NCBI GenBank assembly: GCA_050250915.1
Contig: JBFWNT010000018.1
Span: 6,591 to 70,590 of the forward strand
Origin: Thermoleophilia bacterium
GTDB taxonomy: Bacteria; Actinomycetota; Thermoleophilia; Miltoncostaeales; Miltoncostaeaceae
Direction of reading: 5' to 3'
Length of the DNA: 64,000 nt
Made by a program: the position numbers and the translations under genes. Below, piece by piece: positions 1 to 64,000 of this stretch. How positions within the stretch are numbered: position 1 is the first letter of the stretch; every line of letters starts with the position of its first letter. A model generated the notes under the pieces. It had not been told where the DNA came from, did not search any database, and was given only the letters and a program-made list of their open reading frames with translations.

Positions 1-344
1 CGCGAGCAGGACACGCAGCGGACGGCGTCGGGCAGCGCCTTGAGACGCCCCTCGGAGATCTCCTCGCCGCAGTCGACGCAGATCCCGTAGGTCCCTGCGT
101 CGATGGCCGCGAGGGCGGCCTTCAGTCGCTCCTCCCGCTCCTTCCACCGCAGCTGGTCGCGCAGCTCGCGCTCGCGCTGGTCGGCGTCGGTCGCTGCTTC
201 GGCGGGGTGGTGGTGGCCGTCGGATGCCCCCTCGGCGTCGCGCGCCAGGTCGCGGTGCGCGAGCGCGGCGGTCACCTCCGCGCGCAGCCGCTCCAGGCGC
301 TCGAGACGCTCCTCGCCGCTGGAGCCGTTGGCGTCGGATGGCAT
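1..344 (-). CDS. TraR/DksA C4-type zinc finger protein (3' end runs off the window)
   Basis: Manual minus-strand translation from ATG 344: coiled-coil then GTYGICVDCGEEISEGRLKALPDAVRCVSC (C4 zinc finger). Not in the supplied ORF track. Confidence 0.85.
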   Translation of the reverse strand, partial: MPSDANGSSGEERLERLERLRAEVTAALAHRDLARDAEGASDGHHHPAEAATDADQRERELRDQLRWKEREERLKAALAAIDAGTYGICVDCGEEISEGRLKALPDAVRCVSCS

Positions 345-424
345 CCGGCGATCGTAGCGGGCCGCGCGGCGTCGTCCACCGGCGCCGCGCTAGCCTGCGC
401 CTCCACGCGGGCGGAGGAGGCGTG

Positions 425-1420
425 ATGGCGGACGGACCGGCGGTCGAGACCCAGGGGCTCGAGCGGGTCTTCAAGGGCGGGATCCGCGCGGTCGACGGCG
501 TGGATCTGGTGGTGGAGCGCGGCGAGGTGTTCGGGTTCCTCGGGCCGAACGGCGCCGGGAAGAGCACCACGGTGCGGATGCTCGCCACCCTGCTGCGGCC
601 GACGGGCGGCACGGCCCGCGTCGCCGGGCACGACCTGGTCCACGACGCCGCGTCGGTGCGGCGGTCGATCGGCGTCGCACTGCAGGACGCGGCGATCGAC
701 CCATACATGACGGGCCGCGAGCTGCTGCACCTGCAGTCGGTCCTCCACGGCTTCTCCCGCGAGCACGGGCGGCGCCGGGCCGTGGAGCTGCTGGGGCGGG
801 TCGACCTGGAGGACGCCGCCGACCGGCGGGTGGGCACCTACTCCGGCGGGATGCGGCGGCGGCTCGACCTCGCGCTCGCACTGGTCCACGCCCCCGAGGT
901 GCTGTTCCTGGACGAGCCCACCACCGGCCTCGACCCCATCTCGCGCCTCACGCTCTGGGAGGAGGTGCGCCGCCTCAACGCCGAGTCCGGCACCACCGTG
1001 TTCCTCACCACCCAGTACCTGGAGGAGGCCGACCAGCTGGCGGGGCGGGTGGCGATCATCGACGGCGGGCGGATCGTGGCCGAGGGCACGCCGAAGACCC
1101 TGAAGGCGCAGGTGGGCGACCCGACGCTCCACGTGACCCTGGCCGACCCCGAGCAGGCCCGGGCCGCCGCGACGGCGCTGAGGCCGCTGGGCGAGCTCGT
1201 GCCGAGCCGGCCGGGCGCGGTCGCCATGCGGCTGAAGGAGGGGGCCTCGGGGCTGCCGGCGGTCGTCCGGGCCCTCGACGACGCCGGCGTGCAGGTGGCC
1301 GCCCTGGACGTGGCCGAGCCGAGCCTCGACGACGTCTTCGTGGCCAAGACCGGCCGCAGCCTGGACGCCGAGGGCGACGAGCTCCCGCCCCAGCACGCGC
1401 CGGCCCCGGCGCCCGGGTAG
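425..1420 (+). CDS. ABC exporter ATP-binding subunit (DrrA-like)
   Basis: Walker A GPNGAGKST, signature YSGGMRRR, Walker B LFLDEPT; start at ATG 425 (or GTG 422) after GGAGG. Confidence 0.93.
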   Translation: MADGPAVETQGLERVFKGGIRAVDGVDLVVERGEVFGFLGPNGAGKSTTVRMLATLLRPTGGTARVAGHDLVHDAASVRRSIGVALQDAAIDPYMTGRELLHLQSVLHGFSREHGRRRAVELLGRVDLEDAADRRVGTYSGGMRRRLDLALALVHAPEVLFLDEPTTGLDPISRLTLWEEVRRLNAESGTTVFLTTQYLEEADQLAGRVAIIDGGRIVAEGTPKTLKAQVGDPTLHVTLADPEQARAAATALRPLGELVPSRPGAVAMRLKEGASGLPAVVRALDDAGVQVAALDVAEPSLDDVFVAKTGRSLDAEGDELPPQHAPAPAPG

Positions 1421-2202
1421 TGCGGCTCGCGCTCGCACAGACCGGGGCGCTCGCCCGACGGGCGATCGTCGACACCCTGCGGACCCCGCAGGCCCTGTTC
1501 CCCAGCCTGTTCTTCCCGCTGGTGCTCATGGCGATCTTCACCGGCTCGTTCGGCAACGCGCCCGGCGTGCTGCCCGGGTTCCCGCACGTCAACAGCTTCC
1601 TCGACTTCGCGCTGGCCGGCGCCGTGCTGCAGGGGATCCTGATCGGCGGGACCTCGGCGGGGTCGGCCTTCGCCCTGGACATCGAGGGCGGGTTCTTCGA
1701 CCGGCTGGTCGCCTCCCCGGTGTCGCGCACCGCGATCCTGGCGGGCCGTCTGCTGGGCGGCGTGACGCTCGCGATGGCCCAGACGGTGCTCTTCGTGGCG
1801 GTGGGCCTGGCCTTCGGCGCGCGGATCGAGGGCGGCCCGGTCGGCGTGGCGTCGCTGCTGCTCATCGCCGCGCTGCTGGCCACCGCGGTGAGCGGCCTGG
1901 GGATCATCCTGGCGCTGCGGACCGGCTCCGCGGAGGCGGTGCAGGGGACGTTCCCCCTGTTCTTCGCCCTCATGTTCTTCTCGTCCGCCTTCTTCCCGCG
2001 GGAGACCATGACCGGCTGGTTCCGGTGGGTCGCCGACGCCAACCCCGTCTCGTACCTGGTGGAGGGGATGCGCGACCAGATCATCGAGGCCGAGCCGGGG
2101 CGGGCGACCCTGCTGGGGCTGGCGGTGGCCGTGGCCGTCGCGGCGATCTCGATCGGCTGCTGCCACCTGGCGTACCGGAGCCGCCTGGAGGGCGACGGGT
2201 GA
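1420..2202 (+). CDS. ABC-2 type permease (DrrB-like)
   Basis: Six hydrophobic segments, DIEGGFFDRL and NPVSY motifs; start overlaps the ATPase stop. Confidence 0.9.
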   Translation: MRLALAQTGALARRAIVDTLRTPQALFPSLFFPLVLMAIFTGSFGNAPGVLPGFPHVNSFLDFALAGAVLQGILIGGTSAGSAFALDIEGGFFDRLVASPVSRTAILAGRLLGGVTLAMAQTVLFVAVGLAFGARIEGGPVGVASLLLIAALLATAVSGLGIILALRTGSAEAVQGTFPLFFALMFFSSAFFPRETMTGWFRWVADANPVSYLVEGMRDQIIEAEPGRATLLGLAVAVAVAAISIGCCHLAYRSRLEGDG

Positions 2203-2963
2203 CGACGCTGCGCGTGAGCCTGGGCCTGGCCGGCCGCAGCCTGATCCTGGTGCGGCGGATGCCGTCGGTGTTCCTGCCGGCGCTGATCATGCCGCTGTTC
2301 ATTCTCATCGCGACGTCCGGGGCGTTCCGGGGCATCTCGCTGCTGCCCCAGTTCGACGGCGTCTCGTACCTGCGCTTCACCATCCCGCTCGCCACCGTCA
2401 TGGGCGCGGGCTTCGCCGGGATGAACGCCGGCATGACCCTCGCCCGCGACATCGAGGGCGGCTTCGCCGACCGGCTCATCGCGAGCCCGGCGCCCCGGAT
2501 CACCCTGATCGTGGGCCCCCTGATCGCCGCCGCCGTCAGAAGCCTCTTCACCACCACCGTGGTGCTCATCGCGGGCCTGATCGGGGGGATCCCGCCGCCG
2601 GGGGTGTTCGGCACGCTGCTCATCTATGCGCTCGGGGTGTGCTTCTCGGCGGCGTCGGCATGCTGGTGCATGGGCGTCGCGTTCCGGGCGCGGACGATCC
2701 AGGCGGCCCCCGCCATGCAGGTCGTGATCTTCCTGTCGGTCTTCACCTCCGTGGCCTACGCGCCGCGCGAGGTGCTGCACGGCTGGCTGCGCCACGTCTC
2801 GGACGTCAACCCCGTCACCTACCTGATGGAGGCGTCGCGCGGCGCCGAGCTGCACACGCTCCACTGGGGGCTGCTGTGGCCCGGGCTGGTCGCGGGCGCC
2901 GCCCTGCTGGCCGCGCTCGGCACCTGGGCCCTCACCGGCCTGGCGTCGCTCGCCAGGAGATAG
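2199..2963 (+). CDS. ABC-2 type permease, second paralogue
   Basis: GTGA overlap with previous stop; DIEGGFADRL and NPVTY motifs; hydrophobic. Confidence 0.88.
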   Translation: MTTLRVSLGLAGRSLILVRRMPSVFLPALIMPLFILIATSGAFRGISLLPQFDGVSYLRFTIPLATVMGAGFAGMNAGMTLARDIEGGFADRLIASPAPRITLIVGPLIAAAVRSLFTTTVVLIAGLIGGIPPPGVFGTLLIYALGVCFSAASACWCMGVAFRARTIQAAPAMQVVIFLSVFTSVAYAPREVLHGWLRHVSDVNPVTYLMEASRGAELHTLHWGLLWPGLVAGAALLAALGTWALTGLASLARR

Positions 2964-2974
2964 GTTCCCGCCTC

Positions 2975-3628
2975 ATGGCCCTCGACCGCCTCGACCTCTC
3001 ACAGCCCGCACTCGCCGCGTATCTCGACGACGCGGTCGCCGTCCCCCACGAGATCGCCGCCCGCTACCGCGAGCTGGCCGGCCACGAGCGGGCCGAGATG
3101 ATGACCCACCCGGAGCTCGGCGCGCTGCTGGAGGTACTGGTGCACGTGACCGGCGGCCGCTCGGTGCTGGAGGTCGGCACGTTCGTCGGGATCTCCTCCG
3201 CCTGGATGGCGCGCGGCCTGGAGCCCACCGGGCACGTCGACACCCTGGAGATCGACGAGACCCACGCCGACATGGCCGAGGACTGGTTCGCGGCGCACGG
3301 GCTGCACGACCGCATCCAGGTGCACCGCGGCCCCGCCGCCGCCACCCTCGCGCGGCTGCCCGACGGGGTGTACGACCTCTGCTACCTCGACGCCGACAAG
3401 ACCGGCTACGCCGTGTACCTGGAGCACGCGGTGCGCCTGGTGCGGCGGGGCGGCCTGATCGTGGCCGACAACGTGCTGGCCGGCGGACGGGTCGCGCTGC
3501 CGCCGGACGAGCGCGACGCCAACGCGCGGGCGCTCGCGGGCTTCACGATGACGGCGGTCGCCCACCCCCGCCTGGCCACCGCGGTGCTCACCGTGGGCGA
3601 CGGGGTCACGCTCAGCACGGTGCTCTGA
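2975..3628 (+). CDS. O-methyltransferase (caffeoyl-CoA OMT / Methyltransf_3 family)
   Basis: VLEVGTFVGIS SAM motif, YDLCYLDADK, GGLIVADNVL. Confidence 0.9.
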   Translation: MALDRLDLSQPALAAYLDDAVAVPHEIAARYRELAGHERAEMMTHPELGALLEVLVHVTGGRSVLEVGTFVGISSAWMARGLEPTGHVDTLEIDETHADMAEDWFAAHGLHDRIQVHRGPAAATLARLPDGVYDLCYLDADKTGYAVYLEHAVRLVRRGGLIVADNVLAGGRVALPPDERDANARALAGFTMTAVAHPRLATAVLTVGDGVTLSTVL

Positions 3629-3632
3629 GCCC

Positions 3633-3833
3633 CTAGGACTCGGCCTTCTCCCGTCCCCGGAGGTACGAACGGAGGACGAACCAGCCGATGACGAAGACGC
3701 CGAAGATGATCGCCGCCACCTCCAGCGACCCGAGCGCCAGCGCCACCATCTGCCCGATGAACAGCAGCAGCACCAGCACGACCAGCGCGATCGCGAGCCG
3801 TCGCCGGCGTGCCTCCTCGTCGGCGGTGTCCAC
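3633..3833 (-). CDS. small two-TM membrane protein
   Basis: Two hydrophobic helices flanked by Arg-rich ends; GTG 3833 is the likely start. Confidence 0.7.
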   Translation of the reverse strand: MDTADEEARRRRLAIALVVLVLLLFIGQMVALALGSLEVAAIIFGVFVIGWFVLRSYLRGREKAES

Positions 3834-3907
3834 GCCCCCGAGGGTACCGGAGCCGATGTGACGGCCTGTCACCGGATTCCGGGGGACCCTCCCCTACACT
3901 CCCGCCG

Positions 3908-5038
3908 ATGCGCCCCCGGAGCCTGATCGCGACGCTCGGCGTCGCCGCGGTCGCGGCGGCGGCCCTGCCGGCGGCCGCGCCGGCCGAGGGCCCGCTGACC
4001 GGCGTGATCGGCGACATGTACTGCGTGGCCCCCACCGACGCGGCGGGCATCGACGCGATCCTGGCGGACGCCGGCAGCCCGATGGCGGGCGAGGGCGCAA
4101 CGATCGTGACCGAGGCCGCGGCGGCCGGGATCGACCCGCGCGCGATCGTCGCGATCGCCGCCCACGAGACGATGCTCGAGACCTACGGGCCGGCGGAGGC
4201 GATCCACAACCCGTTCGGACTCGGCCCCGGCATCGAGTTCCCGTCGGAGCGCGCCGCGATCGTCCGCGCCGTGTCCACGCTGGCCGGCTGGTACCTGCCG
4301 GAGGGCCGCACGACGTTCGCCACGATCGGGGCCAAGTGGGCCCCGGTGGGCGCGTCGAACGACCCCGGCGGCCTCAACCAGAACTGGACGACGGGCACCG
4401 GCACCTACTTCGCGGCGATGGGCGGCGACCCGGCGCGCGCGATCCTGCTGGCCGACCAGCAGGCGGCGCCGGCCTGCGCCGGCGCCTCGTCGCCCGCGCC
4501 GTCCGGCTCACCGGACCTGCCGACCCCCGCCCCGTCGGGCCCGCCCGTGGTGACCGCGTGGAGCGGCGCCGCCCCCGACGTGTCCGGCGCCACCGCCGCC
4601 GCCGGCGCCGACCCCGCGACGGGGCAGGCGGCGACGATCCCGGGCTTCGTCTTCCCGCTCGCCCTCCCGGAGGGCGCGCCCGCGACGTTCCGCGACCAGT
4701 TCGCCGAGCCGGGGGCGGGTCCCTCGGGCATCCAGGGCGGCCTGACCATCGCGACCGCGCCCGGCGCCCATGCCGTGGCCGTCGCCGCGGGCACGCTGCA
4801 CGCCGCCTCCCCCGCCGAGCGCGAGGCGGGCATCGCCTTCTGGCTCGACACCGGCCGGGGCGACCGGATCGGGTACGGCCCGCTGGTCGCGTACGCCGAC
4901 GGCATCGGCGAGGGCGCCGCGGTGGCCGCCGGCGCCCGCCTGGGCGACGCGCCCGCCTCCCTGCGGATCGCGTGGGAGCGGGACGGCACCCGGATCGACC
5001 CCTTCCCCCTGCTCCAGGCCACCCGCCCCTCCGCCTGA
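3908..5038 (+). CDS. secreted glucosaminidase (GH73-like) fused to a degenerate M23-like domain
   Basis: Signal peptide; IDPRAIVAIAAHET..NPFGL..KWAP..NQNW; Pro-rich linker; C-terminal M23-like pattern ending IDPFPLL. Confidence 0.72.
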   Translation: MRPRSLIATLGVAAVAAAALPAAAPAEGPLTGVIGDMYCVAPTDAAGIDAILADAGSPMAGEGATIVTEAAAAGIDPRAIVAIAAHETMLETYGPAEAIHNPFGLGPGIEFPSERAAIVRAVSTLAGWYLPEGRTTFATIGAKWAPVGASNDPGGLNQNWTTGTGTYFAAMGGDPARAILLADQQAAPACAGASSPAPSGSPDLPTPAPSGPPVVTAWSGAAPDVSGATAAAGADPATGQAATIPGFVFPLALPEGAPATFRDQFAEPGAGPSGIQGGLTIATAPGAHAVAVAAGTLHAASPAEREAGIAFWLDTGRGDRIGYGPLVAYADGIGEGAAVAAGARLGDAPASLRIAWERDGTRIDPFPLLQATRPSA

Positions 5039-5095
5039 CGGACACGCGCCCGCGGCCCGCCGTAGGCTGCGGGCATCACGCGACAGGAGGCGGTT

Positions 5096-6100
5096 GTGGA
5101 GGCGGTGGTGCTCACGGAGACCGGCGGCCCCGAGGTCCTGAGGCTCGGGCCGGCGGACGACCCTGTGGCGGGTCCCGGCCAGGTGGTGGTGGCGCTGAGG
5201 ACGGCGGCCCTGAACCGCCGTGACGTGTACGTGCGCAAGGGCGTGGCGCCCAGCCCCCTGCCGGTCATCCCCGGGTCGGACGGCGCCGGGACGGTGCGCT
5301 CGGTGGGCGCCGGCGTGTCCGGGCTCGGGGAGGGCGACGAGGTGGTCGTCTACCCGGCCCTCGGCTGGGGCGGCGGCGAGGAGGCCCCGGCGCCGGGGTT
5401 CCGCATCCTCGGCGGGCCGGACGACGGCACCTACGCGGAGCTGGTGGGCCTGCCGGCCGAGAACGTGCTGCCGAAGCCGGCGGGGCTGTCGTGGGAGGAA
5501 GCGGCGGCGCTGCCGCTCGCGGGCCTCACCGCATACCGCGCGCTGGTGAGCCGGGCGCGGATCCGGCCGGGCGAGACGGTCCTGGTGCTCGGCATCGGGG
5601 GCGGGGTGGCGACGATCGCGACGATGATGGCCCGCGCCGCCGGCTGCCGGGTGATCGTGACCTCCTCGTCGCAGGAGAAGCTCGACCGCGCCCGCGACCT
5701 GGGGGCGCACGACGGGGTGCTCTACACGCAGGACGACTGGGTGGGCGCGGTCCGCGAGCTCACCGGCGGTCGCGGCGTGGACGTCGTGGTCGATTCGGTG
5801 GGCGCGACCTGGGGCGACAGCATCGCCGCGGTCCGGCCGGGCGGCCGGGTGGTGGCGTTCGGCGGCACCGGCGGCGGCAAGGTGGAGCTGATGGTGCGGG
5901 CGCTCACCGCCGGCCAGGTCTCCCTGCTGGGCACCACGATGGGCAGCCCGCGCGACTTCGCGGGGCTCCTGGCCGCCGTCGACGTGGGCGGCTGGGCGCC
6001 GGTGATCGACTCGGTGCGGCCGCTCGCCGAGGTCGCCGACGCGCACCGGCGCGAGGAGGCCGGGGAGCACTTCGGGAAGCTGGTCCTGTCGATCGCGTGA
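5096..6100 (+). CDS. MDR-family quinone oxidoreductase / zinc-binding dehydrogenase-like protein
   Basis: GPEVL, ALNRRD, IPGSDGAG, GIGGGVA nucleotide-binding motif, HFGKLVL. Confidence 0.9.
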   Translation: MEAVVLTETGGPEVLRLGPADDPVAGPGQVVVALRTAALNRRDVYVRKGVAPSPLPVIPGSDGAGTVRSVGAGVSGLGEGDEVVVYPALGWGGGEEAPAPGFRILGGPDDGTYAELVGLPAENVLPKPAGLSWEEAAALPLAGLTAYRALVSRARIRPGETVLVLGIGGGVATIATMMARAAGCRVIVTSSSQEKLDRARDLGAHDGVLYTQDDWVGAVRELTGGRGVDVVVDSVGATWGDSIAAVRPGGRVVAFGGTGGGKVELMVRALTAGQVSLLGTTMGSPRDFAGLLAAVDVGGWAPVIDSVRPLAEVADAHRREEAGEHFGKLVLSIA

Positions 6101-6795
6101 CCGCGCCCGTCGCGGCGCTGGCCCTGGCGGCCGCGCGGCGGGCCGTCGCCCGGGCCGCGGCGGAGGGCGGCGGCGCGCCGGAGCTGTCGCTCGACCGGCT
6201 CACGGCGTGGCTGGAGGACGACCCGGAGGCGCGGGCGGCGCTGGACGCGGCGGCCGCGGAGCGCAGCCGCCGCGAGGTCCCGGAGGTCGCCGCGGACACC
6301 GGCGCCGCCGCCGCGCGGCGCGCCCGCGCCGACGAGGTGCACCACGCGGTCCACGCCCTCCGGCTCATGGGCGAGCTGGCCGCCGAGGAGCCCGATCGCC
6401 TCCAGCTCCCCGGCTTCGGCCCGAGCACGTGGCGGGCGATCGCGATCCTGCGGCGGGGCGAGCCGGGCCCGGAGGCGGACTGGGCCGCCGCCGTGGCCGA
6501 CCTGCCGCTCCAGGACCTGGGCGACGAGGCCCCTCCCGGCCTGGCGCGGCCCGCCGACCCCCGCCTGGGCGAGGGCGCCCTGCGCCTGCTGGCGCTCGAG
6601 GCGCAGCGCCAGGACGTCCGCAACGCGCTCGTGACCGCGCAGTCCTGGCGGGCGGCGGCGGCGGAGCGCGGCAACGAGGCGGGCGTGCGGATGCAGGAGG
6701 AGGAGGCCGAGGCGCTCGAGCGGGCCCTGGCCGCCGCCGACGCCGCCATCGACACGATCTGGGACGACGGGGTCCGGGCCGCCGGTCAGGCCTGA
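6097..6795 (+). CDS. hypothetical alanine-rich helical protein
   Basis: GTGA overlap with previous stop; GC3-rich codon usage; no recognisable motif. Confidence 0.6.
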   Translation: MTAPVAALALAAARRAVARAAAEGGGAPELSLDRLTAWLEDDPEARAALDAAAAERSRREVPEVAADTGAAAARRARADEVHHAVHALRLMGELAAEEPDRLQLPGFGPSTWRAIAILRRGEPGPEADWAAAVADLPLQDLGDEAPPGLARPADPRLGEGALRLLALEAQRQDVRNALVTAQSWRAAAAERGNEAGVRMQEEEAEALERALAAADAAIDTIWDDGVRAAGQA

Positions 6796-7088
6796 GCGAG
6801 CGCCGCGAGGCGGGAGGCGAGCCCGGCCGGACGGGCGAGCGCGGGCAGGTGGCCGCCGTCCATCTCGTCGGGCGTGATCCCGAGCCGCTCGCGGGCGAGC
6901 CGCCGGACGAAGGGCGCCGGGAAGAGCCGGCCGCCCCGGCAGAGCAGCACCCGCGTCGGCACCTCCGGCCGGGCGGCCGGCGGCCACGGGTCCTCCCACA
7001 TCCCCGCGGGGCCCGGCCGCTCCGCGTCCTCCCGCGACTCTGCGACGCGCGCGGGCGGGGCGACCGGCACGAGGAGGAACGCGGTCAC
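6786..7088 (-). pseudogene. internally deleted alpha/beta-hydrolase remnant
   Basis: Starts VTAFLLVP (like the MATFVLVPG N-terminus) and jumps to EVPTRVLLCR..FPAPFVRRLARERLGITPDEMDGGHLPALARP (typical C-terminus with catalytic His). Only ~100 aa, no nucleophile elbow. Confidence 0.55.
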
Positions 7089-8716
7089 GCCTCCTCCGTC
7101 ACCACGCCGTCCTCCACCCGGAGCCGGCGGGTGACCTCGACACGCTCGAGCATCCGGCGGTCGTGGGTCACCAGGAGCAGGGTGCCGGCGTAGTCGTCGA
7201 GCGCGTCCTCCAGCTGCTCGATCGCGGGGAGGTCCAGGTGGTTCGTGGGCTCGTCCAGCACCAGCAGGCTCGCCTCGCGGGCGGCCAGGGCCGCCATCAG
7301 GGCGCGGGTGCGTTCGCCCGGGGAGAGGTCGGCGGCGGGACGCTCGACGCGGTCGGCATCCAGCCCGAACTTGGCCAGCAGCGACCGCGCGTCCTGCGGT
7401 TCCAGGCCGCTGCCGCCCTGGCCCGTGAACGCGTCGATCAGGCGCGGCGCGCCGAGCATCGCGGTCCGCTCCTGGCCGATCTCGCCGGCCACCACCGACG
7501 GGCCCAGGCGCTGCGTCCCCTCGACGAGCGGCAGACGGCCCAGGAGGGCGCCGAGCAGGGTGCTCTTGCCACCTCCGTTCGGGCCCGTCACCACGATCCG
7601 GTCGCCGCGGCGCACGTGGAGGTCCACCGGGCCCAGGCGGAACGCCCCGCGGACGACGGCGGCGCCCTCGAGGTCGGCGACCGCCTCCCCGCCCCCGCCG
7701 CCCGCCAGGCGGAACTGAAGCCGCCAGCCCTCCCACGGCTTGTCCACCACCTCGAGGCGTGCGATCGCCCGCTCGGTGGCCCGCACCTTCGCCGCCTGCT
7801 GCTCCGACCGCTCCACCTTCATCGACCGGCCGACCCGGTCGTTGTCGCGCGCCTTGCGCTTCGCGTTGCGGACGCCCTCCTCCGACCACTGGCGCTGGCG
7901 CCGCACGCGATCCGCCAGACGGTCGCGCTCCGCGACGTAGCGGCCGTGGCGGGCGTAGGCCTGGTCGCGGGCGACGTCGCGCTGGCGCACGTACTCGCTC
8001 CAGCCGCCGGCGTACTCCACCACCCCGTGGTCCGGCTCCGTGATCTCCACGATGCGGTGGGCGCAGCGGTCCAGGAACGCCCGGTCGTGAGAGACGGTCA
8101 CGATCGCGCCCGGGTGGCGGTCGACGATCCGCTCCAGCAGGGCCAGCCCCGGCAGGTCCAGGTCGTTGGTGGGCTCGTCCAGCAGCAGCAGGTCCAGCCG
8201 CGCCAGCAGCAGCACCGCCAGGCCCACGCGGGCGGCCTGGCCGCCGGAGAGCGCCCGCATCGGCACGCCGATGCGGTCGGCGGGCAGGCCCACCTCGGCC
8301 ATCGCGGCGCCGGCCCGGGCGGCCAGGTCGTCCCCGCCGAGGGCCAGGAACGCCTCCAGCGCGTCCGCGTGCTCCCCCGCCAGGGCGACGTCGCCGGCGA
8401 GCCGCGCGGTCAGGTCGTCCAGGTGCCGCTCCGCCGCCGCCACCCCGGTGCGCCGCGCCAGGTGCTCCCCCACCGTCTCGTCCGCCGGCGGCCGGCCGCG
8501 CTGGTCGAGCAGCCCCACCCGCAGCGTCGGCGGCGCCCGGTGCACCGCACCCTCGTCGGGCGCGAGCTCGCCCGCCATCACCCGCAGGAGCGTCGACTTG
8601 CCGATGCCGTTGGGGCCCACGACGCCGATGCGGGCGTCGTCGGGCACCAGCAGCGACACGCCGCCCAGCGCGATGCGCGGGCCGAACGCGACCGTCACTC
8701 CCTCCAGGGTCAGCAC
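7085..8716 (-). CDS. ABC-F family ATP-binding protein
   Basis: Two NBDs (GPNGIGKST/LSGGQ/LDEPTN and GPNGGGKST/LSPGE/LDEPTNHLD), no TM segments. Confidence 0.93.
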   Translation of the reverse strand: MLTLEGVTVAFGPRIALGGVSLLVPDDARIGVVGPNGIGKSTLLRVMAGELAPDEGAVHRAPPTLRVGLLDQRGRPPADETVGEHLARRTGVAAAERHLDDLTARLAGDVALAGEHADALEAFLALGGDDLAARAGAAMAEVGLPADRIGVPMRALSGGQAARVGLAVLLLARLDLLLLDEPTNDLDLPGLALLERIVDRHPGAIVTVSHDRAFLDRCAHRIVEITEPDHGVVEYAGGWSEYVRQRDVARDQAYARHGRYVAERDRLADRVRRQRQWSEEGVRNAKRKARDNDRVGRSMKVERSEQQAAKVRATERAIARLEVVDKPWEGWRLQFRLAGGGGGEAVADLEGAAVVRGAFRLGPVDLHVRRGDRIVVTGPNGGGKSTLLGALLGRLPLVEGTQRLGPSVVAGEIGQERTAMLGAPRLIDAFTGQGGSGLEPQDARSLLAKFGLDADRVERPAADLSPGERTRALMAALAAREASLLVLDEPTNHLDLPAIEQLEDALDDYAGTLLLVTHDRRMLERVEVTRRLRVEDGVVTEEA

Positions 8717-8745
8717 GCCGTCACGGTGGCATAAGCTGCGCGGCC

Positions 8746-9798
8746 GTGGACGTCGACCTCCTCACCGCCCTCGCCGGAGCCCACGGGACGTCCGGCCAGG
8801 AGGACCGGGTCCGGGAGATCGTGCGCGCGCAGCTCGCGCCGGTGGTGGACCGGGTGGAGGTGGATCCGCTCGGCAACCTGACCGCCACGCGCGCCGGCGA
8901 CGGCCCGCGCGTGATGCTGGCCGCCCACATGGACGAGATCGGGCTGATGGTGACCCACGTGGACGACCGCGGGTTCCTGCGCGTCATCCCGATCGGCGGG
9001 TGGGACGCCCGGACGCTGGTCGACCAGCGGGTGCTGGTGCGGGGCCGCGAGGACGTGGAGGGGGTCGTCGGCACCACCCCCGTCCACCTGATCGACCCGA
9101 ACGACCGGGGCAAGAACCTGAAGGTGACCGACCTCGCGATCGATGTCGGGCTCCCGGCGGACCAGGTGAAGGAGCTCGTGCGCCCCGGCGACACGGCCAC
9201 GCGCATCCGGCCGCTCACGCGGCTCGGCGACCTGGTGACCGCGAAGAGCCTCGACGACCGCGTGGGCGTGTTCGTGATGATCGAGGCCGTGAAGGCCGCC
9301 GGCCGCTCGCCCGCGGAGCTGGTGGCGACCGCGACGGTGCAGGAGGAGGTGGGCCTGCGCGGCGCCCGGGTGGCCGCGTCCCGGGTGCGGCCGCAGATCG
9401 CCCTGGCCATCGACACCTGCCCCGCCGACGACGGCCCGGGCGGGAAGGTGGACGGCCCCACGACGAAGCTCGGGAGGGGCACGGCGATCCGGGTGATGGA
9501 CGCCAGCGCCATCGGCTCCCGCGCGCTGGTCGACTTCCTCACCTCGCTGGCGCAGGAGCTCGACATCCCGCACCAGTTCCACGTCGCCGACCGCGGCGGC
9601 ACCGACACCGGCAGCCTCCAGCTGTCGGGCGACGGCGCCATCGCGGGGTGCGTGTCGATCCCGACCCGCTACGTGCACTCCAGCGTGGAGGCGTGCCACC
9701 CCGACGACATCCAGGCGTCGATCGACCTGGTGGCGGCCTTCGTGGAGCGGATCGGCGAGCTGGGGATCCCGGCGCTGCCCGCGCCGGACACGCGCTAG
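8746..9798 (+). CDS. M42 family metallopeptidase
   Basis: AAHMDEIG, KSLDDRVG, QEEVGLRGA, RYVHS motifs. Confidence 0.93.
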   Translation: MDVDLLTALAGAHGTSGQEDRVREIVRAQLAPVVDRVEVDPLGNLTATRAGDGPRVMLAAHMDEIGLMVTHVDDRGFLRVIPIGGWDARTLVDQRVLVRGREDVEGVVGTTPVHLIDPNDRGKNLKVTDLAIDVGLPADQVKELVRPGDTATRIRPLTRLGDLVTAKSLDDRVGVFVMIEAVKAAGRSPAELVATATVQEEVGLRGARVAASRVRPQIALAIDTCPADDGPGGKVDGPTTKLGRGTAIRVMDASAIGSRALVDFLTSLAQELDIPHQFHVADRGGTDTGSLQLSGDGAIAGCVSIPTRYVHSSVEACHPDDIQASIDLVAAFVERIGELGIPALPAPDTR

Positions 9799-10670
9799 GC
9801 GACGGCGACCCCGACCACGACGGCGCCGACCACCAGGACGGCCGAGAGCGCCCACGCCTGGAGGCCCATCCGGGAGTACGCCAGGTGGCCCTTACCGAAG
9901 TCGGACAGGATGAAGCCGGCGGCGAGGCCGCCCAGGATGCCGCCGATGTGCCCGCCCACCGAGATGCCGGGCAGCGCGAACGTGATGACCAGGTTCAGCA
10001 GCAGCAGGGCGCCGACGCTGGATCCGAGGAGCGCCACCCCGCGCTGGCGCTCCAGCAGGAACAGGGCGGCCATCAGGCCGAACACCCCGCCGGAGGCCCC
10101 GATGGTGAGCGAGTCGGGGTTCACGAGCAGCGCGCCCGCCGACCCCCAGAGGATCGCCGCGAAGTAGATCACCAGCATCCGGGCGGCCCCGGCGTAGCGC
10201 TCCAGCGCGCCGCCGAGCACCCACAGCAGCCACATGTTGAACGCGATGTGGATCAGCCCGGCGTGCAGGAAGCCGGCCGTGACCATGCGATACCACTCGC
10301 CGTCGGCGACGGCGCCGGCGTAGAGGCCGCCGTCCTGGACGATCTGCGCGTCGCCGAGCCCGCGGACGGTGACGCCCTGGGCCATCTCCACCAGGAACAC
10401 GAGGATGTTCACCACCACGAGCACCGTGGTGGCGATGGGGAGGTCGCCCCGCGCCTGGGCCACCCGCACCCGCGCCGCGGGCGTCGGGGTGGTGCGGGTG
10501 GAGCGGTCGCCGCGGGCGCACTCGGGGCACCGGACGCCCACCGCCGCCTGCGTCATGCACGACGTGCAGATCGGCCGCTCGCAGTTGGAGCAGCTCAGCA
10601 GCGTCTCGCGGTCGGGATGGCGGTAGCAGCGCATCACGTCCGGGGCGCTGGTCTCGGGGGGTGACGCCAT
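9795..10670 (-). CDS. rhomboid intramembrane serine protease with N-terminal B-box-like zinc finger
   Basis: CYRHPDRET..CSNCERPIC..C; GASGG (Ser) and GHIGG (His). Confidence 0.93.
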   Translation of the reverse strand: MASPPETSAPDVMRCYRHPDRETLLSCSNCERPICTSCMTQAAVGVRCPECARGDRSTRTTPTPAARVRVAQARGDLPIATTVLVVVNILVFLVEMAQGVTVRGLGDAQIVQDGGLYAGAVADGEWYRMVTAGFLHAGLIHIAFNMWLLWVLGGALERYAGAARMLVIYFAAILWGSAGALLVNPDSLTIGASGGVFGLMAALFLLERQRGVALLGSSVGALLLLNLVITFALPGISVGGHIGGILGGLAAGFILSDFGKGHLAYSRMGLQAWALSAVLVVGAVVVGVAVA

Positions 10671-10795
10671 CCGCTCTGATCGTAGCGGGGAGGTCGCGGA
10701 CGGGTTGCCATGCGGTCACGGCCGTGGCACCCTCCCCGCCGATTCCCGATGAGCCGTCCGCCGTGACCCCGCGGGCAACGCGCGAAGGAGCGAGG

Positions 10796-11158
10796 TTGGT
10801 CGCGGCTGCTGATGTTGTGGGAGGCCCTGCGGCCCCGGACGGGGGGCTGCGCATCGACGTGGCCGCCGGCCCGGCCGGCCCCCGGCTGGTGTTCGTGGGT
10901 GACCTCGACCTGGCGGGGGTGGCCGCGGCGGACGCGGCGATCCGCGACGCCATGGCCGGGCCGGGCGAGGTGACGATCGACCTCACCCGCCTCGAGTTCA
11001 TCGGCAGCGAGGGGATCCGCGTGGTGCTGCGGGCGCGGGAGCGGGCCGACGCCGAGGGGCGCGGGCTGCGCGTGGCGGCGGGCGACGGCCCGGCGCGGCG
11101 GCTCATCGACATCCTGGGCCTGGCGGAGCGGCTCGGCGTGGACGGGGACCCCCGCTGA
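10796..11158 (+). CDS. STAS domain protein (anti-sigma factor antagonist)
   Basis: GDLDLA..IDLTRLEFIGSEGIRVVL; TTG 10796 follows a GAAGGAG RBS (start uncertain). Confidence 0.85.
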   Translation: MVAAADVVGGPAAPDGGLRIDVAAGPAGPRLVFVGDLDLAGVAAADAAIRDAMAGPGEVTIDLTRLEFIGSEGIRVVLRARERADAEGRGLRVAAGDGPARRLIDILGLAERLGVDGDPR

Positions 11159-11889
11159 CCGCCCTGGCCGGCCACATCGCGCCGGACGCGCTGGCGTCGA
11201 GCCTGGACGCCCTGACGGGGCGCGGCGATCCCCCGACGTTCGAGGACGGCCTGGCGGCGGTCATCGACGCGGTCCGGATCCTGTTCGCCGTGACGGGGTG
11301 CGGGCTGATGCTGGTGGGCGACGACGGCGAGCTGCGGCACGTCGGCGCCACCGACGACGCCGCGCGGGCGCTCGAGTCGGCCCAGGAGGAGCTGGGCGAG
11401 GGCCCGTGCGTCGACTGCTTCGTGCTCGGCGAGACGGTCGCCACGCCTGACGTGATGTCCGACGCGCGCTGGACGCGCCTGCCGGAGCGGATCCGGGGCC
11501 ACGCGATCGGCGGCGTCCTGGGCACCCCGACCCTCCTCGGCGGGCAGCCCGTCGGGTCCCTCAACGTGTACCGGGACGGCCCCTACGACTGGGACGAGAG
11601 CGACGCGGCGGCCGTCGCGAGCTTCAACCTGGTCCTGGAGGGCCTGCTGGGTCGCGCGGTGGCGGCGCGCCGCGACGAGCTCGTCGTGTCCCAGCTCCAG
11701 GGCGCCCTCGACCGGCGGGTGGTCATCGAACGGGCCGTCGGCGCCCTCATGGAGCGCCACCGCGTCTCGGCGGTCACGGCGTTCACGGCCCTCCGCCGCG
11801 CCGCGAGGGACCGGCGGGAGGCGGTCGCCCGCGTGGGCGCCGACGTCCTCGAGGGCGCCGACGTCCCCGTGGGGCACTCCCTCCGCTGA
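11155..11889 (+). CDS. GAF-ANTAR RNA-binding regulator
   Basis: GAF (GCGLMLV..GEGPCVDC..GSLNVY) plus ANTAR (QLQGALDRRVVIERAVGALM). Frame stays open upstream to CTG 11155, overlapping the STAS stop. Confidence 0.88.
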   Translation: MTALAGHIAPDALASSLDALTGRGDPPTFEDGLAAVIDAVRILFAVTGCGLMLVGDDGELRHVGATDDAARALESAQEELGEGPCVDCFVLGETVATPDVMSDARWTRLPERIRGHAIGGVLGTPTLLGGQPVGSLNVYRDGPYDWDESDAAAVASFNLVLEGLLGRAVAARRDELVVSQLQGALDRRVVIERAVGALMERHRVSAVTAFTALRRAARDRREAVARVGADVLEGADVPVGHSLR

Positions 11890-11906
11890 CGGACGCCGGC
11901 CCCCGT

Positions 11907-12236
11907 CAGAACCCCTTCTGAAGGGTCCCGGTACCGCAGGCCGCCGATGGGGAGCCCCGTCCCGTCCCAACTGGGACTCCCGGTCAGCGCCAAGTGGGAA
12001 ACGGACCCTCATCGAGGGCGGTGCACCGAGGGGGCCCACGCCGGTCTGTCGCCGCAGGGGCCGCCGCCGTCCCGATTGGGACTCCCTGGTCTCAATTGCA
12101 CCAGGGCTGCCCCGGCCTCGACATGACCTCGGACCAGAACCCCTTCAGTGAGGGGTTCCCGGCATGCCAGACCGCCACCGAACCGGACGCCGCGTCCCGA
12201 ACCGAGTGTGACTCGCGGTCAGTCCCAAGTGGGAAA
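11907..12236. repeat. degenerate tandem duplication of a ~100-nt hairpin-rich unit
   Basis: CAGAACCCCTTC at 11907 and 12135; GGTCAG.. CCAAGTGGGAAA at 11982 and 12217; GTCCC-N4-GGGA palindromes at 11964, 12069, 12222. Confidence 0.75.
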
Positions 12237-12250
12237 TCCGGGACGGCGCC

Positions 12251-12271
12251 GACCGGGCGCCCTGCCCGGTC
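12251..12271. terminator. GC-rich hairpin at the 3' end of the minus-strand gene (possible terminator)
   Basis: GACCGGGC-gccct-GCCCGGTC, a perfect 8-bp stem next to the stop at 12270; no U-tract. Confidence 0.45.
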
Positions 12272-12632
12272 AGATCAGGCGGCGGGGGCGGGCGTCACGG
12301 GCGTGCCTGCGCCGTGAGCGGCGCACCGCGATCAGGCTGAAGACCCCGGCGCCGACCAGGCCGATGGCGGTGCGGGTGGGGCTCACCCACCAGCAGACGC
12401 CGAGCACGCCGATGGTGAGGGCGGCGATCGCCAGGCGGGCCCGCAGGCGCAGCGCCCGCTCGGACCGACCCCTCGTCGGCACGGAGGCCTCGAAACGGGC
12501 GATCGCGAGCTGCTCCTCGAGGCTGCGGGCCCCGTGCGTCGCCGGCGGCGCGGACAGGTCGGCCCACCCCTCCCGGACGGCCACGTCGGCCACCAGCGCC
12601 AGCTCGTCGTCCGTGGGCATGCTGACGGTCAT
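12270..12632 (-). CDS. hypothetical membrane protein (two C-terminal TM helices)
   Basis: MTVSMPTDDELALV.. after a GGGGAC RBS; it is the tail of the long shadow ORF 12270..17435. Confidence 0.6.
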   Translation of the reverse strand: MTVSMPTDDELALVADVAVREGWADLSAPPATHGARSLEEQLAIARFEASVPTRGRSERALRLRARLAIAALTIGVLGVCWWVSPTRTAIGLVGAGVFSLIAVRRSRRRHARDARPRRLI

Positions 12633-12788
12633 GTCCCCGCGCATCGGCCTGCACCCGGCGGACTTGAGGGATCCGTACCGGCGCGTTGACCTCCGCCTCC
12701 GCCATGGCAATACTGGCCCTTCGCAGCCGGCCCCGGGGTGGGCCGGCGTCAGCGTGTCCAGCCGGACCCCAGACCGAGAGGCCCGCGC

Positions 12789-15700
12789 ATGACCGTACCG
12801 CCCCCGTTCGCCACCCAGCCGCCTGCCGGCCTCCCGGATCTGATCGAACACGACGCCTGCGCGCTCGCGGCCTTCGCGACGCGTGACGGCTCGCCGAGCC
12901 GACGCATGGTCGAGATCGCCCTGACGTCGCTCCAGATGATGGTCCACCGCTCCGGGAGCGTCGATGGCGAGGGTGACGGGAGCGGACTGCTCGTCGACCT
13001 CCCCCGGCCCCAGTGGCGCCGCCGCCTGGAGTCGGAGGGCCTCGACCCGGCCGCGGCCGACGACAAGGCCTTCACGGTCGCCCACATCTTCTTCGACACC
13101 TCCGAGGACGCCGGGGCCCAGGTGCCGCGGATCGAGGAGATCCTGCGCGACCACGGCTTCCAGGTGCTGTGGAGCGGCGAGGGCACGGTCGACCGCTCGG
13201 CGCTCGGCCCCCGGGCGTCCGAGACGCCGCCGATCTTCTGGCAGATCGCCTGCCTGGCCGACGAGCCGGGTCCCGAGGCGTCCATGAACTGCTACCGGGC
13301 GATGGTGCACATCGAGCGCGACCTCACCTGTCACGTGGCGTCGTTCTCCGCGAACGACGCCGTCTACAAGGTGCAGGGCCAGCCCGAGGTGATCCCGCGC
13401 TTCTACCCGGAGATGGGCGAGGAGGACTTCGCCTCGGCGCGGATCATCGCCCACAACCGCTACTCCACGAACACGTACCCCACGTTCAGCCGGGTGCAGC
13501 CGTTCTCGATCCTCGGCCACAACGGCGAGATCAACACCATCGCCCAGCTCCGCGAGCAGAGCGAGCAGCTCGGCCTGCCCATCTCGCGCCTCGGCTCCGA
13601 CTCCCAGGACCTGAACCGCCTGCTCGAGGGCCTCATCTTCGAGAAGGGCCTGTCGCTGCTGGAGGCCGTCGAGTTCGCGCTCCCGCCGATCCTCGGCGAG
13701 GTGCACCGCCTGCCGGCGAAGCTCCAGGACCTCTACGTCCACTACCGCGAGGCGCTCGGCCCGTACGCGCAGGGCCCCGTGGCCCTCGCCTGCCGCGCGA
13801 AGGACGAGATGGTCTTCGCGGTCGACGCGATGGGCCTGCGCCCCCTGTGGTGGATCGAGACGGGCGACATGTACGTCGTCTCGTCGGAGCCGGGGATCAT
13901 CCCGGTGTCCGAGCTCACCCGTGACCCCGCCCCCCTCGCCCCCGGGGAGAAGGTGGCCCTGGTCGGCGACGCCGACGGCGTGCCGCGGGTGCTCGACTAC
14001 TGGGAGCTCCAGCGCGAGGTCTACAACCGCGCCAAGGGCCGCGGCGCGCTGCCCAGCGCCGAGACCCGCGCCCGCCTCGCCGGCGGCCTCGAGCCCGTCG
14101 CCGTCGAGGAGGTCCCCGACGACGACCTGGCCGAGCCGGAGCTCGAGCTGGAGACCCTGCTCGCCTCGGCGGGCTGGATCGAGAGCGACCGCCAGCAGCT
14201 CCAATTCCATGCCGACCGCGGCGCCGAGCCGATCGGCTCGCTCGGCTGGGACGGCCCCCTGGGCCCGTTCACCCCGGTCCCGATGCCGCTCTCCGACTAC
14301 CTCCAGGAGACCGTCGCCGTCGTCACCAACCCGGCGATCGACCGCGAGCGCGAGGTGGAGCACTTCTCCACCCGCGTCGTGCTCGGCCGGCGGCCCCCCA
14401 TCGAGGGCGTCGAGCCGGAGCCGCCGCAGCGCTGCGAGCTGCGCATGCCGATCATCCTCGGCGGGATGCGGCCCGGCACCACGCCGCTGTCGCTGCCGGA
14501 GATGCGCCGCGTGGCCGTGGGCCAGGGCGTCGCCTGCATGGAGGACGTGCTCGCCGCGTGGGACTGGCGCGCCGCCACCCTGCCCCTGCACTTCCCCGCC
14601 GACACGGGTGTCGCGGACCACCTGACGCACCTGGCGGAGGCCGCGGTCGCCGCCGTCCAGACCGGCGCCGAGCTGCTCGTGCTGAGCGACATGGCCGCCG
14701 GCCCGGACGACAAGGTGTGCGACCCGCACCTCGCCGTCGCCGCGGTCGACAAGGCCCTGCGCGAGGCCCGCAAGGACGACGGCTCCTCGTGGCGCCGCGA
14801 CGCCAGCCTCGTGCTCCAGGCCGCCGGCATCCGCAACGTCCACGACGTGATGGTGGCCCTCGGCTTCGGCGCCCAGGCGCTGTGCCCCTACGCGATGATG
14901 GAGCGGGCGGTCAACGACTCGCCCGAGCCGTCGAAGGCCGCCACCAACGTGCTCGAGGGCCTCCAGAAGGGCATGGAGAAGGTCCTCTCCACCCTCGGCA
15001 TCCACGAGCTGCGCGGCTACGGCCGCCTGGTGTCCGCCATCGGCGTCGCGCCGGAGGTGCTCGACATCCTGGCGATCCCGGGCTTCTGCGCCTCGGAGGG
15101 CCGCGGCCTGGACCTGGCGGCGCTCGACGCGCTGGCCGAGCAGGGCCGCGAGATCCGGGCGGGCGAGGAGAGCCCGTCGAAGGTGAAGCTGCCGCGGATG
15201 TACCCGAAGGTCTGGAAGGCGCTCGCCCGCGTGGCGAACGACGAGTGGACCTACGACGAGTACCGCGAGGCGCTCGACAAGCTCGAGGTGGAGCAGCCCG
15301 TGGCCCTCCGCCACGCCGTGCAGCCGCAGCTGGCGCCGGAGGCCGAGCGGGTCCCCGCCGACCAGGTCAGCTCCCGCGTCGGCGAGCACACGCTGCCGTT
15401 CCTGATCAGCTCCATGAGCTTCGGCTCCCAGGGCGAGACGGCGTTCCGCGCCTACGCCGAGGCCGCCGCGCAGGCCGACATGCTCTGCATGAACGGCGAG
15501 GGCGGCGAGATCCACGACATGTACGGCAAGTACCCGAAGCACCGGGGCCAGCAGATCGCCTCGGGCCGCTTCGGCGTGTCGTCGCTGCTGATCAACTCGT
15601 CCGAGTGGGTCGAGATCAAGATCGGCCAGGGCGCCAAGCCCGGCGAGGGCGGCCACCTGCCGGGGTCGAAGGTGACCCAGGCGATCGCCGCCGCACGGAA

Positions 15701-17492
15701 CGCGCAGGTGGGGTCGGACCTCATCAGCCCGTCCAACAACCACGACCTCTACTCCATCGAGGACCTGGCGCAGCTCATCGACGAGCTCAAGACGTCGAAC
15801 CCGCACGCCAAGGTCATCGTGAAGGTCCCGGTGGTGCCCGGCATCGGCACCATCGCCATCGGCATCGCCAAGGCGGGCGCCGACGTCATCACGATGTCGG
15901 GCTACGACGGCGGCACCGGCGCCGCCCGCCAGCACGCCCTGCGGCGCGCCGGCCTGCCCTGCGAGATCGGGACGGTGCTGGCGCACCACGCCCTCACCGA
16001 GGCGGGCATCCGCGACCGGGTGGAGATCTGGGCGGACGGCGGCCTGCGGACCGCGGCGGACGCCGTGAAGCTCATCTGCATGGGCGCGAACCGGCTCGGC
16101 TTCGGCACCGCGTCGATGGTCGCCATCGGGTGCACCATCTGCCGCGGCTGCCAGCTCGACACCTGCCACGTGGGCATCGCCACCCAGCTCGACGAGCACG
16201 AGGCCCGCGAGCGCGGCCTCAAGCGCTTCGTCCCGCGGGTGTTCGACCCGTCGGTGGACACGCTCGTCCGCTACTTCACCCAGATGGGCGCCGCGCTCCG
16301 CGAGCTGGCGGGCGAGATGGGCGTCAGCGAGGTGCAGGAGCTGGTGGGCCAGGCCGACCGCCTCGTGCAGGTCTCCCACCACGACCGCCTGGACCTGACC
16401 AGCCTGCTCACCCCGGTCGCCGAGCGCGTCATCACCTCGCCGGCCGGCACGCCCCGCTTCTTCCGGCCGTTCCACCCGCCGCCGCCCCACCGGGCGCCGG
16501 AGGTGGCCGCCGAGCGCCTCGCCGCGGGGTCCGCCCTCGCGGTGGAGGAGGAGACGACCACCGCCGCCGACCGCAACCTCGGCACCGACCTGGCCGGCCT
16601 CATCGCCCGCGCGACCACCGGTGTGAACAACGCCTGGGTCAACGGCGAGAGCGTCGCCGCGGCAGCGACCGGCGTGGACGACCCGGCCGGCAACAGCGCC
16701 GCGGATGCGGAGGGCTACGGCATCGCCGGCACCAACGGCCACGCCAACGGGACCGGCAACGGTCACCGCCAGACGCTGGTGGACCTCGCGTTCACCAAGG
16801 GCGCGGCGGCCGGCAGCGGGCTGGCGGCCTTCACGCTGGAGGGCGTCCGCATCCGGGTGTTCGGCGGCGCGCAGGACGGCGTCGGCAAGTGCGCCCTCGG
16901 CGGCGAGATCCAGGTGCTGAAGGCGCAGAACGCCGCCGGCGACTGGGTCGGCGGCCACGTCGGCAAGAGCTTCGCCTACGGCGCCCAGCGCGGCCTGTTC
17001 CTCATCCAGGGGGACGCCGACGCGCGGGCGGGCATCCGCATGTCGGGCGCCGACATGGTGCTCGGCGGCGAGCCGTCCGAGCCGCTCAACGACCGCCTCG
17101 GCACGCTGGCGGCCCGCGCCAACTGCAAGGGCTTCGCGTTCGAGTACATGACCGGCGGCCGCGTCGTGGTGCTCGGCGACCCGGGCCCGTGGCTGTGCTC
17201 CGGCATGACCGGCGGCGTCGTGTACGTCCGCCAGAACCCGGAGTGGAACCTCGACGAGTCGGCCGTCCGCCGTCGCCTCTCGAAGGCGGCGAAGGTCAGC
17301 ATCCAGCCCGTCGAGGAGTCCGACGCGGCGACGATCCAGGAGCTCCTCGGCGCCTACCGCGACGCGCTGCGCGCGGGCGGCCAGACCGAGGCGGCCGACG
17401 GGCTCGCCCCGCTCCTGGACGACCCGGCCGGGCACTTCATCACGATCCTGCCGGTCACCCAGCAGGCCGACCCGAACATCTCGACCGAGTAG
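12789..17492 (+). CDS. gltB: glutamate synthase large subunit (GATase + FMN domain + GXGXG)
   Basis: EHDAC (Ntn Cys), HNRYSTNT, HNGEINT, SSMSFGS, QIASGRFGV, EIKIGQGAKPGEGGHLPG, CTICRGCQLDTCHVGIATQ (3Fe-4S), FEYMTGG. Confidence 0.95.
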   Translation: MTVPPPFATQPPAGLPDLIEHDACALAAFATRDGSPSRRMVEIALTSLQMMVHRSGSVDGEGDGSGLLVDLPRPQWRRRLESEGLDPAAADDKAFTVAHIFFDTSEDAGAQVPRIEEILRDHGFQVLWSGEGTVDRSALGPRASETPPIFWQIACLADEPGPEASMNCYRAMVHIERDLTCHVASFSANDAVYKVQGQPEVIPRFYPEMGEEDFASARIIAHNRYSTNTYPTFSRVQPFSILGHNGEINTIAQLREQSEQLGLPISRLGSDSQDLNRLLEGLIFEKGLSLLEAVEFALPPILGEVHRLPAKLQDLYVHYREALGPYAQGPVALACRAKDEMVFAVDAMGLRPLWWIETGDMYVVSSEPGIIPVSELTRDPAPLAPGEKVALVGDADGVPRVLDYWELQREVYNRAKGRGALPSAETRARLAGGLEPVAVEEVPDDDLAEPELELETLLASAGWIESDRQQLQFHADRGAEPIGSLGWDGPLGPFTPVPMPLSDYLQETVAVVTNPAIDREREVEHFSTRVVLGRRPPIEGVEPEPPQRCELRMPIILGGMRPGTTPLSLPEMRRVAVGQGVACMEDVLAAWDWRAATLPLHFPADTGVADHLTHLAEAAVAAVQTGAELLVLSDMAAGPDDKVCDPHLAVAAVDKALREARKDDGSSWRRDASLVLQAAGIRNVHDVMVALGFGAQALCPYAMMERAVNDSPEPSKAATNVLEGLQKGMEKVLSTLGIHELRGYGRLVSAIGVAPEVLDILAIPGFCASEGRGLDLAALDALAEQGREIRAGEESPSKVKLPRMYPKVWKALARVANDEWTYDEYREALDKLEVEQPVALRHAVQPQLAPEAERVPADQVSSRVGEHTLPFLISSMSFGSQGETAFRAYAEAAAQADMLCMNGEGGEIHDMYGKYPKHRGQQIASGRFGVSSLLINSSEWVEIKIGQGAKPGEGGHLPGSKVTQAIAAARNAQVGSDLISPSNNHDLYSIEDLAQLIDELKTSNPHAKVIVKVPVVPGIGTIAIGIAKAGADVITMSGYDGGTGAARQHALRRAGLPCEIGTVLAHHALTEAGIRDRVEIWADGGLRTAADAVKLICMGANRLGFGTASMVAIGCTICRGCQLDTCHVGIATQLDEHEARERGLKRFVPRVFDPSVDTLVRYFTQMGAALRELAGEMGVSEVQELVGQADRLVQVSHHDRLDLTSLLTPVAERVITSPAGTPRFFRPFHPPPPHRAPEVAAERLAAGSALAVEEETTTAADRNLGTDLAGLIARATTGVNNAWVNGESVAAAATGVDDPAGNSAADAEGYGIAGTNGHANGTGNGHRQTLVDLAFTKGAAAGSGLAAFTLEGVRIRVFGGAQDGVGKCALGGEIQVLKAQNAAGDWVGGHVGKSFAYGAQRGLFLIQGDADARAGIRMSGADMVLGGEPSEPLNDRLGTLAARANCKGFAFEYMTGGRVVVLGDPGPWLCSGMTGGVVYVRQNPEWNLDESAVRRRLSKAAKVSIQPVEESDAATIQELLGAYRDALRAGGQTEAADGLAPLLDDPAGHFITILPVTQQADPNISTE

Positions 17493-17494
17493 CG

Positions 17495-18775
17495 ATGTCC
17501 ACCACGCGCCCGGGCCTCCGCGGCCCGGACGACGTCGTGGCCGTGACCGGTGGCCAGGACCGCGGTGCCCGATTCGGGCTCCGCGGTGGCCAGGCCACCA
17601 TCGGCCGCGGCCCCGTGATGGACATCGTGCTGACCGATCCGCACGTGTCGCGGCGCCACGCGGTGCTGCGGCGGGCGGGCGGCGCGATCCTGGTCGACGA
17701 CCTCGGCTCCACGTCGGGCACCGTGGTGAACGGCGTCCGCATCAGCGGGCCGACCACCCTCGCCCCCGGCGACCGGGTGGTCCTGGGCGACACCGAGCTG
17801 ACCGTGCTGACGCCGGGCGAGCAGCCGCCGGAGCCGCCCCCGCCACCACCGCCCGTACCTCCTCCGCCGCCCCCGCCGCCCGCCCCGGCGCCGGCCGCGC
17901 CGCCGGAGACGCGGATCGCGCGCGCCGAGGTCCTGCTGCCGATCGCGACCGGCGCCCTCGGGCTGTTCGCGCTCGTGGGCACCTGGATGCCGGTGGTCGG
18001 CGACGCGCGGGGCACCGACAGCGTGTGGTCGCTCGGCCGGGCGGGCCTGCGGGTGCAGGCCATCGGGGCGGCGCTGATCGTGATGGCCGGGGCGGCGGCG
18101 TGGCTGTTCGCGGCGGCCCGCGGCTCGGGGCCGGTCCCCCGGCTGGTGGCGGCCCTCGCCGCGGCCGTCGGCGGCGGCCTGGTGGCGGGGCTGCCCCTGC
18201 TGCTGGCCGTGGTGCACGTGGAGGACGGGATCACCCGCGAGGCCGGCGTCGTGCTGCTGGCGCTGGCCGGCATGGCCGCCGCGGGCTGCGCGATCGCCGG
18301 GGTGCTCCGCGAGGCGCGCGGGCGCACCGACCCCCCGGGCGAGGCGGGGCTGGCGCTACTGGCCGCCGGCGCCGGCTTCGGGGGCCTGCTGGCGGTGGTG
18401 AGCGGACCGCTCACATGGCTGTCGATCGGCTCGGCCGAGCTCGGCGGCCTGGACAGCGACCTCCGGGCCGGGGGGTGGCTCATCCCCCTGGCGCTCGCGG
18501 TGGTGTGCGCCGGCGGGCTGGCGTTCGCGGTCGCGCGGGCGGGCGAGCCGCGCGCGGCCCTGGCCGTGGCGGCGGGCGCGTGCGCGCTCGCCGCCGCCGC
18601 CCTGACCTACACCACCACGACGGCGGTGATCTTCTCGGACTTCCAGATGGAGATCGGGCTGAGCCTGGCCCTGACGGGCGCCGCGATCGCGCTGGTGAGC
18701 GCGGTGGTGGGGACGGTCACCGCGTTGGCGGTCAGACCCCCGCCGCCTCCGCCGCCCGTTCCCACTCGCGCATGA
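17495..18775 (+). CDS. FHA domain membrane protein
   Basis: IGRG..DPHVSRRHA..DLGSTSGTVVNG (FHA), poly-Pro linker, many TM helices. Confidence 0.88.
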   Translation: MSTTRPGLRGPDDVVAVTGGQDRGARFGLRGGQATIGRGPVMDIVLTDPHVSRRHAVLRRAGGAILVDDLGSTSGTVVNGVRISGPTTLAPGDRVVLGDTELTVLTPGEQPPEPPPPPPPVPPPPPPPPAPAPAAPPETRIARAEVLLPIATGALGLFALVGTWMPVVGDARGTDSVWSLGRAGLRVQAIGAALIVMAGAAAWLFAAARGSGPVPRLVAALAAAVGGGLVAGLPLLLAVVHVEDGITREAGVVLLALAGMAAAGCAIAGVLREARGRTDPPGEAGLALLAAGAGFGGLLAVVSGPLTWLSIGSAELGGLDSDLRAGGWLIPLALAVVCAGGLAFAVARAGEPRAALAVAAGACALAAAALTYTTTTAVIFSDFQMEIGLSLALTGAAIALVSAVVGTVTALAVRPPPPPPPVPTRA

Positions 18776-20615
18776 GCCAGGCGAGCTCCTCCTGCAGGCC
18801 GCGGTGCTCCTCGCCGCGGGCGGCCACGGCGTCGCGGTCGGCCAGCACGACGGGGTCGGCCAGCGCCGCCTCCACCTCGGCGATGCCGGCCTCCACGCGC
18901 GCGATCTCGCCCTCCAGGCGGCGCACCTCGCCCGTGCGCGGCGCCCGCCGGCGCTCCGACCGCGACGGCTTCTCCTTGCGCTCCCGCGGCGGCGCGGGCG
19001 CGCGTTTGCGCGGGGCCGCCGGAGCGGGCGCCTGGGCCTCGGACCGGACGCGCACCAGGTCGGCGTAGCCCCCGGCGCGCATCACCGCGGCGCCGTCCTC
19101 CAGCGCCAGGGTGTGGGTGGCGATCGTGTCGATCAGGGCGCGGTCGTGGGAGACCAGGACGACGGTGCCGTCGTACGCGTCGAGCGCCTCCTCCAGCGCC
19201 TCCCGGCTCTCGGTGTCCAGGTGGTTCGTCGGCTCGTCCAGCACCAGCAGGTTGCCGCCCTTCGCGATCAGCGACACCAGCGACAGCCGCCGTCGCTCAC
19301 CGCCCGACAGGCGCTCCACCCGCGCGTCCGCCGCCTCCCCGGAGAACAGGAAGCCCCCGAGCAGCGTGCGGGCCTGCGTCTGGGTCAGGTCGCTCCCCAC
19401 CAGCACCGTCTCCACGACGGTCCGGGAGTCGTCCAGGTCCTCGCCGTGCTGGGAGAAGTACGCCGGGCTCACCCGGTGGCCCACCGTCACCCGTCCTCGG
19501 GCGGGCGGGCGCTCCCCGATGAGGGTCTCCAGCAGCGTCGTCTTGCCGGCGCCGTTCGGGGCCACCACCGCCAGGCGCTGCCCGCGCTCCAGCGTGAAGC
19601 CGGCGTCGCTGATGAGCCGCCGGCCGGGGACCTCCACGTCCAGGCCGTCCACCTCGACGACCACCCGGCCGCTGCGCTCCGCCTTGGGGAAGCCGAACGC
19701 CATGTGCGACTGGCGCCGGGGCGCGTCGACCCGGACGATCCGGTCGAGCTGCTTCTGGCGCGACGCGGCCTGGCGGGCCTTCGTGCCGGCGCGCCAGCGC
19801 GTGACGAAGCGCTCCAGGCGGGCGATCTCCTTCGCCTGCAGCTCGGCCTCGGCGCCCTGGCGGTCGATCGCGAGGGCCCGCTCGCGGCGGTACGCCGAGT
19901 AGCCCATCGGCCAGTGCTTCGACCGGCCGCGGTCGAGCTCCAGGACGCCCGTCGCCACCGACTCCAGGAACCAGCGGTCGTGCGACACCAGCACCACGGC
20001 GGCGTTGAGCTCCAGGATCGCGCGCTCCAGCCACTCCACGGCGTCGATGTCGAGGTGGTTGGTGGGCTCGTCCAGCAGCAGCACGTCCGGCCGCGACACC
20101 AGCGACCGGGCCAGCGACGCGCGCGTGAGCTCGCCGCCGGAGAAGCCGCGCAGGGGCCGCGGGAGCTGGTCCTCGCCGATGCCGAGGCCGCGCAGCACCC
20201 GCTCCATCCACGCCCGCCACGCGTAGCCGCCGGCGCGCTCCAGCCGGGCCTGGGCCTCCTCGTAGGCGGCCATGACCTCGTCCCCGTGATCGCCACCGGC
20301 CATGCGCGCCTCCAGCGCCGCCAGGTCGGCCTCGGCGGCGCGGGCCGCGGCCATCCCCTCCCCCACGTACTGCTCGAGCGTCAGGTCCGAGCCGAGGGGC
20401 GGCCGCTGGTCGTGCAGCGCCACCGTCGCACCGCGCGGCATGCTGACCCGGCCGCCGTCGGGCTCCAGCTGTCCCGCGAGGATCCTGAGCAGCGTCGTCT
20501 TGCCCTCGCCGTTGCGCCCGACCACCGCGAGGCGGTCGCCGGGGTCCACGCGGAAGCTGACGTCGGACACCACGTCACGTGCCCCGAAGGCCTTGCGGAT
20601 CTGAATCGCTTGCAC
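18732..20615 (-). CDS. ABC-F family ATP-binding protein (Uup/YheS-like, C-terminal coiled coil)
   Basis: GRNGEGKTT/FSGGE/LDEPTNHLD and APNGAGKTT/LSGGE/LDEPTNHLD. Confidence 0.93.
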   Translation of the reverse strand: MQAIQIRKAFGARDVVSDVSFRVDPGDRLAVVGRNGEGKTTLLRILAGQLEPDGGRVSMPRGATVALHDQRPPLGSDLTLEQYVGEGMAAARAAEADLAALEARMAGGDHGDEVMAAYEEAQARLERAGGYAWRAWMERVLRGLGIGEDQLPRPLRGFSGGELTRASLARSLVSRPDVLLLDEPTNHLDIDAVEWLERAILELNAAVVLVSHDRWFLESVATGVLELDRGRSKHWPMGYSAYRRERALAIDRQGAEAELQAKEIARLERFVTRWRAGTKARQAASRQKQLDRIVRVDAPRRQSHMAFGFPKAERSGRVVVEVDGLDVEVPGRRLISDAGFTLERGQRLAVVAPNGAGKTTLLETLIGERPPARGRVTVGHRVSPAYFSQHGEDLDDSRTVVETVLVGSDLTQTQARTLLGGFLFSGEAADARVERLSGGERRRLSLVSLIAKGGNLLVLDEPTNHLDTESREALEEALDAYDGTVVLVSHDRALIDTIATHTLALEDGAAVMRAGGYADLVRVRSEAQAPAPAAPRKRAPAPPRERKEKPSRSERRRAPRTGEVRRLEGEIARVEAGIAEVEAALADPVVLADRDAVAARGEEHRGLQEELAWLMREWERAAEAAGV

Positions 20616-20635
20616 GGCCGACTAGGGTAGCGGGG

Positions 20636-21829
20636 TTGCCCGAGCTCACGACCATCCGGGACGCCGCAGGCGTGGAGGCCGTGGTGGCGGAGGCCCGCGC
20701 CGACGGCCGCGCCGCCATCGACCTCGAGTTCCTGTGGGAGCGGACCTACGCGCCCATCGCCTGCCTGGCGCAGATCGCCACCACCGAGGGCATCCACCTG
20801 GTGGACCCGATCGAGGGCGCGCCCCTGGGGCCGATCGCCGACCTGGTCGCCGACCCCGAGGTCGAGACGGTCATGCACGCCCCCTCCGCCGACCTGACGC
20901 TGCTGGGGCTCGCGTTCGGCACGCGGCCGCAGAACCTGCTCGACGTCCAGATCGTGGCGGGCTTCGTCGGGCTCGGCGCCGGCCAGGGCCTCGCGACGCT
21001 GCTGGAGCGGGTGCTGAGCGTCACCCTCGACAAGGGCGAGCGGTACACCGACTGGAGCCGCCGGCCGCTGTCGGACGCCCAGCTCGAGTACGGCGCCGCG
21101 GACGTCGCCCACCTGCTGCAGCTCGCCGACGAGCTCCAGGGCCGCGCCGAGGCGCTCGGCCGCGCCGAGTGGGTGGCCGAGGAGCACGCCCGCCGCTACG
21201 GACCCGACGCCCGCCTGATCCCCGACCCCGACTCGGCGTGGCGGCGCGTGAAGGGCGGCGGCCGCCTGAACGCCCGCGACCGCTCCGTGCTGCAGTCGCT
21301 GGCCGCGTGGCGCGAGCGTGAGGCGGCGCGGCGCGACAAGCCCTCGGCCTGGATCGTCCCCGACCGCACGCTGGTCGAGATCGCCCGCCGCCGGCCCAAG
21401 GACCGCCGCGCGCTGGAGAACGAGCGCGGCCTGCCCGACCGGATCCGGGGCGCCGACGCCGAGGGGATGCTGGCCGCCCTGCGCGCCGGCGAGGAGGCTC
21501 CGCCGCTGACCCTGCCGCCGCCGCCCTCGGCCGAGCTGCAGCACCGTCTGGACGTGCTCGCGCCGCTCGGCGCCGTGCTGGTGGCCGGGCGCGCCGCCGC
21601 CGTCGACCTGGCGCCGAGCCTGCTGGCCACCCGCGACGAGATCTCGGGCTTCCTGCTCGGGGCCCTGCGGGGCGACACCGACGGGGCCGCGCTGGGCAGC
21701 GGCTGGCGCCGCGAGCTGGCCGGGGAGGCGCTCATCGAGCTGGCGGAGGGCCGGCTGGCGCTCGGGGTGGATGCCACCCGTCCCTACCTGGCGGAGATCC
21801 GGCGGTCCGACCCGCCGGGGGCCGGGTAG
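20636..21829 (+). CDS. rnd: ribonuclease D (DEDDy exonuclease + HRDC)
   Basis: AIDLEF..ERTYAP.ACLAQI, DWSRRPLS..QLEYGAADV, HRDC AAWREREAARRDKP. Confidence 0.92.
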   Translation: MPELTTIRDAAGVEAVVAEARADGRAAIDLEFLWERTYAPIACLAQIATTEGIHLVDPIEGAPLGPIADLVADPEVETVMHAPSADLTLLGLAFGTRPQNLLDVQIVAGFVGLGAGQGLATLLERVLSVTLDKGERYTDWSRRPLSDAQLEYGAADVAHLLQLADELQGRAEALGRAEWVAEEHARRYGPDARLIPDPDSAWRRVKGGGRLNARDRSVLQSLAAWREREAARRDKPSAWIVPDRTLVEIARRRPKDRRALENERGLPDRIRGADAEGMLAALRAGEEAPPLTLPPPPSAELQHRLDVLAPLGAVLVAGRAAAVDLAPSLLATRDEISGFLLGALRGDTDGAALGSGWRRELAGEALIELAEGRLALGVDATRPYLAEIRRSDPPGAG

Positions 21830-21839
21830 GCTACGGGCG

Positions 21840-22289
21840 ATGGCCGCCGAGCCCACATTCGCCCACGTCGCCTGCTGCATCGACGACAGCGACGCCGCGG
21901 CCCGCGCGCTGGCGCACGCCGACGCGCTGCGCACGCTCGCGGGCGGCAGGCTGACCGTGCTGCACGTGCTGCCGTCGCCGGCGTTCCTGATGTCGCTCGC
22001 CACCAGCCTGGGCGGCGCACCCGTCCACGACGTCGACCTGGAGCGGGAGGCGGCCGAGATGTGGCTGGAGGAGCAGATCCACGGCCGCGAGAACGCCGAG
22101 GTCGTGCTCCTGGAGGGTCACCCGGCCGAGGCCGCGGTGGACTGGGCCCGCGAGAACGGCTGCGACGTGATGGTGGCCGCGCACCACAGCGGCCGGGTCG
22201 AGCGGGTGCTGCTCGGCAGCTTCGCCAAGCACCTCGTGGATCACGCACCCTGCCCCGTGCTCCTCATCCCGCCTCCGGAGGCGGGCTGA
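21840..22289 (+). CDS. universal stress protein (UspA family)
   Basis: HVACCIDDS.., GHPAEA, LLGSFAKHLVDHAPCPVL. Confidence 0.9.
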   Translation: MAAEPTFAHVACCIDDSDAAARALAHADALRTLAGGRLTVLHVLPSPAFLMSLATSLGGAPVHDVDLEREAAEMWLEEQIHGRENAEVVLLEGHPAEAAVDWARENGCDVMVAAHHSGRVERVLLGSFAKHLVDHAPCPVLLIPPPEAG

Positions 22290-22368
22290 ACCAGGCCCGG
22301 CCGAGCGTGCCGGGGCGGCGGGCGGGTCGAGGTGCCGCACCGCCCCGACGGGTCGAGCGGAGGACGCG

Positions 22369-22521
22369 CTATGCGGCGAGCGCCGTGACGCCCTCCTGGC
22401 TATCCGCTGCCCCGTGCACATGCAGGCAGCCCGGGACCTGGCACGTCGCGGGCGCGGGGTCGAGGCGTGAAAGCAGGGCGTCGATCGCGACGAGCTCGGC
22501 GAGGTTGGTCATGGACTCCAC
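22369..22521 (-). CDS. small (~50 aa) hypothetical protein with C-x4-C-x-H-x-H motif
   Basis: Strong AGGAGG RBS 5 nt before GTG 22521; MESMTNLAELVAIDALLSRLDPAPATCQVPGCLHVHG.. Confidence 0.6.
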   Translation of the reverse strand: MESMTNLAELVAIDALLSRLDPAPATCQVPGCLHVHGAADSQEGVTALAA

Positions 22522-22594
22522 GGTGACCTCCTGTGGTCTGGTCGATGTGGCGCCCATCCAATCCGCCCCTCGTTTCACGAGGGTTGTCCCGTCG

Positions 22595-23302
22595 TTAGGG
22601 CTCGGTGAAGCCGCCCTCGTCGACCAGTGGGGCCAGGTCGGCCATCGCCGTGACCAGTGCGACGCGGGCCACCGAGGGGGCGCCCGCCGCGAGCGGCAGC
22701 ACCTGCCACACGGTGCGGCGCAGGTAGGCACCCGCCCAGCGCCGGTAGCGGTCGCCGGTGCGCATCACCAGCGCCTGGATGCTGCGCAGGTTGTCGACCC
22801 GGTCGGCCAGCTTCAGGAGCTGCGCCTCGAACGGCGCGCCCGCCTGGAGCCGCGCGTAGTACTCGCGCTGGGCCTCGGCGTCCTCCGGGGCGGTGAGCCA
22901 GTCGACCAGGTCGGCCACCTCCGGGCCGAACCCGGTGCGGATCTCGCCCACCGTCGTCTCGGTGTCCTCGACCGTGTCGTGGAGCAGCGCCGCCTGGAGC
23001 AGCACCGGGGAGGTCTCGCCCCAGCGGGCCAGCTCCATCGCGACGCGGACCAGGTGGACCCAGTAGGGGGTGTCGCTGCCGCGGCGGAACTGGCTGCCGT
23101 GGCGGGCGCGGGCGAACGCGAGGGCGCGGGCCAGGGCCTGCCGCTCGGCCGGGTCGGGCAGGCCGGCCACGAAGTCGGTCCAGACGCGCTCGACCGTGAC
23201 GGGCGCGTCGAAGGTGCCGGGCCAGGCGCGCCCCTGCGGGCTGGACGGGCCCCCTCCCCCGACGTCACTCACCGCCGGCGGTCGAAGGGGCGTCGAGCTC
23301 AT
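22595..23302 (-). CDS. HD-domain hydrolase of the RelA/SpoT HD (Mesh1/SAH-like) type
   Basis: ARHGSQFRRGSDTPYWVHLVRV, AALLHDTVEDT, LKLADRVDNLR; start uncertain (23302 or 23272). Confidence 0.85.
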   Translation of the reverse strand: MSSTPLRPPAVSDVGGGGPSSPQGRAWPGTFDAPVTVERVWTDFVAGLPDPAERQALARALAFARARHGSQFRRGSDTPYWVHLVRVAMELARWGETSPVLLQAALLHDTVEDTETTVGEIRTGFGPEVADLVDWLTAPEDAEAQREYYARLQAGAPFEAQLLKLADRVDNLRSIQALVMRTGDRYRRWAGAYLRRTVWQVLPLAAGAPSVARVALVTAMADLAPLVDEGGFTEP

Positions 23303-24875
23303 GACCTCTAGGTTATCTCCGACGGGCCCGGGGACCGAACGGCGGCGGGACGCCGAGCGGCGGCTGGCGGTGGTCGACATGGGGTCGAACACCTTCCGGC
23401 TCGTCGTGTTCCGCTACCGGCCGGGCGGGGGCTTCCACCTGGTGGACGAGATCCGGCACGCGGTGCGGCTGTCGGAGGGCGCCGACGAGGCGGGCCTGCG
23501 ACGCGACGCGCTGGAGCGCGCCGAGCACACCGCCCGCCTGTACGCGGCGTTCTGCGAGGCGTCGGAGGTGGACGAGGTGGTGGTGGCCGCCACCAGCGCC
23601 GCCCGCGACGCGGCCAACGGCGATGTGGCGATGCGCGCGCTGTCGGCCGACGGCGCGCTGGAGGTGCGCGTGCTGTCCGCCGAGGAGGAGGCCTGGTACG
23701 GCTACCTCGGGGCGGTGAACTCCACCACCCTCGGCGACGGCCACGTCCTGGACCTCGGCGGCGGGTCGGTGCAGGTGACCCAGGTGCGCGGCCGCGCCCT
23801 CCAGCAGGCCATCTCGCGCCCCCTCGGCGCCGTGCGCATGACCGAGCGCTACCTGCCGGGCGAGCGTGCGTCGCGCTCCGACCTGAAGCCGCTGCGCCGC
23901 AAGGTCCAGAAGGAGATGGCCGGCGTGCCGTGGCTGTCGGGTGCCGGGGGCCGGATGGTGGGCGTCGGGGGCACCATCCGGACGCTCGCGCGGATGCACC
24001 AGCACCTGACCGGGTACGCCCTGGACGAGCTCCACGGGTACGTCCTCCCGCGCGCCGGGCTGGAGCGGCTGATCGAGGCGATGCTGGAGCTGCCGGCGTC
24101 CGAGCGCAGCCGCCTGCCGGGGTTGAAGCCGGACCGCGCCGACATCACGCTGGCGGGCGCCGTCGTCATCTCCACGGTGATGGAGGCGGTCGGCGTCGAA
24201 CGGGTCGAGATCTGCGCGCAGGGGCTGCGGGAGGGGATCTTCTACGAGCGCTGGCTGGCGCCCGCCGACCCGCCGCTGATCCCCGACGTCCGCCGCAACA
24301 GCGTGCTGAACCTGGTGGAGGAGTACCGCGCGGACGTGCCCCACGCCGAGCAGGTCTGCCGCCTGGCGCACCTCGTCTACGCGGGGCTGGTGGAGCTGGG
24401 CCTCCAGCGCGACGACCCCCGTGAGCGCGAGTTGCTCTGGGCCGCCGGGATGCTCCATGACGTGGGGGTGCTGGTCGACTACAACGACCACCACAAGCAC
24501 GGCTTCTACCTGATCCTGAACGCCGGGCTGCCGGGCTTCGACCACGCCGAGCTGGCGCTGGTGGCGCTGCTCGCGCGGGCCCACCGCAAGGCGCTCCCGT
24601 CCACCGCGCCGCTGGAGGGCGTGCTGGCCGACGGCGACGCCGAGCGCCTGGACCGGCTCGCGTGCTGCCTGCGCATCGCCGAGCAGCTCGAGCGCGGCCG
24701 CGCGGGCGGCATCCGCGACGTGCGGGTGGGGCTCGACGACGAGACGATCCTGATCGAGGTGACCGCCGAGGGCGACCCGGCCATCCCGATCTGGTCCGCG
24801 GGGCTCGAGGCGCCGGCCGTGGAGCGGGCGTTCGGCCGGGCGCTGGCGGTGGTCGAGGCCGAGCCGGAGGGCTAG
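23301..24875 (+). CDS. ppx: Ppx/GppA exopolyphosphatase with C-terminal HD domain
   Basis: VVDMGSNTFRL, ATSAARDAAN, EEAWYG, DLGGGSVQ, QGLREG, AGMLHDVG. Confidence 0.92.
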   Translation: MTSRLSPTGPGTERRRDAERRLAVVDMGSNTFRLVVFRYRPGGGFHLVDEIRHAVRLSEGADEAGLRRDALERAEHTARLYAAFCEASEVDEVVVAATSAARDAANGDVAMRALSADGALEVRVLSAEEEAWYGYLGAVNSTTLGDGHVLDLGGGSVQVTQVRGRALQQAISRPLGAVRMTERYLPGERASRSDLKPLRRKVQKEMAGVPWLSGAGGRMVGVGGTIRTLARMHQHLTGYALDELHGYVLPRAGLERLIEAMLELPASERSRLPGLKPDRADITLAGAVVISTVMEAVGVERVEICAQGLREGIFYERWLAPADPPLIPDVRRNSVLNLVEEYRADVPHAEQVCRLAHLVYAGLVELGLQRDDPRERELLWAAGMLHDVGVLVDYNDHHKHGFYLILNAGLPGFDHAELALVALLARAHRKALPSTAPLEGVLADGDAERLDRLACCLRIAEQLERGRAGGIRDVRVGLDDETILIEVTAEGDPAIPIWSAGLEAPAVERAFGRALAVVEAEPEG

Positions 24876-25228
24876 CCCCCGGCGGCCTTGACCCGGTAGC
24901 GCCCGTCCAGGTGGGCGATCACCTTCGCGCGGTGGTCGCCCTGGATCTCGACCACCCCGTCCTTCACTGAGCCGCCGGAGCCGCACAGGCGCTTCAGCTC
25001 TCCCGCCAGCGCCGTCAGGTCCGCGGACGGCACGCCCGTGACGAGGGTCACCGTCTTTCCCCGCCGGCCCGAGCTGGTGCGGCTCACGCGCACCACCCCG
25101 TCGCGCGGCAGCGCCCCTCCCGGGGGCGGTCCCGGGCGCCCGCGGCCCTTGGGCTCGCGCGCCTCGGGGACCCGGCCGCCGTCGGTGGAGTAGACCCTCC
25201 GGCTATTGTCGTCGTTTATCCCAGGCAT
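24872..25228 (-). CDS. yciH: translation initiation factor SUI1 / YciH
   Basis: GRRGKTVT..LKRLCGSGGSVKDGVVEIQGDHR. Confidence 0.92.
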   Translation of the reverse strand: MPGINDDNSRRVYSTDGGRVPEAREPKGRGRPGPPPGGALPRDGVVRVSRTSSGRRGKTVTLVTGVPSADLTALAGELKRLCGSGGSVKDGVVEIQGDHRAKVIAHLDGRYRVKAAGG

Positions 25229-25258
25229 TCAGGTTTATTGATTGGTAGCCTGCTTCCG

Positions 25259-25975
25259 GTGAACACCCTGCCCCTCTCCCGCGCCGACGTCGAGCAACTC
25301 GCCGACGAGTTCGAGACGCGGTCCTCGCAGGACCTCCTCGCGTGGGCCGTCGACCGGTTCGAGGGCCGTATCATGCTCACCTGCTCGTGGCAGATGCAGT
25401 CCTCCGTGCTCATCGACATGTTGCACCAGCTCGGCGCGAACATCCGGGTGGTGGAGCTCGACACGGGCCTCCTCTTCCCCGAGACGTACGAGACGCGCGA
25501 GCGCCTGGTCGCCAAGTACGACCTGGACCTGGAGCGGATCGACCCGCGCGAGACGGTGGAGGAGCAGGCCGAGAGCGAGGGTCCGGACCTGTGGCGACGC
25601 GACCCCGACCGCTGCTGCGCCCTGCGCAAGGTGGAGCCGTTGGAGCGGTCCCTCGTGGGCATGGACGCGTGGATCACCGGCATCCGCCGCGCCCAGAGCG
25701 TCACCCGGCGCGACGCGAAGGTCCTGGAGCTCGACCCCCGCGGGGTGGTGAAGGTGCAGCCGCTGGCCGGCTGGACCGACGAGGACGTGAAGGGCTACCT
25801 GTTCGCGCACGACGTGCCGTACAACCCGCTGCACGACCGCGGGTTCCCGAGCATCGGGTGCACGCCGTGCACCCGGGCGATCCGCCCGGGTGAGGACTCC
25901 CGCGCGGGCCGCTGGGCCGACGCGGAGAAGACCGAGTGCGGACTCCATCTCCCCGCCCAGGGCGGGCCGAACTGA
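25259..25975 (+). CDS. cysH: APS/PAPS reductase (4Fe-4S CC..CxxC type)
   Basis: [35 protein letters not shown]. Confidence 0.93.
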
Positions 25976-26015
25976 CATCGACCGGGGCACCGCCCCGAGG
26001 GAGGGCGGTACCAGC

Positions 26016-26573
26016 GTGAGCGATCGTTCCGGCTACACCATCTGGTTCACGGGCCTGTCCGGCACCGGGAAGAGCACCATCGCCGAGATCGTCGGCCCCG
26101 AGCTCGAGAAGCGCGGCGCGCTCGTCGAGTACCTCGACGGCGACGTCGTACGCACCCACCTGTCCAAGGGGCTCGGGTTCTCGAAGGAGGACCGCGACAC
26201 CAACATCGAGCGCATCGGGTGGGTCGCGAGCCGCTTCACGCGGGCGGGCGTCGTCACCCTCGTCTCGGCGATCTCCCCGTACGCGGAGACCCGCGCGACC
26301 GCGCGCGTGCTCGTGGAGGAGCACGGGCCGTTCGTCGAGGTCTTCGTCGACACGTCCGTCGAGGAGTGCGCGAAGCGCGACGTGAAGGGCCTCTACGCCA
26401 AGGCGTTCTCCGGCGAGATCAAGGAGTTCACCGGCGTGAGCGACCCGTACGAGGCGCCGGAGAACCCGGACGTCCACATCCAGACCGAGGGCCAGACGCC
26501 CGAGGAGAGCGCGGCGCAGGTGCTCGCCGAGCTCGAGGCGCGCGGCCTTCTCGGCGCGGCCGTCGTCGCCTAG
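26016..26573 (+). CDS. cysC: adenylyl-sulfate kinase
   Basis: [46 protein letters not shown]. Confidence 0.95.
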
Positions 26574-26580
26574 CCCGGGC

Positions 26581-27441
26581 AGGCCCAAGGCCGACCTCCA
26601 CGCCCACACCGTCGCCTCCGACGGCTCCCTGGCGCCCGCGGCGCTGGTGGAGCTCGCGGCGGCGGCGGGGGTGGGCGTCCTGGCGGTCACCGACCACGAC
26701 ACCCTCGCCGGCGTCCCCGACGCGCTGGAGGCGGGCGCCGCCCTCGGCGTGCGGGTGATCCCCGGGGTGGAGGTGTCGGTGCGCGCCCCGTCGGGATCGA
26801 TGCACCTGCTGGCCTACCTGCCGGACGCGGGGGCCGAGCCCATCGCCTCACGGCTGGCGGCCCTGCGCGAGGCCCGCGCGGCACGCGCGTCGCGGATCGT
26901 GGGGCGCCTCGTCGCGATCGGCGCCCCCGTGTCGCTCGCCGACGTCGCGGCACGCGCCGGCGGCCCCATCGGGCGGCCGCACATCGCCGACGCGCTGGTG
27001 GCGGCGGGGCACGCCCGCGACCGCCAGGACGCGTTCGACCGCTACCTGGCCGACGGCGCCCCCGCGTACGTGCCCCACGAGGGCATCGAGCCGCGCGACG
27101 CGGTGCGCCTGGTCGCCGACTCGGGCGGCGCCCCCGTGCTGGCCCACCCGGCGTCGCTGCGCATGACCGACCGCGACCTGGGCGACTTCGTGCGGCGCCT
27201 GCGCGGCTGGGGCCTGGCGGGCATCGAGGTGCACCGCCCCGATCACCTGCCGGAGCGCCGGCGCAACCTGGCCGAGCTGGCGGCGCGGCTGGGGCTGGTG
27301 CCGTGCGGCGGCTCCGACTTCCACCGCCCCGGGGAGGGGTTGCGACCGGGTGACACCGGCGACCCGCCGTTGCCGCCCGGGACCATCGATCGCTTGCTGC
27401 CCGTCGGCGGCGGAGGGCCATCCGCTAGCGTGACCGCATGA
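26581..27441 (+). CDS. PHP-domain phosphoesterase (TrpH/YciV-like); start codon unclear
   Basis: DLHAHT..SDG in frame from 26581, TDHDT, HLLAY, GRPHIA, LAHP, GGSDFH. No canonical start codon just upstream of the first motif. Confidence 0.85.
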   Translation, partial: RPKADLHAHTVASDGSLAPAALVELAAAAGVGVLAVTDHDTLAGVPDALEAGAALGVRVIPGVEVSVRAPSGSMHLLAYLPDAGAEPIASRLAALREARAARASRIVGRLVAIGAPVSLADVAARAGGPIGRPHIADALVAAGHARDRQDAFDRYLADGAPAYVPHEGIEPRDAVRLVADSGGAPVLAHPASLRMTDRDLGDFVRRLRGWGLAGIEVHRPDHLPERRRNLAELAARLGLVPCGGSDFHRPGEGLRPGDTGDPPLPPGTIDRLLPVGGGGPSASVTA

Positions 27442-29240
27442 CCACAGACACCGCACCCGCACCCTCCGGGCGCCGCGCCGCCGGCGTCCACTGGGACCTC
27501 TCCCCCCTCGTCAGCGACGCCGCCGAGGCCCGCGGCCGGCTGGACGCCGCGCTGGCGCGCTCCCGGGCGTTCGAGGCCCGCCACCGCGGCGCCCTGCCCG
27601 GGATGGACGGCCCGGCGCTGGCCGCGGCCCTGGAGGAGCTCGCCGAGATCGACAACGAGCTGTCCCGCGTCAGCTCCTACGCGCACCTGCGCGAGTCGGT
27701 CGACGTGACCGACCAGGAGAACAAGGACCTGTCGGCCGCGATCGACCGGGGGCTCGTCGAGGCGGGCAACGCCCTGCGGTTCTTCGACCTGGAGTGGCTC
27801 GCGCTGGACGACGACGCGGCACGCGCCCTGTACGACGCGCCCGAAGTCGCCCGCGACCGCCACTACCTGGTGGCGATGCGCCGGTTCGCGCCCCACACGC
27901 TGTCGGAGCCCGAGGAGCGGATGCTCGCCGAGCGCGGGCCGGCGGCCGCCAGCGCGTGGCACACCCTGTTCGGGCAGATCACCTCCACGCTCGAGGTGCC
28001 GTTCGACGCCGGCGAGGGCGACGGCGTGGAGCCGCACACCATCGACCGGCTGCTCGCCCACGTGCGCAACCCGGACCGCGACCTGCGCAAGCACGCGCTG
28101 GAGGCACTGTACGACGGCCTCGGCCCCCACCAGGACACGCTCGCGCACGTCTACGACACCCTCGTCGCCGACCGGCTCGCGATGGACCGGCTGCGCGACT
28201 ACGCCGGCCCCATGGACCCGACGCACCTGCGCAACGAGCTCCCCGCCGGGGTGGTGGAGGGGATGATGGACGCGGTCGAGCGCCACTACCCCCTCGCCCA
28301 CCGCTGGTTCCGCGTGAAGGCCGGGATCCTGGGCCTGGACCAGCTGGAGCTGCACGACCAGTACGCGCCGATCGGCGAGGCCCGGGCGGTGGACTACCCG
28401 GAGGCGACGCGGCTCATCGACGCGTCCTTCGGCCGCTTCTCACCCCGGGTCGCGGAGATCGCCGGCGGCTTCTTCGCCGAGCACCGCATCGACGCGGAGC
28501 CGCGGTCGGGCAAGCGCGGCGGCGCCTTCTGCGCGCCGGTGGCGCAGGACGCCTCGCCCTACATCCTCATGAACTTCACGGACCGGATGGACGACGTGAT
28601 GACGCTGGCCCACGAGCTGGGTCACGGCATGCACTTCACCCTGGCGGCGGGCGCGCAGACGGCCCTGTCGTTCGGGACCGGCCTGGCGCTGGCCGAGGTG
28701 CCGTCGACGTTCGCGGAGCTGATCGCGTTCGACCACCTGATGGAGACCGAGACCGACCCGGCGACGCGGCGGGCCCTGGTGTCGGAGCGCGTGGAGGGCT
28801 CGTTCGCGACCGCGTTCCGCCAGACGGTGCTGTCGCGCTACGAGCAGCGCGCCTACGCCCTGCGGGCGGAGGGCTCGACGCTCACCGCCGAGCGCCTCTC
28901 GGACGTCTGGTTCGAGGAGAACCTGAAGTACTACGGCGACGCCCTGCTCCTGCCGGAGGGCTACCGCCTGGGGTGGTCGTACATCCCCCACTTCATCCAC
29001 ACGCGCTTCTACACGTACGCGTATGTCTTCGCGCACCTGACGACGCTGGCGCTCTACGCGAAGTTCCGCGAGGAGGGCGCCGCCTTCGGCGACCGCTACC
29101 TCGGGTTCCTGGCGGCGGGCGGGTCCGCGCCGCCGGCGGAGCTGCTGGCCGGGCTGGGCGTGGACCTGGACGACCCCGACGTGTGGGAGCCCGGGTTCCG
29201 CGAGATGGAGCGGATGGTGGAGGCGGCGGAGGCCGGGTGA
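27438..29240 (+). CDS. pepF: oligoendopeptidase F (M3B)
   Basis: GKRGGAFC, LAHELGHGMH (HExxH), AEVPSTFAE, PHF..FYTYAY. Confidence 0.92.
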   Translation: MTTDTAPAPSGRRAAGVHWDLSPLVSDAAEARGRLDAALARSRAFEARHRGALPGMDGPALAAALEELAEIDNELSRVSSYAHLRESVDVTDQENKDLSAAIDRGLVEAGNALRFFDLEWLALDDDAARALYDAPEVARDRHYLVAMRRFAPHTLSEPEERMLAERGPAAASAWHTLFGQITSTLEVPFDAGEGDGVEPHTIDRLLAHVRNPDRDLRKHALEALYDGLGPHQDTLAHVYDTLVADRLAMDRLRDYAGPMDPTHLRNELPAGVVEGMMDAVERHYPLAHRWFRVKAGILGLDQLELHDQYAPIGEARAVDYPEATRLIDASFGRFSPRVAEIAGGFFAEHRIDAEPRSGKRGGAFCAPVAQDASPYILMNFTDRMDDVMTLAHELGHGMHFTLAAGAQTALSFGTGLALAEVPSTFAELIAFDHLMETETDPATRRALVSERVEGSFATAFRQTVLSRYEQRAYALRAEGSTLTAERLSDVWFEENLKYYGDALLLPEGYRLGWSYIPHFIHTRFYTYAYVFAHLTTLALYAKFREEGAAFGDRYLGFLAAGGSAPPAELLAGLGVDLDDPDVWEPGFREMERMVEAAEAG

Positions 29241-29267
29241 CCCCGGCCTCCGCACTCCTCCGACGAA

Positions 29268-29702
29268 CTACTTCTTGGAGGCCTTCTTGGAGGCCTTGAG
29301 CGGGTTCAGCGCCTTCTGGACCTGCTCCGGCAGCTCCCCGATCGCGTAGAGCTGGCGCCCGCACTCGGTGCGGCGCGTCGGGTGGGCCCGGCAGACGGTG
29401 GGCTCGCTCCAGATCGCGACCGTGCGGTGGCCGCGCTCGCACAGGTACACCTTGGCCTGGCGGCCCGCGACGGGACCGAGGGGCACCGGGATGGCCTCCT
29501 CGAGGAGCTCCTCCTCGGCGGCCTGGATCTCGGGGTCGCCCTCGACGTCGACGTCGGCCGCGGGGTCGGGCGGGCGCTCGTCCCCGGACGCCTCGATCGC
29601 GGCGGCCTCATCGGAGACCTCGACCTCGGCCTCCGCCGCGGGGGCCTCCTCGGCGACCTGCTCCTCCACCGTCTCCTCGGCCGTGGCCTCGGACTCGCTC
29701 AT
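29268..29702 (-). CDS. hypothetical acidic protein with C-terminal Cys/His cluster
   Basis: Glu/Ala-rich N-terminus; YLCERGH..VC..EC; Lys-rich tail; GGAG RBS. Confidence 0.7.
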   Translation of the reverse strand: MSESEATAEETVEEQVAEEAPAAEAEVEVSDEAAAIEASGDERPPDPAADVDVEGDPEIQAAEEELLEEAIPVPLGPVAGRQAKVYLCERGHRTVAIWSEPTVCRAHPTRRTECGRQLYAIGELPEQVQKALNPLKASKKASKK

Positions 29703-29712
29703 GCGTGCTCCT

Positions 29713-30138
29713 TCACCGACTGCTGACGCGTCCAGGATAGCGCGGGCCCTCGCCCCCGTCGGCCTCCCGCTCCAGCGGGATGCTCCGCCGGCCGCGGAGC
29801 CGGTCGAAGTTGGCCATGGCGCGGTCGAAGCCGACGACGCCGGGGTCGAGCAGCGCGCGCGCCCGCCACAGCCGGTACTCGGCGAAGTAGCCGGGGTTCA
29901 CGCCCAGGACGCTGGCGAGCCGCTCCAACTGCTCGGCGGTGGGCGGCGCGCCGGTCCCGGACGACAGCTGGTGCAGCCGGGTGCGGCTGATCGCGATGCC
30001 CTCGGCGCGCAGCAGGCTGCCGACCGCGGACACGGACAGGCTGCGCCGCTCCATCGCCGCGGCGAGGGACACGTGGAGCGGGTCTTCGCTGGCAGCCGGA
30101 AGCGGCGGCCGCGGCTCGGGCACGGGCGACAGGGCCAT
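29713..30138 (-). CDS. XRE-like helix-turn-helix protein
   Basis: SRTRLHQLSSG..PPTAEQLERLASVLGVNPGYFAEYR. Confidence 0.7.
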   Translation of the reverse strand: MALSPVPEPRPPLPAASEDPLHVSLAAAMERRSLSVSAVGSLLRAEGIAISRTRLHQLSSGTGAPPTAEQLERLASVLGVNPGYFAEYRLWRARALLDPGVVGFDRAMANFDRLRGRRSIPLEREADGGEGPRYPGRVSSR

Positions 30139-30221
30139 GGGGGGCGACACTACGCCCCAGACCACGCGGATTGAAAGGGGCTGACGCGGGAAATCCCCCG
30201 CACGGGGTAGGTTCCAGGTAC

Positions 30222-30896
30222 GTGGAGACGCCTGCCGGATTCGACGCGGTCCGCGAGGAGGTGCTCGTCGCAGGCCTGCGGCTGACGGTCGCGCGGCCCC
30301 GCTCGGCGGAGGACCTCATCGACGAGGAGGCGTACGCCGTCGATGAGCGGCTGCCCTACTGGGCGGAGCTCTGGCCCAGCGCGCATGTGCTGGCGGCCGA
30401 CCTGGCGGAACGGGACCTGCGCGGCCGGCGCGTGGTGGAGCTGGGGTGCGGCGTGGGCCTGCCGAGCGTGGTCGCCGCCCTCGGCGGCGCCGACGTCCTG
30501 GCGACCGACTGGTACGACGAGGCGCTCCGCTTCGTCGCCTGGAACGCCGCCGCATCGGGCGTGGGCGGGGATGTCGCGACCCTGCTGGTCGACTGGTCCT
30601 CCCCGCCCCCCGCCCTGCTGGCCCGCCCCCCGGCCGACCTGGTCGTGGGCGCGGACGTGCTCTACGAGGAACGGAACGGCCCGGCCCTCGCGGCCCTGGT
30701 CCCACGCCTCCTCGCCCCGGATGGCGAGCTGGTGGTGGCCGACCCGCGCCGCCCGCACGCCGATCTCCTCCTCGACGCCCTCGTCGCCGCGGGCTGGTCG
30801 CTCGCCACGCACGACGTGCGCCACGGGGCGCGGCAGGACGAGAGCGGACCGGTCGTCCGGCTCCACCGCCTGCGACCGCCTGGTCACGCCGCTTAG
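30222..30896 (+). CDS. class I SAM-dependent methyltransferase (Methyltransf_16/METTL21-like)
   Basis: PYWAELWPSA, VVELGCGVGLPS, ATDW, VVGADVLYE. Confidence 0.88.
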   Translation: METPAGFDAVREEVLVAGLRLTVARPRSAEDLIDEEAYAVDERLPYWAELWPSAHVLAADLAERDLRGRRVVELGCGVGLPSVVAALGGADVLATDWYDEALRFVAWNAAASGVGGDVATLLVDWSSPPPALLARPPADLVVGADVLYEERNGPALAALVPRLLAPDGELVVADPRRPHADLLLDALVAAGWSLATHDVRHGARQDESGPVVRLHRLRPPGHAA

Positions 30897-30935
30897 GTCG
30901 CTCCAGCAGCCGTCCGATACACTGGCCGCGAGCGA

Positions 30936-31007
30936 TCCTCGGTAGCTCAATGGTAGAGCATCCGGCTGTTAACCGGAGGGTTGCAGGTTCGAGTCCTGCC
31001 CGAGGAG
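30936..31007 (+). tRNA. tRNA-Asn (GTT)
   Basis: Cloverleaf: TCCTCGG/CCGAGGA acceptor, GCTC/GAGC D-arm, TCCGG-CTGTTAA-CCGGA anticodon arm, GCAGG-TTCGAGT-CCTGC T-arm; CCA not encoded. Confidence 0.97.
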
Positions 31008-31008
31008 T
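30982..31008 (+). repeat. att core, left copy (3' end of tRNA-Asn)
   Basis: TGCAGGTTCGAGTCCTGCCCGAGGAGT, identical to 60647-60673. Confidence 0.95.
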
Positions 31009-31018
31009 GACGAGGAGA

Positions 31019-31042
31019 GAATCCCGAGGATAAGCGGGATTC
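31019..31042 (+). terminator. hairpin immediately after tRNA-Asn
   Basis: GAATCCCG-aggataag-CGGGATTC, a perfect 8-bp stem. Confidence 0.5.
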
Positions 31043-31248
31043 CGGTGGAGTGTCCAGCCCCTCAAGGGATGTGGAGGGGTGCCGCCGTGGTGTCCCGGTG
31101 ATGGCTGGGCGGTGGCTCGATGCTCTCCCCGCGTCAGGCGCCCGGGCGCCCCTCCCGCCAGATGCTCCCCAGCGGCAACCAGCTCACGGCGGGCGAACAG
31201 TTCTCCCCGCGGAGCCTCGTCGCCGTCGGCACGACATACTGCTGGGCC

Positions 31249-32577
31249 ATGACTACGAACTCCGCCGAGTCTGGTCCCCGAGTGCGCACGGGACGCGCCG
31301 TCCTGCGTGCGTACATGAACCTTCGGGAGATGCCCCTGGGGCCGGCGACCGTCCCGCTCGATGCATCGCGTCGAGCCGGGCAGGCCATAGACCTGGCTCT
31401 CCGTATTCGCCGACACGGTCGGGTCTCGATCGAGGGCGCGGCAACCTTTGCCGCCCTCGCAGGCATCTCGGCTGCGGACCTTCGCCTCCTGGTCCTTCCG
31501 TTGCTCGAGCACGGAGGCATGGTGGCGCTCGAACGAGACGCCGCTGGTGGCGTTCGCGCGCTTGAGGAGCAAGTCGGCGTTGCCGCGCCAGTTCTGGAGC
31601 AGTGCTCGACAATCTGGGAAGCCGTTGGCCCGACGGACCTTGAGCGCTGCGCGATCCAGGCCTCTGACGAGATCTCCTACGCGCCCTACGCTCGAACGGA
31701 CCTTCAGACCCTGCTCGAAGTTGCCGGCCACCCAAGCGAGATACACGAGCAAGCCTTCGTGGTCCTTCGAGCGGTGGAACTCGCCCGTGTGGAGCGTTCA
31801 CCGAAGCTACGCGAGGATGTCTTCTTCAGCCCCTACGTCTGGGGCACAGAGGCGGTAGCGATCGCCGAGTTCCTAGCCGGTCTCCCGCCGAATGAACGCG
31901 CCGCCGTCGCGGCTATCGCCCGACAGGCGGCTGAGCGTCCCTGTGTTCCCGCCCGGCAGCTCGGCGTGCCCGAGAAGATGCTCAACGCAGCGCGCAAGAA
32001 CGGACTGATCGACCTGGCCACAGTCATGACTACGGGAGGCGATGAACGGCAGTTCAGCTTCCCTCCGGGGATGGACAGGCTGGTCGGTGCGCAGTCGACT
32101 GACGCTAACCATGAGCGGAAGCTCTTCACGGCACACATCCTGAACGGCCACCTGTATGGCTATTCCGGAACCGGACGCATCAGAGACCCGCTCGTGTTGG
32201 TCGACGCCCTCATCCGGAACGGAAGCGTGGGACCCGCGTCGGCGATCCGGACGGACTACCCGCTCTTGGAGTCCCACGGGATAGTGCGCGTCGAGAAGGT
32301 CGCGAACAGCAACCGCGCCTTCCTCCACCTGGTCAAGGAGGATGTCGCTCGCGACGCCCGTGACATCCTTTCCCTCGCCTTGGCCGATTCAGATCCCGAT
32401 CCCGGTGGGGACGACCCCATGAGCGCGTTCTGGCTCCCTGGGACCTTCGTGACGCCCGAGCGCAATCGGCAGCAACTCCCTGAGATCGCTGCCGGACCTG
32501 AGGCCGAGATCGTGACCAGTTTGGTTGAGGCACTGCGTGAAGACATTGGCCAGAAGATGCGCGGGGAGAAGGCCTGA
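31249..32577 (+). CDS. hypothetical protein (possibly tandem winged-helix); gene 1 of a candidate defence operon
   Basis: Long ORF with globular composition; start uncertain (31120/31141/31249); stop overlaps the next ATG (TGATG). Confidence 0.8.
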   Translation: MTTNSAESGPRVRTGRAVLRAYMNLREMPLGPATVPLDASRRAGQAIDLALRIRRHGRVSIEGAATFAALAGISAADLRLLVLPLLEHGGMVALERDAAGGVRALEEQVGVAAPVLEQCSTIWEAVGPTDLERCAIQASDEISYAPYARTDLQTLLEVAGHPSEIHEQAFVVLRAVELARVERSPKLREDVFFSPYVWGTEAVAIAEFLAGLPPNERAAVAAIARQAAERPCVPARQLGVPEKMLNAARKNGLIDLATVMTTGGDERQFSFPPGMDRLVGAQSTDANHERKLFTAHILNGHLYGYSGTGRIRDPLVLVDALIRNGSVGPASAIRTDYPLLESHGIVRVEKVANSNRAFLHLVKEDVARDARDILSLALADSDPDPGGDDPMSAFWLPGTFVTPERNRQQLPEIAAGPEAEIVTSLVEALREDIGQKMRGEKA

Positions 32578-33818
32578 TGGCTCCCACCGCCGGCGAGAGA
32601 TTTGAATGTCGGGTGGCGCGCCTCCTCGTCGCAGAGGGCGCCTTTGTCAGGCGGCGGGTCGATCTTCAGCGAAACTGGGGCGACCGCTTCACCATCACCG
32701 ACATCGACCTGTACGTCCTTCGCTTTACGCAACCTCTGCTCGTTCGCCTGTCGGTCGGGGAGTGCAAGACCACGGAGGCTAAGAGCGCACCGGGAATTCC
32801 GGACCGACTCCTTTGGGTTGCGGGCGTCCAACGACTTGTGCGCGCTGACGCAGCGTTCGTCGCTGTTCATCGTCCGGTCAACGCTCGAATGCGCCGTATG
32901 GCAGAGGAACTGGAGTGCCGAATCGTCGATGACCGCGACCTCTCGCGTCGCGAAGCGCTACTGGGCATAGGTGCCGAAGGGCCACCCTTCAGCCATGACG
33001 CTCGCCTTGTCGATCTCGAACACGCCGCTCGGAAGGACGCCAAACGCGAACCTGATCTCGATCGGGTCTACTGGTTCCTCCGGTCAGAGTTCTGGTTCTT
33101 GACGCCCGTGAGCGGCCTCAAGCGCAGCCTCGGCGCTATCCGACTGCTGAGCCGCCAGTGGTCGCCCGATCTCCCGAACCCAAGGCGCCAATGTGTGGAG
33201 TGGCTGACGTTCCACAGCATCGTCGCCTGTGTGGTCTCGCTGGTTCGAGTTGCTGGCGAGGCCTATCGCACCCCTGAGGACACCTTCACGGAACGCTTCT
33301 ACGAACAGCTTTCGGAGGGCAAGGCTGACTACGCGGCTATGGCCGAGATCTCCCAGCTGGTCGACGTTTACGTAACTCAGATCCTGACGGAGGCGGGGCT
33401 TCGTCCGGGCCAGGTTCTGGACGCCCTCGGCGCATTCGCCCCGAAGCCTCCGACCTACGCCGAGCCACTTGGCGAGGTTGTTCTGCGGCTCGCCGGAGCC
33501 CCGTTCGCAGCTGGCCGACTTCCGCAGTACGTCGACGAACTCGTCGCGCGAGAACTCCTATCCGTCGAGGAGCATGCTCAGGACGGCATCGGCGACGACG
33601 TTCCGTCCCGACTCTTCCGACTGGTCCTGGCATTCCTGAAAGGCCAGATTGGGCTGCCTGATCAGCTTGCCGCTCAGCTGCAGCCGTCCGGCGAATCGAA
33701 GCCGACCGAGGCTAAGCCGACGCCGGCCGACTCTGGTCGCGCGGGCTCGGTGCCGGTCCAGGCGCCGGAAGCCGAACCCCAGCTGTTCCAAGAGGAAGGC
33801 GCGTTCGAGGACACTTAG
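32577..33818 (+). CDS. PD-(D/E)xK (restriction-endonuclease-like) nuclease domain protein; gene 2 of a candidate defence operon
   Basis: GERFECRV (helix Glu)..TDIDLY..VGECKT (E-x-K), then ~250 aa helical C-terminal region. Confidence 0.75.
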   Translation: MAPTAGERFECRVARLLVAEGAFVRRRVDLQRNWGDRFTITDIDLYVLRFTQPLLVRLSVGECKTTEAKSAPGIPDRLLWVAGVQRLVRADAAFVAVHRPVNARMRRMAEELECRIVDDRDLSRREALLGIGAEGPPFSHDARLVDLEHAARKDAKREPDLDRVYWFLRSEFWFLTPVSGLKRSLGAIRLLSRQWSPDLPNPRRQCVEWLTFHSIVACVVSLVRVAGEAYRTPEDTFTERFYEQLSEGKADYAAMAEISQLVDVYVTQILTEAGLRPGQVLDALGAFAPKPPTYAEPLGEVVLRLAGAPFAAGRLPQYVDELVARELLSVEEHAQDGIGDDVPSRLFRLVLAFLKGQIGLPDQLAAQLQPSGESKPTEAKPTPADSGRAGSVPVQAPEAEPQLFQEEGAFEDT

Positions 33819-34183
33819 GATCTTCCGGGACTCGTCCGTCGCCGATCGACTCACGCGTCGCGATCTCGTTGTCCTTGCGTGCGAGGGCGTGGCGTCGACC
33901 AAGGATCGCCTTCGTCGTGGCCCCTATGACCGTCCGCACCCTCGCCAACGAGCGGACGCTGCCATCGGTCAAACCACGTGCGGCATTGTCGGTCTCTTGG
34001 GGCGGACGCCTTGTCCTTTCGCAGTTCGGCCTCTGACGAAGGATCTCCTCGGGCTAAGCACCACCTGCCCCCCGCGGACGACTTTCGCTCCGTATCAGGA
34101 GCGAAACTATCCCGATGGGGAGGCGATTCGGCGATGGCACCTCCGTAGCCTCACGCTCCGCTCTTCGACCCTGACAAGGAGCA

Positions 34184-34879
34184 ATGATGGCTTGGAGGCC
34201 TGTGGCGATCGCCGCATCGATCCTGCTCGCCCTGGCCGGCACCGCAGTGGCGGCGCAGTTCACGGCCGACCAGTTCGACGGTGATGACGGTCCGAATCGC
34301 CTGACCGGCACGCCCGCGCCCGACACGATCAACGGCCGAGGGGGCAACGACCAGCTGCGCGGTCTCGCCAGTGGCGACCGCCTCCTGGGCAAGCGTGGCA
34401 ACGATCTGCTGGTCGGCGGCGCTGGGCCCGATCGACTGTTCGGTGGCGCGGGTGCGGATCAGCTGAAGGGTGGGCCGGCCAACGACATCCTGGACGGCGG
34501 CGACGGCTCTGATCGGATAGTCGGCGGTGGCGGCAACGACCTCGTCTTCGCCCGCGCCGGCAACGACCGCATCAACGTCCGCGACACCAAGCAAGACACG
34601 GTCTCCTGCGGCTCCGGCACCGACACGGTGAAGGCCGACCTCAAGGACCGGGTCAACTCCGATTGCGAGACGGTCCAGCGGCCGCAGCCGCCGAGGCCGG
34701 TGCCCGCCCCCTCCCCGGCGCCGCCGGCGCGGTCACAGCCGGGCTACTCGGACGTCTACAACTGCGACGACTTCCCACTGGCAGACGGCACCACCGCTCA
34801 GGACTACCTGAACCTCTACCCGAGCGACCCCTCCGGCCTGGACGGCAACGACAACGGGATCGCCTGCGAGAGCGACTGA
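34184..34879 (+). CDS. secreted RTX/hemolysin-type Ca-binding repeat protein with C-terminal Excalibur-like motif
   Basis: AAGGAG RBS, signal peptide, GGxGxDxL nonapeptides, DTVSCGSGTDTVKAD..DCE, NCDDF..LDGNDNGIACE. Confidence 0.88.
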   Translation: MMAWRPVAIAASILLALAGTAVAAQFTADQFDGDDGPNRLTGTPAPDTINGRGGNDQLRGLASGDRLLGKRGNDLLVGGAGPDRLFGGAGADQLKGGPANDILDGGDGSDRIVGGGGNDLVFARAGNDRINVRDTKQDTVSCGSGTDTVKADLKDRVNSDCETVQRPQPPRPVPAPSPAPPARSQPGYSDVYNCDDFPLADGTTAQDYLNLYPSDPSGLDGNDNGIACESD

Positions 34880-34938
34880 CGGCGGTGGCTCGCCCCGGAC
34901 GCCAGCCGGAACATCGAGGCCACACGCGGCCACGCTGG

Positions 34939-35703
34939 GTGCCGCTACTCCGGGGCGGGCTGCTCGCCGCGTGCCTCGCCTTTGCGACCCTCGCGGGAGC
35001 GTCACACGCGGCGGCGCTGACGCTGCGTGGGACGGTCTCCGATGTCGTCGACGGGGACACGATCAAGGTGATCTCCCGTGGGTTCGAAACCCCGGTCCGG
35101 CTGATCGGGATCGACACTCCCGAGACCCGGGCGCCAGGCAAGCCGGTGCAGTGCTTCGGGCCGGCGGCGAGCGCCCGAACGAAGCGACTGCTCCCTGTCG
35201 GCCAGAAGGTACGTCTGGTCACCGACCAGACCCAGGACACCCGTGACCGGTACGGCCGTCTTCTGGCCTATGTCTTCAAGGCCGGCCGATCCGGGGCGAC
35301 CGGTTCGGTCAACTACTCGCTGGTGCGCTCAGGCCACGCCAAGGTCTACGTCTACGGAGGCGTCCGCTTCCAGTACGCCGTGCCCTTCTTCAAGGCACAG
35401 AACCGAGCGAAGCGAGCCAAGCGCGGACTCTGGGGGCCGCCTTGCCGTGGCAACACGACCAAGGCGGATCCGAATCAGCCACCCTCCTCCCCCACCCCGC
35501 CAGCACCCGCGCCCGGTGAGCCGACCGATCCAAACCCAGCCGAGCCCCGGGCCGGATGCGATCCGAACTACACCGGCGCCTGCATCCCTCCCTACCCGCC
35601 AGACCTCGACTGCGGCGAGATCCCGGACCGCAACTTCCGAAGCGTCGGATCCGACCCGCACAACTTCGATGTCGATCACGACGGCATCGCCTGCGAGGAG
35701 TGA
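34939..35703 (+). CDS. secreted thermonuclease (SNase family) with C-terminal Excalibur-like motif
   Basis: Signal peptide; VVDGDTI, VRLIGIDTPE, DRYGRLLAYV, N..LVRSGHA; DLDCGEI..FDVDHDGIACE. GTG 34939 is the likely start. Confidence 0.9.
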   Translation: MPLLRGGLLAACLAFATLAGASHAAALTLRGTVSDVVDGDTIKVISRGFETPVRLIGIDTPETRAPGKPVQCFGPAASARTKRLLPVGQKVRLVTDQTQDTRDRYGRLLAYVFKAGRSGATGSVNYSLVRSGHAKVYVYGGVRFQYAVPFFKAQNRAKRAKRGLWGPPCRGNTTKADPNQPPSSPTPPAPAPGEPTDPNPAEPRAGCDPNYTGACIPPYPPDLDCGEIPDRNFRSVGSDPHNFDVDHDGIACEE

Positions 35704-35707
35704 CCCC

Positions 35708-36145
35708 TTGAACGCCCTCCGATCCGCCAACGGCCCGGCGACGCCGCAGCGCGCCCCGGTCCTCTGCGTCCTTCTCGCCGCCTCGGCGCTGTTTGGGCTT
35801 GTCAGCTCGGCGTCGGCCGCATCCACGACTAGCTTCCGCAGCCCGAGCGGCAACATCCACTGCTTCCTGACCTCAGACGGGGCCGCGCAATGCTGGGTCG
35901 TGTCGGCCAAGTGCCGCGGATATGAGGGGGCGACGTACGCGTACTCGTGGGCGATGGACGCCACCCGACGACCCTCCCGGTTCTGCCCAGGGGATTTCGT
36001 ACGCGGCCGCCGCGTGCTGGCCTACGGACAGCAGATCATCAAGGGCGGCAACCGCTGCGTCTCCCGCCAAGCCGGCGTTACGTGCACCCGCCAGGCGACA
36101 GGACACGGCTTCTTCCTCAGCCGCGAACGCCAACGGATCTTCTAG
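35708..36145 (+). CDS. secreted Cys-containing protein (DUF6636-like)
   Basis: TTG after GAGGAG; signal peptide; FRSPSGNIHC..CVSRQAGVTC....GHGFFLSR. Confidence 0.75.
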   Translation: MNALRSANGPATPQRAPVLCVLLAASALFGLVSSASAASTTSFRSPSGNIHCFLTSDGAAQCWVVSAKCRGYEGATYAYSWAMDATRRPSRFCPGDFVRGRRVLAYGQQIIKGGNRCVSRQAGVTCTRQATGHGFFLSRERQRIF

Positions 36146-37693
36146 GCACCGACAAGCTCCTGCGGATCCGCTTCCTGCCTCCGCCCCAGAGGCCGGTGCG
36201 GCCCGGCAGGCGCGCGACAGCCGGGCCGATGCGACAAGGATCGGTCACGGATCTCCATTTCAGCCCAGTGGTCTGGGCAATGGCGACCGGCCGAAGCGAT
36301 CCCGCCGGGGTGCGGGGCCAGGTGGAGATCTCAGCCCGCTGCTTGCAACTCGGCCTGATGCCTCGACTACGGGTCACGCGTGGGGCGGCTGCCCCGGCGC
36401 GTCCATGGGCCATTCCAGGCAGCCGGCTCCCTTCGGAGATCTCAGCGCGACAGCGGTGACCGCATGCAGCCTCAGGCGACAACGCGGTTAGCCACGCCGT
36501 CGCAGAGGACGTCCGAGCCATCCACACCGTCAGGGTCCGTGCCTACGGGCTCCCGGTCATGTGATCCGTCAGAGGGGGTGTCTTCCCCTCCCAGATCATC
36601 ACCGTCGCAGTCGTCCCTCGGGACGAGTGGGGGGCGGGCGATGCGGTAAAGCTGCACCTGGGCGCACTCGAGCCCGCCAATGTGTGATCGACCGAGGCCG
36701 GCTCCGTCGATGAGCTCCCTTGTTCGCACACCCTCCGCCTCCCAACAGGGGGTGGAGCGTGCTCTCTCCCTCAGCCTCACCATCGATGAGCTCAGTCCCC
36801 CGCCCCCCCCCACGGCGGCGCGCGCCCCCGGGTGCTACCCAGGCACCTGTGGCAGGAAAGGGCCCGTGTTGAGCGACGCCCGCCCTCGGAGGTGTCCGGC
36901 CGGGCGAGCGGCCCGCGGGAGCCAGGGCGACCTCCCTTGCGCCCTGCGAGGGATCCGCCCAGGCACTGTCAGGGAGGAGGCCCCGTTCCGAACCACTGGA
37001 GGAGCGTCCGGGCAGAGGCGGGCAGGCGATAGGAGCTGAGAGGTTCAAGGGCCGGCGCCTGGCGCCGAGAGGGGCGCCGGCGGGAGGGGCAGCGGCCAGC
37101 GGTGATGTTAGAGCTCCGCCGGATCCCGCTCCTGGGCTGCCGTGTCGTCGCTCAAGCGGCCGTCGACGGCGGGCTCCAGACGCGCCCGGCGAAGTAGCGC
37201 CCGCTCAGCCACGCCCCGAGTCAAGCCACGACCGCGCAGAGGGCCGAGCTCCGGATGGCGTGACTGAAGCGTCCAGATCGGGACCAGACCGCGCCGGACA
37301 CTGACCGCAGCATCCGGCCAGGGCGGCGGCATCGCCGAGTCCGCCGACTCCGTGCCACCAACCGGGGCGTGCGCCGCCGAGCGACGACGGGACAGGTCGT
37401 CGAACCAGAGGCTCACCAGACGCCCCGCAACCCGAGAGTCACGAGCATCGCAGGTGTCGGCTGAGACGAGTACGGGTCCGGCACCCGGTGGGTTGCGTCG
37501 AGAGCCGTCTGGCCGCTCCCGTGCGACGTCAGCCTCGTGCGGACGGCGATCCGCGACCTGATCGAGGGCTGGTACAACTCGCGCCCGGCGCCACTCGGCC
37601 CGAGTTCGAGGCCGAGCACCACCGCCGGCAGGAGTCGGCGGCCTAGAACCTGACCGTCAAAGCGGGCGCCCCCGTTTGATCATGTCTCGGCCG

Positions 37694-37723
37694 GGAACGC
37701 CGGCGCCGTCGGCTGCGTACAAG
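37694..37723 (+). promoter_or_regulatory. ECF-type promoter upstream of ECF sigma 1
   Basis: GGAAC-N17-CGTAC, then AAGTAG and ATG 37727 (near-leaderless). Confidence 0.5.
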
Positions 37724-37726
37724 TAG

Positions 37727-38254
37727 ATGAGCATGCGCGAGCCGACCGATAAGGACCTCGTCGAGGCGATCCTCCGCGGATCCCGAGATGCGGCGGACGT
37801 CCTCTTCGCCCGTCACTGGAGCTCGATGTGGCGGGCCGCCTACGCGATTCTCGGCCGGCGCGAGGACGCCGACGACGTTGCCCAGCGCGCCGTCGAGCGG
37901 GCGATGCGCTCGCTCGACAGCTTCCACCTCGACGGCTCGTTCAGAGCCTGGTCGCGTCGCATCGCGGTCAACCAAGCCCTCGACCTTGTCCGGCGGACAC
38001 GTCCGAGCTCACCGGTTCCGGAGCAGCTCGCCGCCCCCGACGTGTACGGGGAGGTGCTTGAGCGCCACGCTCTGGCGGCAGCGGTGGCCCGCCTGGAGGA
38101 GGACCGGCGACTGGTCATCGTCATGCGTTTCTGGCTCGACCTGACCCCCAGTGAGATCGCCGAGGATCTCGGGATCCCGCCCGGGACCGTGTCCTCGCGG
38201 CTCTCGCGTGCTCTTGAGGACCTGCGCGATCTGATGGAGGTGTCGGAGCGATGA
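37727..38254 (+). CDS. ECF RNA polymerase sigma factor 1
   Basis: DADDVAQ..SFRAWSRRIAVN (region 2); RRLVIVMRFWLDLTPSEIAEDLGIPPGTVSSRLSRA (region 4). Confidence 0.93.
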   Translation: MSMREPTDKDLVEAILRGSRDAADVLFARHWSSMWRAAYAILGRREDADDVAQRAVERAMRSLDSFHLDGSFRAWSRRIAVNQALDLVRRTRPSSPVPEQLAAPDVYGEVLERHALAAAVARLEEDRRLVIVMRFWLDLTPSEIAEDLGIPPGTVSSRLSRALEDLRDLMEVSER

Positions 38255-39900
38255 GCGAACTGGAGGCCCGGCTTCGCGCCATCGCGGCCCACCTTCCCGA
38301 GCCCGATGCGGCGGTGAGTGAGGCCGCCCGGACGGTGATGCACCGGGCACTCGACGAGGCGCCCTGGCGCGCGCCTGGCCGGCGGCGGTTGTCCTGGCGA
38401 CGCACACGGCCCTTCCTGCTCGCGACGGGGGTCCTGCTGGTGATCGCGGCCGGGGCGCTCGCCGCGCGTGGTTGGAGCATCCGCGATCTGCCGCCCTTCG
38501 GCCAGGGGGATCAGGCCGCGTTCGTCCTGCCGACCACCGACGTCCTACCCGGCGGGTACCCCCGGACCCGGCCGCCGCGCTACGCGGACCTTGCGAGGCG
38601 GCCCTCGATCGTCTTCCCTGCCGGCATCGGGTATACGCAGGCGCTTGAGGCATACGCCGCGGCGCGTGGGAAGGGCGAGGTCCTGCCGCAGGGTGCCGTC
38701 CTCAGCGATCCTCTCCCGTTCGGGAAGGTGGTTCAGGTCCGCGACGACGGTCGTGTGGCCCTCGACCCGGCCGCGCCTTTCGGGTGGTCGCCTGTGAGTG
38801 GCCTCGTGATCGCGCTCGCCGGGCGCTACCGGGGCGAGCCCGTCGCCATCCCCCGCTGCGAGCTGCTCATCGGCGCGAGCGACCCTGATTCGCCTGCGTG
38901 TGACGCCCCGGGGCGGCGGACCTATGTGCGTGAGGGCGTGGATGGGCGCTGGCTGCCATCTCCCAACGAGGAGGGCCTCGACAATCCCCTTGTGTCGGCC
39001 AGCACCGCCCTCGCGGTCATCGATCACCCGACGACCCCAGCCGTAAAGCTCGCCCCGATGACGGTGCCGACCCCGGGTGGCGCCGTGCGCACGGTCCCGC
39101 TCCAGGGCCGGCTCGCGTTGGAGGACGACGGGCAACGACTCATCGTCGCCACGTACCCCGGTGGCGGCCTGTGCTTCATCGATGAGTCGCCGCAGGGAGC
39201 GGGACGGACCTGCGGGCCTCGCAGCAGCTTCCTCTCGCGCGGCGCGATGTTCAGCGGCGCGCGCTTCAGCTCCGGCCCACAGCACCTGTCGGGTCTCGTG
39301 GGTGACGGGATCACCGAGGTCACGACCGACGATGGCCGGCGCGTCCGGGTGACCAACAACGCCTTCCTCATCTCAGACAGCGACGGCGTCCAGCGCCTCA
39401 CCTTCAGCGGTCCCGTGGGCCGTTTCTCCCTACCGGTGTCCCAGGTCGCGGCCGAGCCGCGCCGCTTCACACCCAACCGCTCACGGGAGCGCGAGCTCGT
39501 CGGGGTCGATCTGCGAGATGGTGGCCACGCGTCAGTCCGGGTGGCGCCGAACCGCGGCGGCGGACGGTGCTGGTGGGTCTATGTGAACGGCCACGTGCGC
39601 AGCACGGCGTGCAGCCGCCCCGGCGATCAGCCGCTCTCCTATGACCAGGTGACCGGGAGCTTCATCCGCCGCATCGACCGGGTGCCAGACCTCTTCCAGG
39701 GTTGGTTTGCGCGCGAGGTCGGCTCGGTCGAGATCGGCTACGCCGACGGCGACACCGTCCGGCTCACCCCCACGGAGGGCTTCGTGCTCTTCGAGGTCCC
39801 CGCCGGTCACCTGGCACCCGAGCGGCGGGCGACGACGATCACCACCTACGACCGTGAGGGAGTCGCCCTCGCAAGGAGCAACGTGCCGTTCCGGGGATAG
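38251..39900 (+). CDS. single-pass anti-sigma-like protein 1 (modules A-B-C)
   Basis: ATGA overlap with the sigma; short N-terminus, TM helix, large extracytoplasmic region. Confidence 0.8.
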   Translation: MSELEARLRAIAAHLPEPDAAVSEAARTVMHRALDEAPWRAPGRRRLSWRRTRPFLLATGVLLVIAAGALAARGWSIRDLPPFGQGDQAAFVLPTTDVLPGGYPRTRPPRYADLARRPSIVFPAGIGYTQALEAYAAARGKGEVLPQGAVLSDPLPFGKVVQVRDDGRVALDPAAPFGWSPVSGLVIALAGRYRGEPVAIPRCELLIGASDPDSPACDAPGRRTYVREGVDGRWLPSPNEEGLDNPLVSASTALAVIDHPTTPAVKLAPMTVPTPGGAVRTVPLQGRLALEDDGQRLIVATYPGGGLCFIDESPQGAGRTCGPRSSFLSRGAMFSGARFSSGPQHLSGLVGDGITEVTTDDGRRVRVTNNAFLISDSDGVQRLTFSGPVGRFSLPVSQVAAEPRRFTPNRSRERELVGVDLRDGGHASVRVAPNRGGGRCWWVYVNGHVRSTACSRPGDQPLSYDQVTGSFIRRIDRVPDLFQGWFAREVGSVEIGYADGDTVRLTPTEGFVLFEVPAGHLAPERRATTITTYDREGVALARSNVPFRG

Positions 39901-39908
39901 GCCCCTGG

Positions 39909-39935
39909 GCAAGCCTGGTGTCGTGATCGTCGTGT
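39909..39935 (+). promoter_or_regulatory. possible ECF-type promoter upstream of ECF sigma 2
   Basis: GCAAG-N17-CGTGT, same geometry as the sigma 1 site. Confidence 0.35.
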
Positions 39936-39954
39936 TGCCGGACACAGGACGGGT

Positions 39955-40485
39955 ATGGAGCGCGAGCGGGCGGGGGACCTGACCAGGCAGCGATTCGAGG
40001 CGCTCTTCGACGCCCATGAGCGGGCGGTGCTCGCCTATGCCCTGCGACGCCTCGCCAGGCGGGCCGACGCCGACGATGTCGTATCGGAGACCTTCGCTAT
40101 CGCCTGGCGGCGGCTGAATGAGGTCCCCCCCGAGCCTCTTCCCTGGCTGCTCGCCACGGCCCGGAGGATTGTGGCGAACCAGAATCGCGGGGAGCGGCGG
40201 CGCGAGGCGCTGAGGACGATCGTCGAGCGGGAGCGGCCACCGGGACCGCCCGAGGAGCGCGGGCTGCTCGACGCCCTCGCCTCCCTGCGGGAGAAGGACC
40301 GGGAGTCGCTGCTTCTCGTGGCGTGGGAGGGACTCAGCTACGCCGACGCCGCACGCGTCATGGACTGCTCGGTGGCGGCGTTCGCGGCCCGCCACACCCG
40401 TGCCCGCACGCGGCTGGCATCAGCTCTCGAGGCGACGCCGCCCGCCCTTCAGTCGGCCATCCGAGCAGAGGAGCTGGGATCGTGA
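39955..40485 (+). CDS. ECF RNA polymerase sigma factor 2
   Basis: ADDVVSETFAIAWRR..LPWLLATAR; DRESLLLVAWEGLSYADAARVMDCS..RAR. Confidence 0.93.
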   Translation: MERERAGDLTRQRFEALFDAHERAVLAYALRRLARRADADDVVSETFAIAWRRLNEVPPEPLPWLLATARRIVANQNRGERRREALRTIVERERPPGPPEERGLLDALASLREKDRESLLLVAWEGLSYADAARVMDCSVAAFAARHTRARTRLASALEATPPALQSAIRAEELGS

Positions 40486-41702
40486 ACCGCGAAGGTCGCA
40501 TCCTCGAGGCACTCTCGCGGCTCAACCCGATCCCCCAGTCCGACACGCTCAATCCGTCCGGCAATCGGGCCGAGCGGCTCGCCCGGGCCATGGCGGGCGG
40601 CCATGCCGCCGTGTCGCACCGCTCGCGGCGGTACCGGCGAGCGGGGGTCATCGGCGTGCTGGCCGCCGCCCTCGTCGCCGTCGGGGTCGCCGGGGCCATC
40701 TCATGGAGCCGATCCGATCTCCCCAGCCAAGGCGAGGGCGACTACGCGTTCTCTGCAGCCGTCGTCGAGCGGCTCCCCGAGGGCTTCAACCGCGTGCGGC
40801 CAGCCCTGATCCAGGAGCTCCCACCGGACCGGCCTGCCCTCCTCTTCCCGCACGGCGTCTCGTATCCGGAGGCGATCCACAGCTACTACCTCGCTCGCGA
40901 GCGCCGCGAGCAGATCCCCGCCAATGTCACCCTCACTGCCCCCCTTCCCACTGGCATCGCCGTGTCCGTCGGACGCGACAGGCGGGTCGCGATCGACCCA
41001 GCGGCTCCGCTGGGCTGGGACCCCCGTACGCACTTGATCGCGACGGCGTTCCGGGGTGTCGGCCTACAGATCCCGCGGCTGGTGCTGCCCCGCTGCCAGG
41101 TTCTCCTCCCCGATCAGGACGCCGCCCCCGCCGACTGCTCGGGCACGCAGGGCCGCGAATACATCACCGCCGACGGACGGCGTTGGCTGGCGGGACTGAA
41201 CGGGGTCCGAAGCCCCGACTCGCCGCGCCTGGTGGGCAGCACCGATCTCTCGGTGCTGGAGCGCCCAGCCCGGGCTGCGGACACCCTTCCGCCACGGATC
41301 CGCGCCGGACTCGCCGACCGCGACCACACCTTCGGCGGGCCGGCACAAGGTGGCGATCTCGACCTGGAGGCGGCCCGACACGTCTCGACCGGCGGCACGA
41401 ACGCCTACGTCGTGCCGAGTCGCGACGGTGAACGCGTCTGCCTGTGGACGGACGCCGCCGCCGGTGGAGCGGCGGGCACCTGCAACCCGCGGACGGTCCT
41501 GATCACCTTCGGGGCCATCCCGCTGATCACCAACCACCGGTACTCGGGTCTCGTCGGCGACGGCTACGACACGGTCACCGTCGGCGACAAGCGCTACCCG
41601 ATCCGCGACAACGTCTTCTCCGTGCCCCTGCCGCCGAACACCGGCACGATCACCCTCTCCGGCGCGCTCGGGACACACCGCCTGTCCACGTTCGGGAGGT
41701 GA
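40482..41702 (+). CDS. single-pass anti-sigma-like protein 2 (modules A-B)
   Basis: GTGA overlap; TM GVIGVLAAALVAVGVAGAISW; clear similarity to protein 1 (FPxG..Y..A..A(L/I)DPAAP.GW). Confidence 0.8.
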   Translation: MNREGRILEALSRLNPIPQSDTLNPSGNRAERLARAMAGGHAAVSHRSRRYRRAGVIGVLAAALVAVGVAGAISWSRSDLPSQGEGDYAFSAAVVERLPEGFNRVRPALIQELPPDRPALLFPHGVSYPEAIHSYYLARERREQIPANVTLTAPLPTGIAVSVGRDRRVAIDPAAPLGWDPRTHLIATAFRGVGLQIPRLVLPRCQVLLPDQDAAPADCSGTQGREYITADGRRWLAGLNGVRSPDSPRLVGSTDLSVLERPARAADTLPPRIRAGLADRDHTFGGPAQGGDLDLEAARHVSTGGTNAYVVPSRDGERVCLWTDAAAGGAAGTCNPRTVLITFGAIPLITNHRYSGLVGDGYDTVTVGDKRYPIRDNVFSVPLPPNTGTITLSGALGTHRLSTFGR

Positions 41703-42020
41703 TGGCGAGGTCAGGCCGGCGCGACAGCGGTTCACGAGAGGCCGCGCACCGCCCGATCCAGCTCACCATTCAGGGCGCGCCAGCCCGCACCGGCCCGAGG
41801 CTCCCTATCGAGGCACTCGCCGATCATCCTCGAACTCCGAGCGAGCCACTCCCGCATCGCCGGGTGATCATCGGAGAAGTCGGGGCTTTGGAGCTCGGCG
41901 CCGGGGTCCTTTCGTGCAACCGCGATCGCGACGGCGTATGTCCTCTGGCGCTCCGCCCCGACCGGCCGGCGAACGCAAGCGGTCCCGCGCCCTCTGCTCC
42001 TGGCCGAACGCGTCCCGTGC

Positions 42021-43439
42021 TCAGCCCTCGATCACCCTCCGGTCGGGCGGCGGGAGAGTGGCCGTGTACCCACCGAATACGAACTCTCGTGAACCGGCGG
42101 GGCCGGTGACCTCGAGCCGGGTACCGAGTCGCAGCCGCTCGAGCACGATCAGGTTGTCCTGCACGGCCAGTTCCCTCGCGCCGGCGTGGAGTTTCGAGTA
42201 GCCGTCGGGGACGAGGACGGCGACGGTCGCCGTCTCGTCCGAACCGAGACGCAGGACGGACACGCCGAGCGAGGTCCGAAGGGTCTTCGCCGGAGGACAG
42301 AAGCTCCCCGCGGCGCCTCCGGGACCGAAGCGGAAGCTCCTCGCCCGCTCGCCCTTGATCGGAGCGCCCTCGGTCACGTCGATCAGGCAGACGGTCGGCG
42401 GCGCGGCCGGGAAGGGACGCGCGGTGGTGACATAGAAACTGCGCCCGAGGCGGGTTCCGAGGAGTCGCGCGCTCGCGGGGCGGATGTGCTGGGGACCCGA
42501 GGCCCGAAGCCCGGCCGGCAGGACATCGGACGGCCCGGCCGGACGGCCGAGGACCGAGAAGAGGGTCGCGACCGGCGCAGGCGGGCCGCTGGTGGAGCCG
42601 CATTGCGGCGGACCGTTCCATTCCCAGCCGCCCAGGTCGAAGCCGCGGGACCCGAGCGGCACGCGCTCGAGGTCGTGGCCTTCGGCGTCACGCAGGAGCA
42701 GTTCGGCCGGCGGCGTGAGGCCGTACCGGCAGGACTGCGGCGGCACGACCACGAGCAGGCTGCGGTTGCCGACGAACGCCGGCATCCGCCTCCCGTCGGC
42801 GTAGACGATCTCGGCCGAGGCCACCCGCGCCGACACGGCCCCCCGGAGCACGCTCGGGGTCGTTCCCGGGTTGATCGTGGATGACCCGCAGAGCAGCACG
42901 TCGCCGGCGGCGGCCGCGGATGCCGCGGGGGCGCTCGCGCCCGGCGGCAGAACCGGATCGAACGCAAGGCAGGCGCCGCCACCGGCGAACCCGCCCGAGG
43001 GATCCTGGAGCAGGTCGACGGTGCGACCGGCCCGGTCGGTCCCCCGCCAGTAGGTGAACCGGCCCCACGGAGTGTCGGCGACGACCAGGCGCGCCGCCGG
43101 CGCCGTTGGGGGGCGAGGCTGCGAGGTGGTGCCGCGGGGCGAGTTCGCCGCGGTGTCCCCGCCGGCCAGCAGGAACGCGCGCGCAACATCCGGCGGCGGA
43201 GTCTCGGTGAACAGGCCGAGCCTGGCGCTGGCGAGTGCCGCACCCGCCGCGACGAGGGCGATCGCGACCCCCGCCACGAACCAGCGCCGGCGGCGCCGGC
43301 GCGGAGGCGGGGCCGCCTGCGGAGGACGGCTCGGCGCGCCGCCGAGGACCGCCTCCGCGATCTGGGCCGTGCGCTCCGGGTCCGTTCGGTGCAGGCCCTC
43401 GCGAGCGTCAGAGAGCCGGCGGTCGAGATCGTTGCTCAT
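42021..43439 (-). CDS. single-pass anti-sigma-like protein 3 (modules C-B)
   Basis: ATGA overlap with sigma 3; MSNDLDRRL.., TM WFVAGVAIALVAAGAALA. Confidence 0.8.
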   Translation of the reverse strand: MSNDLDRRLSDAREGLHRTDPERTAQIAEAVLGGAPSRPPQAAPPPRRRRRRWFVAGVAIALVAAGAALASARLGLFTETPPPDVARAFLLAGGDTAANSPRGTTSQPRPPTAPAARLVVADTPWGRFTYWRGTDRAGRTVDLLQDPSGGFAGGGACLAFDPVLPPGASAPAASAAAAGDVLLCGSSTINPGTTPSVLRGAVSARVASAEIVYADGRRMPAFVGNRSLLVVVPPQSCRYGLTPPAELLLRDAEGHDLERVPLGSRGFDLGGWEWNGPPQCGSTSGPPAPVATLFSVLGRPAGPSDVLPAGLRASGPQHIRPASARLLGTRLGRSFYVTTARPFPAAPPTVCLIDVTEGAPIKGERARSFRFGPGGAAGSFCPPAKTLRTSLGVSVLRLGSDETATVAVLVPDGYSKLHAGARELAVQDNLIVLERLRLGTRLEVTGPAGSREFVFGGYTATLPPPDRRVIEG

Positions 43440-43963
43440 CGCGGAACCTCCAGGGACTTGCGCAACTCGGCCCGTGCACGTCCGAGACGGGAGTGGACGG
43501 TTCCCACCGGGATCTGAAGCATCCGGGCGATCTCCATCGGCTCGAAGTCGAGCCAGTACCGCAGCACGAGGACGACCCTGCGTTCATCTCCGAGCGCGGC
43601 CACATGGCCGAGCAGGTCCTCGTGCGGCGAACCGGACTCGGCCCAGTCGAGCTCCGGGGTGGCGTCCGTCACGGGAGCGCTCAGACGCTCCGCACGGAGG
43701 AGGTCGAGCGCCTTATTCACGGCGATCCGCCGAAGCCAGGGCCGAAACGGCCGGTCCTGGTCGAAGCTCCCGAGCGCGCCGAGCGCTGCGATGAACGCGT
43801 CCGAGGCGGCGTCCTCCGCCTGGGCTCGACGGCCGATGACCGAGAGGGCCGCCTCATAGGCGACGTCCCAGTGGCGGTTGAAGAGCACCGCCGAAGCGTC
43901 CGAGGAGCCCGCCAGGATCTCGCGTACGAGCTGGCCGTCGCTGTTCTGGTCGCCCGCCATCAC
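43436..43963 (-). CDS. ECF RNA polymerase sigma factor 3
   Basis: AEDAASDAF..PFRPWLRRIAVNKALD; RVVLVLRYWLDFEPMEIARMLQIPVGTVHSRLGRAR. Confidence 0.93.
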   Translation of the reverse strand: MMAGDQNSDGQLVREILAGSSDASAVLFNRHWDVAYEAALSVIGRRAQAEDAASDAFIAALGALGSFDQDRPFRPWLRRIAVNKALDLLRAERLSAPVTDATPELDWAESGSPHEDLLGHVAALGDERRVVLVLRYWLDFEPMEIARMLQIPVGTVHSRLGRARAELRKSLEVPR

Positions 43964-44038
43964 CCTTGTACGAGCGTGCGTGCCCTTCCCTACCCGTCCG
44001 GATCGGACGTGCCGGGCAGATCCCCCTAGGATCCCGGT

Positions 44039-44446
44039 GTGGAACGTTCGCCGTCTGAAAGCAAACGCCTGGCTGCGCTCGTGCGGTGTGCTGTCGCGCT
44101 TGCGGTCGTGGCCGGACTGACCGGCGTGGCCGGATGCTCGAGCGGAGGCTCGAACGAGACCGTCCAGGTCCCCGACCTCATCGGCCTGACCCCGGATGCC
44201 GCGGTCGGACGGATGTGCGACGCCGGACTGGTGCCGGGCGGCGTGAAGGCCGCGGAAACGGGCGCTCGGCCGCAGGGCACTACGCGAAACCGCCAGGCGC
44301 CCCTCACGGTGACGGTCACAGCGAGTTCACCCGCCGCGGGGACCCGCGTGGAGGCGGGCAGCAAGGTCAGCATCACCTTCCGCACATCGACGAGGGCATC
44401 GGTCGTCATCGCCGTCCCAGTGGTCTGCGAGCTCGTCGAGGGGTAG
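44039..44446 (+). CDS. PASTA-domain lipoprotein
   Basis: Lipobox VAGC; VQVPDLIGLTPDAA..; GTRVEAGSKVSI. Confidence 0.7.
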   Translation: MERSPSESKRLAALVRCAVALAVVAGLTGVAGCSSGGSNETVQVPDLIGLTPDAAVGRMCDAGLVPGGVKAAETGARPQGTTRNRQAPLTVTVTASSPAAGTRVEAGSKVSITFRTSTRASVVIAVPVVCELVEG

Positions 44447-44578
44447 CCGAGGGGGACCCGTCGCCGCGTCGCTTCAGGCGGCACGTGCAGCGCTACGCGC
44501 CCCAGGACCTGGATATCTACTGGACCCTCGACCGCCCGGACGAGGGCGCGAGTCATTGGACCTGCAAGGTTTCGGGAC

Positions 44579-45148
44579 GTGTCCGGCACCTATACCTCGA
44601 TGGCCTTTCCAGCAACGGCAGGTGCGACGAGCGGAACCGGCCTGCCGGAGGATCCCGCGACCCGAGCCGGGCGGATCGCCATGCCGATCGCCGTCGCCGC
44701 GCTGCGCGACCAGGACCGGGCCGCAGACGTCGCCCAGGACGTGGTGGTCGATGTGCTGCGCGGGCTTCCCCGGCTGAAGGATCCCGCCGCCTTCGACGCC
44801 TGGGCGCGCCGGATCGCCGTGCGGCACGTCACGCGGGCGGCCCGAAGGCGCGCCCGGCGCCACCGCAGCGAGCAGCCGCTGGAGCCCGACCTGGCGGCGG
44901 GCGCGGCGGACGCCGAGGAGGCCACGCTCCTTCGGATGAGCGTCGATACGGCGCTGGCGGCCCTGCCCGTCCGCCAGCGGCTGGCCGTGATCCTGCGCTA
45001 CCTGCACGATCTGAGCGACGTGGAGGTGGCCGAGGCCCTCGGATGCCGGGTGGGCACGGCGGCCTCGCTCCTGTCGCGGGCACGGGCGACCCTGCGCGTG
45101 GACCCCGGCATCCGCGCCATCTCGGGCCACTCCGAGGAGAACCTGTGA
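44579..45148 (+). CDS. ECF RNA polymerase sigma factor 4
   Basis: AADVAQDVV..LKDPAAFDAWARRIAV; QRLAVILRYLHDLSDVEVAEALGCRVGTAASLLSRAR; start may be 44599. Confidence 0.9.
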   Translation: MSGTYTSMAFPATAGATSGTGLPEDPATRAGRIAMPIAVAALRDQDRAADVAQDVVVDVLRGLPRLKDPAAFDAWARRIAVRHVTRAARRRARRHRSEQPLEPDLAAGAADAEEATLLRMSVDTALAALPVRQRLAVILRYLHDLSDVEVAEALGCRVGTAASLLSRARATLRVDPGIRAISGHSEENL

Positions 45149-45894
45149 GCAGTCTTGACGACGCCATTCGCGCCGGCCTCGCCCCCCATCGAGGCCTCGG
45201 CCTGGACGACGCCCGCCTGCGCGCGGCACGCGCGCAGGCGGCGGCCGGGGGTCCGACGCGCGCCCGCTGGGTCCGGGTCGCCGGCGCCGTCGTGGCGCTC
45301 GCGGGCCTGGGCGGTCTGGTGGCGGTCCTCGCGGTCCTCGCTCTGAGGACCCCTCACACGGAGACGACGCCGCCCGCCGAGGCGCCGAGCACCCGTCCCG
45401 TGACCACCTACCCGGACACGGCCGCAGGCCGGCGCGGCGTGACGCGCCTTTTCCGCCAGATGTCCAGGCCCGGCGAGGGGCGCCAGGTTCGAGTCGCGAC
45501 GATCGACGCGGGCCTGAACGTGGAGACACCGCGAGGCACTTTCACCGTCTGGTCCGCCCGGACCGACAGACCAGGGTTCGTCGCGACGGTGGTCTCCTCG
45601 CCCCGGTTCGGCCCCTTCGCCGCGTGGGTCAAGCAACGCGGAGCGAAGACGCCGGCGCTGACCCTCGTCGGGCTCCAGTGGTCGCCGGCGCAGGGAGCCC
45701 GGGAGGCCTACGGGACGACCGCACCGTCCGTGGCGCGGGTCGTCGCGAACCTCCGCAACGGCACGCGGGCTGAGGCGATGACCGGGAACGGCTGGTTCGT
45801 CTTCACCCAGGACTTCGGGCACTCCGCGCCGGCGCGCTTCATGGCGCTGGATTCGAAGGGTAGGCGCCTCGGCGAAGACCTCGTCGTGCGCTAG
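45145..45894 (+). CDS. single-pass anti-sigma-like protein 4 (module C)
   Basis: GTGA overlap; VSSLDDAIRAGL.., TM helix, YGTTAPSVARVVANLRNG..GNGWFVF. Confidence 0.78.
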   Translation: MSSLDDAIRAGLAPHRGLGLDDARLRAARAQAAAGGPTRARWVRVAGAVVALAGLGGLVAVLAVLALRTPHTETTPPAEAPSTRPVTTYPDTAAGRRGVTRLFRQMSRPGEGRQVRVATIDAGLNVETPRGTFTVWSARTDRPGFVATVVSSPRFGPFAAWVKQRGAKTPALTLVGLQWSPAQGAREAYGTTAPSVARVVANLRNGTRAEAMTGNGWFVFTQDFGHSAPARFMALDSKGRRLGEDLVVR

Positions 45895-45942
45895 GCGAAG
45901 CGACCGTGGCCCCGTTCCCCTCAACGACGCGGCGTGTGGGGA

Positions 45943-46509
45943 TCAGGGCACCGTCGCCGGATACCGCTCCTCAGGTCCGATGAAGTAGTCGCGCTCCGAT
46001 TCCCAGGTGATGTGCACGTTGTCGAGGAGCGTCTGTCGTCCCGAGGTCGGCTCGATGCGGAAGGTCAGCGGTGCCTCACCGGAGGTGCGTGGCAGGACGA
46101 CCGCTCCGCTGCCGAGCACGCCACACCCTTTGCGCCAGGCCTTCCCGAAGGTGCCGCCCCGGCCCGCGGGGGGCGACGTTCCATCGCGTCGTGCGGGGCA
46201 CACCCGCGCGGCTCCGGGAGGGTCGACGTCGACCCGCACCGGCGCGCCGTAGGCGAGCGGCCAAAGGGAGAAAGCCGCGCCTCCTGAGGTGAGCTTCACA
46301 GGGCCGGTCTCGACTGATTGCGAGGCTGGACCGGCGCCGACCGGGATCTCCGGATCAGGAGCCGCCGGCGAGCGGGGCACCGGTGGTGGCTGAAGCGTTG
46401 GGGGACGCGTCTCGACCGTCCACCCGGCCCGCGGTCCCGAACCACCACAACCCGCCACGAAGACGGCTGCGGCCACGGAGAGCAACCCCGCGACGAAACG
46501 GTGGCGCAT
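45943..46509 (-). CDS. hypothetical lipoprotein
   Basis: MRHRFVAGLLSVAAAVFVAGC lipobox. Confidence 0.7.
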   Translation of the reverse strand: MRHRFVAGLLSVAAAVFVAGCGGSGPRAGWTVETRPPTLQPPPVPRSPAAPDPEIPVGAGPASQSVETGPVKLTSGGAAFSLWPLAYGAPVRVDVDPPGAARVCPARRDGTSPPAGRGGTFGKAWRKGCGVLGSGAVVLPRTSGEAPLTFRIEPTSGRQTLLDNVHITWESERDYFIGPEERYPATVP

Positions 46510-46510
46510 C

Positions 46511-46888
46511 TCAGTTCATGAGTGGGATCAGGGCGAAGAACACGATGAGCGCGATGGCGACGCCGATCGGCCCGGAGGCGAGGGATGTCCACAGGCCGGG
46601 GACATCGGTGACGAGCCGCGGGCTCCCCCCTTCTCCGCCCTGGCGAAGCGGCCTCCTCATCGGGCTCGGCGCCCGGCCTCTGAAGCGTGCCGGGGCCATC
46701 CTTTCGGGGGGTGTCCGTCGCTTAGGGGCGTGCGAACGTGGTCGCATGGACGCGGTTAGCCTTTTCAGGGTCGCCCTGGTGAGCAGGGCAACTGTCCAGA
46801 CGAGGGCGTGACCCGTCTTCGTCGTCTTGAGGTGGCCCTGAGGCTGATCCCCGACGACCAGCCGCGTTGAGCAACCCCGACCATCCAC
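46511..46888 (-). CDS. possible small membrane protein (start uncertain)
   Basis: C-terminal TM helix only; overlaps the next ORF. Confidence 0.35.
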   Translation of the reverse strand: MDGRGCSTRLVVGDQPQGHLKTTKTGHALVWTVALLTRATLKRLTASMRPRSHAPKRRTPPERMAPARFRGRAPSPMRRPLRQGGEGGSPRLVTDVPGLWTSLASGPIGVAIALIVFFALIPLMN

Positions 46889-47190
46889 CCCCCTACCGCT
46901 CCCTCGCGTTCATCGGTCTGCTGGCGCCGGTTGCCGCCGTCGTCATTCCGATGATTGCGATCCTCGGAGTGCCGACGGGATTAGGCGGTCGTTGGCTTTG
47001 GGCATCGCCTTGCCTGTTGGTAGTCGGTCTTGGCGCCAGCCTACTCGCCCGCTACAACGCGGCGGTCCACGGCGATCGCTCCGCTCAGCGCATCGCTCTG
47101 AGCGGGGTCGTGATCGCCGTCGGATCCTTGGCCGTTCTGCTCCTTGGGACCCTGGCCTTGGTAGTGGCACTGAGTGGGCTGGAGGATTGA
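46867..47190 (+). CDS. small multi-pass membrane protein (DUF4190-like)
   Basis: Three hydrophobic segments; GDRSAQRIALSGVVI. Confidence 0.55.
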   Translation: MSNPDHPPPYRSLAFIGLLAPVAAVVIPMIAILGVPTGLGGRWLWASPCLLVVGLGASLLARYNAAVHGDRSAQRIALSGVVIAVGSLAVLLLGTLALVVALSGLED

Positions 47191-47420
47191 GACGTCGGTG
47201 AACTCAAGTCGGCTCTTGGCTGGGGGACGGAACCGCTTGGATGCAACAAGGTCTTCCCCCGGGTCGCAGGCTCTGCACCGCCGCGGTTGCGAACACCGCG
47301 ATTGCAGCCGGACAGCCCCGGCACCCGCCGCAGCAGACCCGACCGAATCCATGTCGCCGCCGTACAGATCGAAGCGTCGGGGTCGTCCGGAGCGATCCAG
47401 GCGTCCCCGAATCGGTGGAG

Positions 47421-48689
47421 CTACGTGAGCGCCCTCTTCACCTCGCGCCGGGAGAGGAAGTCGATGACGTCCTGGTAGCGGCCGGCGGTGTTTGCGAACT
47501 CGGCGTGGTTGCGCGCAGATAGCAGCCATTCGGCGGTGGTCGGTCGTGCCCGCGAGAGCGCTCGGCGCAGGTGGTCGTCGGAGACAGGAATGGTCGTCCC
47601 CGAGTTGATCGCCTCCTCGATCGCCAGGTCGACCGCCGACTCGACGAGGTGGGTGAGGTCGGCGCCGCTGAAGAGCGCTGTGGCCTCGGCCACGGGAACC
47701 ACGTCACCAACCTCGTGGGGGCGGCCGGCGAGGGCCAGCGACAGGAGGAAGCGGCGCGCCTCGAGATCGGGTGGTGGCACGAAGAGCTGCCGGTCGAAGC
47801 GGCCCGGGCGAAGCAGGGCGTCGTCTATGTCCCATGGTGTGTTGGACGCGGCGAGCACGAGCATGCCGTCGTTGGCGGAGTCCAGCCCGTCGAGCTCTTG
47901 GAGGAGCACCGTCACGAGTGCGCGGCCGTCCGCCCCGGCGCGCCGGGAGCGCGAGAAGGCGAATGCGTCGATCTCGTCGATGAAGACGACGCATGGGGCC
48001 GCGGCCCGTGCCTGCTCGAACGCGTCGTGGAGGGCGCGCTCGCTCTCGCCCATGTAGGGCGAGAGGATCTCCTCGATGCGGATCTGGCGGAAGGGAACAC
48101 CGCACTCGCCTGCGGTGGCGCGAGCGAGGAGGGTCTTGCCGCAGCCGGGAGGTCCGTAAAGCAGCAGGCCGGCTCCTGCGCGCCGGCCGTATGACGCGTA
48201 GAGGTCGGGTCGGGTGAAGGGGAGGATGATCGCGCGCTCGATCGCCTGCTTCGGCTCCTCGTTGCCGGCGACCTGGGCGAAATGGATCTCCTCGCGCTCG
48301 GCCCGAGGTCGCTCAACCGGATGTTCAGCCGCCGCGGAGCGGAGCGCGTCGAGCTCCCCGTCGGCTGGTCGGCGCGCGAGATCGGCGTCGGCCAGCAGTT
48401 GCCGGAGCCGGTCGCGCACCGGACCGAGCGCCGGGTCGCCGGAGGCGGCGCCGTCGACCAGGCGACCGGCGACCTCGAGGTCACCGAGGTCGATGGCGAG
48501 CTGTGCGGCGAGCGCGCGCTGGGCAGCCGACAGCGCCCCCCGGCCGTCGGCCTGGAGGAAGGCCTCGAGCGACTCCGCCCGCCGGCCGAGGTCGGCCAGC
48601 AAGTCGCCCAGCAGGCCGATGAGGACTCCATTTGCGGGGTCCGCGGCGAGCGCCCCGCGCAGCGCCGTGATGCGGGGGTCTTCACTCAC
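47421..48689 (-). CDS. TPR-like domain + AAA ATPase (classic clade)
   Basis: GPPGCGKT, VVFIDEIDA, ASNTPWDID.ALLRPGRFD; GTG 48689 overlaps the upstream stop. Confidence 0.92.
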   Translation of the reverse strand: MSEDPRITALRGALAADPANGVLIGLLGDLLADLGRRAESLEAFLQADGRGALSAAQRALAAQLAIDLGDLEVAGRLVDGAASGDPALGPVRDRLRQLLADADLARRPADGELDALRSAAAEHPVERPRAEREEIHFAQVAGNEEPKQAIERAIILPFTRPDLYASYGRRAGAGLLLYGPPGCGKTLLARATAGECGVPFRQIRIEEILSPYMGESERALHDAFEQARAAAPCVVFIDEIDAFAFSRSRRAGADGRALVTVLLQELDGLDSANDGMLVLAASNTPWDIDDALLRPGRFDRQLFVPPPDLEARRFLLSLALAGRPHEVGDVVPVAEATALFSGADLTHLVESAVDLAIEEAINSGTTIPVSDDHLRRALSRARPTTAEWLLSARNHAEFANTAGRYQDVIDFLSRREVKRALT

Positions 48690-49561
48690 GTTCGCTCTCG
48701 TCGGGCGAGGATGCGAGGCCAGAAGCGGCCGTAGGCCCACAGGAGCGCCACGGCTGCGAAGCCCCCGATGGGCAGGAATCCGGCCGCCGTCGTCCCGATG
48801 GCGAAGGCGGTCACCCAGGGCCACGCCCCGAGCCAGTCCCGGCGGTGCATCTGGCGGATGAGCCAGGTGGAGCGGCGATCGAGTCGCCGCAGCTCGCGGG
48901 CGTGGTCCGTGATCTCTCTGTCTCCCGGCCGTCCTCGCGCCGCAGACACCGCCGCGTCCCGTGCCTCCTCGAAGCGCCCTTCGGAGAGGGCGCGATGAGA
49001 GTGCATGTGAAGCGCGCCCGGATTCTCCGGATCGGCGGCGAGCAGTGTGGCGAGGTGCCGATCGAGCTCCTTCGCCTTCGCCCCCGCCGCCGCCGCGAGC
49101 GCGACCTTCAGCCCGAGCAACGTGGGCTCATCGGGTGCCTGCCGCAGGGCGCGGTCGAGCATGTCCGAGGCGTGCTCGTGCTCACCGCCGCGGCTGAGGA
49201 TCATCGCGTAGGTCGCAAGCGCCTGCGGATGGTCGGGGAACTCATGAAGCAGCCAGCGGGCGATGTCCTCCGCCTCGGCGAGACGCCCGAGCTCGGCGAG
49301 CAGCTCTGCTCGGAGCTGAAGGAACTCGGGCTCATGTGGCCATATCGCCAGCGCGCGGGCGGTGCCATCAAGCGCCCGCGCGGCCTCGCCACAGCTCCAC
49401 ACCGCGCGGATCCGCATGTCCCACCACTCCGGGCGGGCGCTCGCCTGCCTGTCGGCGCGGACGATCTCGTCCAGCTCGCCAAGCGCGAGGCGTCCATCGC
49501 CACGCGCGAGGTGACGCCCCGCCTTCTGCAGGCCGAGGTCGAATCCGATGGCCGGGCTCAC
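48686..49561 (-). CDS. TPR-repeat protein with C-terminal TM helices
   Basis: Repeated ALAxxPxx helical pairs; GTG 49561 overlaps the upstream stop. Confidence 0.82.
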   Translation of the reverse strand: MSPAIGFDLGLQKAGRHLARGDGRLALGELDEIVRADRQASARPEWWDMRIRAVWSCGEAARALDGTARALAIWPHEPEFLQLRAELLAELGRLAEAEDIARWLLHEFPDHPQALATYAMILSRGGEHEHASDMLDRALRQAPDEPTLLGLKVALAAAAGAKAKELDRHLATLLAADPENPGALHMHSHRALSEGRFEEARDAAVSAARGRPGDREITDHARELRRLDRRSTWLIRQMHRRDWLGAWPWVTAFAIGTTAAGFLPIGGFAAVALLWAYGRFWPRILARRERT

Positions 49562-50094
49562 AGGTGCTCCTTTAGCGCCTCGCCAAGTGCGAGCAGCGGC
49601 CAGAGCACGGCCAAGTCCAGGGCAACCCCGGCGAACATCGGGATCAAGAGGAACACGAACCCGCCCCGCGACTCGCCACCCCACTCATGGAGGGTGCGGT
49701 AGGCGCCCGTCACCGCCTGCCCGAACGTCGCGTGCAGGACGAGGCCCGCGAGAACCGGGGCGACGACCAGCACCATGAACCTGGCGATGTCGTACCCGTC
49801 GCCGTGGGTCGTCACGAAGAACGGCGTCAGAAACGCAAGGCCACCGAGCAGGGCAAGCAGGACGCAAGTCGTCCGCGCGATCCGCAGACGAACCTTTGCG
49901 GGAAGCGGTAGCGACGGCAGCACCCGGCGGTTCAGCAGCGCCGACAGCGGGAGCCCGCCGAGCATCCAGGTGCACTGGACCCAGCCGAGATCGACCGGGC
50001 GCCGCTCGTAGAGGCGACGGCCGCGCCAATGCGCGAGGAGCGGCTGATCCGGCATCGGCCGGGGCGTCGTGTTCGAGCGGTCGGTCGCAGGCAC
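49558..50094 (-). CDS. hypothetical multi-pass membrane protein
   Basis: Three to four hydrophobic segments; translationally coupled to the TPR gene. Confidence 0.65.
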   Translation of the reverse strand: MPATDRSNTTPRPMPDQPLLAHWRGRRLYERRPVDLGWVQCTWMLGGLPLSALLNRRVLPSLPLPAKVRLRIARTTCVLLALLGGLAFLTPFFVTTHGDGYDIARFMVLVVAPVLAGLVLHATFGQAVTGAYRTLHEWGGESRGGFVFLLIPMFAGVALDLAVLWPLLALGEALKEHL

Positions 50095-50619
50095 CGATTC
50101 CGTATCGGCGGTGGACCCTATTGGCGTGAGAGCTCCGTGCGATCGCCCGTTGGCTCAAGTCCCCCCGCACCCGACGGGCCGGGACGCACGACCCGCGACG
50201 TCGAAGCGCTGGCGGGGTCGGCGATCCCGGCCATCTCCCTGTAGTGCGTCGATGACAGCGGGACGACGAACCGCCTCGATCGGGCCGCATCCTTGGCTGC
50301 TTCCAGTGTGTGCTGGTGGCGTCGGCCGTCCGCGTCACCAACAGCCGACTTCGCGAGTGAGATCCAGTGGCTGAGATCGAGGTAGACGATCCTGACGTCG
50401 TACTCGCTTGCATGGATATGGCCTGGGGCGGTTTGGTCCCGTGCCGATGGCAGCTTTGGAGCGGTGAGCTACCCCCGCTGCTCAGACCCGACCAACGCCG
50501 GTTCGCGTGCTGTTCGCGCCGGCTGTCATGGCAAGCCGCCGCACTCGCGGCAGCGGTGTGAACCGCCCCGGGTTCGGTGCGGCTTGGCACCGGTTGGCGG
50601 AGCCGCCGCGGCGGCGGCG

Positions 50620-51152
50620 TGGATGTCGCACTGATCGGAGTGCTCGAGCCGCCTGGACCGCGGGCCGCGGCGCGCGGCTACCTCTACAACGCCCCCGAGG
50701 TTGCGCACGCACTGGCTCTTGTCGCGCGCGGTGAGAGCTACCGACGCGCCGCGTCCCGGATCCGCGACCATTCCGGCCGGGTGGGGTGGCGTCTCGCGGG
50801 GGCGGGTGGCAGGAGGCGCGGTAGTCCCACCGGGCAGCTCGTCGCCATGGGTTGATGTGTTCGGGCCGGTCCTGCTGGACGGGGCGTTGTCGGCTCACTG
50901 GCTGAGGCAGCTGGCCCTGGACAGCGTCTCTTTTCAGCACCGGCGGGTAAGCGGCGTTCGCTCCACATCTTCGTCGCGGCCGGCTACGACGCCGGGGACC
51001 ACCGCCCGCAGGTGTGGCTGATGCGCCCGTATCCCAGCAAGGACGCCGAATCCTGGACGGACTTCCTTGCCTTGCGCGAGGGCCGGGCGGTTGTGGTGGT
51101 GAGCGATATGGACGCCGGCTATCGCTTCCGGTCTCGAGAAGGGGCGTCGTGA
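50620..51152 (+). pseudogene. frameshifted transposase remnant (DDE-like)
   Basis: Three frames stitch into ..GESYRRAA..GQLVA/WVDVFGP..LALDS../HIFVAAGY..WLMRPY..ESWTDFL..VVVSD.., a pattern I recall from actinobacterial transposases; family not assigned. Confidence 0.55.
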
Positions 51153-51176
51153 TGGCGCGACGACGGCGCCAATCTT

Positions 51177-51253
51177 GCACAGAGTTCCCCCGAAGAATGC
51201 GGGCTGCGTGCGCAAAGTTCGCCCCTAAAGTGTGCAAACGTGGCGCAAAGTTC
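51177..51253 (+). repeat. three 11-bp direct repeats with exact 33-bp period
   Basis: GCACAGAGTTC 51177, GCGCAAAGTTC 51210, GCGCAAAGTTC 51243. Confidence 0.8.
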
Positions 51254-51680
51254 AACAGCGCCGCGCTCGCCGTCGCCGCGATCACGGCCGGCTGGGCGCT
51301 GTCGCGCTGGCCGATCATCCTGCCGGGCCTGACCGTCGACCAGGCCGCGGCAGGCCACGACACGCTCGTTTGCGTCGTCGTCGCCGTGCTGGCGGGCGCC
51401 GTCATCCTGCTGCCGGCCCTCGTGATGCTCTTCCGCCTCACGGTCTCGGGACGCTTCCGCGCGCCCGAGGTCGATAGCTTCGGGCCCTGGGCCCAGACGG
51501 CCGTGGCTGCGGACGGCCGTCGACTCGCCCGGCCCGCCATCGCCTGCCTCGTCGCGGGGACCGGGCTCCTCACCGTCGCGGAGGCCCCGTGGGCTCACGC
51601 CGCAGGCGTCGCCGCGCTGCTCTCGTTCATCTTGCTCGCGTTCGGCGCGATCGCCATCCGGCCTCGGACCCGCGGATCGA
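51251..51680 (+). pseudogene. cydB: C-terminal fragment of cytochrome bd oxidase subunit II
   Basis: AVAAITAGWALSRWPIILPGLTVDQAAAG..ILLPAL..LFRL matches the CydB C-terminus; 5' part absent. End coordinate approximate. Confidence 0.65.
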
Positions 51681-52223
51681 CGACGCCCCGCCGGGAGCTA
51701 CACCTTCGCCGAGCCCCCGTGCCCGCCGGCGGGCAGCTCGACGGTGACCGTCGTGCCCCGGCTGGAACCGCTGCTCACCCTGAACGTACCTCCAAGGCCT
51801 CGCCTCCCGGGCAGCACTGGCGTTGCCTCCGCGGCGGGCACCACGGATCAGAGGCGAAGAGTTCCGTTCTATACGGCTAGTCCTCTACGCCTGCGGTTCC
51901 CTCCCGCCATTCCAGGGAGGGTCTCGAGCGGCTTGAGAGCTGGGGCAGGCCGGGCGCAATTGCCTCCATGTCCGCCAAGAGCTCGACGCGAGCGACGGTG
52001 TCAAATCAGGTCGTCCGCAAGCCGCGAAACCTCGTCGGCCAAAGCCCGCCTGCGCTCCTCAGAACCCGTCACAGCACAAGCCGGCCTGCCCGCTCCAGGC
52101 CCCGGCAAGGAGGCCGGTTCGTCCGAGGTGAAAACACCCAGCCATCTGGCAGCAGGGGTCTCCCGAAGCAGAACTCTGGCCCATCCAATGGTCATATGGC
52201 ACAGAAATGGTCCATCATCAGCC

Positions 52224-52853
52224 ATGGACCTCGGCGCCCCTCACCGGATCATCAGCGGTCGCCACGACCTCGACATCGTTCGCGTGCTCGTCGCCTCGCG
52301 AGGGAGCATGAGCGGTCGTCGGGTCGCGCGTATGGCCGGCGTCTCCCACGGGACCGCTCAGCGTGTGCTGACTCGCCTCGCTGACGCCGGCCTGCTCGAT
52401 GTGGAGACCGTCGGCCGTGCCTACGCCTATCGATTCAACCGAGATCACCTTGCCGCGGGAGCAATCGAGTCCCTCGTCGCGCTCCGGCCGCGCCTCATAG
52501 ACGCCCTCCGCCTGGAGATGGAAGGCCTCTCCCCCGGCCCGCGCGCCGCGGTCGTCTTCGGCTCCACCGCGCGCGGCGATGGAGACATCGACAGCGACAT
52601 CGACATCCTCCTCGTCCGCCCACCGGGAGCCGCGGGCGGCTGGGATGACCAGCTCGCTGCCACATCTGAACGGATCCGGCGCATCAGCGGCAACCACCTG
52701 AGCATCCACCTCATCGACGAGGAGGCCTTGGAGCAGCTCGAGCACGACCGGCCGCCGATCGTCGGTCAGATCAGACGCGATGGGGTCGACCTGGCTGGAA
52801 CACCGATCCGTGACTTGCTGGGGCCGGGATCCGCACGGGGCGGCGCCTTTTAG
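52224..52853 (+). CDS. winged-HTH + minimal nucleotidyltransferase (MntA-like)
   Basis: MSGRRVARMAGVSHGTAQRVL (HTH); VVFGSTARGDGDIDSDIDILLV (GSxxxG..DxD). Confidence 0.9.
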   Translation: MDLGAPHRIISGRHDLDIVRVLVASRGSMSGRRVARMAGVSHGTAQRVLTRLADAGLLDVETVGRAYAYRFNRDHLAAGAIESLVALRPRLIDALRLEMEGLSPGPRAAVVFGSTARGDGDIDSDIDILLVRPPGAAGGWDDQLAATSERIRRISGNHLSIHLIDEEALEQLEHDRPPIVGQIRRDGVDLAGTPIRDLLGPGSARGGAF

Positions 52854-53014
52854 CTCTAGAACTGACGGAGGGCAGGTTTCTGCGATTGCAGGGAGCGGGG
52901 AGGACCGGACTTGGCCGGTCCGGCAGCTGGCCAGTTCGTCGTGCAGACGGAGCCGATGACCTGCCCGGTGCAGGATCTGCGCGAAGCCCACCTCTGCCCC
53001 ACCCCTTCATCCCA

Positions 53015-53551
53015 TCAATCCAGGAGCTCTCCGCGCAGGCGATCCAGTTCGGCTGCCGAGATCGGCCCGTGCTCGCGCTCCCACTCCGCGACCGCCTCAA
53101 GCGAGTCTCGACGCATCACCTCCCGCTCGACCACGGACTGGAGGAAGACGGCGAAGTCGCCATCCTGCCTCGCCACGACCAACGCGAGAGCGCGTGAGGC
53201 CACCTCCTCAGCCAGAACGAGCTCGATGACGAGACGGACCGAGGACTCTGATCCCGCCCCGCCAGACGATCTGGGCTCCTTGCCGGCGCTGCTCGCGCCG
53301 TCGGCGATGGCCCGCTCTGTGCGGGGATGCATCGGACCCGGCGGCGCCGGGCGCCTCGCGTAGTGCTCCTCGTCCTCCTCGGCCCGGAGCACGAGCAGGA
53401 CGTCGCCGACCGGCTCGCCGTCCCGATAGGCGTCCCCGTTGGTGATGGTCCGAGCGCTAGCGGGCCAGTCCAACTTGTGGAGCAGCGACCGCAGGTTCCT
53501 CCGCGAGAGGGTGACCACCACCAAGGGATCCTTGAGCTCGAGGCGCGCCAC
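53015..53551 (-). CDS. hypothetical two-domain protein (C-terminal part CopG/antitoxin-like)
   Basis: N-part VTLSRRNL..LLHKLD..RAEEDEEHY..PGPMHPRTE; C-part AVAEWEREHGPISAAEL. Confidence 0.6.
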   Translation of the reverse strand: MARLELKDPLVVVTLSRRNLRSLLHKLDWPASARTITNGDAYRDGEPVGDVLLVLRAEEDEEHYARRPAPPGPMHPRTERAIADGASSAGKEPRSSGGAGSESSVRLVIELVLAEEVASRALALVVARQDGDFAVFLQSVVEREVMRRDSLEAVAEWEREHGPISAAELDRLRGELLD

Positions 53552-53609
53552 GACTCCACCCGGCTATTGAGGGACACGAGCAAACGCCCGGGCGCCTTCA
53601 GCGTCACGG

Positions 53610-53647
53610 TGTTGACAGTCTGATCAACAAACTGGGAGGGTGTCAAC
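53610..53647. promoter_or_regulatory. inverted-repeat operator / divergent -35 region
   Basis: GTTGACA (53611) / TGTCAAC (53641) inverted pair plus TGTTGA/TCAACA (53610/53624), between divergent genes. Confidence 0.5.
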
Positions 53648-53706
53648 CCCCTCTCCCCGCGCCGACCCGTGGTCGGCGGAAGCAGCCCAGCCATCGTCAC
53701 CCGTCG

Positions 53707-56700
53707 ATGCCAGTTCGAGTGCCCACTCCGAGACCCAGCTGCAGCGGCGTCGCCTGGCTTGAGACCGATGAAGGCTTCCTTGACGCGGTCCTCGCCGCCT
53801 CCGCGAGTGGTCAGGTAGAGAGCTGGATCCATGGAGCGGATTCTCGGGATCGGGAGCCCTCCGAGGCCCCGAGCGCGGAGCGTCTCGTCGCCCGTGCAGT
53901 CGTATCGATCCTGCTGAGGCGCCCCCTCCCCGGGTTCAACCCGCTTCTGTCCTGGCACGCCGGCCCCGGTCACCCAGGAGCGCACGACGGGCTCGCACAG
54001 GTGAGCGAGCCGCTGAGCTACAGGGAGGTGGGGCGCCTCATCTGGACTGGGGTGGTGACCGACGGACCCGCCGGGCGTCGCCGCGAACGACCGGTAGCCT
54101 CGTTTGGCTACCCGGTGGTGCGACGCCGCGAGAAACGAGCGGCCGGGCCGAGCACGCATCGACAATCATGGGGTGCGGACCCGAAGGCCATCGTGAGCGA
54201 GGCGCCACGCGCGCCCCGGCGTCGCCCTGGGCGAGGCGGCCGCCAACCGCGGGTCTCTGCCTTCACGGAGGCGACGGCAACCGCCCAGCTTCGCGCGGAG
54301 ATCGGCGAGCCAACGGTCGGCGAGCGCCGCCAAGGAACCGGCTTCATGTACTGGCGACTCTCAGAGAGCGGCAGCGGGTTCGCGCTCGCACGCCTGTCGG
54401 GCGACGAGATTCGAAAAGGGGAAAGCGCGCTGAGCCAGGTCCAAGCAATCTGGCACACGGCCTCCCAGTTCGAACTCAAGCTCGGCCATCTCGTGGTCAC
54501 CACCAACAGCACGGGAGCCCGACGCTTCGAGTACCGGCCTGATCTCCTGCTCCTCCACGAGCTGATCGCCAACGGAGAGGTTGACGCGGTGTGTGCGCGT
54601 GGCGTGGACCGCATCCACCGAAACGACCTGGTCCGAGCCCAGCTCGAGGATCTGTTCATCAGCAGCGGGACACAGCTCTACCTGTCCCAGTTCGGGCACC
54701 TCGACTGGATACGCGATCTCCACTACTGGCGGCGCAAGAGCAACCAGGCCGAGGAAGAGCGCGACGACATCTTCAGCCGGACCCACGGCGGGATGATCGC
54801 GACCCGCCTCGCGGAGGGGCGCGGACGCCCCGGCGCGCTTCCCTTTGGCTTCTACTACAACCCCGAGTGCGGCGAGGTCGTCGTCGATCCCGAGCAGTGG
54901 CCGTTTGTTGTGATCGTCCACCGCGGCTACGAGGAACTGCATGAGGAGGGCGCGACAGGGGGCCTACGACGCCTCGAGGAGAAACTCGAGGCACTCGGGT
55001 GCCCGATGTCGGTCGGAATGATCGCGAACATGCTGCGCAACCCGATCTACGTCACCGGCGAATACACGGTCTCCTGGAACGGGCGGCAGGTCACGGCAAA
55101 CCCGATCAAGATCGCGGCGCCGATCCCGCTGGAGCTCTTCCAGCGCAACCAGGAGCGGCTCGCCCTGAACACGGGCCGACACAGCGTTACCCCTGTCGGG
55201 TTCCTCGCTCTGAATGGAGTCGAGGTCATCCACGACCGTTGCCAAGACCTCCCCGTCGCGAAGGAAGACGCCGCGAAGTTGCCCCGGACATGCACGTCCC
55301 TGGTGCTGCGCGGCAGGCCCACGAGCAGCGCGGACGGTTACGTCTACAGCCACTACCCACGCACCCCCGGGAGCTGCCGCGGGATGGTCATCCCGCAGAA
55401 CGTGCTCGAGCCCACAGTGATGCGGGCCCTTCGCCAGCTTGCCGCCAATCGCGAGCTTCAGGAGCAGTGGCGACGAGCTCCGCGTGGCGATCCAGCCGAG
55501 CGGCCACGGATCCTCAGCCCTGAGGCACGCACCCAGGTGGAGTCGGAGCTGCGGGACCTGGGACTGCTCATCGAACACCGCGAGGCGCGTTGGAGCGACC
55601 CGAAGCATCCTGACTCGCAGATGACCGCGAGCGAGTTCTCGAAGATCATCTCCCCTCTCCATGAGAAGCGGGAGCGGCTGAAGCGGCGCCTCAGAATGGA
55701 CGACGTCCTTGACCCCACGCCTCCGGTCACGCCGCTGGAGAAGGACATGGGCGCGATCGCGCGCGCGGCCGGACTCGACGACGAGAGCACCTACGGGGAA
55801 CTGCTTGAGAAGCTCGAGGAGGTCCTCACGGACGAACCACCGGATGACCCTGATCACCTGCGCCGGAGGGCAGCGGTGGTCAAGGCCTCCCTGAGCTCCA
55901 TCCTGATCAAGGACGCGCCCGATGGCTTCACCCTCGAGCTCAGGGGTCCGCTGGTCCCGCCGGGAACGAAGGTCGTTGGTCCGATCGGCCCGATCGCCTC
56001 CGATGGGGGAGCCCTGAAGCCCACCTCCTCCCCGCGTCGCCCGCCATCCGAACTGTCAAGCACGTCCTGGCGTGATGGACAGTTCCAAGATGACGAGGAG
56101 CCGCTCGATCACCGGATGGTGACCACGACCTACTGGTCCACGCCGGCGGCGCAGCGGCCTAAGCCCCTCAGGCCGAAGAGGATTGCGCGGCGACCTCGGC
56201 TCGACTGGACTCCCCTCTGGGTGTCCACACCCATCTCCTTGCCCTGCCCGGACGCCTCACGCCCACCGGAGGCCACCCCGCGCGAGCCGTGGTCGTCCTC
56301 GGATCAGGACGTCGCGAAGGAGGCTATCCGCGTCTCCATTCGGTTCACGGGCCGTGGTTGTGGGTTCAACGAGACGACCTACGCTCGGGTCCGCAGGGCG
56401 CATCCGGAGTTGCCGACGTACGCTTTCGTCGAGCGCGCTCGCCGGAACAGCTGGAAGAGCTGGCCCATCTTTGTCGGTGAGGCGATCGGCGAGGAGATCA
56501 ACGACCTGCCGCTCACGGACCTCGCGCGGGATAGGCGCGAGCTGTTGAGGCTGCGCAGCGCCGCAAGGACTGGAGCCCTCCGCACTGTGAAGTGGGGCTC
56601 GTTCCACTACACGCGCCAAGAATGGGTGGATGAGTTCAGGCCGAAGCTGCTCCGCCCCCGATCTCGGGGACCGTCGGGTCCCCCGCCTCCCTCTCGACCG

Positions 56701-56727
56701 CCCCTTCGAGGGCGCCCAAAGAGGTAG
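53707..56727 (+). CDS. large serine recombinase with N- and C-terminal extensions
   Basis: YWRLS (catalytic Ser), RPDL..GVDRIHRN, LPFGFY, MLRNPIYV..APIPLELFQ (Recombinase domain), coiled coil. True start may lie nearer 54250-54346. Confidence 0.85.
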   Translation: MPVRVPTPRPSCSGVAWLETDEGFLDAVLAASASGQVESWIHGADSRDREPSEAPSAERLVARAVVSILLRRPLPGFNPLLSWHAGPGHPGAHDGLAQVSEPLSYREVGRLIWTGVVTDGPAGRRRERPVASFGYPVVRRREKRAAGPSTHRQSWGADPKAIVSEAPRAPRRRPGRGGRQPRVSAFTEATATAQLRAEIGEPTVGERRQGTGFMYWRLSESGSGFALARLSGDEIRKGESALSQVQAIWHTASQFELKLGHLVVTTNSTGARRFEYRPDLLLLHELIANGEVDAVCARGVDRIHRNDLVRAQLEDLFISSGTQLYLSQFGHLDWIRDLHYWRRKSNQAEEERDDIFSRTHGGMIATRLAEGRGRPGALPFGFYYNPECGEVVVDPEQWPFVVIVHRGYEELHEEGATGGLRRLEEKLEALGCPMSVGMIANMLRNPIYVTGEYTVSWNGRQVTANPIKIAAPIPLELFQRNQERLALNTGRHSVTPVGFLALNGVEVIHDRCQDLPVAKEDAAKLPRTCTSLVLRGRPTSSADGYVYSHYPRTPGSCRGMVIPQNVLEPTVMRALRQLAANRELQEQWRRAPRGDPAERPRILSPEARTQVESELRDLGLLIEHREARWSDPKHPDSQMTASEFSKIISPLHEKRERLKRRLRMDDVLDPTPPVTPLEKDMGAIARAAGLDDESTYGELLEKLEEVLTDEPPDDPDHLRRRAAVVKASLSSILIKDAPDGFTLELRGPLVPPGTKVVGPIGPIASDGGALKPTSSPRRPPSELSSTSWRDGQFQDDEEPLDHRMVTTTYWSTPAAQRPKPLRPKRIARRPRLDWTPLWVSTPISLPCPDASRPPEATPREPWSSSDQDVAKEAIRVSIRFTGRGCGFNETTYARVRRAHPELPTYAFVERARRNSWKSWPIFVGEAIGEEINDLPLTDLARDRRELLRLRSAARTGALRTVKWGSFHYTRQEWVDEFRPKLLRPRSRGPSGPPPPSRPPLRGRPKR

Positions 56728-57119
56728 GCGAGCGTCACCTCATACCCACCCACGAGCGCCGCTGCGAGGGTCACCGTAAGTTGACGGCTCCGATTCGAGT
56801 CGAAGGAGTCGAGGATCTTCCCCAGCGGTGCGGCTGGGAGAGGGCCAGGGATCGCGCCTGCGGAGGCAGGCGCGACGCGAACCCGCTGACCGGCTGTAGG
56901 CCCCCGCGGCCCACCGAGGTGTCAAGGTCGAGGCGCGCCAAGGGGCGGCGACGGCGCTCATCCTCCGCGGAATCGCTCTCGCCCACGCTACCCGTTTGAC
57001 AGCGGCCACGGCGCCCCAAGCCTTTCGTCGGACGGGTCGGCCCTTGGAGAGATCGGCTGTCCGGTCAGATTCTTACCCTGCTGCGTATGGCAACCGTCAC
57101 GGACTGGACCCTGGCGACC

Positions 57120-57803
57120 ATGGCTGGGAAGAAAAAGAAGCCCAAGGTCTTCGTCGGCCCGCCGGAGGCCCAGTGGAGATTCCTGGTGGTCGTGGTGTCC
57201 GTCATCACGCTGTCTGGACTCGTGGCTGTTCTCGTTCCCCGTACTCTGGCCTGGTTCGAGCGACACGATGGCTTCGCTTCGTTCGCAGGAGCGGCCGTAG
57301 CTCTGCTGGCTGTCTTCCTCTCCTTTCTCCAGGCACGCTCAGCGGAACGACGGGCGGAAGCCGCAGAAGGCCGAGAGCGAGACCAGGCGCAAAACCAGCT
57401 TCGAGCCGAGATCGGAGCGATCCTGAGTCCGCTCCCACTCCAGGCCGCGACGACGCCAGACGGTGGCTACTTCCTCATCCGGGTGTGGAACATCGGCCGT
57501 GGTCCCGCCCGCAACATCACAGCCGACGCCAAGGGTCAGGTCTCGGGTGTCTCACTGGCCCCGACCGGCTCAACCTCTCACGAGCAGGTCGCTGGACGAG
57601 ATATGCCTGGCGCTGGCATCGCTCCCTTCTGCGAGTTCCGTTTCCAGGTGCCCAAAGGCTCGATCATCGTGGACCAGAACGAGAAGGTCTCGGTTGAGAC
57701 CTTCAAGGTGACGATCACTTGGGACGACAACCTCGGGTCAGGAGAGGTCGTCTACCAGACAACGGGCCACCCCGGGCACTCACCGACTCCGTTCATTCTC
57801 TAG
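57120..57803 (+). CDS. hypothetical membrane protein (two TM helices + beta-rich domain)
   Basis: MAGKKKKP.., two hydrophobic helices, LIRVWNIGRGPARNI. Confidence 0.7.
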   Translation: MAGKKKKPKVFVGPPEAQWRFLVVVVSVITLSGLVAVLVPRTLAWFERHDGFASFAGAAVALLAVFLSFLQARSAERRAEAAEGRERDQAQNQLRAEIGAILSPLPLQAATTPDGGYFLIRVWNIGRGPARNITADAKGQVSGVSLAPTGSTSHEQVAGRDMPGAGIAPFCEFRFQVPKGSIIVDQNEKVSVETFKVTITWDDNLGSGEVVYQTTGHPGHSPTPFIL

Positions 57804-57889
57804 ACGGATCGAGAGGCCCGAGGGAGACTCTGCGGCCTATCGGTGCTCCTGATGCAGTGGGTGCAAGCAGAACCGCACGCCACAGGACG

Positions 57890-58423
57890 TCTGTAGTCGC
57901 ACATCATCAGGAAGCTCCGGGTGATCAAAGGGGAGTCCCTGAGGCGATCTGTCTGGACTGGGAGCGCCGTGGGGTGAAGACCGCGACTGGCCAGAGCGCC
58001 TTCCACTCGGCCAACCTGAAGAAGATCCTGATGCGTTGGCGCTACGCAGGCATCCGAGAGGACCTGGGTGAGCCCGTGGGGCCCGCTGTGTGGCCAGCGA
58101 TCGTGACCGAGGATGAGCTTCGGGCCGTGCGGGCGACCCTAATGACCGACGAGAAGCGGCCCTACCTCTCCCGCACCTACATGCTCAAGGGGCTGCTGGT
58201 CTGCGGTCAGTGCGGCCACAGGATGCAGGGGAACTACGGCTCCAAGGGTCTGGTGCGTTACCAGTGCCAAAAGCAGGCGAACATCACGGCCTGTGGCAAG
58301 ACCACCGTCCAGGCCCGCTACTTGGAGCCCTGGATCTGGGAGCAGTTCTACGGGCGGGTCGACAAGGACGACCTGGCTGGCGCCGGCGATCCTTCGCTCA
58401 GCGCGCAGGCGGCCTCAGACTAG
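57890..58423 (+). pseudogene. truncated large serine recombinase (Recombinase + zinc ribbon only)
   Basis: IIRKLRVIKGESLR /frameshift/ AICLDWERRGVKT..KKILMRWRYAG..WPAIVTEDE..LKGLLVCGQCGHRM..YQC..C; no catalytic domain or coiled coil. Confidence 0.8.
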
Positions 58424-58749
58424 CCCTCAGGTCCGGCGGCGAGCGCGTCGTAGACACGATCGAGGAACTCTCGATCGGCCCGGATGGCCTGGAGCACGCT
58501 CGCCTGGCGGGTCTCAACAAAGAAGTCGTTGGGCAGGCTGAGGGCGTCTGCCACTCGCCCGGCAAGCTGACCCGAGATCTCCCGCCCCTGCGACGCGCTC
58601 GCAACCCGCGAGAGATGGGCGACATCGACGCCGACCTGCCGCGCGAGCTCGCGAAGACTCATCCCGCTCGCCGCCAGAAGTGGAGGCAGCTCATCCGGGA
58701 AGGGCCGCGAGGCTCGAGGGGCTCCACGTGCGCTCACACGAGAGGACAC
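58420..58749 (-). CDS. XRE-like HTH regulator
   Basis: PFPDELPPLL..GMSLRELARQVGVDVAHLSRV..ADALSLPNDFFVE; start uncertain. Confidence 0.8.
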   Translation of the reverse strand: MSSRVSARGAPRASRPFPDELPPLLAASGMSLRELARQVGVDVAHLSRVASASQGREISGQLAGRVADALSLPNDFFVETRQASVLQAIRADREFLDRVYDALAAGPEG

Positions 58750-58880
58750 TACCGCGGTCTCACTCAACGAATGTCCGCCCAAGGCGCGTGCGCTGCTCAC
58801 CTCGTCGAGCCTTCCGGGACGACCCTCCCGACAGCGACTCAGCGGCGAACACGAAGGCACGTGGGTCGCCTGCGAGCGAC

Positions 58881-60098
58881 TCACGTCGTCCGCCGATCAC
58901 GGCCCTCATCGAAGAAGCGGATCACGTCCTCGCGAAGGATGACGAGAGGCGCGACCGGCTCGTTGGGAAGCACGTGGGCGTAGACCCGATGAAGACTGGT
59001 GAGGTTCGAATGGCCTGCGATGTCCCGGACCATCGCGTCGGGCACGTTGGCGGCCAGCAGGCGTGAGAGGAAGCGGTGGCGCAGGTCGTGGGGGCCGATC
59101 GTGCTCGGCAGGCCGGCGGCCTTGCTCGCCCTCATCATCGCCTTGTAGATGCTGTTGTGAGTGAGGGGGCCTCCGGTCCTCGGGTGAGGAAAGAGCAGTC
59201 GTTGGCCTCGGGACGGCGAGAGGTCGAGGAGAGGGATCAGCGGTGCGAGTTCCCGGGTGATCGGGATGAACCGGTGTCCGGCGGTCCCGCCCTTGGTCCT
59301 CGGGATCCAGATGCGCCCCCTGGCGACGTCGACGTCAGCACGTCGGATGCCCTTCAGCTCGCAGAAGCGGACCCCCGTGAGGGCCATGAACATCACCGGC
59401 TTCAGATGGGGGCTCGGCAAGGTTCGGCCAGGGCGATTGCGCAGGTGCTCGAGCATCGCCTCGACCTCCGCGTGTGTCGGGCAGACGGAGCCGGCCGCAC
59501 CGTCCTCATGGATCTCGCTCGCGGCGGGCCCTCGTGCCTTCTTCGCCCAGCGTAGGTTGCGGCTGTCGGCGGGGTTCGGCTCGATGTCGAAGCGGCCAAG
59601 CGCACTGCGGTACTGGCCGAAGTACTGAGCGCGAGTGCTCGGCGCAAGGTGCAGGTTGGCAAGGTGCCAAGCCTGCAAGTCCTGCCAGCGCATCTCTTCG
59701 ATGAAGATCGAGCCGAGCTCGCCGAGGTTGGCGATACCGTTCCTCCAGTTGCGCACCGTCTCCGGGGCCAGACCCACTCGCCTCTCCTCAAGCGTCTGCT
59801 CAAGGGCTTGGAGCAGGGGCGTCCCGACTGCCTTGATGGGTTCGCGCGGATCCTCACCGGCCGCGAGCCGGAGGCGGATCGCGTCCCGACGAGCCTTGGC
59901 CTCGCGCATGGTGGAGAAGGTGCCGCCCGTGAGCGGCTTGCTCCCCCGACCGCCCACGCGGTAGCGGACCACGTAGCGGACGTCAGTCAGCGGCTCGGAC
60001 CTGCCCGCCTGGGGCCGGCCCGTCCGGGCGGTCAGGCCGCGGGTGACCCACTTGCCGCTCGGGTCCTTGCCCCTTGTGAGGATGTGTGCGGAGCCCAT
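58881..60098 (-). CDS. tyrosine integrase
   Basis: TGVRFCEL (R), TKGG (K), HDLRH (HxxR), AGHSN (H), RVYAH (Y); ATG 60098 overlaps the Xis-like stop. Confidence 0.95.
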   Translation of the reverse strand: MGSAHILTRGKDPSGKWVTRGLTARTGRPQAGRSEPLTDVRYVVRYRVGGRGSKPLTGGTFSTMREAKARRDAIRLRLAAGEDPREPIKAVGTPLLQALEQTLEERRVGLAPETVRNWRNGIANLGELGSIFIEEMRWQDLQAWHLANLHLAPSTRAQYFGQYRSALGRFDIEPNPADSRNLRWAKKARGPAASEIHEDGAAGSVCPTHAEVEAMLEHLRNRPGRTLPSPHLKPVMFMALTGVRFCELKGIRRADVDVARGRIWIPRTKGGTAGHRFIPITRELAPLIPLLDLSPSRGQRLLFPHPRTGGPLTHNSIYKAMMRASKAAGLPSTIGPHDLRHRFLSRLLAANVPDAMVRDIAGHSNLTSLHRVYAHVLPNEPVAPLVILREDVIRFFDEGRDRRTT

Positions 60099-60322
60099 CA
60101 GCGGGCCTCCGGCTGGGTCTCGCAACTCCGGATGAAGGCGAGCACCTCGTCGCGGTAGGCGTAGACCTTGCGCAGGCCGGGGATCCGCACGAGCGTGACG
60201 CAGCGGAAGATCCGCTCCGCAGTGGCCTCTGCGACCCCGAGCTCGTCCCGCATCCGGCGCTGGTCGATCAGCGTCGGCAGAGGCGGCAGGGCCTCCTCGA
60301 TCGTGACTGCCGTATCTGTCAT
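60098..60322 (-). CDS. excisionase-like small DNA-binding protein
   Basis: 74 aa, LIDQRRMRDELGVAEATAERIF..RKVYAYRDEV, coupled to the integrase; AAGGAG RBS. Confidence 0.7.
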   Translation of the reverse strand: MTDTAVTIEEALPPLPTLIDQRRMRDELGVAEATAERIFRCVTLVRIPGLRKVYAYRDEVLAFIRSCETQPEAR

Positions 60323-60646
60323 GGCGGCTCCTTCGCCGTCGTCCGCGGGGTGGGATCAGTCCCTTCACCCCCTTGCGATTGCGAACGTACGACGCCCTTC
60401 GGCGACCGCTTGCAGCTAGCCGAAAGTCGGCCCGGACGGGCCGCCAGGCGCGCTTGGTCTCCCCTCCCACGAGGCGAGAAACAGGTGCCCCGTGGGCCTG
60501 CCTGACTAGGGTCGGCGCATGGACTACCCCGCCCCCTCAAGCCCCGCCAAGCCCCGCTGGCGTGATGTCCCAGTGTGTCCCCGGCCGTGCGTGGTCCTTC
60601 CGGGAAACTTCCCGGATGCAGGGGAAACAGAGAGCTCCGACGAGTC

Positions 60647-60673
60647 TGCAGGTTCGAGTCCTGCCCGAGGAGT
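60647..60673 (+). repeat. att core, right copy (displaced tRNA-Asn 3' fragment)
   Basis: Exact 27-bp copy of 30982-31008. Confidence 0.95.
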
Positions 60674-60860
60674 TCCACCCGGGAGGGTCCGGCGGCGGCG
60701 GGTTTGCCATCGGCGGCGAACGTCGCCCCTCCCCGGGCAGGCGCGGCGGGGAACGCACGGACGCCGAGGCCGTCCGGCGCTGCGTTCCCGCGCCCCGAGC
60801 CCCCGGGCCGCGCCGCCCGTGGGCGGGGTCGCCCGCGGGCCGCGCTCGACATAGGCTCGC

Positions 60861-62510
60861 ATGCGTGACCCCCGGACCCACGACATCGTGGACGATCGCG
60901 GCGGGCGGCCCCCGGTGAGCCGGGGGCGGCCCCGGCGGTGGGCGCGCGACGCGGGTCTGGTCGCCATCGCGGCGCTCGCCGCGCTGCCGGCCGCCGCGGA
61001 GGGCGCCGCCCGGGTCTACTGGACGAACGACGCCGGCAACTCGATCGGCTTCGCCAACCTCGCCGGCGAGGGCGCGGGGAACGTGCCGATCGGCGGGGCC
61101 ACGCTCTCCGGCCCGCAGGGGATGGCGATCGACCCTGCCGCCGGGCGGCTCTACTGGGCCAACTACGACGGCAACAAGATCTCGTTCGCCAACCTCGACG
61201 GCACGGGCGGCGGCGACCTGCGCACCGCCGGCGCCACCGTGGCCTCGCCGTACGGCGTCGCGATCGACCCGGCGGGCGGGCGGATCTACTGGGCCAACGC
61301 CCCCGGCGGCGGCGGCAGCCGGATCTCGTTCGCCGCGCTCGACGGAAGCGGCGGGGGCGACCTCAACACGGCGGGGGCGACCGCGCTGAGCAATCCGCTG
61401 GGTGTGGCCGTCGACCCGGCGGGCGGGCGGGTCTACTGGGCCAACTACGGCGCCGGGAAGATCTCCTTCGCCCGCCTCGACGGCAGCGGCGGCGCCGACA
61501 TCCCCACGGCGGGCGCCACGGTCAACGGTCCCGCCGGAGTCGCGCTCGACCCCGGCACGGGGCGGATCTACTGGGCGAATCTCAACGGCGACACGATCTC
61601 GTTCGCGGCCCTGGACGGCACGGGTGGCGGCGACCTCCCCACCGCGGGGGCCACGGTCAATGACCCCGAGGGGGTCGCGATCGACCCCGAGGCGAGGACC
61701 GTCTACTGGGCCAACTACGGCGCACCGGCCATCTCGTTCGCCCGTCTCGACGGGAGCGGCGGCGGCAACGTGGTGACGACCGGCGCAACCGTGAGCGAGG
61801 CCGGGTTCCCCGCGCTGCTCGTCCCACCCGCGGCGGCGGGCGCCCCCGCGATCACGGGCGCCGGTCCCCCCGGCTCGGTGCTGTCCTGCACCGCCGGCTC
61901 CTGGGCCCCGGACGTGTCAGGCGCGTTCCTCTACCGGGCGCCCCGGGCGCTCCAGCACCGGTGGAGCCGGGACGGCGCGGAGATCGCCGGCGCAACCGCG
62001 CCGACCTACATCGCGCTCGCAGCCGGCGAATACCGCTGCATCGTCAGTGCCTCGAACGCGGCGGGAGAGGCGTCGCAGACCAGCACGCCCGTGCGTGTCC
62101 AGCCATCACCGCCGCGCACCTTCGGCCCCCGGACCCTGGTTGCGCTGAGGCTGGCGCCGAGCCGCATCGGACCGAGGGGGCCGGTGAGGCTGGTGGTGCT
62201 CAACCGCAACCCCTTCCCCGTCCGGGGCAGGATCACCGGGACGACGGTCCGCCGCCTCACACCGGGCCCCCGAGCCCGGCGCGTCGCCCTGCGCCCCGCG
62301 CGTTTCCGGCTCGAGGCCGGCGCGAGGGCCACCGTCGCCGTGGCGCTGCCACGGGCACTGCGGCGGCCGTTCGCGCGGGCCGGACGCCTCCCGCTGCGGC
62401 TGAGCATGCGTCTGACGGACCCGGCCGGGGTCGCGCGCTCCGTCAGGGCGACGGTGGTGCCGAGGCTGCGGCCCGCCCCGCCCCGTGACGGGCGCCTGCC
62501 GCCGGCCTGA
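60861..62510 (+). CDS. secreted six-blade YWTD-like beta-propeller protein with Ig-like domain
   Basis: Six ~44-aa repeats (YWAN..ISFA.LDG.GGGDL.TAGATV..P.GVAIDP), then LSCTAGSW..Y.C and an Arg-rich tail. Confidence 0.85.
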   Translation: MRDPRTHDIVDDRGGRPPVSRGRPRRWARDAGLVAIAALAALPAAAEGAARVYWTNDAGNSIGFANLAGEGAGNVPIGGATLSGPQGMAIDPAAGRLYWANYDGNKISFANLDGTGGGDLRTAGATVASPYGVAIDPAGGRIYWANAPGGGGSRISFAALDGSGGGDLNTAGATALSNPLGVAVDPAGGRVYWANYGAGKISFARLDGSGGADIPTAGATVNGPAGVALDPGTGRIYWANLNGDTISFAALDGTGGGDLPTAGATVNDPEGVAIDPEARTVYWANYGAPAISFARLDGSGGGNVVTTGATVSEAGFPALLVPPAAAGAPAITGAGPPGSVLSCTAGSWAPDVSGAFLYRAPRALQHRWSRDGAEIAGATAPTYIALAAGEYRCIVSASNAAGEASQTSTPVRVQPSPPRTFGPRTLVALRLAPSRIGPRGPVRLVVLNRNPFPVRGRITGTTVRRLTPGPRARRVALRPARFRLEAGARATVAVALPRALRRPFARAGRLPLRLSMRLTDPAGVARSVRATVVPRLRPAPPRDGRLPPA

Positions 62511-62571
62511 GCGGGCAAGCCCCAGACCCGCACGAACCCCGGGCGATCAACGTGTACGGTTCCGCCGCGAC

Positions 62572-62685
62572 ATGCTCTTCGACCAGGAACGACACGGGGG
62601 CGCCATCAAGGTCATCGCGATCGTGCTCGCGGTGGTGTTCCTGATCGGGATGATCGTCCTCGGGGGCGTCCTGATCTTCGTGTAG
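62572..62685 (+). CDS. small single-TM protein (37 aa)
   Basis: MLFDQERHGGAIKVIAIVLAVVFLIGMIVLGGVLIFV. Confidence 0.5.
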   Translation: MLFDQERHGGAIKVIAIVLAVVFLIGMIVLGGVLIFV

Positions 62686-62941
62686 GCGGTCCGCACGGGC
62701 CTGGCACCCGGTCCACCACCAGGCATATGGTCGCCTGGTCCGGCCGTCCTGCCGGGGTGGACCCGGTGCCGCCGACACAGCGCACGATCACCGACGGGCC
62801 CGCCGCGGCAGCACGGCGCGGGGCACGCCGGGTGATGCGCGCGGCCCCTTCATCGTCACGCCCGTCCCGGACGGCCGGGCGATCGTGCCGACCCCCGGCA
62901 CGACGACCGGGCGCGCGAGCGCGCCCGAGAGGAGGGACCAC

Positions 62942-63271
62942 ATGCACGTCCTGATCATCAACTTCCACCTGGCGGACATGACCGAGGACGCGTACCGGGC
63001 GGCATCCGCCGAACTCGCGCCCGCGTTCGCCCGGGTGCCCGGACTGCTCGCGAAGCTGTGGCTCCACGAGGACGCCTCCGCGACGTACGGGGGCGTCTAC
63101 CTCTTCCGGGACCGGCAGGCGGTGGAGGCCTACCTCGCCTCCGACCTGCTCGCCGGGGTCGCGGCGTCCCCCAACTTCGTGGACATCACCAGCCGCGACT
63201 TCGCCGTCTACGAGGACCTCAGCCGGGTCACGCAGCCGGGGCTGGAGCTCCTCGCCGAGGCGGTCGCCTAG
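62942..63271 (+). CDS. YdhR-family (dimeric alpha/beta barrel) putative monooxygenase
   Basis: GAGGAGG RBS; PGLLAKLWL..TYGGVYLF. Confidence 0.85.
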   Translation: MHVLIINFHLADMTEDAYRAASAELAPAFARVPGLLAKLWLHEDASATYGGVYLFRDRQAVEAYLASDLLAGVAASPNFVDITSRDFAVYEDLSRVTQPGLELLAEAVA

Positions 63272-63282
63272 CGACCCGGCGG

Positions 63283-63801
63283 TTACGCCGCGCCAGGCCA
63301 CGCGGGCCCCCGCGCGAGGCGCACCGGTCCCCGCGCGCCCCGGATGTCGACGGGGCGGCCGCGCTGCCGCACCTCGAGCGTCCCGGCGTCGGCCAGGTCG
63401 GCGGCGACATCACGGGCCGGCTGCATCGCGGCGCGCCACGCAGCGCCGCCCGCCACCCGTGCCGCGTCGCTCGGGCAGATGGTCCTCGCCGGGTCGCGGG
63501 CGCGGAGGAGCGTGAGCATCGCCGCCCGCAGGCGCGCCGACCTGCCCGCCTCGGAGGCCGGCTCCCACCACGGCTCCCCGCGCTCTCCGAGCGCCACCTT
63601 CGCGTCCCGCACCCGCTCGCGCGCCGCCGCCGTCCCCGGCCCACTCGCACCCGCCGCGCGCACCGCGCGCCGGGCGTCCATCAGCTCGGCGACGAGCTCC
63701 GCCCTGAGCGGATCCGGGATCGCGGGATCGGAGGCCCGCCAGCGGCGACCGCCGATCAGCAGGAAGCGCCCGTCGGGCGTCCGCTCGGGCTGCGGGGTCA
63801 T
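63283..63801 (-). CDS. DUF3253-domain protein
   Basis: GRRWRASDP..ALGERGEPWW; TICPSDAARV..WRAAM..VRQRG..GPVRL. Confidence 0.85.
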   Translation of the reverse strand: MTPQPERTPDGRFLLIGGRRWRASDPAIPDPLRAELVAELMDARRAVRAAGASGPGTAAARERVRDAKVALGERGEPWWEPASEAGRSARLRAAMLTLLRARDPARTICPSDAARVAGGAAWRAAMQPARDVAADLADAGTLEVRQRGRPVDIRGARGPVRLARGPAWPGAA

Positions 63802-63917
63802 GGCCCGGAAGTGCCCGCCGAGGGCGTGTCACGCACGCCTCTTGCGTTTCCCACCCCGGCAGGCATACGTATTCCCTCCTGACCGAACGGCCGTTGTACA
63901 ACGAGCAGGAGGCGCAG

Positions 63918-64000
63918 GTGCCCGACCTGAAGCTGGAGGCCGTGGTGGTGCCCGTCGCGGACGTGGACCGCGCGAAGGCGTTCTATGCGGGGCTCGGGTG
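63918..64000 (+). CDS. VOC/glyoxalase family protein (partial)
   Basis: AGGAGG RBS; KLEAVVVPVADVDRAKAFY; runs off the window. Confidence 0.85.
   Translation, partial: MPDLKLEAVVVPVADVDRAKAFYAGLG

Follow-up and report, generated by a model that had tools for sequence, protein, structure and literature searches.

What is the function of two overlapping genes that lie just inside one end of an integrated island in a Thermoleophilia genome? The window (the whole stretch of DNA analysed, 64,000 nucleotides) carries gene 1 and gene 2 (31249-32577 and 32577-33818), both as open reading frames on the plus strand. They were put forward in the initial annotation, made from the letters alone, as a two-gene anti-phage system consisting of an unknown protein of about 440 aa and a restriction-endonuclease-like nuclease. 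The analysis described here leads, at a probability of about 0.6, to the reading that the pair is an undescribed nuclease-based defence module with gene 1 as sensor or regulatory scaffold, the defence role being read from the gene neighbourhood. The features of the locus are listed in Table 1.

Table 1. Features of the gene pair and of the island that carries it (positions in the window).
Feature	Position	Strand	Basis or remark
tRNA-Asn (GTT), integration target of the island	30936..31007	+	ARAGORN
attL, 27-nt direct repeat, 3' end of tRNA-Asn	30982..31008	.	exact repeat with 60647-60673
Gene 1, 442 aa; basic N-terminal helices, four tandem winged helices, acidic C-terminal helices	31249..32577	+	AF2, pLDDT 90.8
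Gene 1, winged helix wH1	31420-31569	+	AF2
Gene 1, winged helix wH2	31636-31827	+	AF2
Gene 1, winged helix wH3	31888-32061	+	AF2
Gene 1, winged helix wH4	32188-32331	+	AF2
Shine-Dalgarno-like purine-rich GGGGAGAAGG	32563..32572	+	inside the end of gene 1, 4 nt before the gene 2 ATG; read from sequence
Gene 2, N-terminal PD-(D/E)xK nuclease domain, residues 1-118	32577..32930	+	AF2 core, Foldseek, invariant residues; domain pI 9.85
Gene 2, catalytic candidate E10	32604-32606	+	invariant in alignment
Gene 2, catalytic candidate D42	32700-32702	+	invariant in alignment
Gene 2, catalytic candidate D44	32706-32708	+	invariant in alignment
Gene 2, catalytic candidate E62	32760-32762	+	invariant in alignment
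Gene 2, catalytic candidate K64	32766-32768	+	invariant in alignment
Gene 2, all-helical domain, residues 119-368 (250 residues)	32931..33680	+	AF2; no structural or sequence match
Gene 2, low-confidence acidic tail and stop codon	33681..33818	+	pLDDT 42-58; variable in alignment
Tyrosine integrase of the island, adjoining attR	58884..60470	-	Pfam Phage_integrase 3e-24 and Arm-DNA-bind_3
attR, second copy of the 27-nt repeat	60647..60673	.	exact repeat with 30982-31008

The island is of the integrase type, is 29.7 kb long and is bracketed by the exact 27-nt repeat. Because the tRNA-Asn, both repeats and a tyrosine integrase beside attR are present, the gene pair can be placed as the first cargo inside attL, as had been suggested. 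The GC content of the island is 63-72% (ca. 75% outside), and the codon usage described earlier as unlike that of the core genes was confirmed by GC3 values of 0.75 (gene 1) and 0.72 (gene 2), compared with 0.90-0.98 for three neighbouring core genes. Neighbours of the pair in the window are secreted RTX/Excalibur proteins, SNase proteins and ECF sigma cassettes; a Pfam scan of 20 island ORFs found neither a recognised defence system next to the pair nor a methyltransferase, the latter in keeping with the initial annotation. Use of the island's right flank as a probe in 18 congeners did not locate an empty site, the flank gene being repetitive and poorly conserved, and a promoter and terminator scan at the locus returned nothing usable.

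The TGATG coupling of the two genes was found as described: the stop codon TGA of gene 1 (32575-32577) shares its A with the ATG of gene 2 (32577-32579), giving an overlap of one base. The stored automatic products are shorter (415 aa for gene 1, 401 aa for gene 2). Start codons were chosen on the basis of homologue alignments, and those at 31249 and 32577 were favoured over the automatic calls because two conserved features, the gene 1 motif GRAVLRxYxNL and the invariant gene 2 residue E10, fall upstream of the automatic starts; gene 1 could also start at 31120.

Gene 2 is a PD-(D/E)xK superfamily nuclease by fold and catalytic residues, and nuclease activity is predicted for it. In the AF2 model (pLDDT 88.5) an alpha-beta-beta-beta-alpha-beta core is formed by helix 5-19, strands 23-28, 43-50 and 56-64, helix 74-87 and strand 92-97 (pLDDT 82-97), with the layout of the superfamily: E on helix 1, D on strand 2 and (D/E)xK on strand 3. 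Foldseek matched this core to AF1548, Cdn1, Card1, Can2, VC1899 and AspBHI (probability 0.97-1.0), reaching 1.0 for the nuclease domains of the first four, with weak E-values (at least 0.0095) and a coverage of only about 135 residues. The signature E..TDID..ECK noted in the initial annotation is present, and its residues (E10, D42, D44, E62 and K64) are invariant in 36 aligned sequences; E, D-x-D and (E/D)62-x-K64 also recur in 13 distant copies spread over four phyla, including Bacillus, Clostridium and Vibrio. The long helical domain expected behind the nuclease was likewise recovered, residues 119-368 being all-helical; no Foldseek match covers them, and a profile search gave no PDB sequence match. 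The tail falls below pLDDT 50 at residues 387-396, 398-403 and 405-413.

For gene 1 (pI 5.5, mostly acidic), the three segments singled out earlier as helix-turn-helix- or wing-like (LLEHGGMV at residues 85-92, KNGLIDL and LESHGIVRV) each lie where helix meets wing in one of the predicted winged helices. The absence of Walker, HNH, TIR, SIR2 and MTase motifs noted there is in line with the results: an NTPase motif is absent, no profile matched, no catalytic-type residue is universally conserved, and the conserved residues indicate no mechanism. The motif HERKLFVAHILxGH was considered as an active site and rejected, as neither Bacillota nor the distant actinobacterial copies conserve it. Foldseek against PDB and BFVD gave no informative match beyond generic winged-helix proteins (RPC62, TFIIH p52, UFL1, ScpB and MarR in PDB; a weak match to a Rep initiator in BFVD), and a profile search of PDB sequences gave one chance GST match (E = 0.45). 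Seventy homologues of gene 1 were found, with 475 clusters at 50% identity among 1.8 billion proteins. Since the winged helices are acidic or neutral, direct reading of DNA by them is doubtful. Gene 1 may be a sensor or regulatory scaffold, with activation and restraint of the nuclease both candidate roles.

Co-occurrence of the homologues, named in the initial annotation as a point to be checked, was strict at the related loci. At 33 related loci, belonging to Actinomycetota, Chloroflexota, Bacillota and Vibrio, gene 2 comes directly after gene 1 (21 of the 22 loci fetched through homologues, four distant genomes and all eight plasmid or virus-collection loci); the two proteins co-diverge, their pairwise identities correlating with r = 0.96 (28 loci). 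The pair is present once in its own genome and is rare, with no copy in 40 close relatives and copies in five of 400 genomes of the phylum. It is carried by tRNA islands, ICEs, a Tn7-like element and 19 plasmids, and a tRNA stands directly beside it at the window locus and at loci L001 and L003. One putatively viral IMG/VR contig carries it; a search of 50,697 phage records gave no match. Locus L010, considered as a fusion of gene 1 to another effector, proved to be a rearrangement in which a gene 1 fragment is joined to RHS/YD-repeat-like sequence, with no domain swap.

Such a mobile, coupled pair might also be an addiction module similar to a toxin-antitoxin (TA) system, in which gene 2 is a nuclease toxin and gene 1 the antitoxin, which also controls its own operon by way of the winged helices, so that loss of the element kills the cell. 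Antitoxins are usually encoded first and translationally coupled, and the gene order and 1-nt overlap resemble type II/IV TA operons; the carriage on plasmids, ICEs and islands and a match of one winged helix to AbiEi_4 (E = 0.2) point the same way. That match, however, is far under the Pfam cut-off (12.3 vs 25 bits), gene 2 has a nuclease fold and not the NTase of AbiE-type modules, and both proteins are four to five times the typical TA protein size. In addition, gene 1 is broken in three independent lineages in which gene 2 retains both its open reading frame and its catalytic residues, namely by a frameshift in L003 (identical sequence also in L004), by a frameshift in L021 and by an IS5 insertion in Vibrio plasmids. 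Were gene 1 an antidote, its disruption beside an intact gene 2 should be lethal; the disruptions are easier to reconcile with gene 1 as activator or sensor than as indispensable antidote, and an addiction module is unlikely.

For the defence module, the neighbourhood of the homologues is the main evidence. Gabija directly adjoins the pair and is a neighbour in three loci, Lamassu directly adjoins it in two genera, and an AAA plus S8 peptidase set (Iet-like) does so as well. Further direct neighbours are P4 cII and a Beta protein (with PycTM nearby), a type III methyltransferase, IetS and a UvrD-like helicase, and, in Bacillus mycoides, ABC-3C and Thoeris on opposite sides of the pair. The distant plasmid homologues near record starts were considered as replication initiators and rejected, the pair of Rhodococcus pLP414 lying at the end of a linear plasmid, where beta/sce7726/Abi genes adjoin it. 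A complete named system is directly adjacent in about eight of 24 non-redundant loci and any defence or R-M gene lies within about 6 kb in about 12 of 24, both being raw counts without a background rate and from partial annotation. Homologues do not avoid defence islands, a point also raised for checking in the initial annotation, and copies stand among defence genes and on mobile elements. Methyltransferases occur near only some homologous loci and are of differing types, so that no such partner is conserved. From constant pairing, carriage on plasmids and islands and frequent adjacency to anti-phage systems, the pair is a good candidate for a new immune system, by guilt by association.

Whether this system already has a name bears on its novelty. 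As in the initial annotation, no named system was matched: PADLOC-DB v2.0.0 (2023), including the PDC and HEC candidates, contained no family that matched either protein at E <= 1, Pfam and NCBIfam gave no match for gene 2 at E <= 1 and no significant match for gene 1, and PHROGs gave none for the window proteins and two distant pairs. Ten distant gene 1 relatives gave nothing in Pfam, and PDB sequences gave no match beyond chance for either protein. The pair would not be new if it belonged to a system published after 2023 or listed only in DefenseFinder, and dozens of systems have appeared since that PADLOC version. [quoted passage not shown] All homologues in NCBI and JGI, however, are named "hypothetical protein", and six of their RefSeq accessions are without mention in the literature searched; a previously named system is accordingly rather improbable.

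The mobile carriers raise one further explanation. The pair lies in an ICE with a TrwC relaxase and a T4SS coupling protein (T4CP), directly after TniQ of a Tn7-like element (TnsB/TniQ), and between T4CP and a MobF relaxase on a Rhodococcus plasmid. A DNA-processing accessory of mobile elements (for resolution of recombination intermediates, end processing, or help in integration or transfer) would suit the last two positions, the E...D...ExK pattern common to Hjc-type resolvases and NucS/EndoMS (EndoMS being a weak Foldseek match of gene 2, rank 44) and the Rep initiators among tandem winged-helix proteins, but is unlikely, given that the carriers are unrelated (tyrosine-integrase islands, TrwC ICEs, Tn7-like elements, linear and circular plasmids, in four phyla), that most elements of each type are without the pair, and that its position relative to element core genes varies, the company it keeps being cargo and defence genes and not the replication or transfer machinery.

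Under the defence reading, the most probable one, the pair is an obligate, horizontally mobile two-protein module that would act against incoming DNA (of phages or rival elements), to the benefit of the host or of the mobile element itself. Gene 2 would be the effector, a metal-dependent nuclease whose basic N-terminal domain would cut nucleic acid and whose acidic helical domain might serve assembly or regulation. Gene 1, a presumed non-enzymatic scaffold of four winged helices kept in step with gene 2 by translational coupling, would bind gene 2 and either recognise a trigger, such as some unusual feature of DNA or a protein of the phage, or aim the nuclease, whereby cutting would be licensed. 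A physical complex, a trigger and a substrate are supposed here, and the outcome might be direct restriction or abortive infection. A more specific version is a tentative possibility: in a new cross-phylum class of innate immunity, the four winged helices would form an acidic, kite- or RPC62-like array that does not bind DNA and senses infection, probably through a phage protein, and this array would directly gate a Can2/Card1-like nuclease via the helical domain unique to that nuclease, without nucleotide second messenger, NTPase or methyltransferase.

If the pair protects against phages or plasmids, it would constitute a new defence family, ranging over Actinomycetota, Chloroflexota, Bacillota and Vibrio plasmids, in which both the architecture of gene 1 and the helical domain of gene 2 lack described relatives. 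Defence screens run in E. coli and Bacillus cover the first two of these phyla poorly. Control of a nuclease by a winged-helix scaffold, with neither an ATPase nor a signalling nucleotide, would amount to a new and simple regulatory logic. The Bacillus mycoides copy, flanked by Thoeris and ABC-3C, would be a tractable starting point for work in B. subtilis.

Compared with known systems, the pair is not a classical type II restriction-modification system, as stated at the outset from the missing cognate methyltransferase. Kite-type and other tandem winged-helix scaffolds (ScpB, MukE/JetB, MAGE/Nse3, RPC62, TFIIH p52), which resemble gene 1, an acidic chain of tandem winged helices, and to which its only structural matches belong (weak, E at least 0.017, TM 0.13-0.19 on the query), differ in that no SMC or kleisin partner is conserved beside the pair. 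Gabija GajA/GajB, Hachiman HamA/HamB and Septu PtuA/PtuB are alike in combining one nuclease effector and a partner in a compact operon that is rare, patchy, carried on mobile elements and found among other systems; their partners, however, are ATPases or helicases, their PADLOC HMMs match neither gene, and Gabija is a neighbour and not a relative. Residues 1-135 of gene 2 are structurally closest to the nuclease domains of Can2, Card1, Cdn1, VC1899/DUF1887 and AF1548 (TM on target up to 0.48). These enzymes are immunity effectors with the same core, but their gating depends on a CARF or SAVED domain with cyclic oligoadenylates as ligand, and they occur near type III CRISPR loci; in gene 2 the C-domain is all-helical, the winged-helix partner is a separate protein, and a CRISPR context is absent. 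Identity to these nucleases is 13-22% with no profile match, the Foldseek alignments span only 90-143 columns, and residues 119-368 contain no Rossmann-like CARF in the AF2 model. Type IV (modification-dependent) restriction enzymes with winged-helix readers (Mrr; AspBHI, a Foldseek match at probability 0.99; and winged-helix fusion endonucleases such as DpnI and HhiV4I, PMC11037411) likewise join a PD-(D/E)xK cutter to a winged helix without cognate methyltransferase, although the Mrr_cat and Mrr_N profiles gave no Pfam or NCBIfam match to the pair at E <= 1. In those enzymes reader and nuclease form one chain with a single DNA-binding winged-helix or SRA-like domain, whereas the pair places four mostly acidic winged-helix domains on a separate 442-aa protein.

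Gene 1, encoding a winged-helix protein, and gene 2, encoding a predicted nuclease, are the first two genes inside attL, the left one of two 27-nt direct repeats bounding an island of 29.7 kb. Within the island the GC content is lowered to 63–72% (window: ~75%), and an HTH_3 protein adjoins attR together with a tyrosine integrase. The stop codon of gene 1 and the start codon of gene 2 share a TGATG overlap, a GGGGAGAAGG stretch being located 4 nt before the gene 2 ATG. GC at third codon positions (GC3) was 0.75 for gene 1 and 0.72 for gene 2, versus 0.90–0.98 for three flanking core genes. All statements of the initial annotation at the sequence level were therefore correct. Its start codons were also better than the automatic ones: according to homologue alignments, a conserved GRAVLRxYxNL block begins 10–35 residues after the N terminus in gene 1 homologues, and the invariant glutamate E10 lies a few residues in from the starts of gene 2 homologues. 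The stored automatic calls (415 aa from 31330 for gene 1; 401 aa from 32613 for gene 2) begin too far downstream and cut off conserved N-terminal residues, the putative catalytic E10 of gene 2 among them. All features are collated in the table.

Positions of features in the window and of the winged helices in the gene 1 model
Feature	Position	Strand	Remarks
tRNA-Asn	30936–31007		
attL repeat	30982–31008		last 26 bases of tRNA-Asn plus one more; exact match to 60647–60673
Gene 1	31249 (or 31120)–32577		
Gene 2	32577–33818		
RTX-repeat protein; staphylococcal-nuclease homologue	34184–35703		directly 3′ of the pair; the former secreted-looking, with Excalibur domain; the latter with proline-rich tail and Excalibur-like end
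AAA ATPase (467 aa) beside TPR protein	47424–49684	−	within island
Serine-recombinase (Resolvase) domain protein, 1006 aa	53707–56727	+	in island
Tyrosine integrase	58884–60470	−	at attR end of island
attR repeat	60647–60673		exact copy of 30982–31008
Right-flank gene	60861–62510		four diverged copies of a 252-nt unit, spacing 135 or 282 nt
wH1 of gene 1	residues 58–107 (about)		
wH2 of gene 1	residues 130–193 (about)		
wH3 of gene 1	residues 214–271 (about)		
wH4 of gene 1	residues 314–361 (about)		

The island may be composite, because it carries both a serine recombinase and a tyrosine integrase. The right-flank gene is unconserved in the genus, which defeated an empty-site comparison.

The pair is an obligate, strictly paired module. 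Searches of all ORFs in each fetched locus with HMMs built on the two alignments placed gene 2 immediately after gene 1 in 21 of 22 homologue-derived loci, in four distant genomes from a 400-genome phylum sample, in all seven plasmid loci and in the one IMG/VR locus. The sole exception (L010, 2269–5272) appears to be a rearrangement junction: its gene 1 fragment continues in frame into RHS/YD-repeat and Hint-like sequence of ~640 residues, with no gene 2 after it. Over 28 loci, the pairwise identities of one protein correlated with those of the other (r=0.96, Spearman 0.90), and no conserved third gene was found on either side of the pair among the loci.

The pair is real, rare and mobile. It is present in a single copy in its own genome, in none of 40 relatives (18 of the same genus) and in five of 400 further genomes from the phylum. 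The gene 1 profile matched 475 clusters among 1.84 billion representatives; most full-length proteins among the clusters listed were 415–450 aa long and matched end to end. Hosts include Gaiellaceae, Chloroflexota, Lentzea, Nocardioides, Arthrobacter, Actinoplanes, Rhodococcus, Leucobacter, Marmoricola, Kribbella, Kineosporia and Streptosporangiaceae, and plasmids of Streptomyces, Rhodococcus, Pseudarthrobacter, Paenarthrobacter, Rubrobacter, Bacillus mycoides, Clostridium perfringens and Vibrio parahaemolyticus. No pair was found in 50,697 phage records, and IMG/VR gave one match, on a putative viral contig. A tRNA gene adjoins the pair in the window (tRNA-Asn) and in two homologous loci (L003, tRNA-Met upstream; L001, tRNA-Ala downstream). 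The Nocardioides pair is located inside an ICE that encodes a TrwC relaxase-primase as well as a TraG-type coupling protein, that of Actinoplanes after TnsB and TniQ of a Tn7-like element, and that of Rhodococcus pRZP5 between a coupling protein and a MobF relaxase. In three actinobacterial ICE loci (L012 and L013, 7888–9845; L018, 7863–9831), the pair is immediately preceded by two divergently arranged genes, one of the ImmA/IrrE type (HTH_3/Peptidase_M78) and one uncharacterised (~265 aa); an ImmA/IrrE gene likewise comes immediately before the pair on a Pseudarthrobacter plasmid (L041, 7287–7943). These genes could be regulatorily linked to the pair or could merely serve ICE regulation. That the pair itself has an element-intrinsic role in DNA processing is improbable.

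The pair is uncharacterised in every library searched. Neither protein matched Pfam, NCBIfam, PADLOC v2.0.0 or PHROGs, AbiEi_4 (E=0.2, far under its cut-off) being the sole match listed; Pfam gave no domain for ten distant gene 1 relatives, and profiles of both families retrieved nothing meaningful from PDB sequences. Homologues are named "hypothetical protein" in their sources, except for one RefSeq gene 2 copy labelled "response regulator transcription factor"; nothing in the analysis supports this label.

A structure model of gene 2 was built from a 36-sequence alignment (pLDDT 88.5, pTM 0.85). Residues 1–118 are modelled as helix, three strands, helix and strand, that is, a PD-(D/E)xK core. 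Helix 1 carries E10, D42/D44 lie where strand 2 begins, and E62-x-K64 belongs to strand 3. An all-helical region (residues 119–368) follows, and the last 45 residues are disordered. With Foldseek, only the N-terminal 90–156 residues aligned to PDB entries (AF1548 (1y88), Cdn1, VC1899, Can2, Card1, AspBHI, SfsA and EndoMS; probabilities 0.8–1.0, E-values weak, 0.0095 to about 1), and the helical domain had no match in the PDB. E10, D42, D44, E62 and K64 are invariant in the close family, and the E, D-x-D and (E/D)-x-K elements are kept in copies from Lentzea, Nocardioides, Arthrobacter, Chloroflexota, distant Actinomycetota, C. perfringens, B. mycoides and V. parahaemolyticus. With a pI of 9.85 the nuclease domain is basic, unlike the acidic remainder. 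Judged by modelled fold and catalytic motif, gene 2 belongs to the PD-(D/E)xK superfamily, and it is predicted to be a credible active nuclease.

The gene 1 model (55 sequences, pLDDT 90.8) comprises two basic N-terminal helices, four winged helices (wH1–wH4) and C-terminal helices; Foldseek returned only generic multi-winged-helix scaffolds and MarR-type regulators with weak scores. The protein is acidic overall (median pI 5.75), wH1 and wH2 clearly so, with wH3 and wH4 near neutral. Gene 1 is read as non-enzymatic, because the HERKLFVAHILxGH motif, striking in the close family, is not conserved in distant copies, and the positions kept across phyla (P, G, DY..LE..G, E..R, LR), located within or close to wH4 and the C-terminal helices, are mainly structural.

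Known defence genes directly adjoin the pair in many loci, among them those of Gabija (GajA/GajB) in Nocardioides and probably in Marmoricola, and of Lamassu in Lentzea (LmuB) and Kineosporia (LmuA/LmuB). Other direct neighbours are an AAA ATPase and S8 peptidase (Iet-like) with an integrase (L003); P4 cII and Beta protein, a deaminase and PycTM (L005); IetS, a UvrD-like helicase and a type III methyltransferase (L021); type II/IIG methyltransferases (Arthrobacter, Kribbella); and Beta family, sce7726 and Abi family proteins at the terminus of the linear plasmid pLP414. In B. mycoides the pair stands between an ABC-three-component system and Thoeris ThsA/ThsB; this compact plasmid defence island (L039, 5920–12990) is bordered by recombinases and a Tn3 transposase. 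A complete named system was adjacent in ~8 of 24 non-redundant loci, and some defence or R-M gene lay within ~6 kb in about half; the enrichment is only suggestive, because annotation is partial and the counts are without a matched background. In the window, the pair has no defence genes as neighbours, but the RTX/Excalibur protein, the secreted SNase, ECF sigma cassettes, the AAA ATPase with its TPR protein, an HTH-nucleotidyltransferase and the large serine recombinase.

A nuclease-based immune system of mobile elements is the preferred reading (probability about 0.6). Coupled translation would provide matched amounts of winged-helix scaffold and nuclease, which would form a complex; gene 1 would detect a sign of invasion or position the enzyme, and the PD-(D/E)xK domain would cut nucleic acid. 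Abortive infection, in which sensing would set off indiscriminate cutting, and restriction acting directly on foreign DNA carry roughly equal weight, and protein sensing by gene 1 is slightly favoured because its winged helices are acidic. A stabilisation or toxin–antitoxin-like module is unlikely: gene 1 is broken with the gene 2 ORF intact in three independent cases, namely L003 (1-nt frameshift; the identical 2673-bp sequence occurs in a separately assembled sample, L004), L021 (frameshift) and Vibrio plasmid pHZ52-3 (IS5 insertion, gene 2 retaining D-x-D and D-x-K). Similar partial gene 1 matches occur on three further Vibrio plasmids. This modest evidence is hard to reconcile with an indispensable antitoxin and easy to reconcile with a sensor, adaptor or activator, the loss of which would inactivate the system; the gene 2 ORFs, although intact, may be silent. 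Identity with a system already named, in work beyond the reach of the sequence searches, is quite unlikely and would overlap with the immune reading.

As a candidate for a new defence system the pair is sound, but it is no more than a candidate, and candidates of this sort are numerous. It fits none of the PADLOC systems. It differs from classical R-M in having no methyltransferase, from Mrr in giving no profile match, from Can2/Card1/Cdn1 in that gene 2 has no CARF or SAVED domain, and from AbiE by the missing profile match and the wrong toxin fold. As an immune system it would work like the two-gene nuclease systems of defence islands and like type IV enzymes, which combine winged-helix readers with REase-fold cutters (PMC11037411).

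Follow-up and report, generated by a model that had tools for sequence, protein, structure and literature searches.

Large serine recombinases (LSRs) are prized genome-engineering enzymes, in which the choice of site is fixed by two DNA-binding domains. The described members, such as Bxb1, PhiC31, the SPbeta-type integrase (9dxd), the Listeria LI/A118 integrase and TP901-1, have the same domain order, with the catalytic domain followed by helix E, a recombinase domain and a zinc domain in which a coiled coil is embedded. The RDFs of these enzymes are reported to act via the junction between the zinc domain and the coiled coil of the integrase, and not via DNA (PMC11795197). In the IS607 transposases, DNA is bound by a MerR-type winged helix (helix-helix-hairpin-helix); these transposases have been described as the sole exceptions among serine recombinases to an arrangement with the catalytic domain at the very N-terminus (PMC4058570).

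We here analyze a recombinase gene found in a 64-kb stretch of Thermoleophilia DNA (the window). Its product follows the domain order of the known LSRs and carries the same Arg-Ser nucleophile and DR..R motifs, with merely 13-14% identity to these enzymes and with Pfam matches at or below threshold. Unlike the known LSRs, it contains a conserved extension of 218 residues ahead of the catalytic domain and a C-terminal addition of 250 residues that includes two extra small domains.

An intact and deeply divergent LSR

The gene spans positions 53707..56727 on the forward strand and encodes 1006 amino acids (P0001); its open reading frame is uninterrupted by stops, and no in-frame start earlier than 53707 is possible. 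In the public annotation the gene starts at M214 (793 amino acids, P0002), by which the conserved N-terminal extension is lost. This late gene call, as well as the confinement of Pfam matches to residues 227-486, would fit a reading in which misannotation or read-through gave rise to the extensions and the true protein is an LSR of ~540 residues. We consider this reading extremely improbable, given that both extensions are kept in four homologues at 43-65% identity, that both fold with high confidence in the predicted structure, and that the codon-position GC of the N-terminal extension and of the tail agrees with the 53707-56727 frame. The homologues come from MAGs labelled Dehalococcoidia, Alphaproteobacteria, Hyphomicrobiaceae and Thermoleophilaceae, representing different phyla. 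Since the extensions are conserved in these four proteins, neither is read-through junk. The additional residues that the original prediction had noted at both ends are therefore genuine protein: the homologues continue past the coiled coil, and the N-terminal extension, of ~218 amino acids, is conserved with them. The gene product is an intact member of an unnamed and deeply divergent LSR clade, and it is probably active.

The LSR core was also found to be complete, as had been claimed, with catalytic, recombinase and zinc domains and a coiled coil recognizable by fold over residues 219-756. In Foldseek, ~590 columns aligned to full-length serine integrases (9dxh, Bxb1 9iu2 and PhiC31 9tep; E down to 9e-12), and the VIA-align match of the core reached a Z of 13.2 across residues 219-751. 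Profile matches were fainter: Pfam Resolvase matched residues 227-367 with 23.3 bits, exactly its cut-off, and Pfam Recombinase was sub-threshold in the window protein (13.3 bits) and matched 8/13 homologues when E values up to 1 were allowed (best E 8.5e-4). The catalytic domain and helix E (54361..54816, forward strand; residues 219-370) are delimited by the Resolvase match, fold and conservation. Indeed, R229 and S231 (ALARLSGDE) and D301-R302-x2-R305 (VDRIHRND) show little or no variation among 108 family representatives, and the catalytic-domain fold superposes on Sin (5c31; Z 13.1, rmsd 2.1) and TP901-1 (3bvp; Z 12.8) in VIA-align.

The recombinase domain (RD/DBD1; 54817..55191, forward strand; residues 371-495) aligned to PhiC31 4bqq (220-492) and to the LI integrase 4kis. 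It is followed by the zinc domain (DBD2; 55192..55974, forward strand), which comprises residues 496-563 and 676-756 and encloses a coiled coil at residues 564-675. In VIA-align 4kis could be aligned over residues 357-756, with the zinc-domain fold aligned to 4kis 134-460. The predicted structure places the coiled-coil helices at residues 605-630 and 641-667, and the coiled coil of the LI integrase (5uae) matched residues 603-670 in VIA-align (Z 8.6, rmsd 1.5, 62 residues).

The zinc-ribbon cysteines had been described as degenerate, a view that the family alignments contradict. The putative metal ligands are H509-x2-C512 ... H549-x7-C557, with His at two of the four positions that are Cys in the known LSRs. 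Among 108 family representatives C512, H549 and C557 are each at least 90% conserved; at position 509 the five closest proteins all have His, and two more distant members have Cys. The ligands are conserved, with His/Cys interchange among distant relatives. Pfam Zn_ribbon_recom did not match the window protein. The conservation pattern indicates that the putative metal site is a conserved His/Cys variant and not a decayed one.

Candidate DNA-binding modules at both ends

The N-terminal extension (53707..54360, forward strand; residues 1-218) is defined by conservation (A1/A3), pLDDT and codon GC (GC3 of 0.77 as compared to GC2 of 0.57). Its structured part is predicted to contain a strand (12-19), two helices (25-41 and 57-70) and two further strands (80-84 and 105-110), followed by a disordered and basic linker (121-186; net charge +14) and by a helix (188-199) and strands (204-217) that lead into the catalytic strand 224-229. 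The pLDDT is 84-95 at residues 50-110 and 88-97 at 170-220. Pfam, NCBIfam, PDB-sequence and Atlas searches returned no usable match for this region, and a word-index search, which has limited sensitivity, found no free-standing protein resembling it.

Close to the end of the basic linker, ~50 residues ahead of the nucleophile, lies the motif RRPGRGGRQPR (54217..54252, forward strand; residues 171-182). G175, G177 and G178 are invariant across 13 diverse homologues, and the 108 representatives have RPGxGGR as their consensus. AT-hooks are minor-groove binders with an Arg-Gly-Arg-Pro-type core, which the RPGRGGRQPR stretch presumably resembles closely enough to be called AT-hook-like. From this likeness we infer that the motif might bind the minor groove.

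At the other end of the protein, the coiled coil-bearing zinc domain is followed by a disordered, Pro-rich linker (55975..56292, forward strand; residues 757-862; pLDDT <50), within which the alignments show a conserved DWxPxWxS motif (833-840). The remainder of the tail, when predicted separately, folds with a pLDDT of 88.7 into two small modules. These contain the two strings on which the original prediction had drawn, WSS..EAI..TY..PELPT..SW (residues ~862-919) and PLTDLA..LRSAARTGALRTVK.G...TRQEWVDEF (residues 934-977). Searches of the window protein's tail retrieved nothing from Pfam even at E values up to 10 and nothing usable from NCBIfam or PDB sequences, and Foldseek with the tail model gave no match below an E of about 1.

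The first module (56293..56493, forward strand; residues 863-929; pLDDT ~90) consists of four helices of the HTH type. Its closest likenesses in VIA-align are DNA-binding domains of LysR and TetR proteins (e.g. 3szp; Z 4.0-4.8), and it carries a net charge of +3. In other family members an hmmsearch census found one to four tandem copies of this module. The original prediction had likened the region to homing-endonuclease-associated repeats; its repetitive nature stood, and the specific likeness gained no support from Pfam, in which residues 863-929 matched no family, nor did the corresponding regions in homologues with 2-4 copies. In the predicted models the module appears to be a generic HTH-type helical bundle.

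The second module (56500..56661, forward strand; residues 932-985) is a winged helix of the Xis/BldC/MerR-N type, composed of two helices, a beta-hairpin and a helix, with a net charge of +6. It was best matched by the MerR-family 5xql (Z 5.1) and by BldC 6amk (Z 4.7, rmsd 2.4, 49/51 residues), followed by Pukovnik Xis 4j2n (Z 4.3) and lambda Xis (2ief, Z 3.9; 1rh6, Z 3.7); the match to RdfS was poor (Z 3.0, rmsd 8.0). These tail Z values are modest (at most 5.1), as expected for domains of 50-65 residues, yet within the range of common arrangements. In BldC/Xis-type chains 47-51 of 51-54 residues could be superposed, at 14-21% identity. Weak profile signals point in the same direction: Pfam HTH_17 matched one of 13 homologues (E 0.037), and the closest named clusters in an Atlas feature search were HTH_17 and MerR_1 (0.86-0.87), a result that serves as a lead only. 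The proposed Xis/MerR-like winged helix is thus upheld, for the last ~55 residues of the tail, at the level of fold, with the modest Z values given above.

It was suggested from the sequence that this winged helix might make the protein a fusion of an integrase and its RDF. In such a fusion the tethered winged helix would dock on the protein's own zinc-domain/coiled-coil junction and set or switch direction, or auto-inhibit, and a separate RDF would be unneeded. The module does resemble small excisionase-type proteins in size and fold, the ~100-residue tether would permit intramolecular docking, and artificial integrase-RDF fusions are known as solved structures (9teh); known LSR RDFs are small, structurally diverse and all predicted to sit at the DBD2-coiled-coil junction (PMC11795197). 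However, a permanent fusion would abolish directional control unless regulated, and the second module is basic (+6), like DNA binders. The number and order of the modules also vary: the winged helix is present in a subset of family members only, once in reversed order, and many members do without it. Moreover, a word-index search of limited sensitivity found no free-standing tail-like protein that could represent an ancestral RDF. We therefore regard an RDF fusion as quite unlikely. Variation in module number and order fits DNA-binding modules better than one fixed protein-protein partner, and the tail looks more like a modular DNA-binding array than like a fused RDF.

Genomic setting of the gene and its relatives

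The claim that the gene sits inside a tyrosine-integrase island proved correct. A 29.7-kb island begins at a tRNA-Asn gene (30936-31007, forward strand), which together with the left copy of a 27-nt repeat (30982-31008) spans 30936..31008, and ends at the right repeat copy (60647..60673, forward strand), a perfect direct repeat of the left one. The island GC content is 64-72%, as compared to ~75% outside, and a tyrosine integrase with Arm-DNA-bind_3 and Phage_integrase domains is encoded within it (58881..60470, reverse strand). Since the island has this integrase of its own, its insertion is explained, and the LSR gene is most likely a passenger or a relic of a second element in the tRNA-Asn island. 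Downstream of the gene lies the remnant of a canonical LSR (57698..58423, forward strand), consisting of the C-terminal half of a recombinase domain and a CxxC...C zinc ribbon, with neither catalytic domain nor coiled coil. It matches Pfam Zn_ribbon_recom (4.5e-12; the sole such match in the genome) and Recombinase (0.014), and of a full LSR only residues 271-409 are covered by it in tblastn. Given this adjoining decayed second LSR, a nested element is plausible. Boundaries of such an element could not be demonstrated, and a search of relatives with the right part of the island and its right flank, for an empty site or an LSR-less version, yielded nothing useful.

The gene is flanked by short repeats. 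Upstream, the intergenic region at 53538..53650 contains an inverted repeat, GGTGTTGACA-n23-TGTCAACCCC (53608-53650), as well as a 13-nt sequence, TCGAGGCGCGCCA (53538-53550), that recurs as a direct repeat downstream of the gene (56928-56940). The downstream TCGAGGCGCGCCA copy directly adjoins a copy of GGTGTCAA at 56918. Could the 3.4-kb segment between the TCGAGGCGCGCCA copies (53538-56940) be a minimal self-mobile unit, similar to a serine transposon with a single gene and nested within the island? The 13-mer has just two exact copies in the 64-kb window, one on each side of the gene; of the three GGTGTCAA copies in the window, each gene flank contains one; and L005, the closest homologous locus with context, has a 12-nt repeat at the same position. 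Against this stand statistics marginally beyond chance for the 13-mer (P about 0.04; reached in 1/39 slid controls) and weaker ones for the 12-mer of L005 (P about 0.12, with 12-mers common in slid controls), the lack of such a repeat in the four other loci, and the presence of the gene as a single copy in its genome. We consider a self-mobile unit very unlikely. The flanking direct repeats, also tried as element ends, were rejected for the marginal statistics, and no att site was identified.

Clustering at 50% identity divides the family to which the protein belongs into about 240 clusters, most of them from metagenome assemblies, and the family genes currently go by the labels 'hypothetical', 'recombinase family protein' or 'Pin-like invertase'. 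A scan of genome contigs retrieved three distant family loci. Genome G045, which is marked unpublished, was not used in support of any conclusion. No family member was found in IMG/VR viral contigs or in 40 related genomes, and the data on context are therefore thin. A conserved pairing of the giant LSR with a canonical LSR was considered and rejected, as it was seen in L005 and, as a remnant, in the window, and is absent from the four other loci; the two canonical partners are merely 23% identical over 139 residues. Tail-swapping via an attachment site within the gene is likewise not indicated, given that the gene is complete and that homologues from different phyla retain the same tail.

In genome G041 the homologue, as the first and outermost gene, lies about 100-215 bp from the junction of a low-GC3 island of 27 kb that adjoins tRNA-Pro. 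Likeness to related genomes ends there at the tRNA end or at L004:9754, and the island cargo includes DarT, a CHAT-TPR protein and an IS. This position may favor an integrase role for the homologue, the support being positional. Both islands that carry a family member, in the window and in G041, also carry a tyrosine recombinase, and for this reason the LSR is only a candidate island integrase.

The protein may alternatively belong to the cargo of the island, serving as a resolvase, an invertase or a maintenance recombinase instead of integrating a mobile element, with the extra domains reading accessory sites that impose topological selectivity. The gene indeed lies 4 kb within an island that has its own tyrosine integrase, is adjoined by an inverted repeat and repeated motifs, and has no neighboring genes in common with the five homologous loci. 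A complete LSR architecture that includes a coiled coil is, however, characteristic of integrases and transposases, no invertible segment or inverted site pair was found, and the G041 homologue sits at the very edge of a tRNA-adjoining island. A cargo recombinase of this kind is in our view unlikely.

Proposed role of the extended recombinase

We somewhat favor, over its converse, the view that the protein is a divergent LSR with added DNA-contacting domains at both ends, which read accessory sequence. In the scheme that we infer, which extends to DNA binding by the extensions, to activity and to the target, catalysis would follow the ordinary serine-recombinase mechanism, in which Ser231 attacks the DNA within a tetramer and strands are exchanged by subunit rotation. 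Recognition of the core site would fall to the recombinase and zinc domains, and synapsis would be controlled by the coiled coil. The N-terminal domain, together with the basic linker and the AT-hook-like motif, may reach DNA near the crossover site, and the ~100-residue tether could let the HTH module and the winged helix bind accessory sequences beside the core site; such binding by the tail would lengthen or organize the recognized site. Accessory binding of this kind would recall the accessory sites of resolvases, the arm sites of lambda integrase and the MerR-type domain of IS607.

IS607 TnpA and the window protein both join a serine-recombinase catalytic domain to a MerR-type winged helix, and the family described here is a second case, after IS607, of a catalytic domain located away from the N-terminus. 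The two architectures nevertheless differ. IS607 TnpA carries its winged helix at the N-terminus, as the sole DNA-binding domain, and lacks a recombinase domain, a zinc domain and a coiled coil. The window protein is a full LSR with the winged helix at its extreme C-terminus, and its N-terminal extension is of a different kind. Lambda Xis, Pukovnik Xis, RdfS and BldC are free-standing proteins, in contrast to the winged helix of the window protein, which is fused to a recombinase.

It is possible, as a more tentative proposal to which we give less than even chances, that the family forms a distinct clade of serine integrases reading an extended composite site, by means of a variable, tethered HTH array (one to four modules, with or without an Xis-type winged helix) and an N-terminal domain bearing an AT-hook. 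Such a clade would represent naturally modular targeting on an LSR chassis, the second exception after IS607. If the extensions do not bind DNA, the protein would be merely a long and divergent LSR. If they do, it would provide a natural example of extended site recognition or direction in an enzyme built on the LSR plan, and, if the proposal is true, an unrecognized type of integrase would be added to the annotation of islands and MAGs.

A canonical core in a divergent sequence

The large serine recombinase (LSR) under study, hereafter the giant LSR, is encoded by 1006 open codons (53707-56727, plus strand), with the first possible in-frame start at 53707. Its sole Pfam match to reach the curated cut-off is to Resolvase (residues 227-367; 23.3 bits, exactly that value); the match to Pfam Recombinase falls below threshold, and NCBIfam returned nothing but a negligible CcrA match. 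Judged by sequence, the protein is therefore a very divergent serine recombinase. It is present as a single copy in its own 3.9-Mb genome, and no homologue was found among 40 related genomes. Elsewhere in its own genome the Resolvase domain is matched only once (contig C12, 26875-27270, plus strand; 74.8 bits), within an open frame of 207 aa that probably encodes a small resolvase or invertase.

An AlphaFold2 model of the giant LSR, built from a 108-sequence alignment, had a mean pLDDT of 81.7 and a pTM of 0.74. Foldseek aligned about 590 columns of this model with full-length serine integrases (9dxh/9dxd, Bxb1 9iu2 and PhiC31 9tep), with E-values down to 9e-12 and 13-14% identity. VIA-align gave Z 13.2 against 9dxd across residues 219-751 and Z 12.8-13.1 for the catalytic domain, aligned residues 357-756 with the C-terminal domains of LI integrase (4kis), and matched the coiled coil to 5uae (Z 8.6, rmsd 1.5). 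By fold, residues 219-756 are therefore the canonical LSR. Across the family R229, S231, R302 and R305 are invariant or near-invariant, as are C512, H549 and C557; H509 shows no variation within the closest group, and two distant members have Cys in its place. The zinc-ribbon cysteines had originally been described as looking degenerate; we instead read H509/C512/H549/C557 as a conserved, putative His/Cys zinc site.

Genomic setting of the giant LSR and its homologues

The window has a GC content of about 75%, except for a stretch from roughly 31 to 60 kb, where it drops to 64-72%. The last 26 bases of a tRNA-Asn gene (30936-31007) plus one more are perfectly repeated at 60647-60673, and a tyrosine integrase with an arm-binding domain (58881-60470, minus strand) lies beside this right copy. 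The repeat pair and the adjoining integrase therefore define a 29.7-kb island, and the giant LSR lies inside it, as had been noted from the sequence. Three genes separate it from the tyrosine integrase. Directly after the giant LSR comes an unannotated 238-aa ORF (57087-57803, plus strand) without a Pfam match. It has a beta-rich C-terminal part and, towards its N-terminus, a pair of hydrophobic segments that by eye are likely to cross the membrane. The other two genes are an Xre-type HTH gene and a remnant of a canonical LSR (57698-58423, plus strand), in which only a CxxC zinc ribbon (the genome's sole Zn_ribbon_recom match) and half of a recombinase domain are left. The ORF overlaps the start of the remnant frame and may have displaced the 5' half of the remnant gene. 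With the giant LSR, the remnant and the tyrosine integrase, there are three recombinase genes at the island end, of which one is dead. Accretion would fit this, as would the nested element of the original prediction, although no boundaries of such an element were shown.

Elsewhere in the island, a 568-aa AAA+ ATPase (47421-49127, minus strand; Pfam AAA, 1e-39) has an ATPase core whose DNA is matched at approximately 66-71% in a number of related genomes as well as on two other contigs of its own genome. A 369-aa ORF (51744-52853, plus strand) encodes a nucleotidyltransferase domain (NTP_transf_2/Polbeta, residues ~255-348) preceded by a MarR/TrmB-type winged helix (~176-245), and so resembles an MNT-like regulator or antitoxin fusion.

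Two repeats flank the giant LSR: the 13-mer TCGAGGCGCGCCA, whose only two exact copies in the window are only marginally beyond chance (P about 0.04), and GGTGTCAA, with one of its three copies in each flank. An inverted repeat, GGTGTTGACA-n23-TGTCAACCCC (53608-53650), contains a TTGACA hexamer and lies 57-99 bp upstream of the giant LSR start; it could be a promoter-operator or binding site.

Five homologous loci have no neighbours in common with the window. At the closest one with context (L005, metagenome contig LNFM01004684), a complete canonical LSR of 561 aa (13266-14951, plus strand) lies 260 bp downstream of the giant homologue. This two-recombinase arrangement involves a canonical LSR only 23% identical to the window remnant, and such a partner is absent from the other homologous loci.

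The homologue in genome G041 begins some 215 bp past a tRNA-Pro gene. Similarity to G041 stops exactly at the tRNA-Pro end in three related genomes and at L004:9754 in a fourth, with synteny restored about 37 kb further downstream; all five related genomes that were compared vary at the tRNA-Pro site. The sequence following the tRNA recurs imperfectly, with a perfect 21-nt block in it, 27.4 kb downstream, where GC3 is back at the host level. The resulting 27-kb low-GC3 island (contig C38, ~134.8-162.2 kb; L004 9644-21656, L028, and L029 1-2200) carries a 1565-aa CHAT-TPR-AAA (ATPase) protein, an rve IS transposase, DarT, a JAB-domain protein and a small internal tyrosine recombinase (284 aa). 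The giant homologue is its outermost, tRNA-proximal gene, as is typical of island integrases, but because of the internal tyrosine recombinase this role cannot be firmly assigned. Candidate binding sites just upstream of this homologue (L004 9761-9815) are TCGTGAGAGA-n11-TCTCTCACGA, which is a perfect inverted repeat, and CGTGAGA, present there in a third copy.

Conserved head and modular tail

A word-index search of 5.8 billion clusters retrieved only four close relatives of the giant LSR (975-1055 aa, 43-64% identity), one of them annotated as a Dehalococcoidia MAG protein; the giant LSR itself also appears there, as a 793-aa protein called from M214. In the five-protein alignment many positions are invariant in the N-terminal ~215 and C-terminal ~150 residues, and codon-position GC agrees with the reading frame in both extensions. 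The two extensions that had been seen are thus borne out as real protein, and the public 793-aa call therefore cuts off a conserved N-terminus.

More widely, phmmer, run exhaustively against 1.84 billion representatives, gave 238 matches at E <=1e-3 (109 at E <=1e-30), with a common core at about residues 165-760. Among 107 representatives, the N-terminal helix 61-80 is kept in about two thirds and tail positions are filled in one fifth to one half. Named members come from MAGs labelled Dehalococcoidia, Alphaproteobacteria, Hyphomicrobiaceae and Thermoleophilaceae, and three further genome loci from MAGs labelled Solirubrobacterales and Actinomycetes; their annotations are generic.

The head (residues 1-218) had no match in Pfam, PDB sequences or the Atlas, and the word-index search found no free-standing head-like or tail-like proteins. 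Its structured part is modelled as a strand (12-19), helices 25-41 and 57-70, and strands 80-84 and 105-110 (pLDDT 84-95). A disordered segment of net charge +14 follows, ending in RRPGRGGRQPR, a motif whose glycines do not vary among 13 diverse homologues; in the model a helix and two strands then lead straight into catalytic strand 1. From its position and composition, we infer that this basic motif could touch the DNA close to where crossover occurs. The serine-recombinase catalytic domain is described as always N-terminal except in IS607 transposases (PMC4058570), and the giant LSR family is a further exception.

In the tail, a disordered, proline-rich stretch (757-862) precedes a region (863-985) that, modelled separately from 20 sequences, reached pLDDT 88.7. 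Foldseek found no significant match for this region, while VIA-align against 48,161 representative chains divided it into two domains. Module 1 (863-929) matches LysR- and TetR-type DNA-binding domains (Z 4.0-4.8). Module 2 (932-988) matches the N-terminal winged helices of the MerR family (5xql, Z 5.1, rmsd 2.5, 55 residues; also TipAL, EcmrR, CvkR, BmrR, SoxR, TnrA and GlnR), as well as BldC, RacA, pSK1 Par and Pukovnik Xis (Z 4.3). Among rescored Foldseek candidates BldC was top (Z 4.7, 49/51 residues), followed by Pukovnik Xis (Z 4.3), the phage DNA-packaging protein 7lwr (Z 4.2) and lambda Xis (Z 3.7-3.9, about 20% identity). These Z values are modest, as 50-residue domains dictate, but the matches are consistent and cover near-whole chains. 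Pfam recognised neither module, and HTH_17 matched one of 13 homologues (E 0.037). The proposed winged helix is therefore supported at the level of fold alone; the tail strings that had been quoted are present.

HMMs of both modules, run against all family proteins fetched, revealed a variable architecture. Module 1 is tandem in many members (twofold in P0054, P0068, P0042 and P0072, fourfold in P0045), and module 2 is found in fewer of them (P0046, P0086, P0011 and P0055), with the order reversed in P0086. The tails of the L002 and G041 (L004) homologues also contain repeated helical modules, in L002 with two module-1 profile matches, in L004 by eye only and without such a match; some members end straight after the core. 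DNA-binding modules that read accessory sequence would be expected to vary in copy number and order, to carry a basic charge and to sit on a flexible tether, as these do. Recombination directionality factors (RDFs) of LSRs, in contrast, are reported to act by gripping the zinc-domain/coiled-coil junction (PMC11795197); we consider a built-in RDF fused to the LSR improbable. The original observation thus holds, while its interpretation, a built-in directionality or targeting module, is supported in part. Full-text literature searches gave no description of such an LSR architecture, which is not proof of absence. On balance, we lean towards the giant LSR being a divergent LSR, predicted to be active, in which a conserved head and a modular tail would add DNA contacts.
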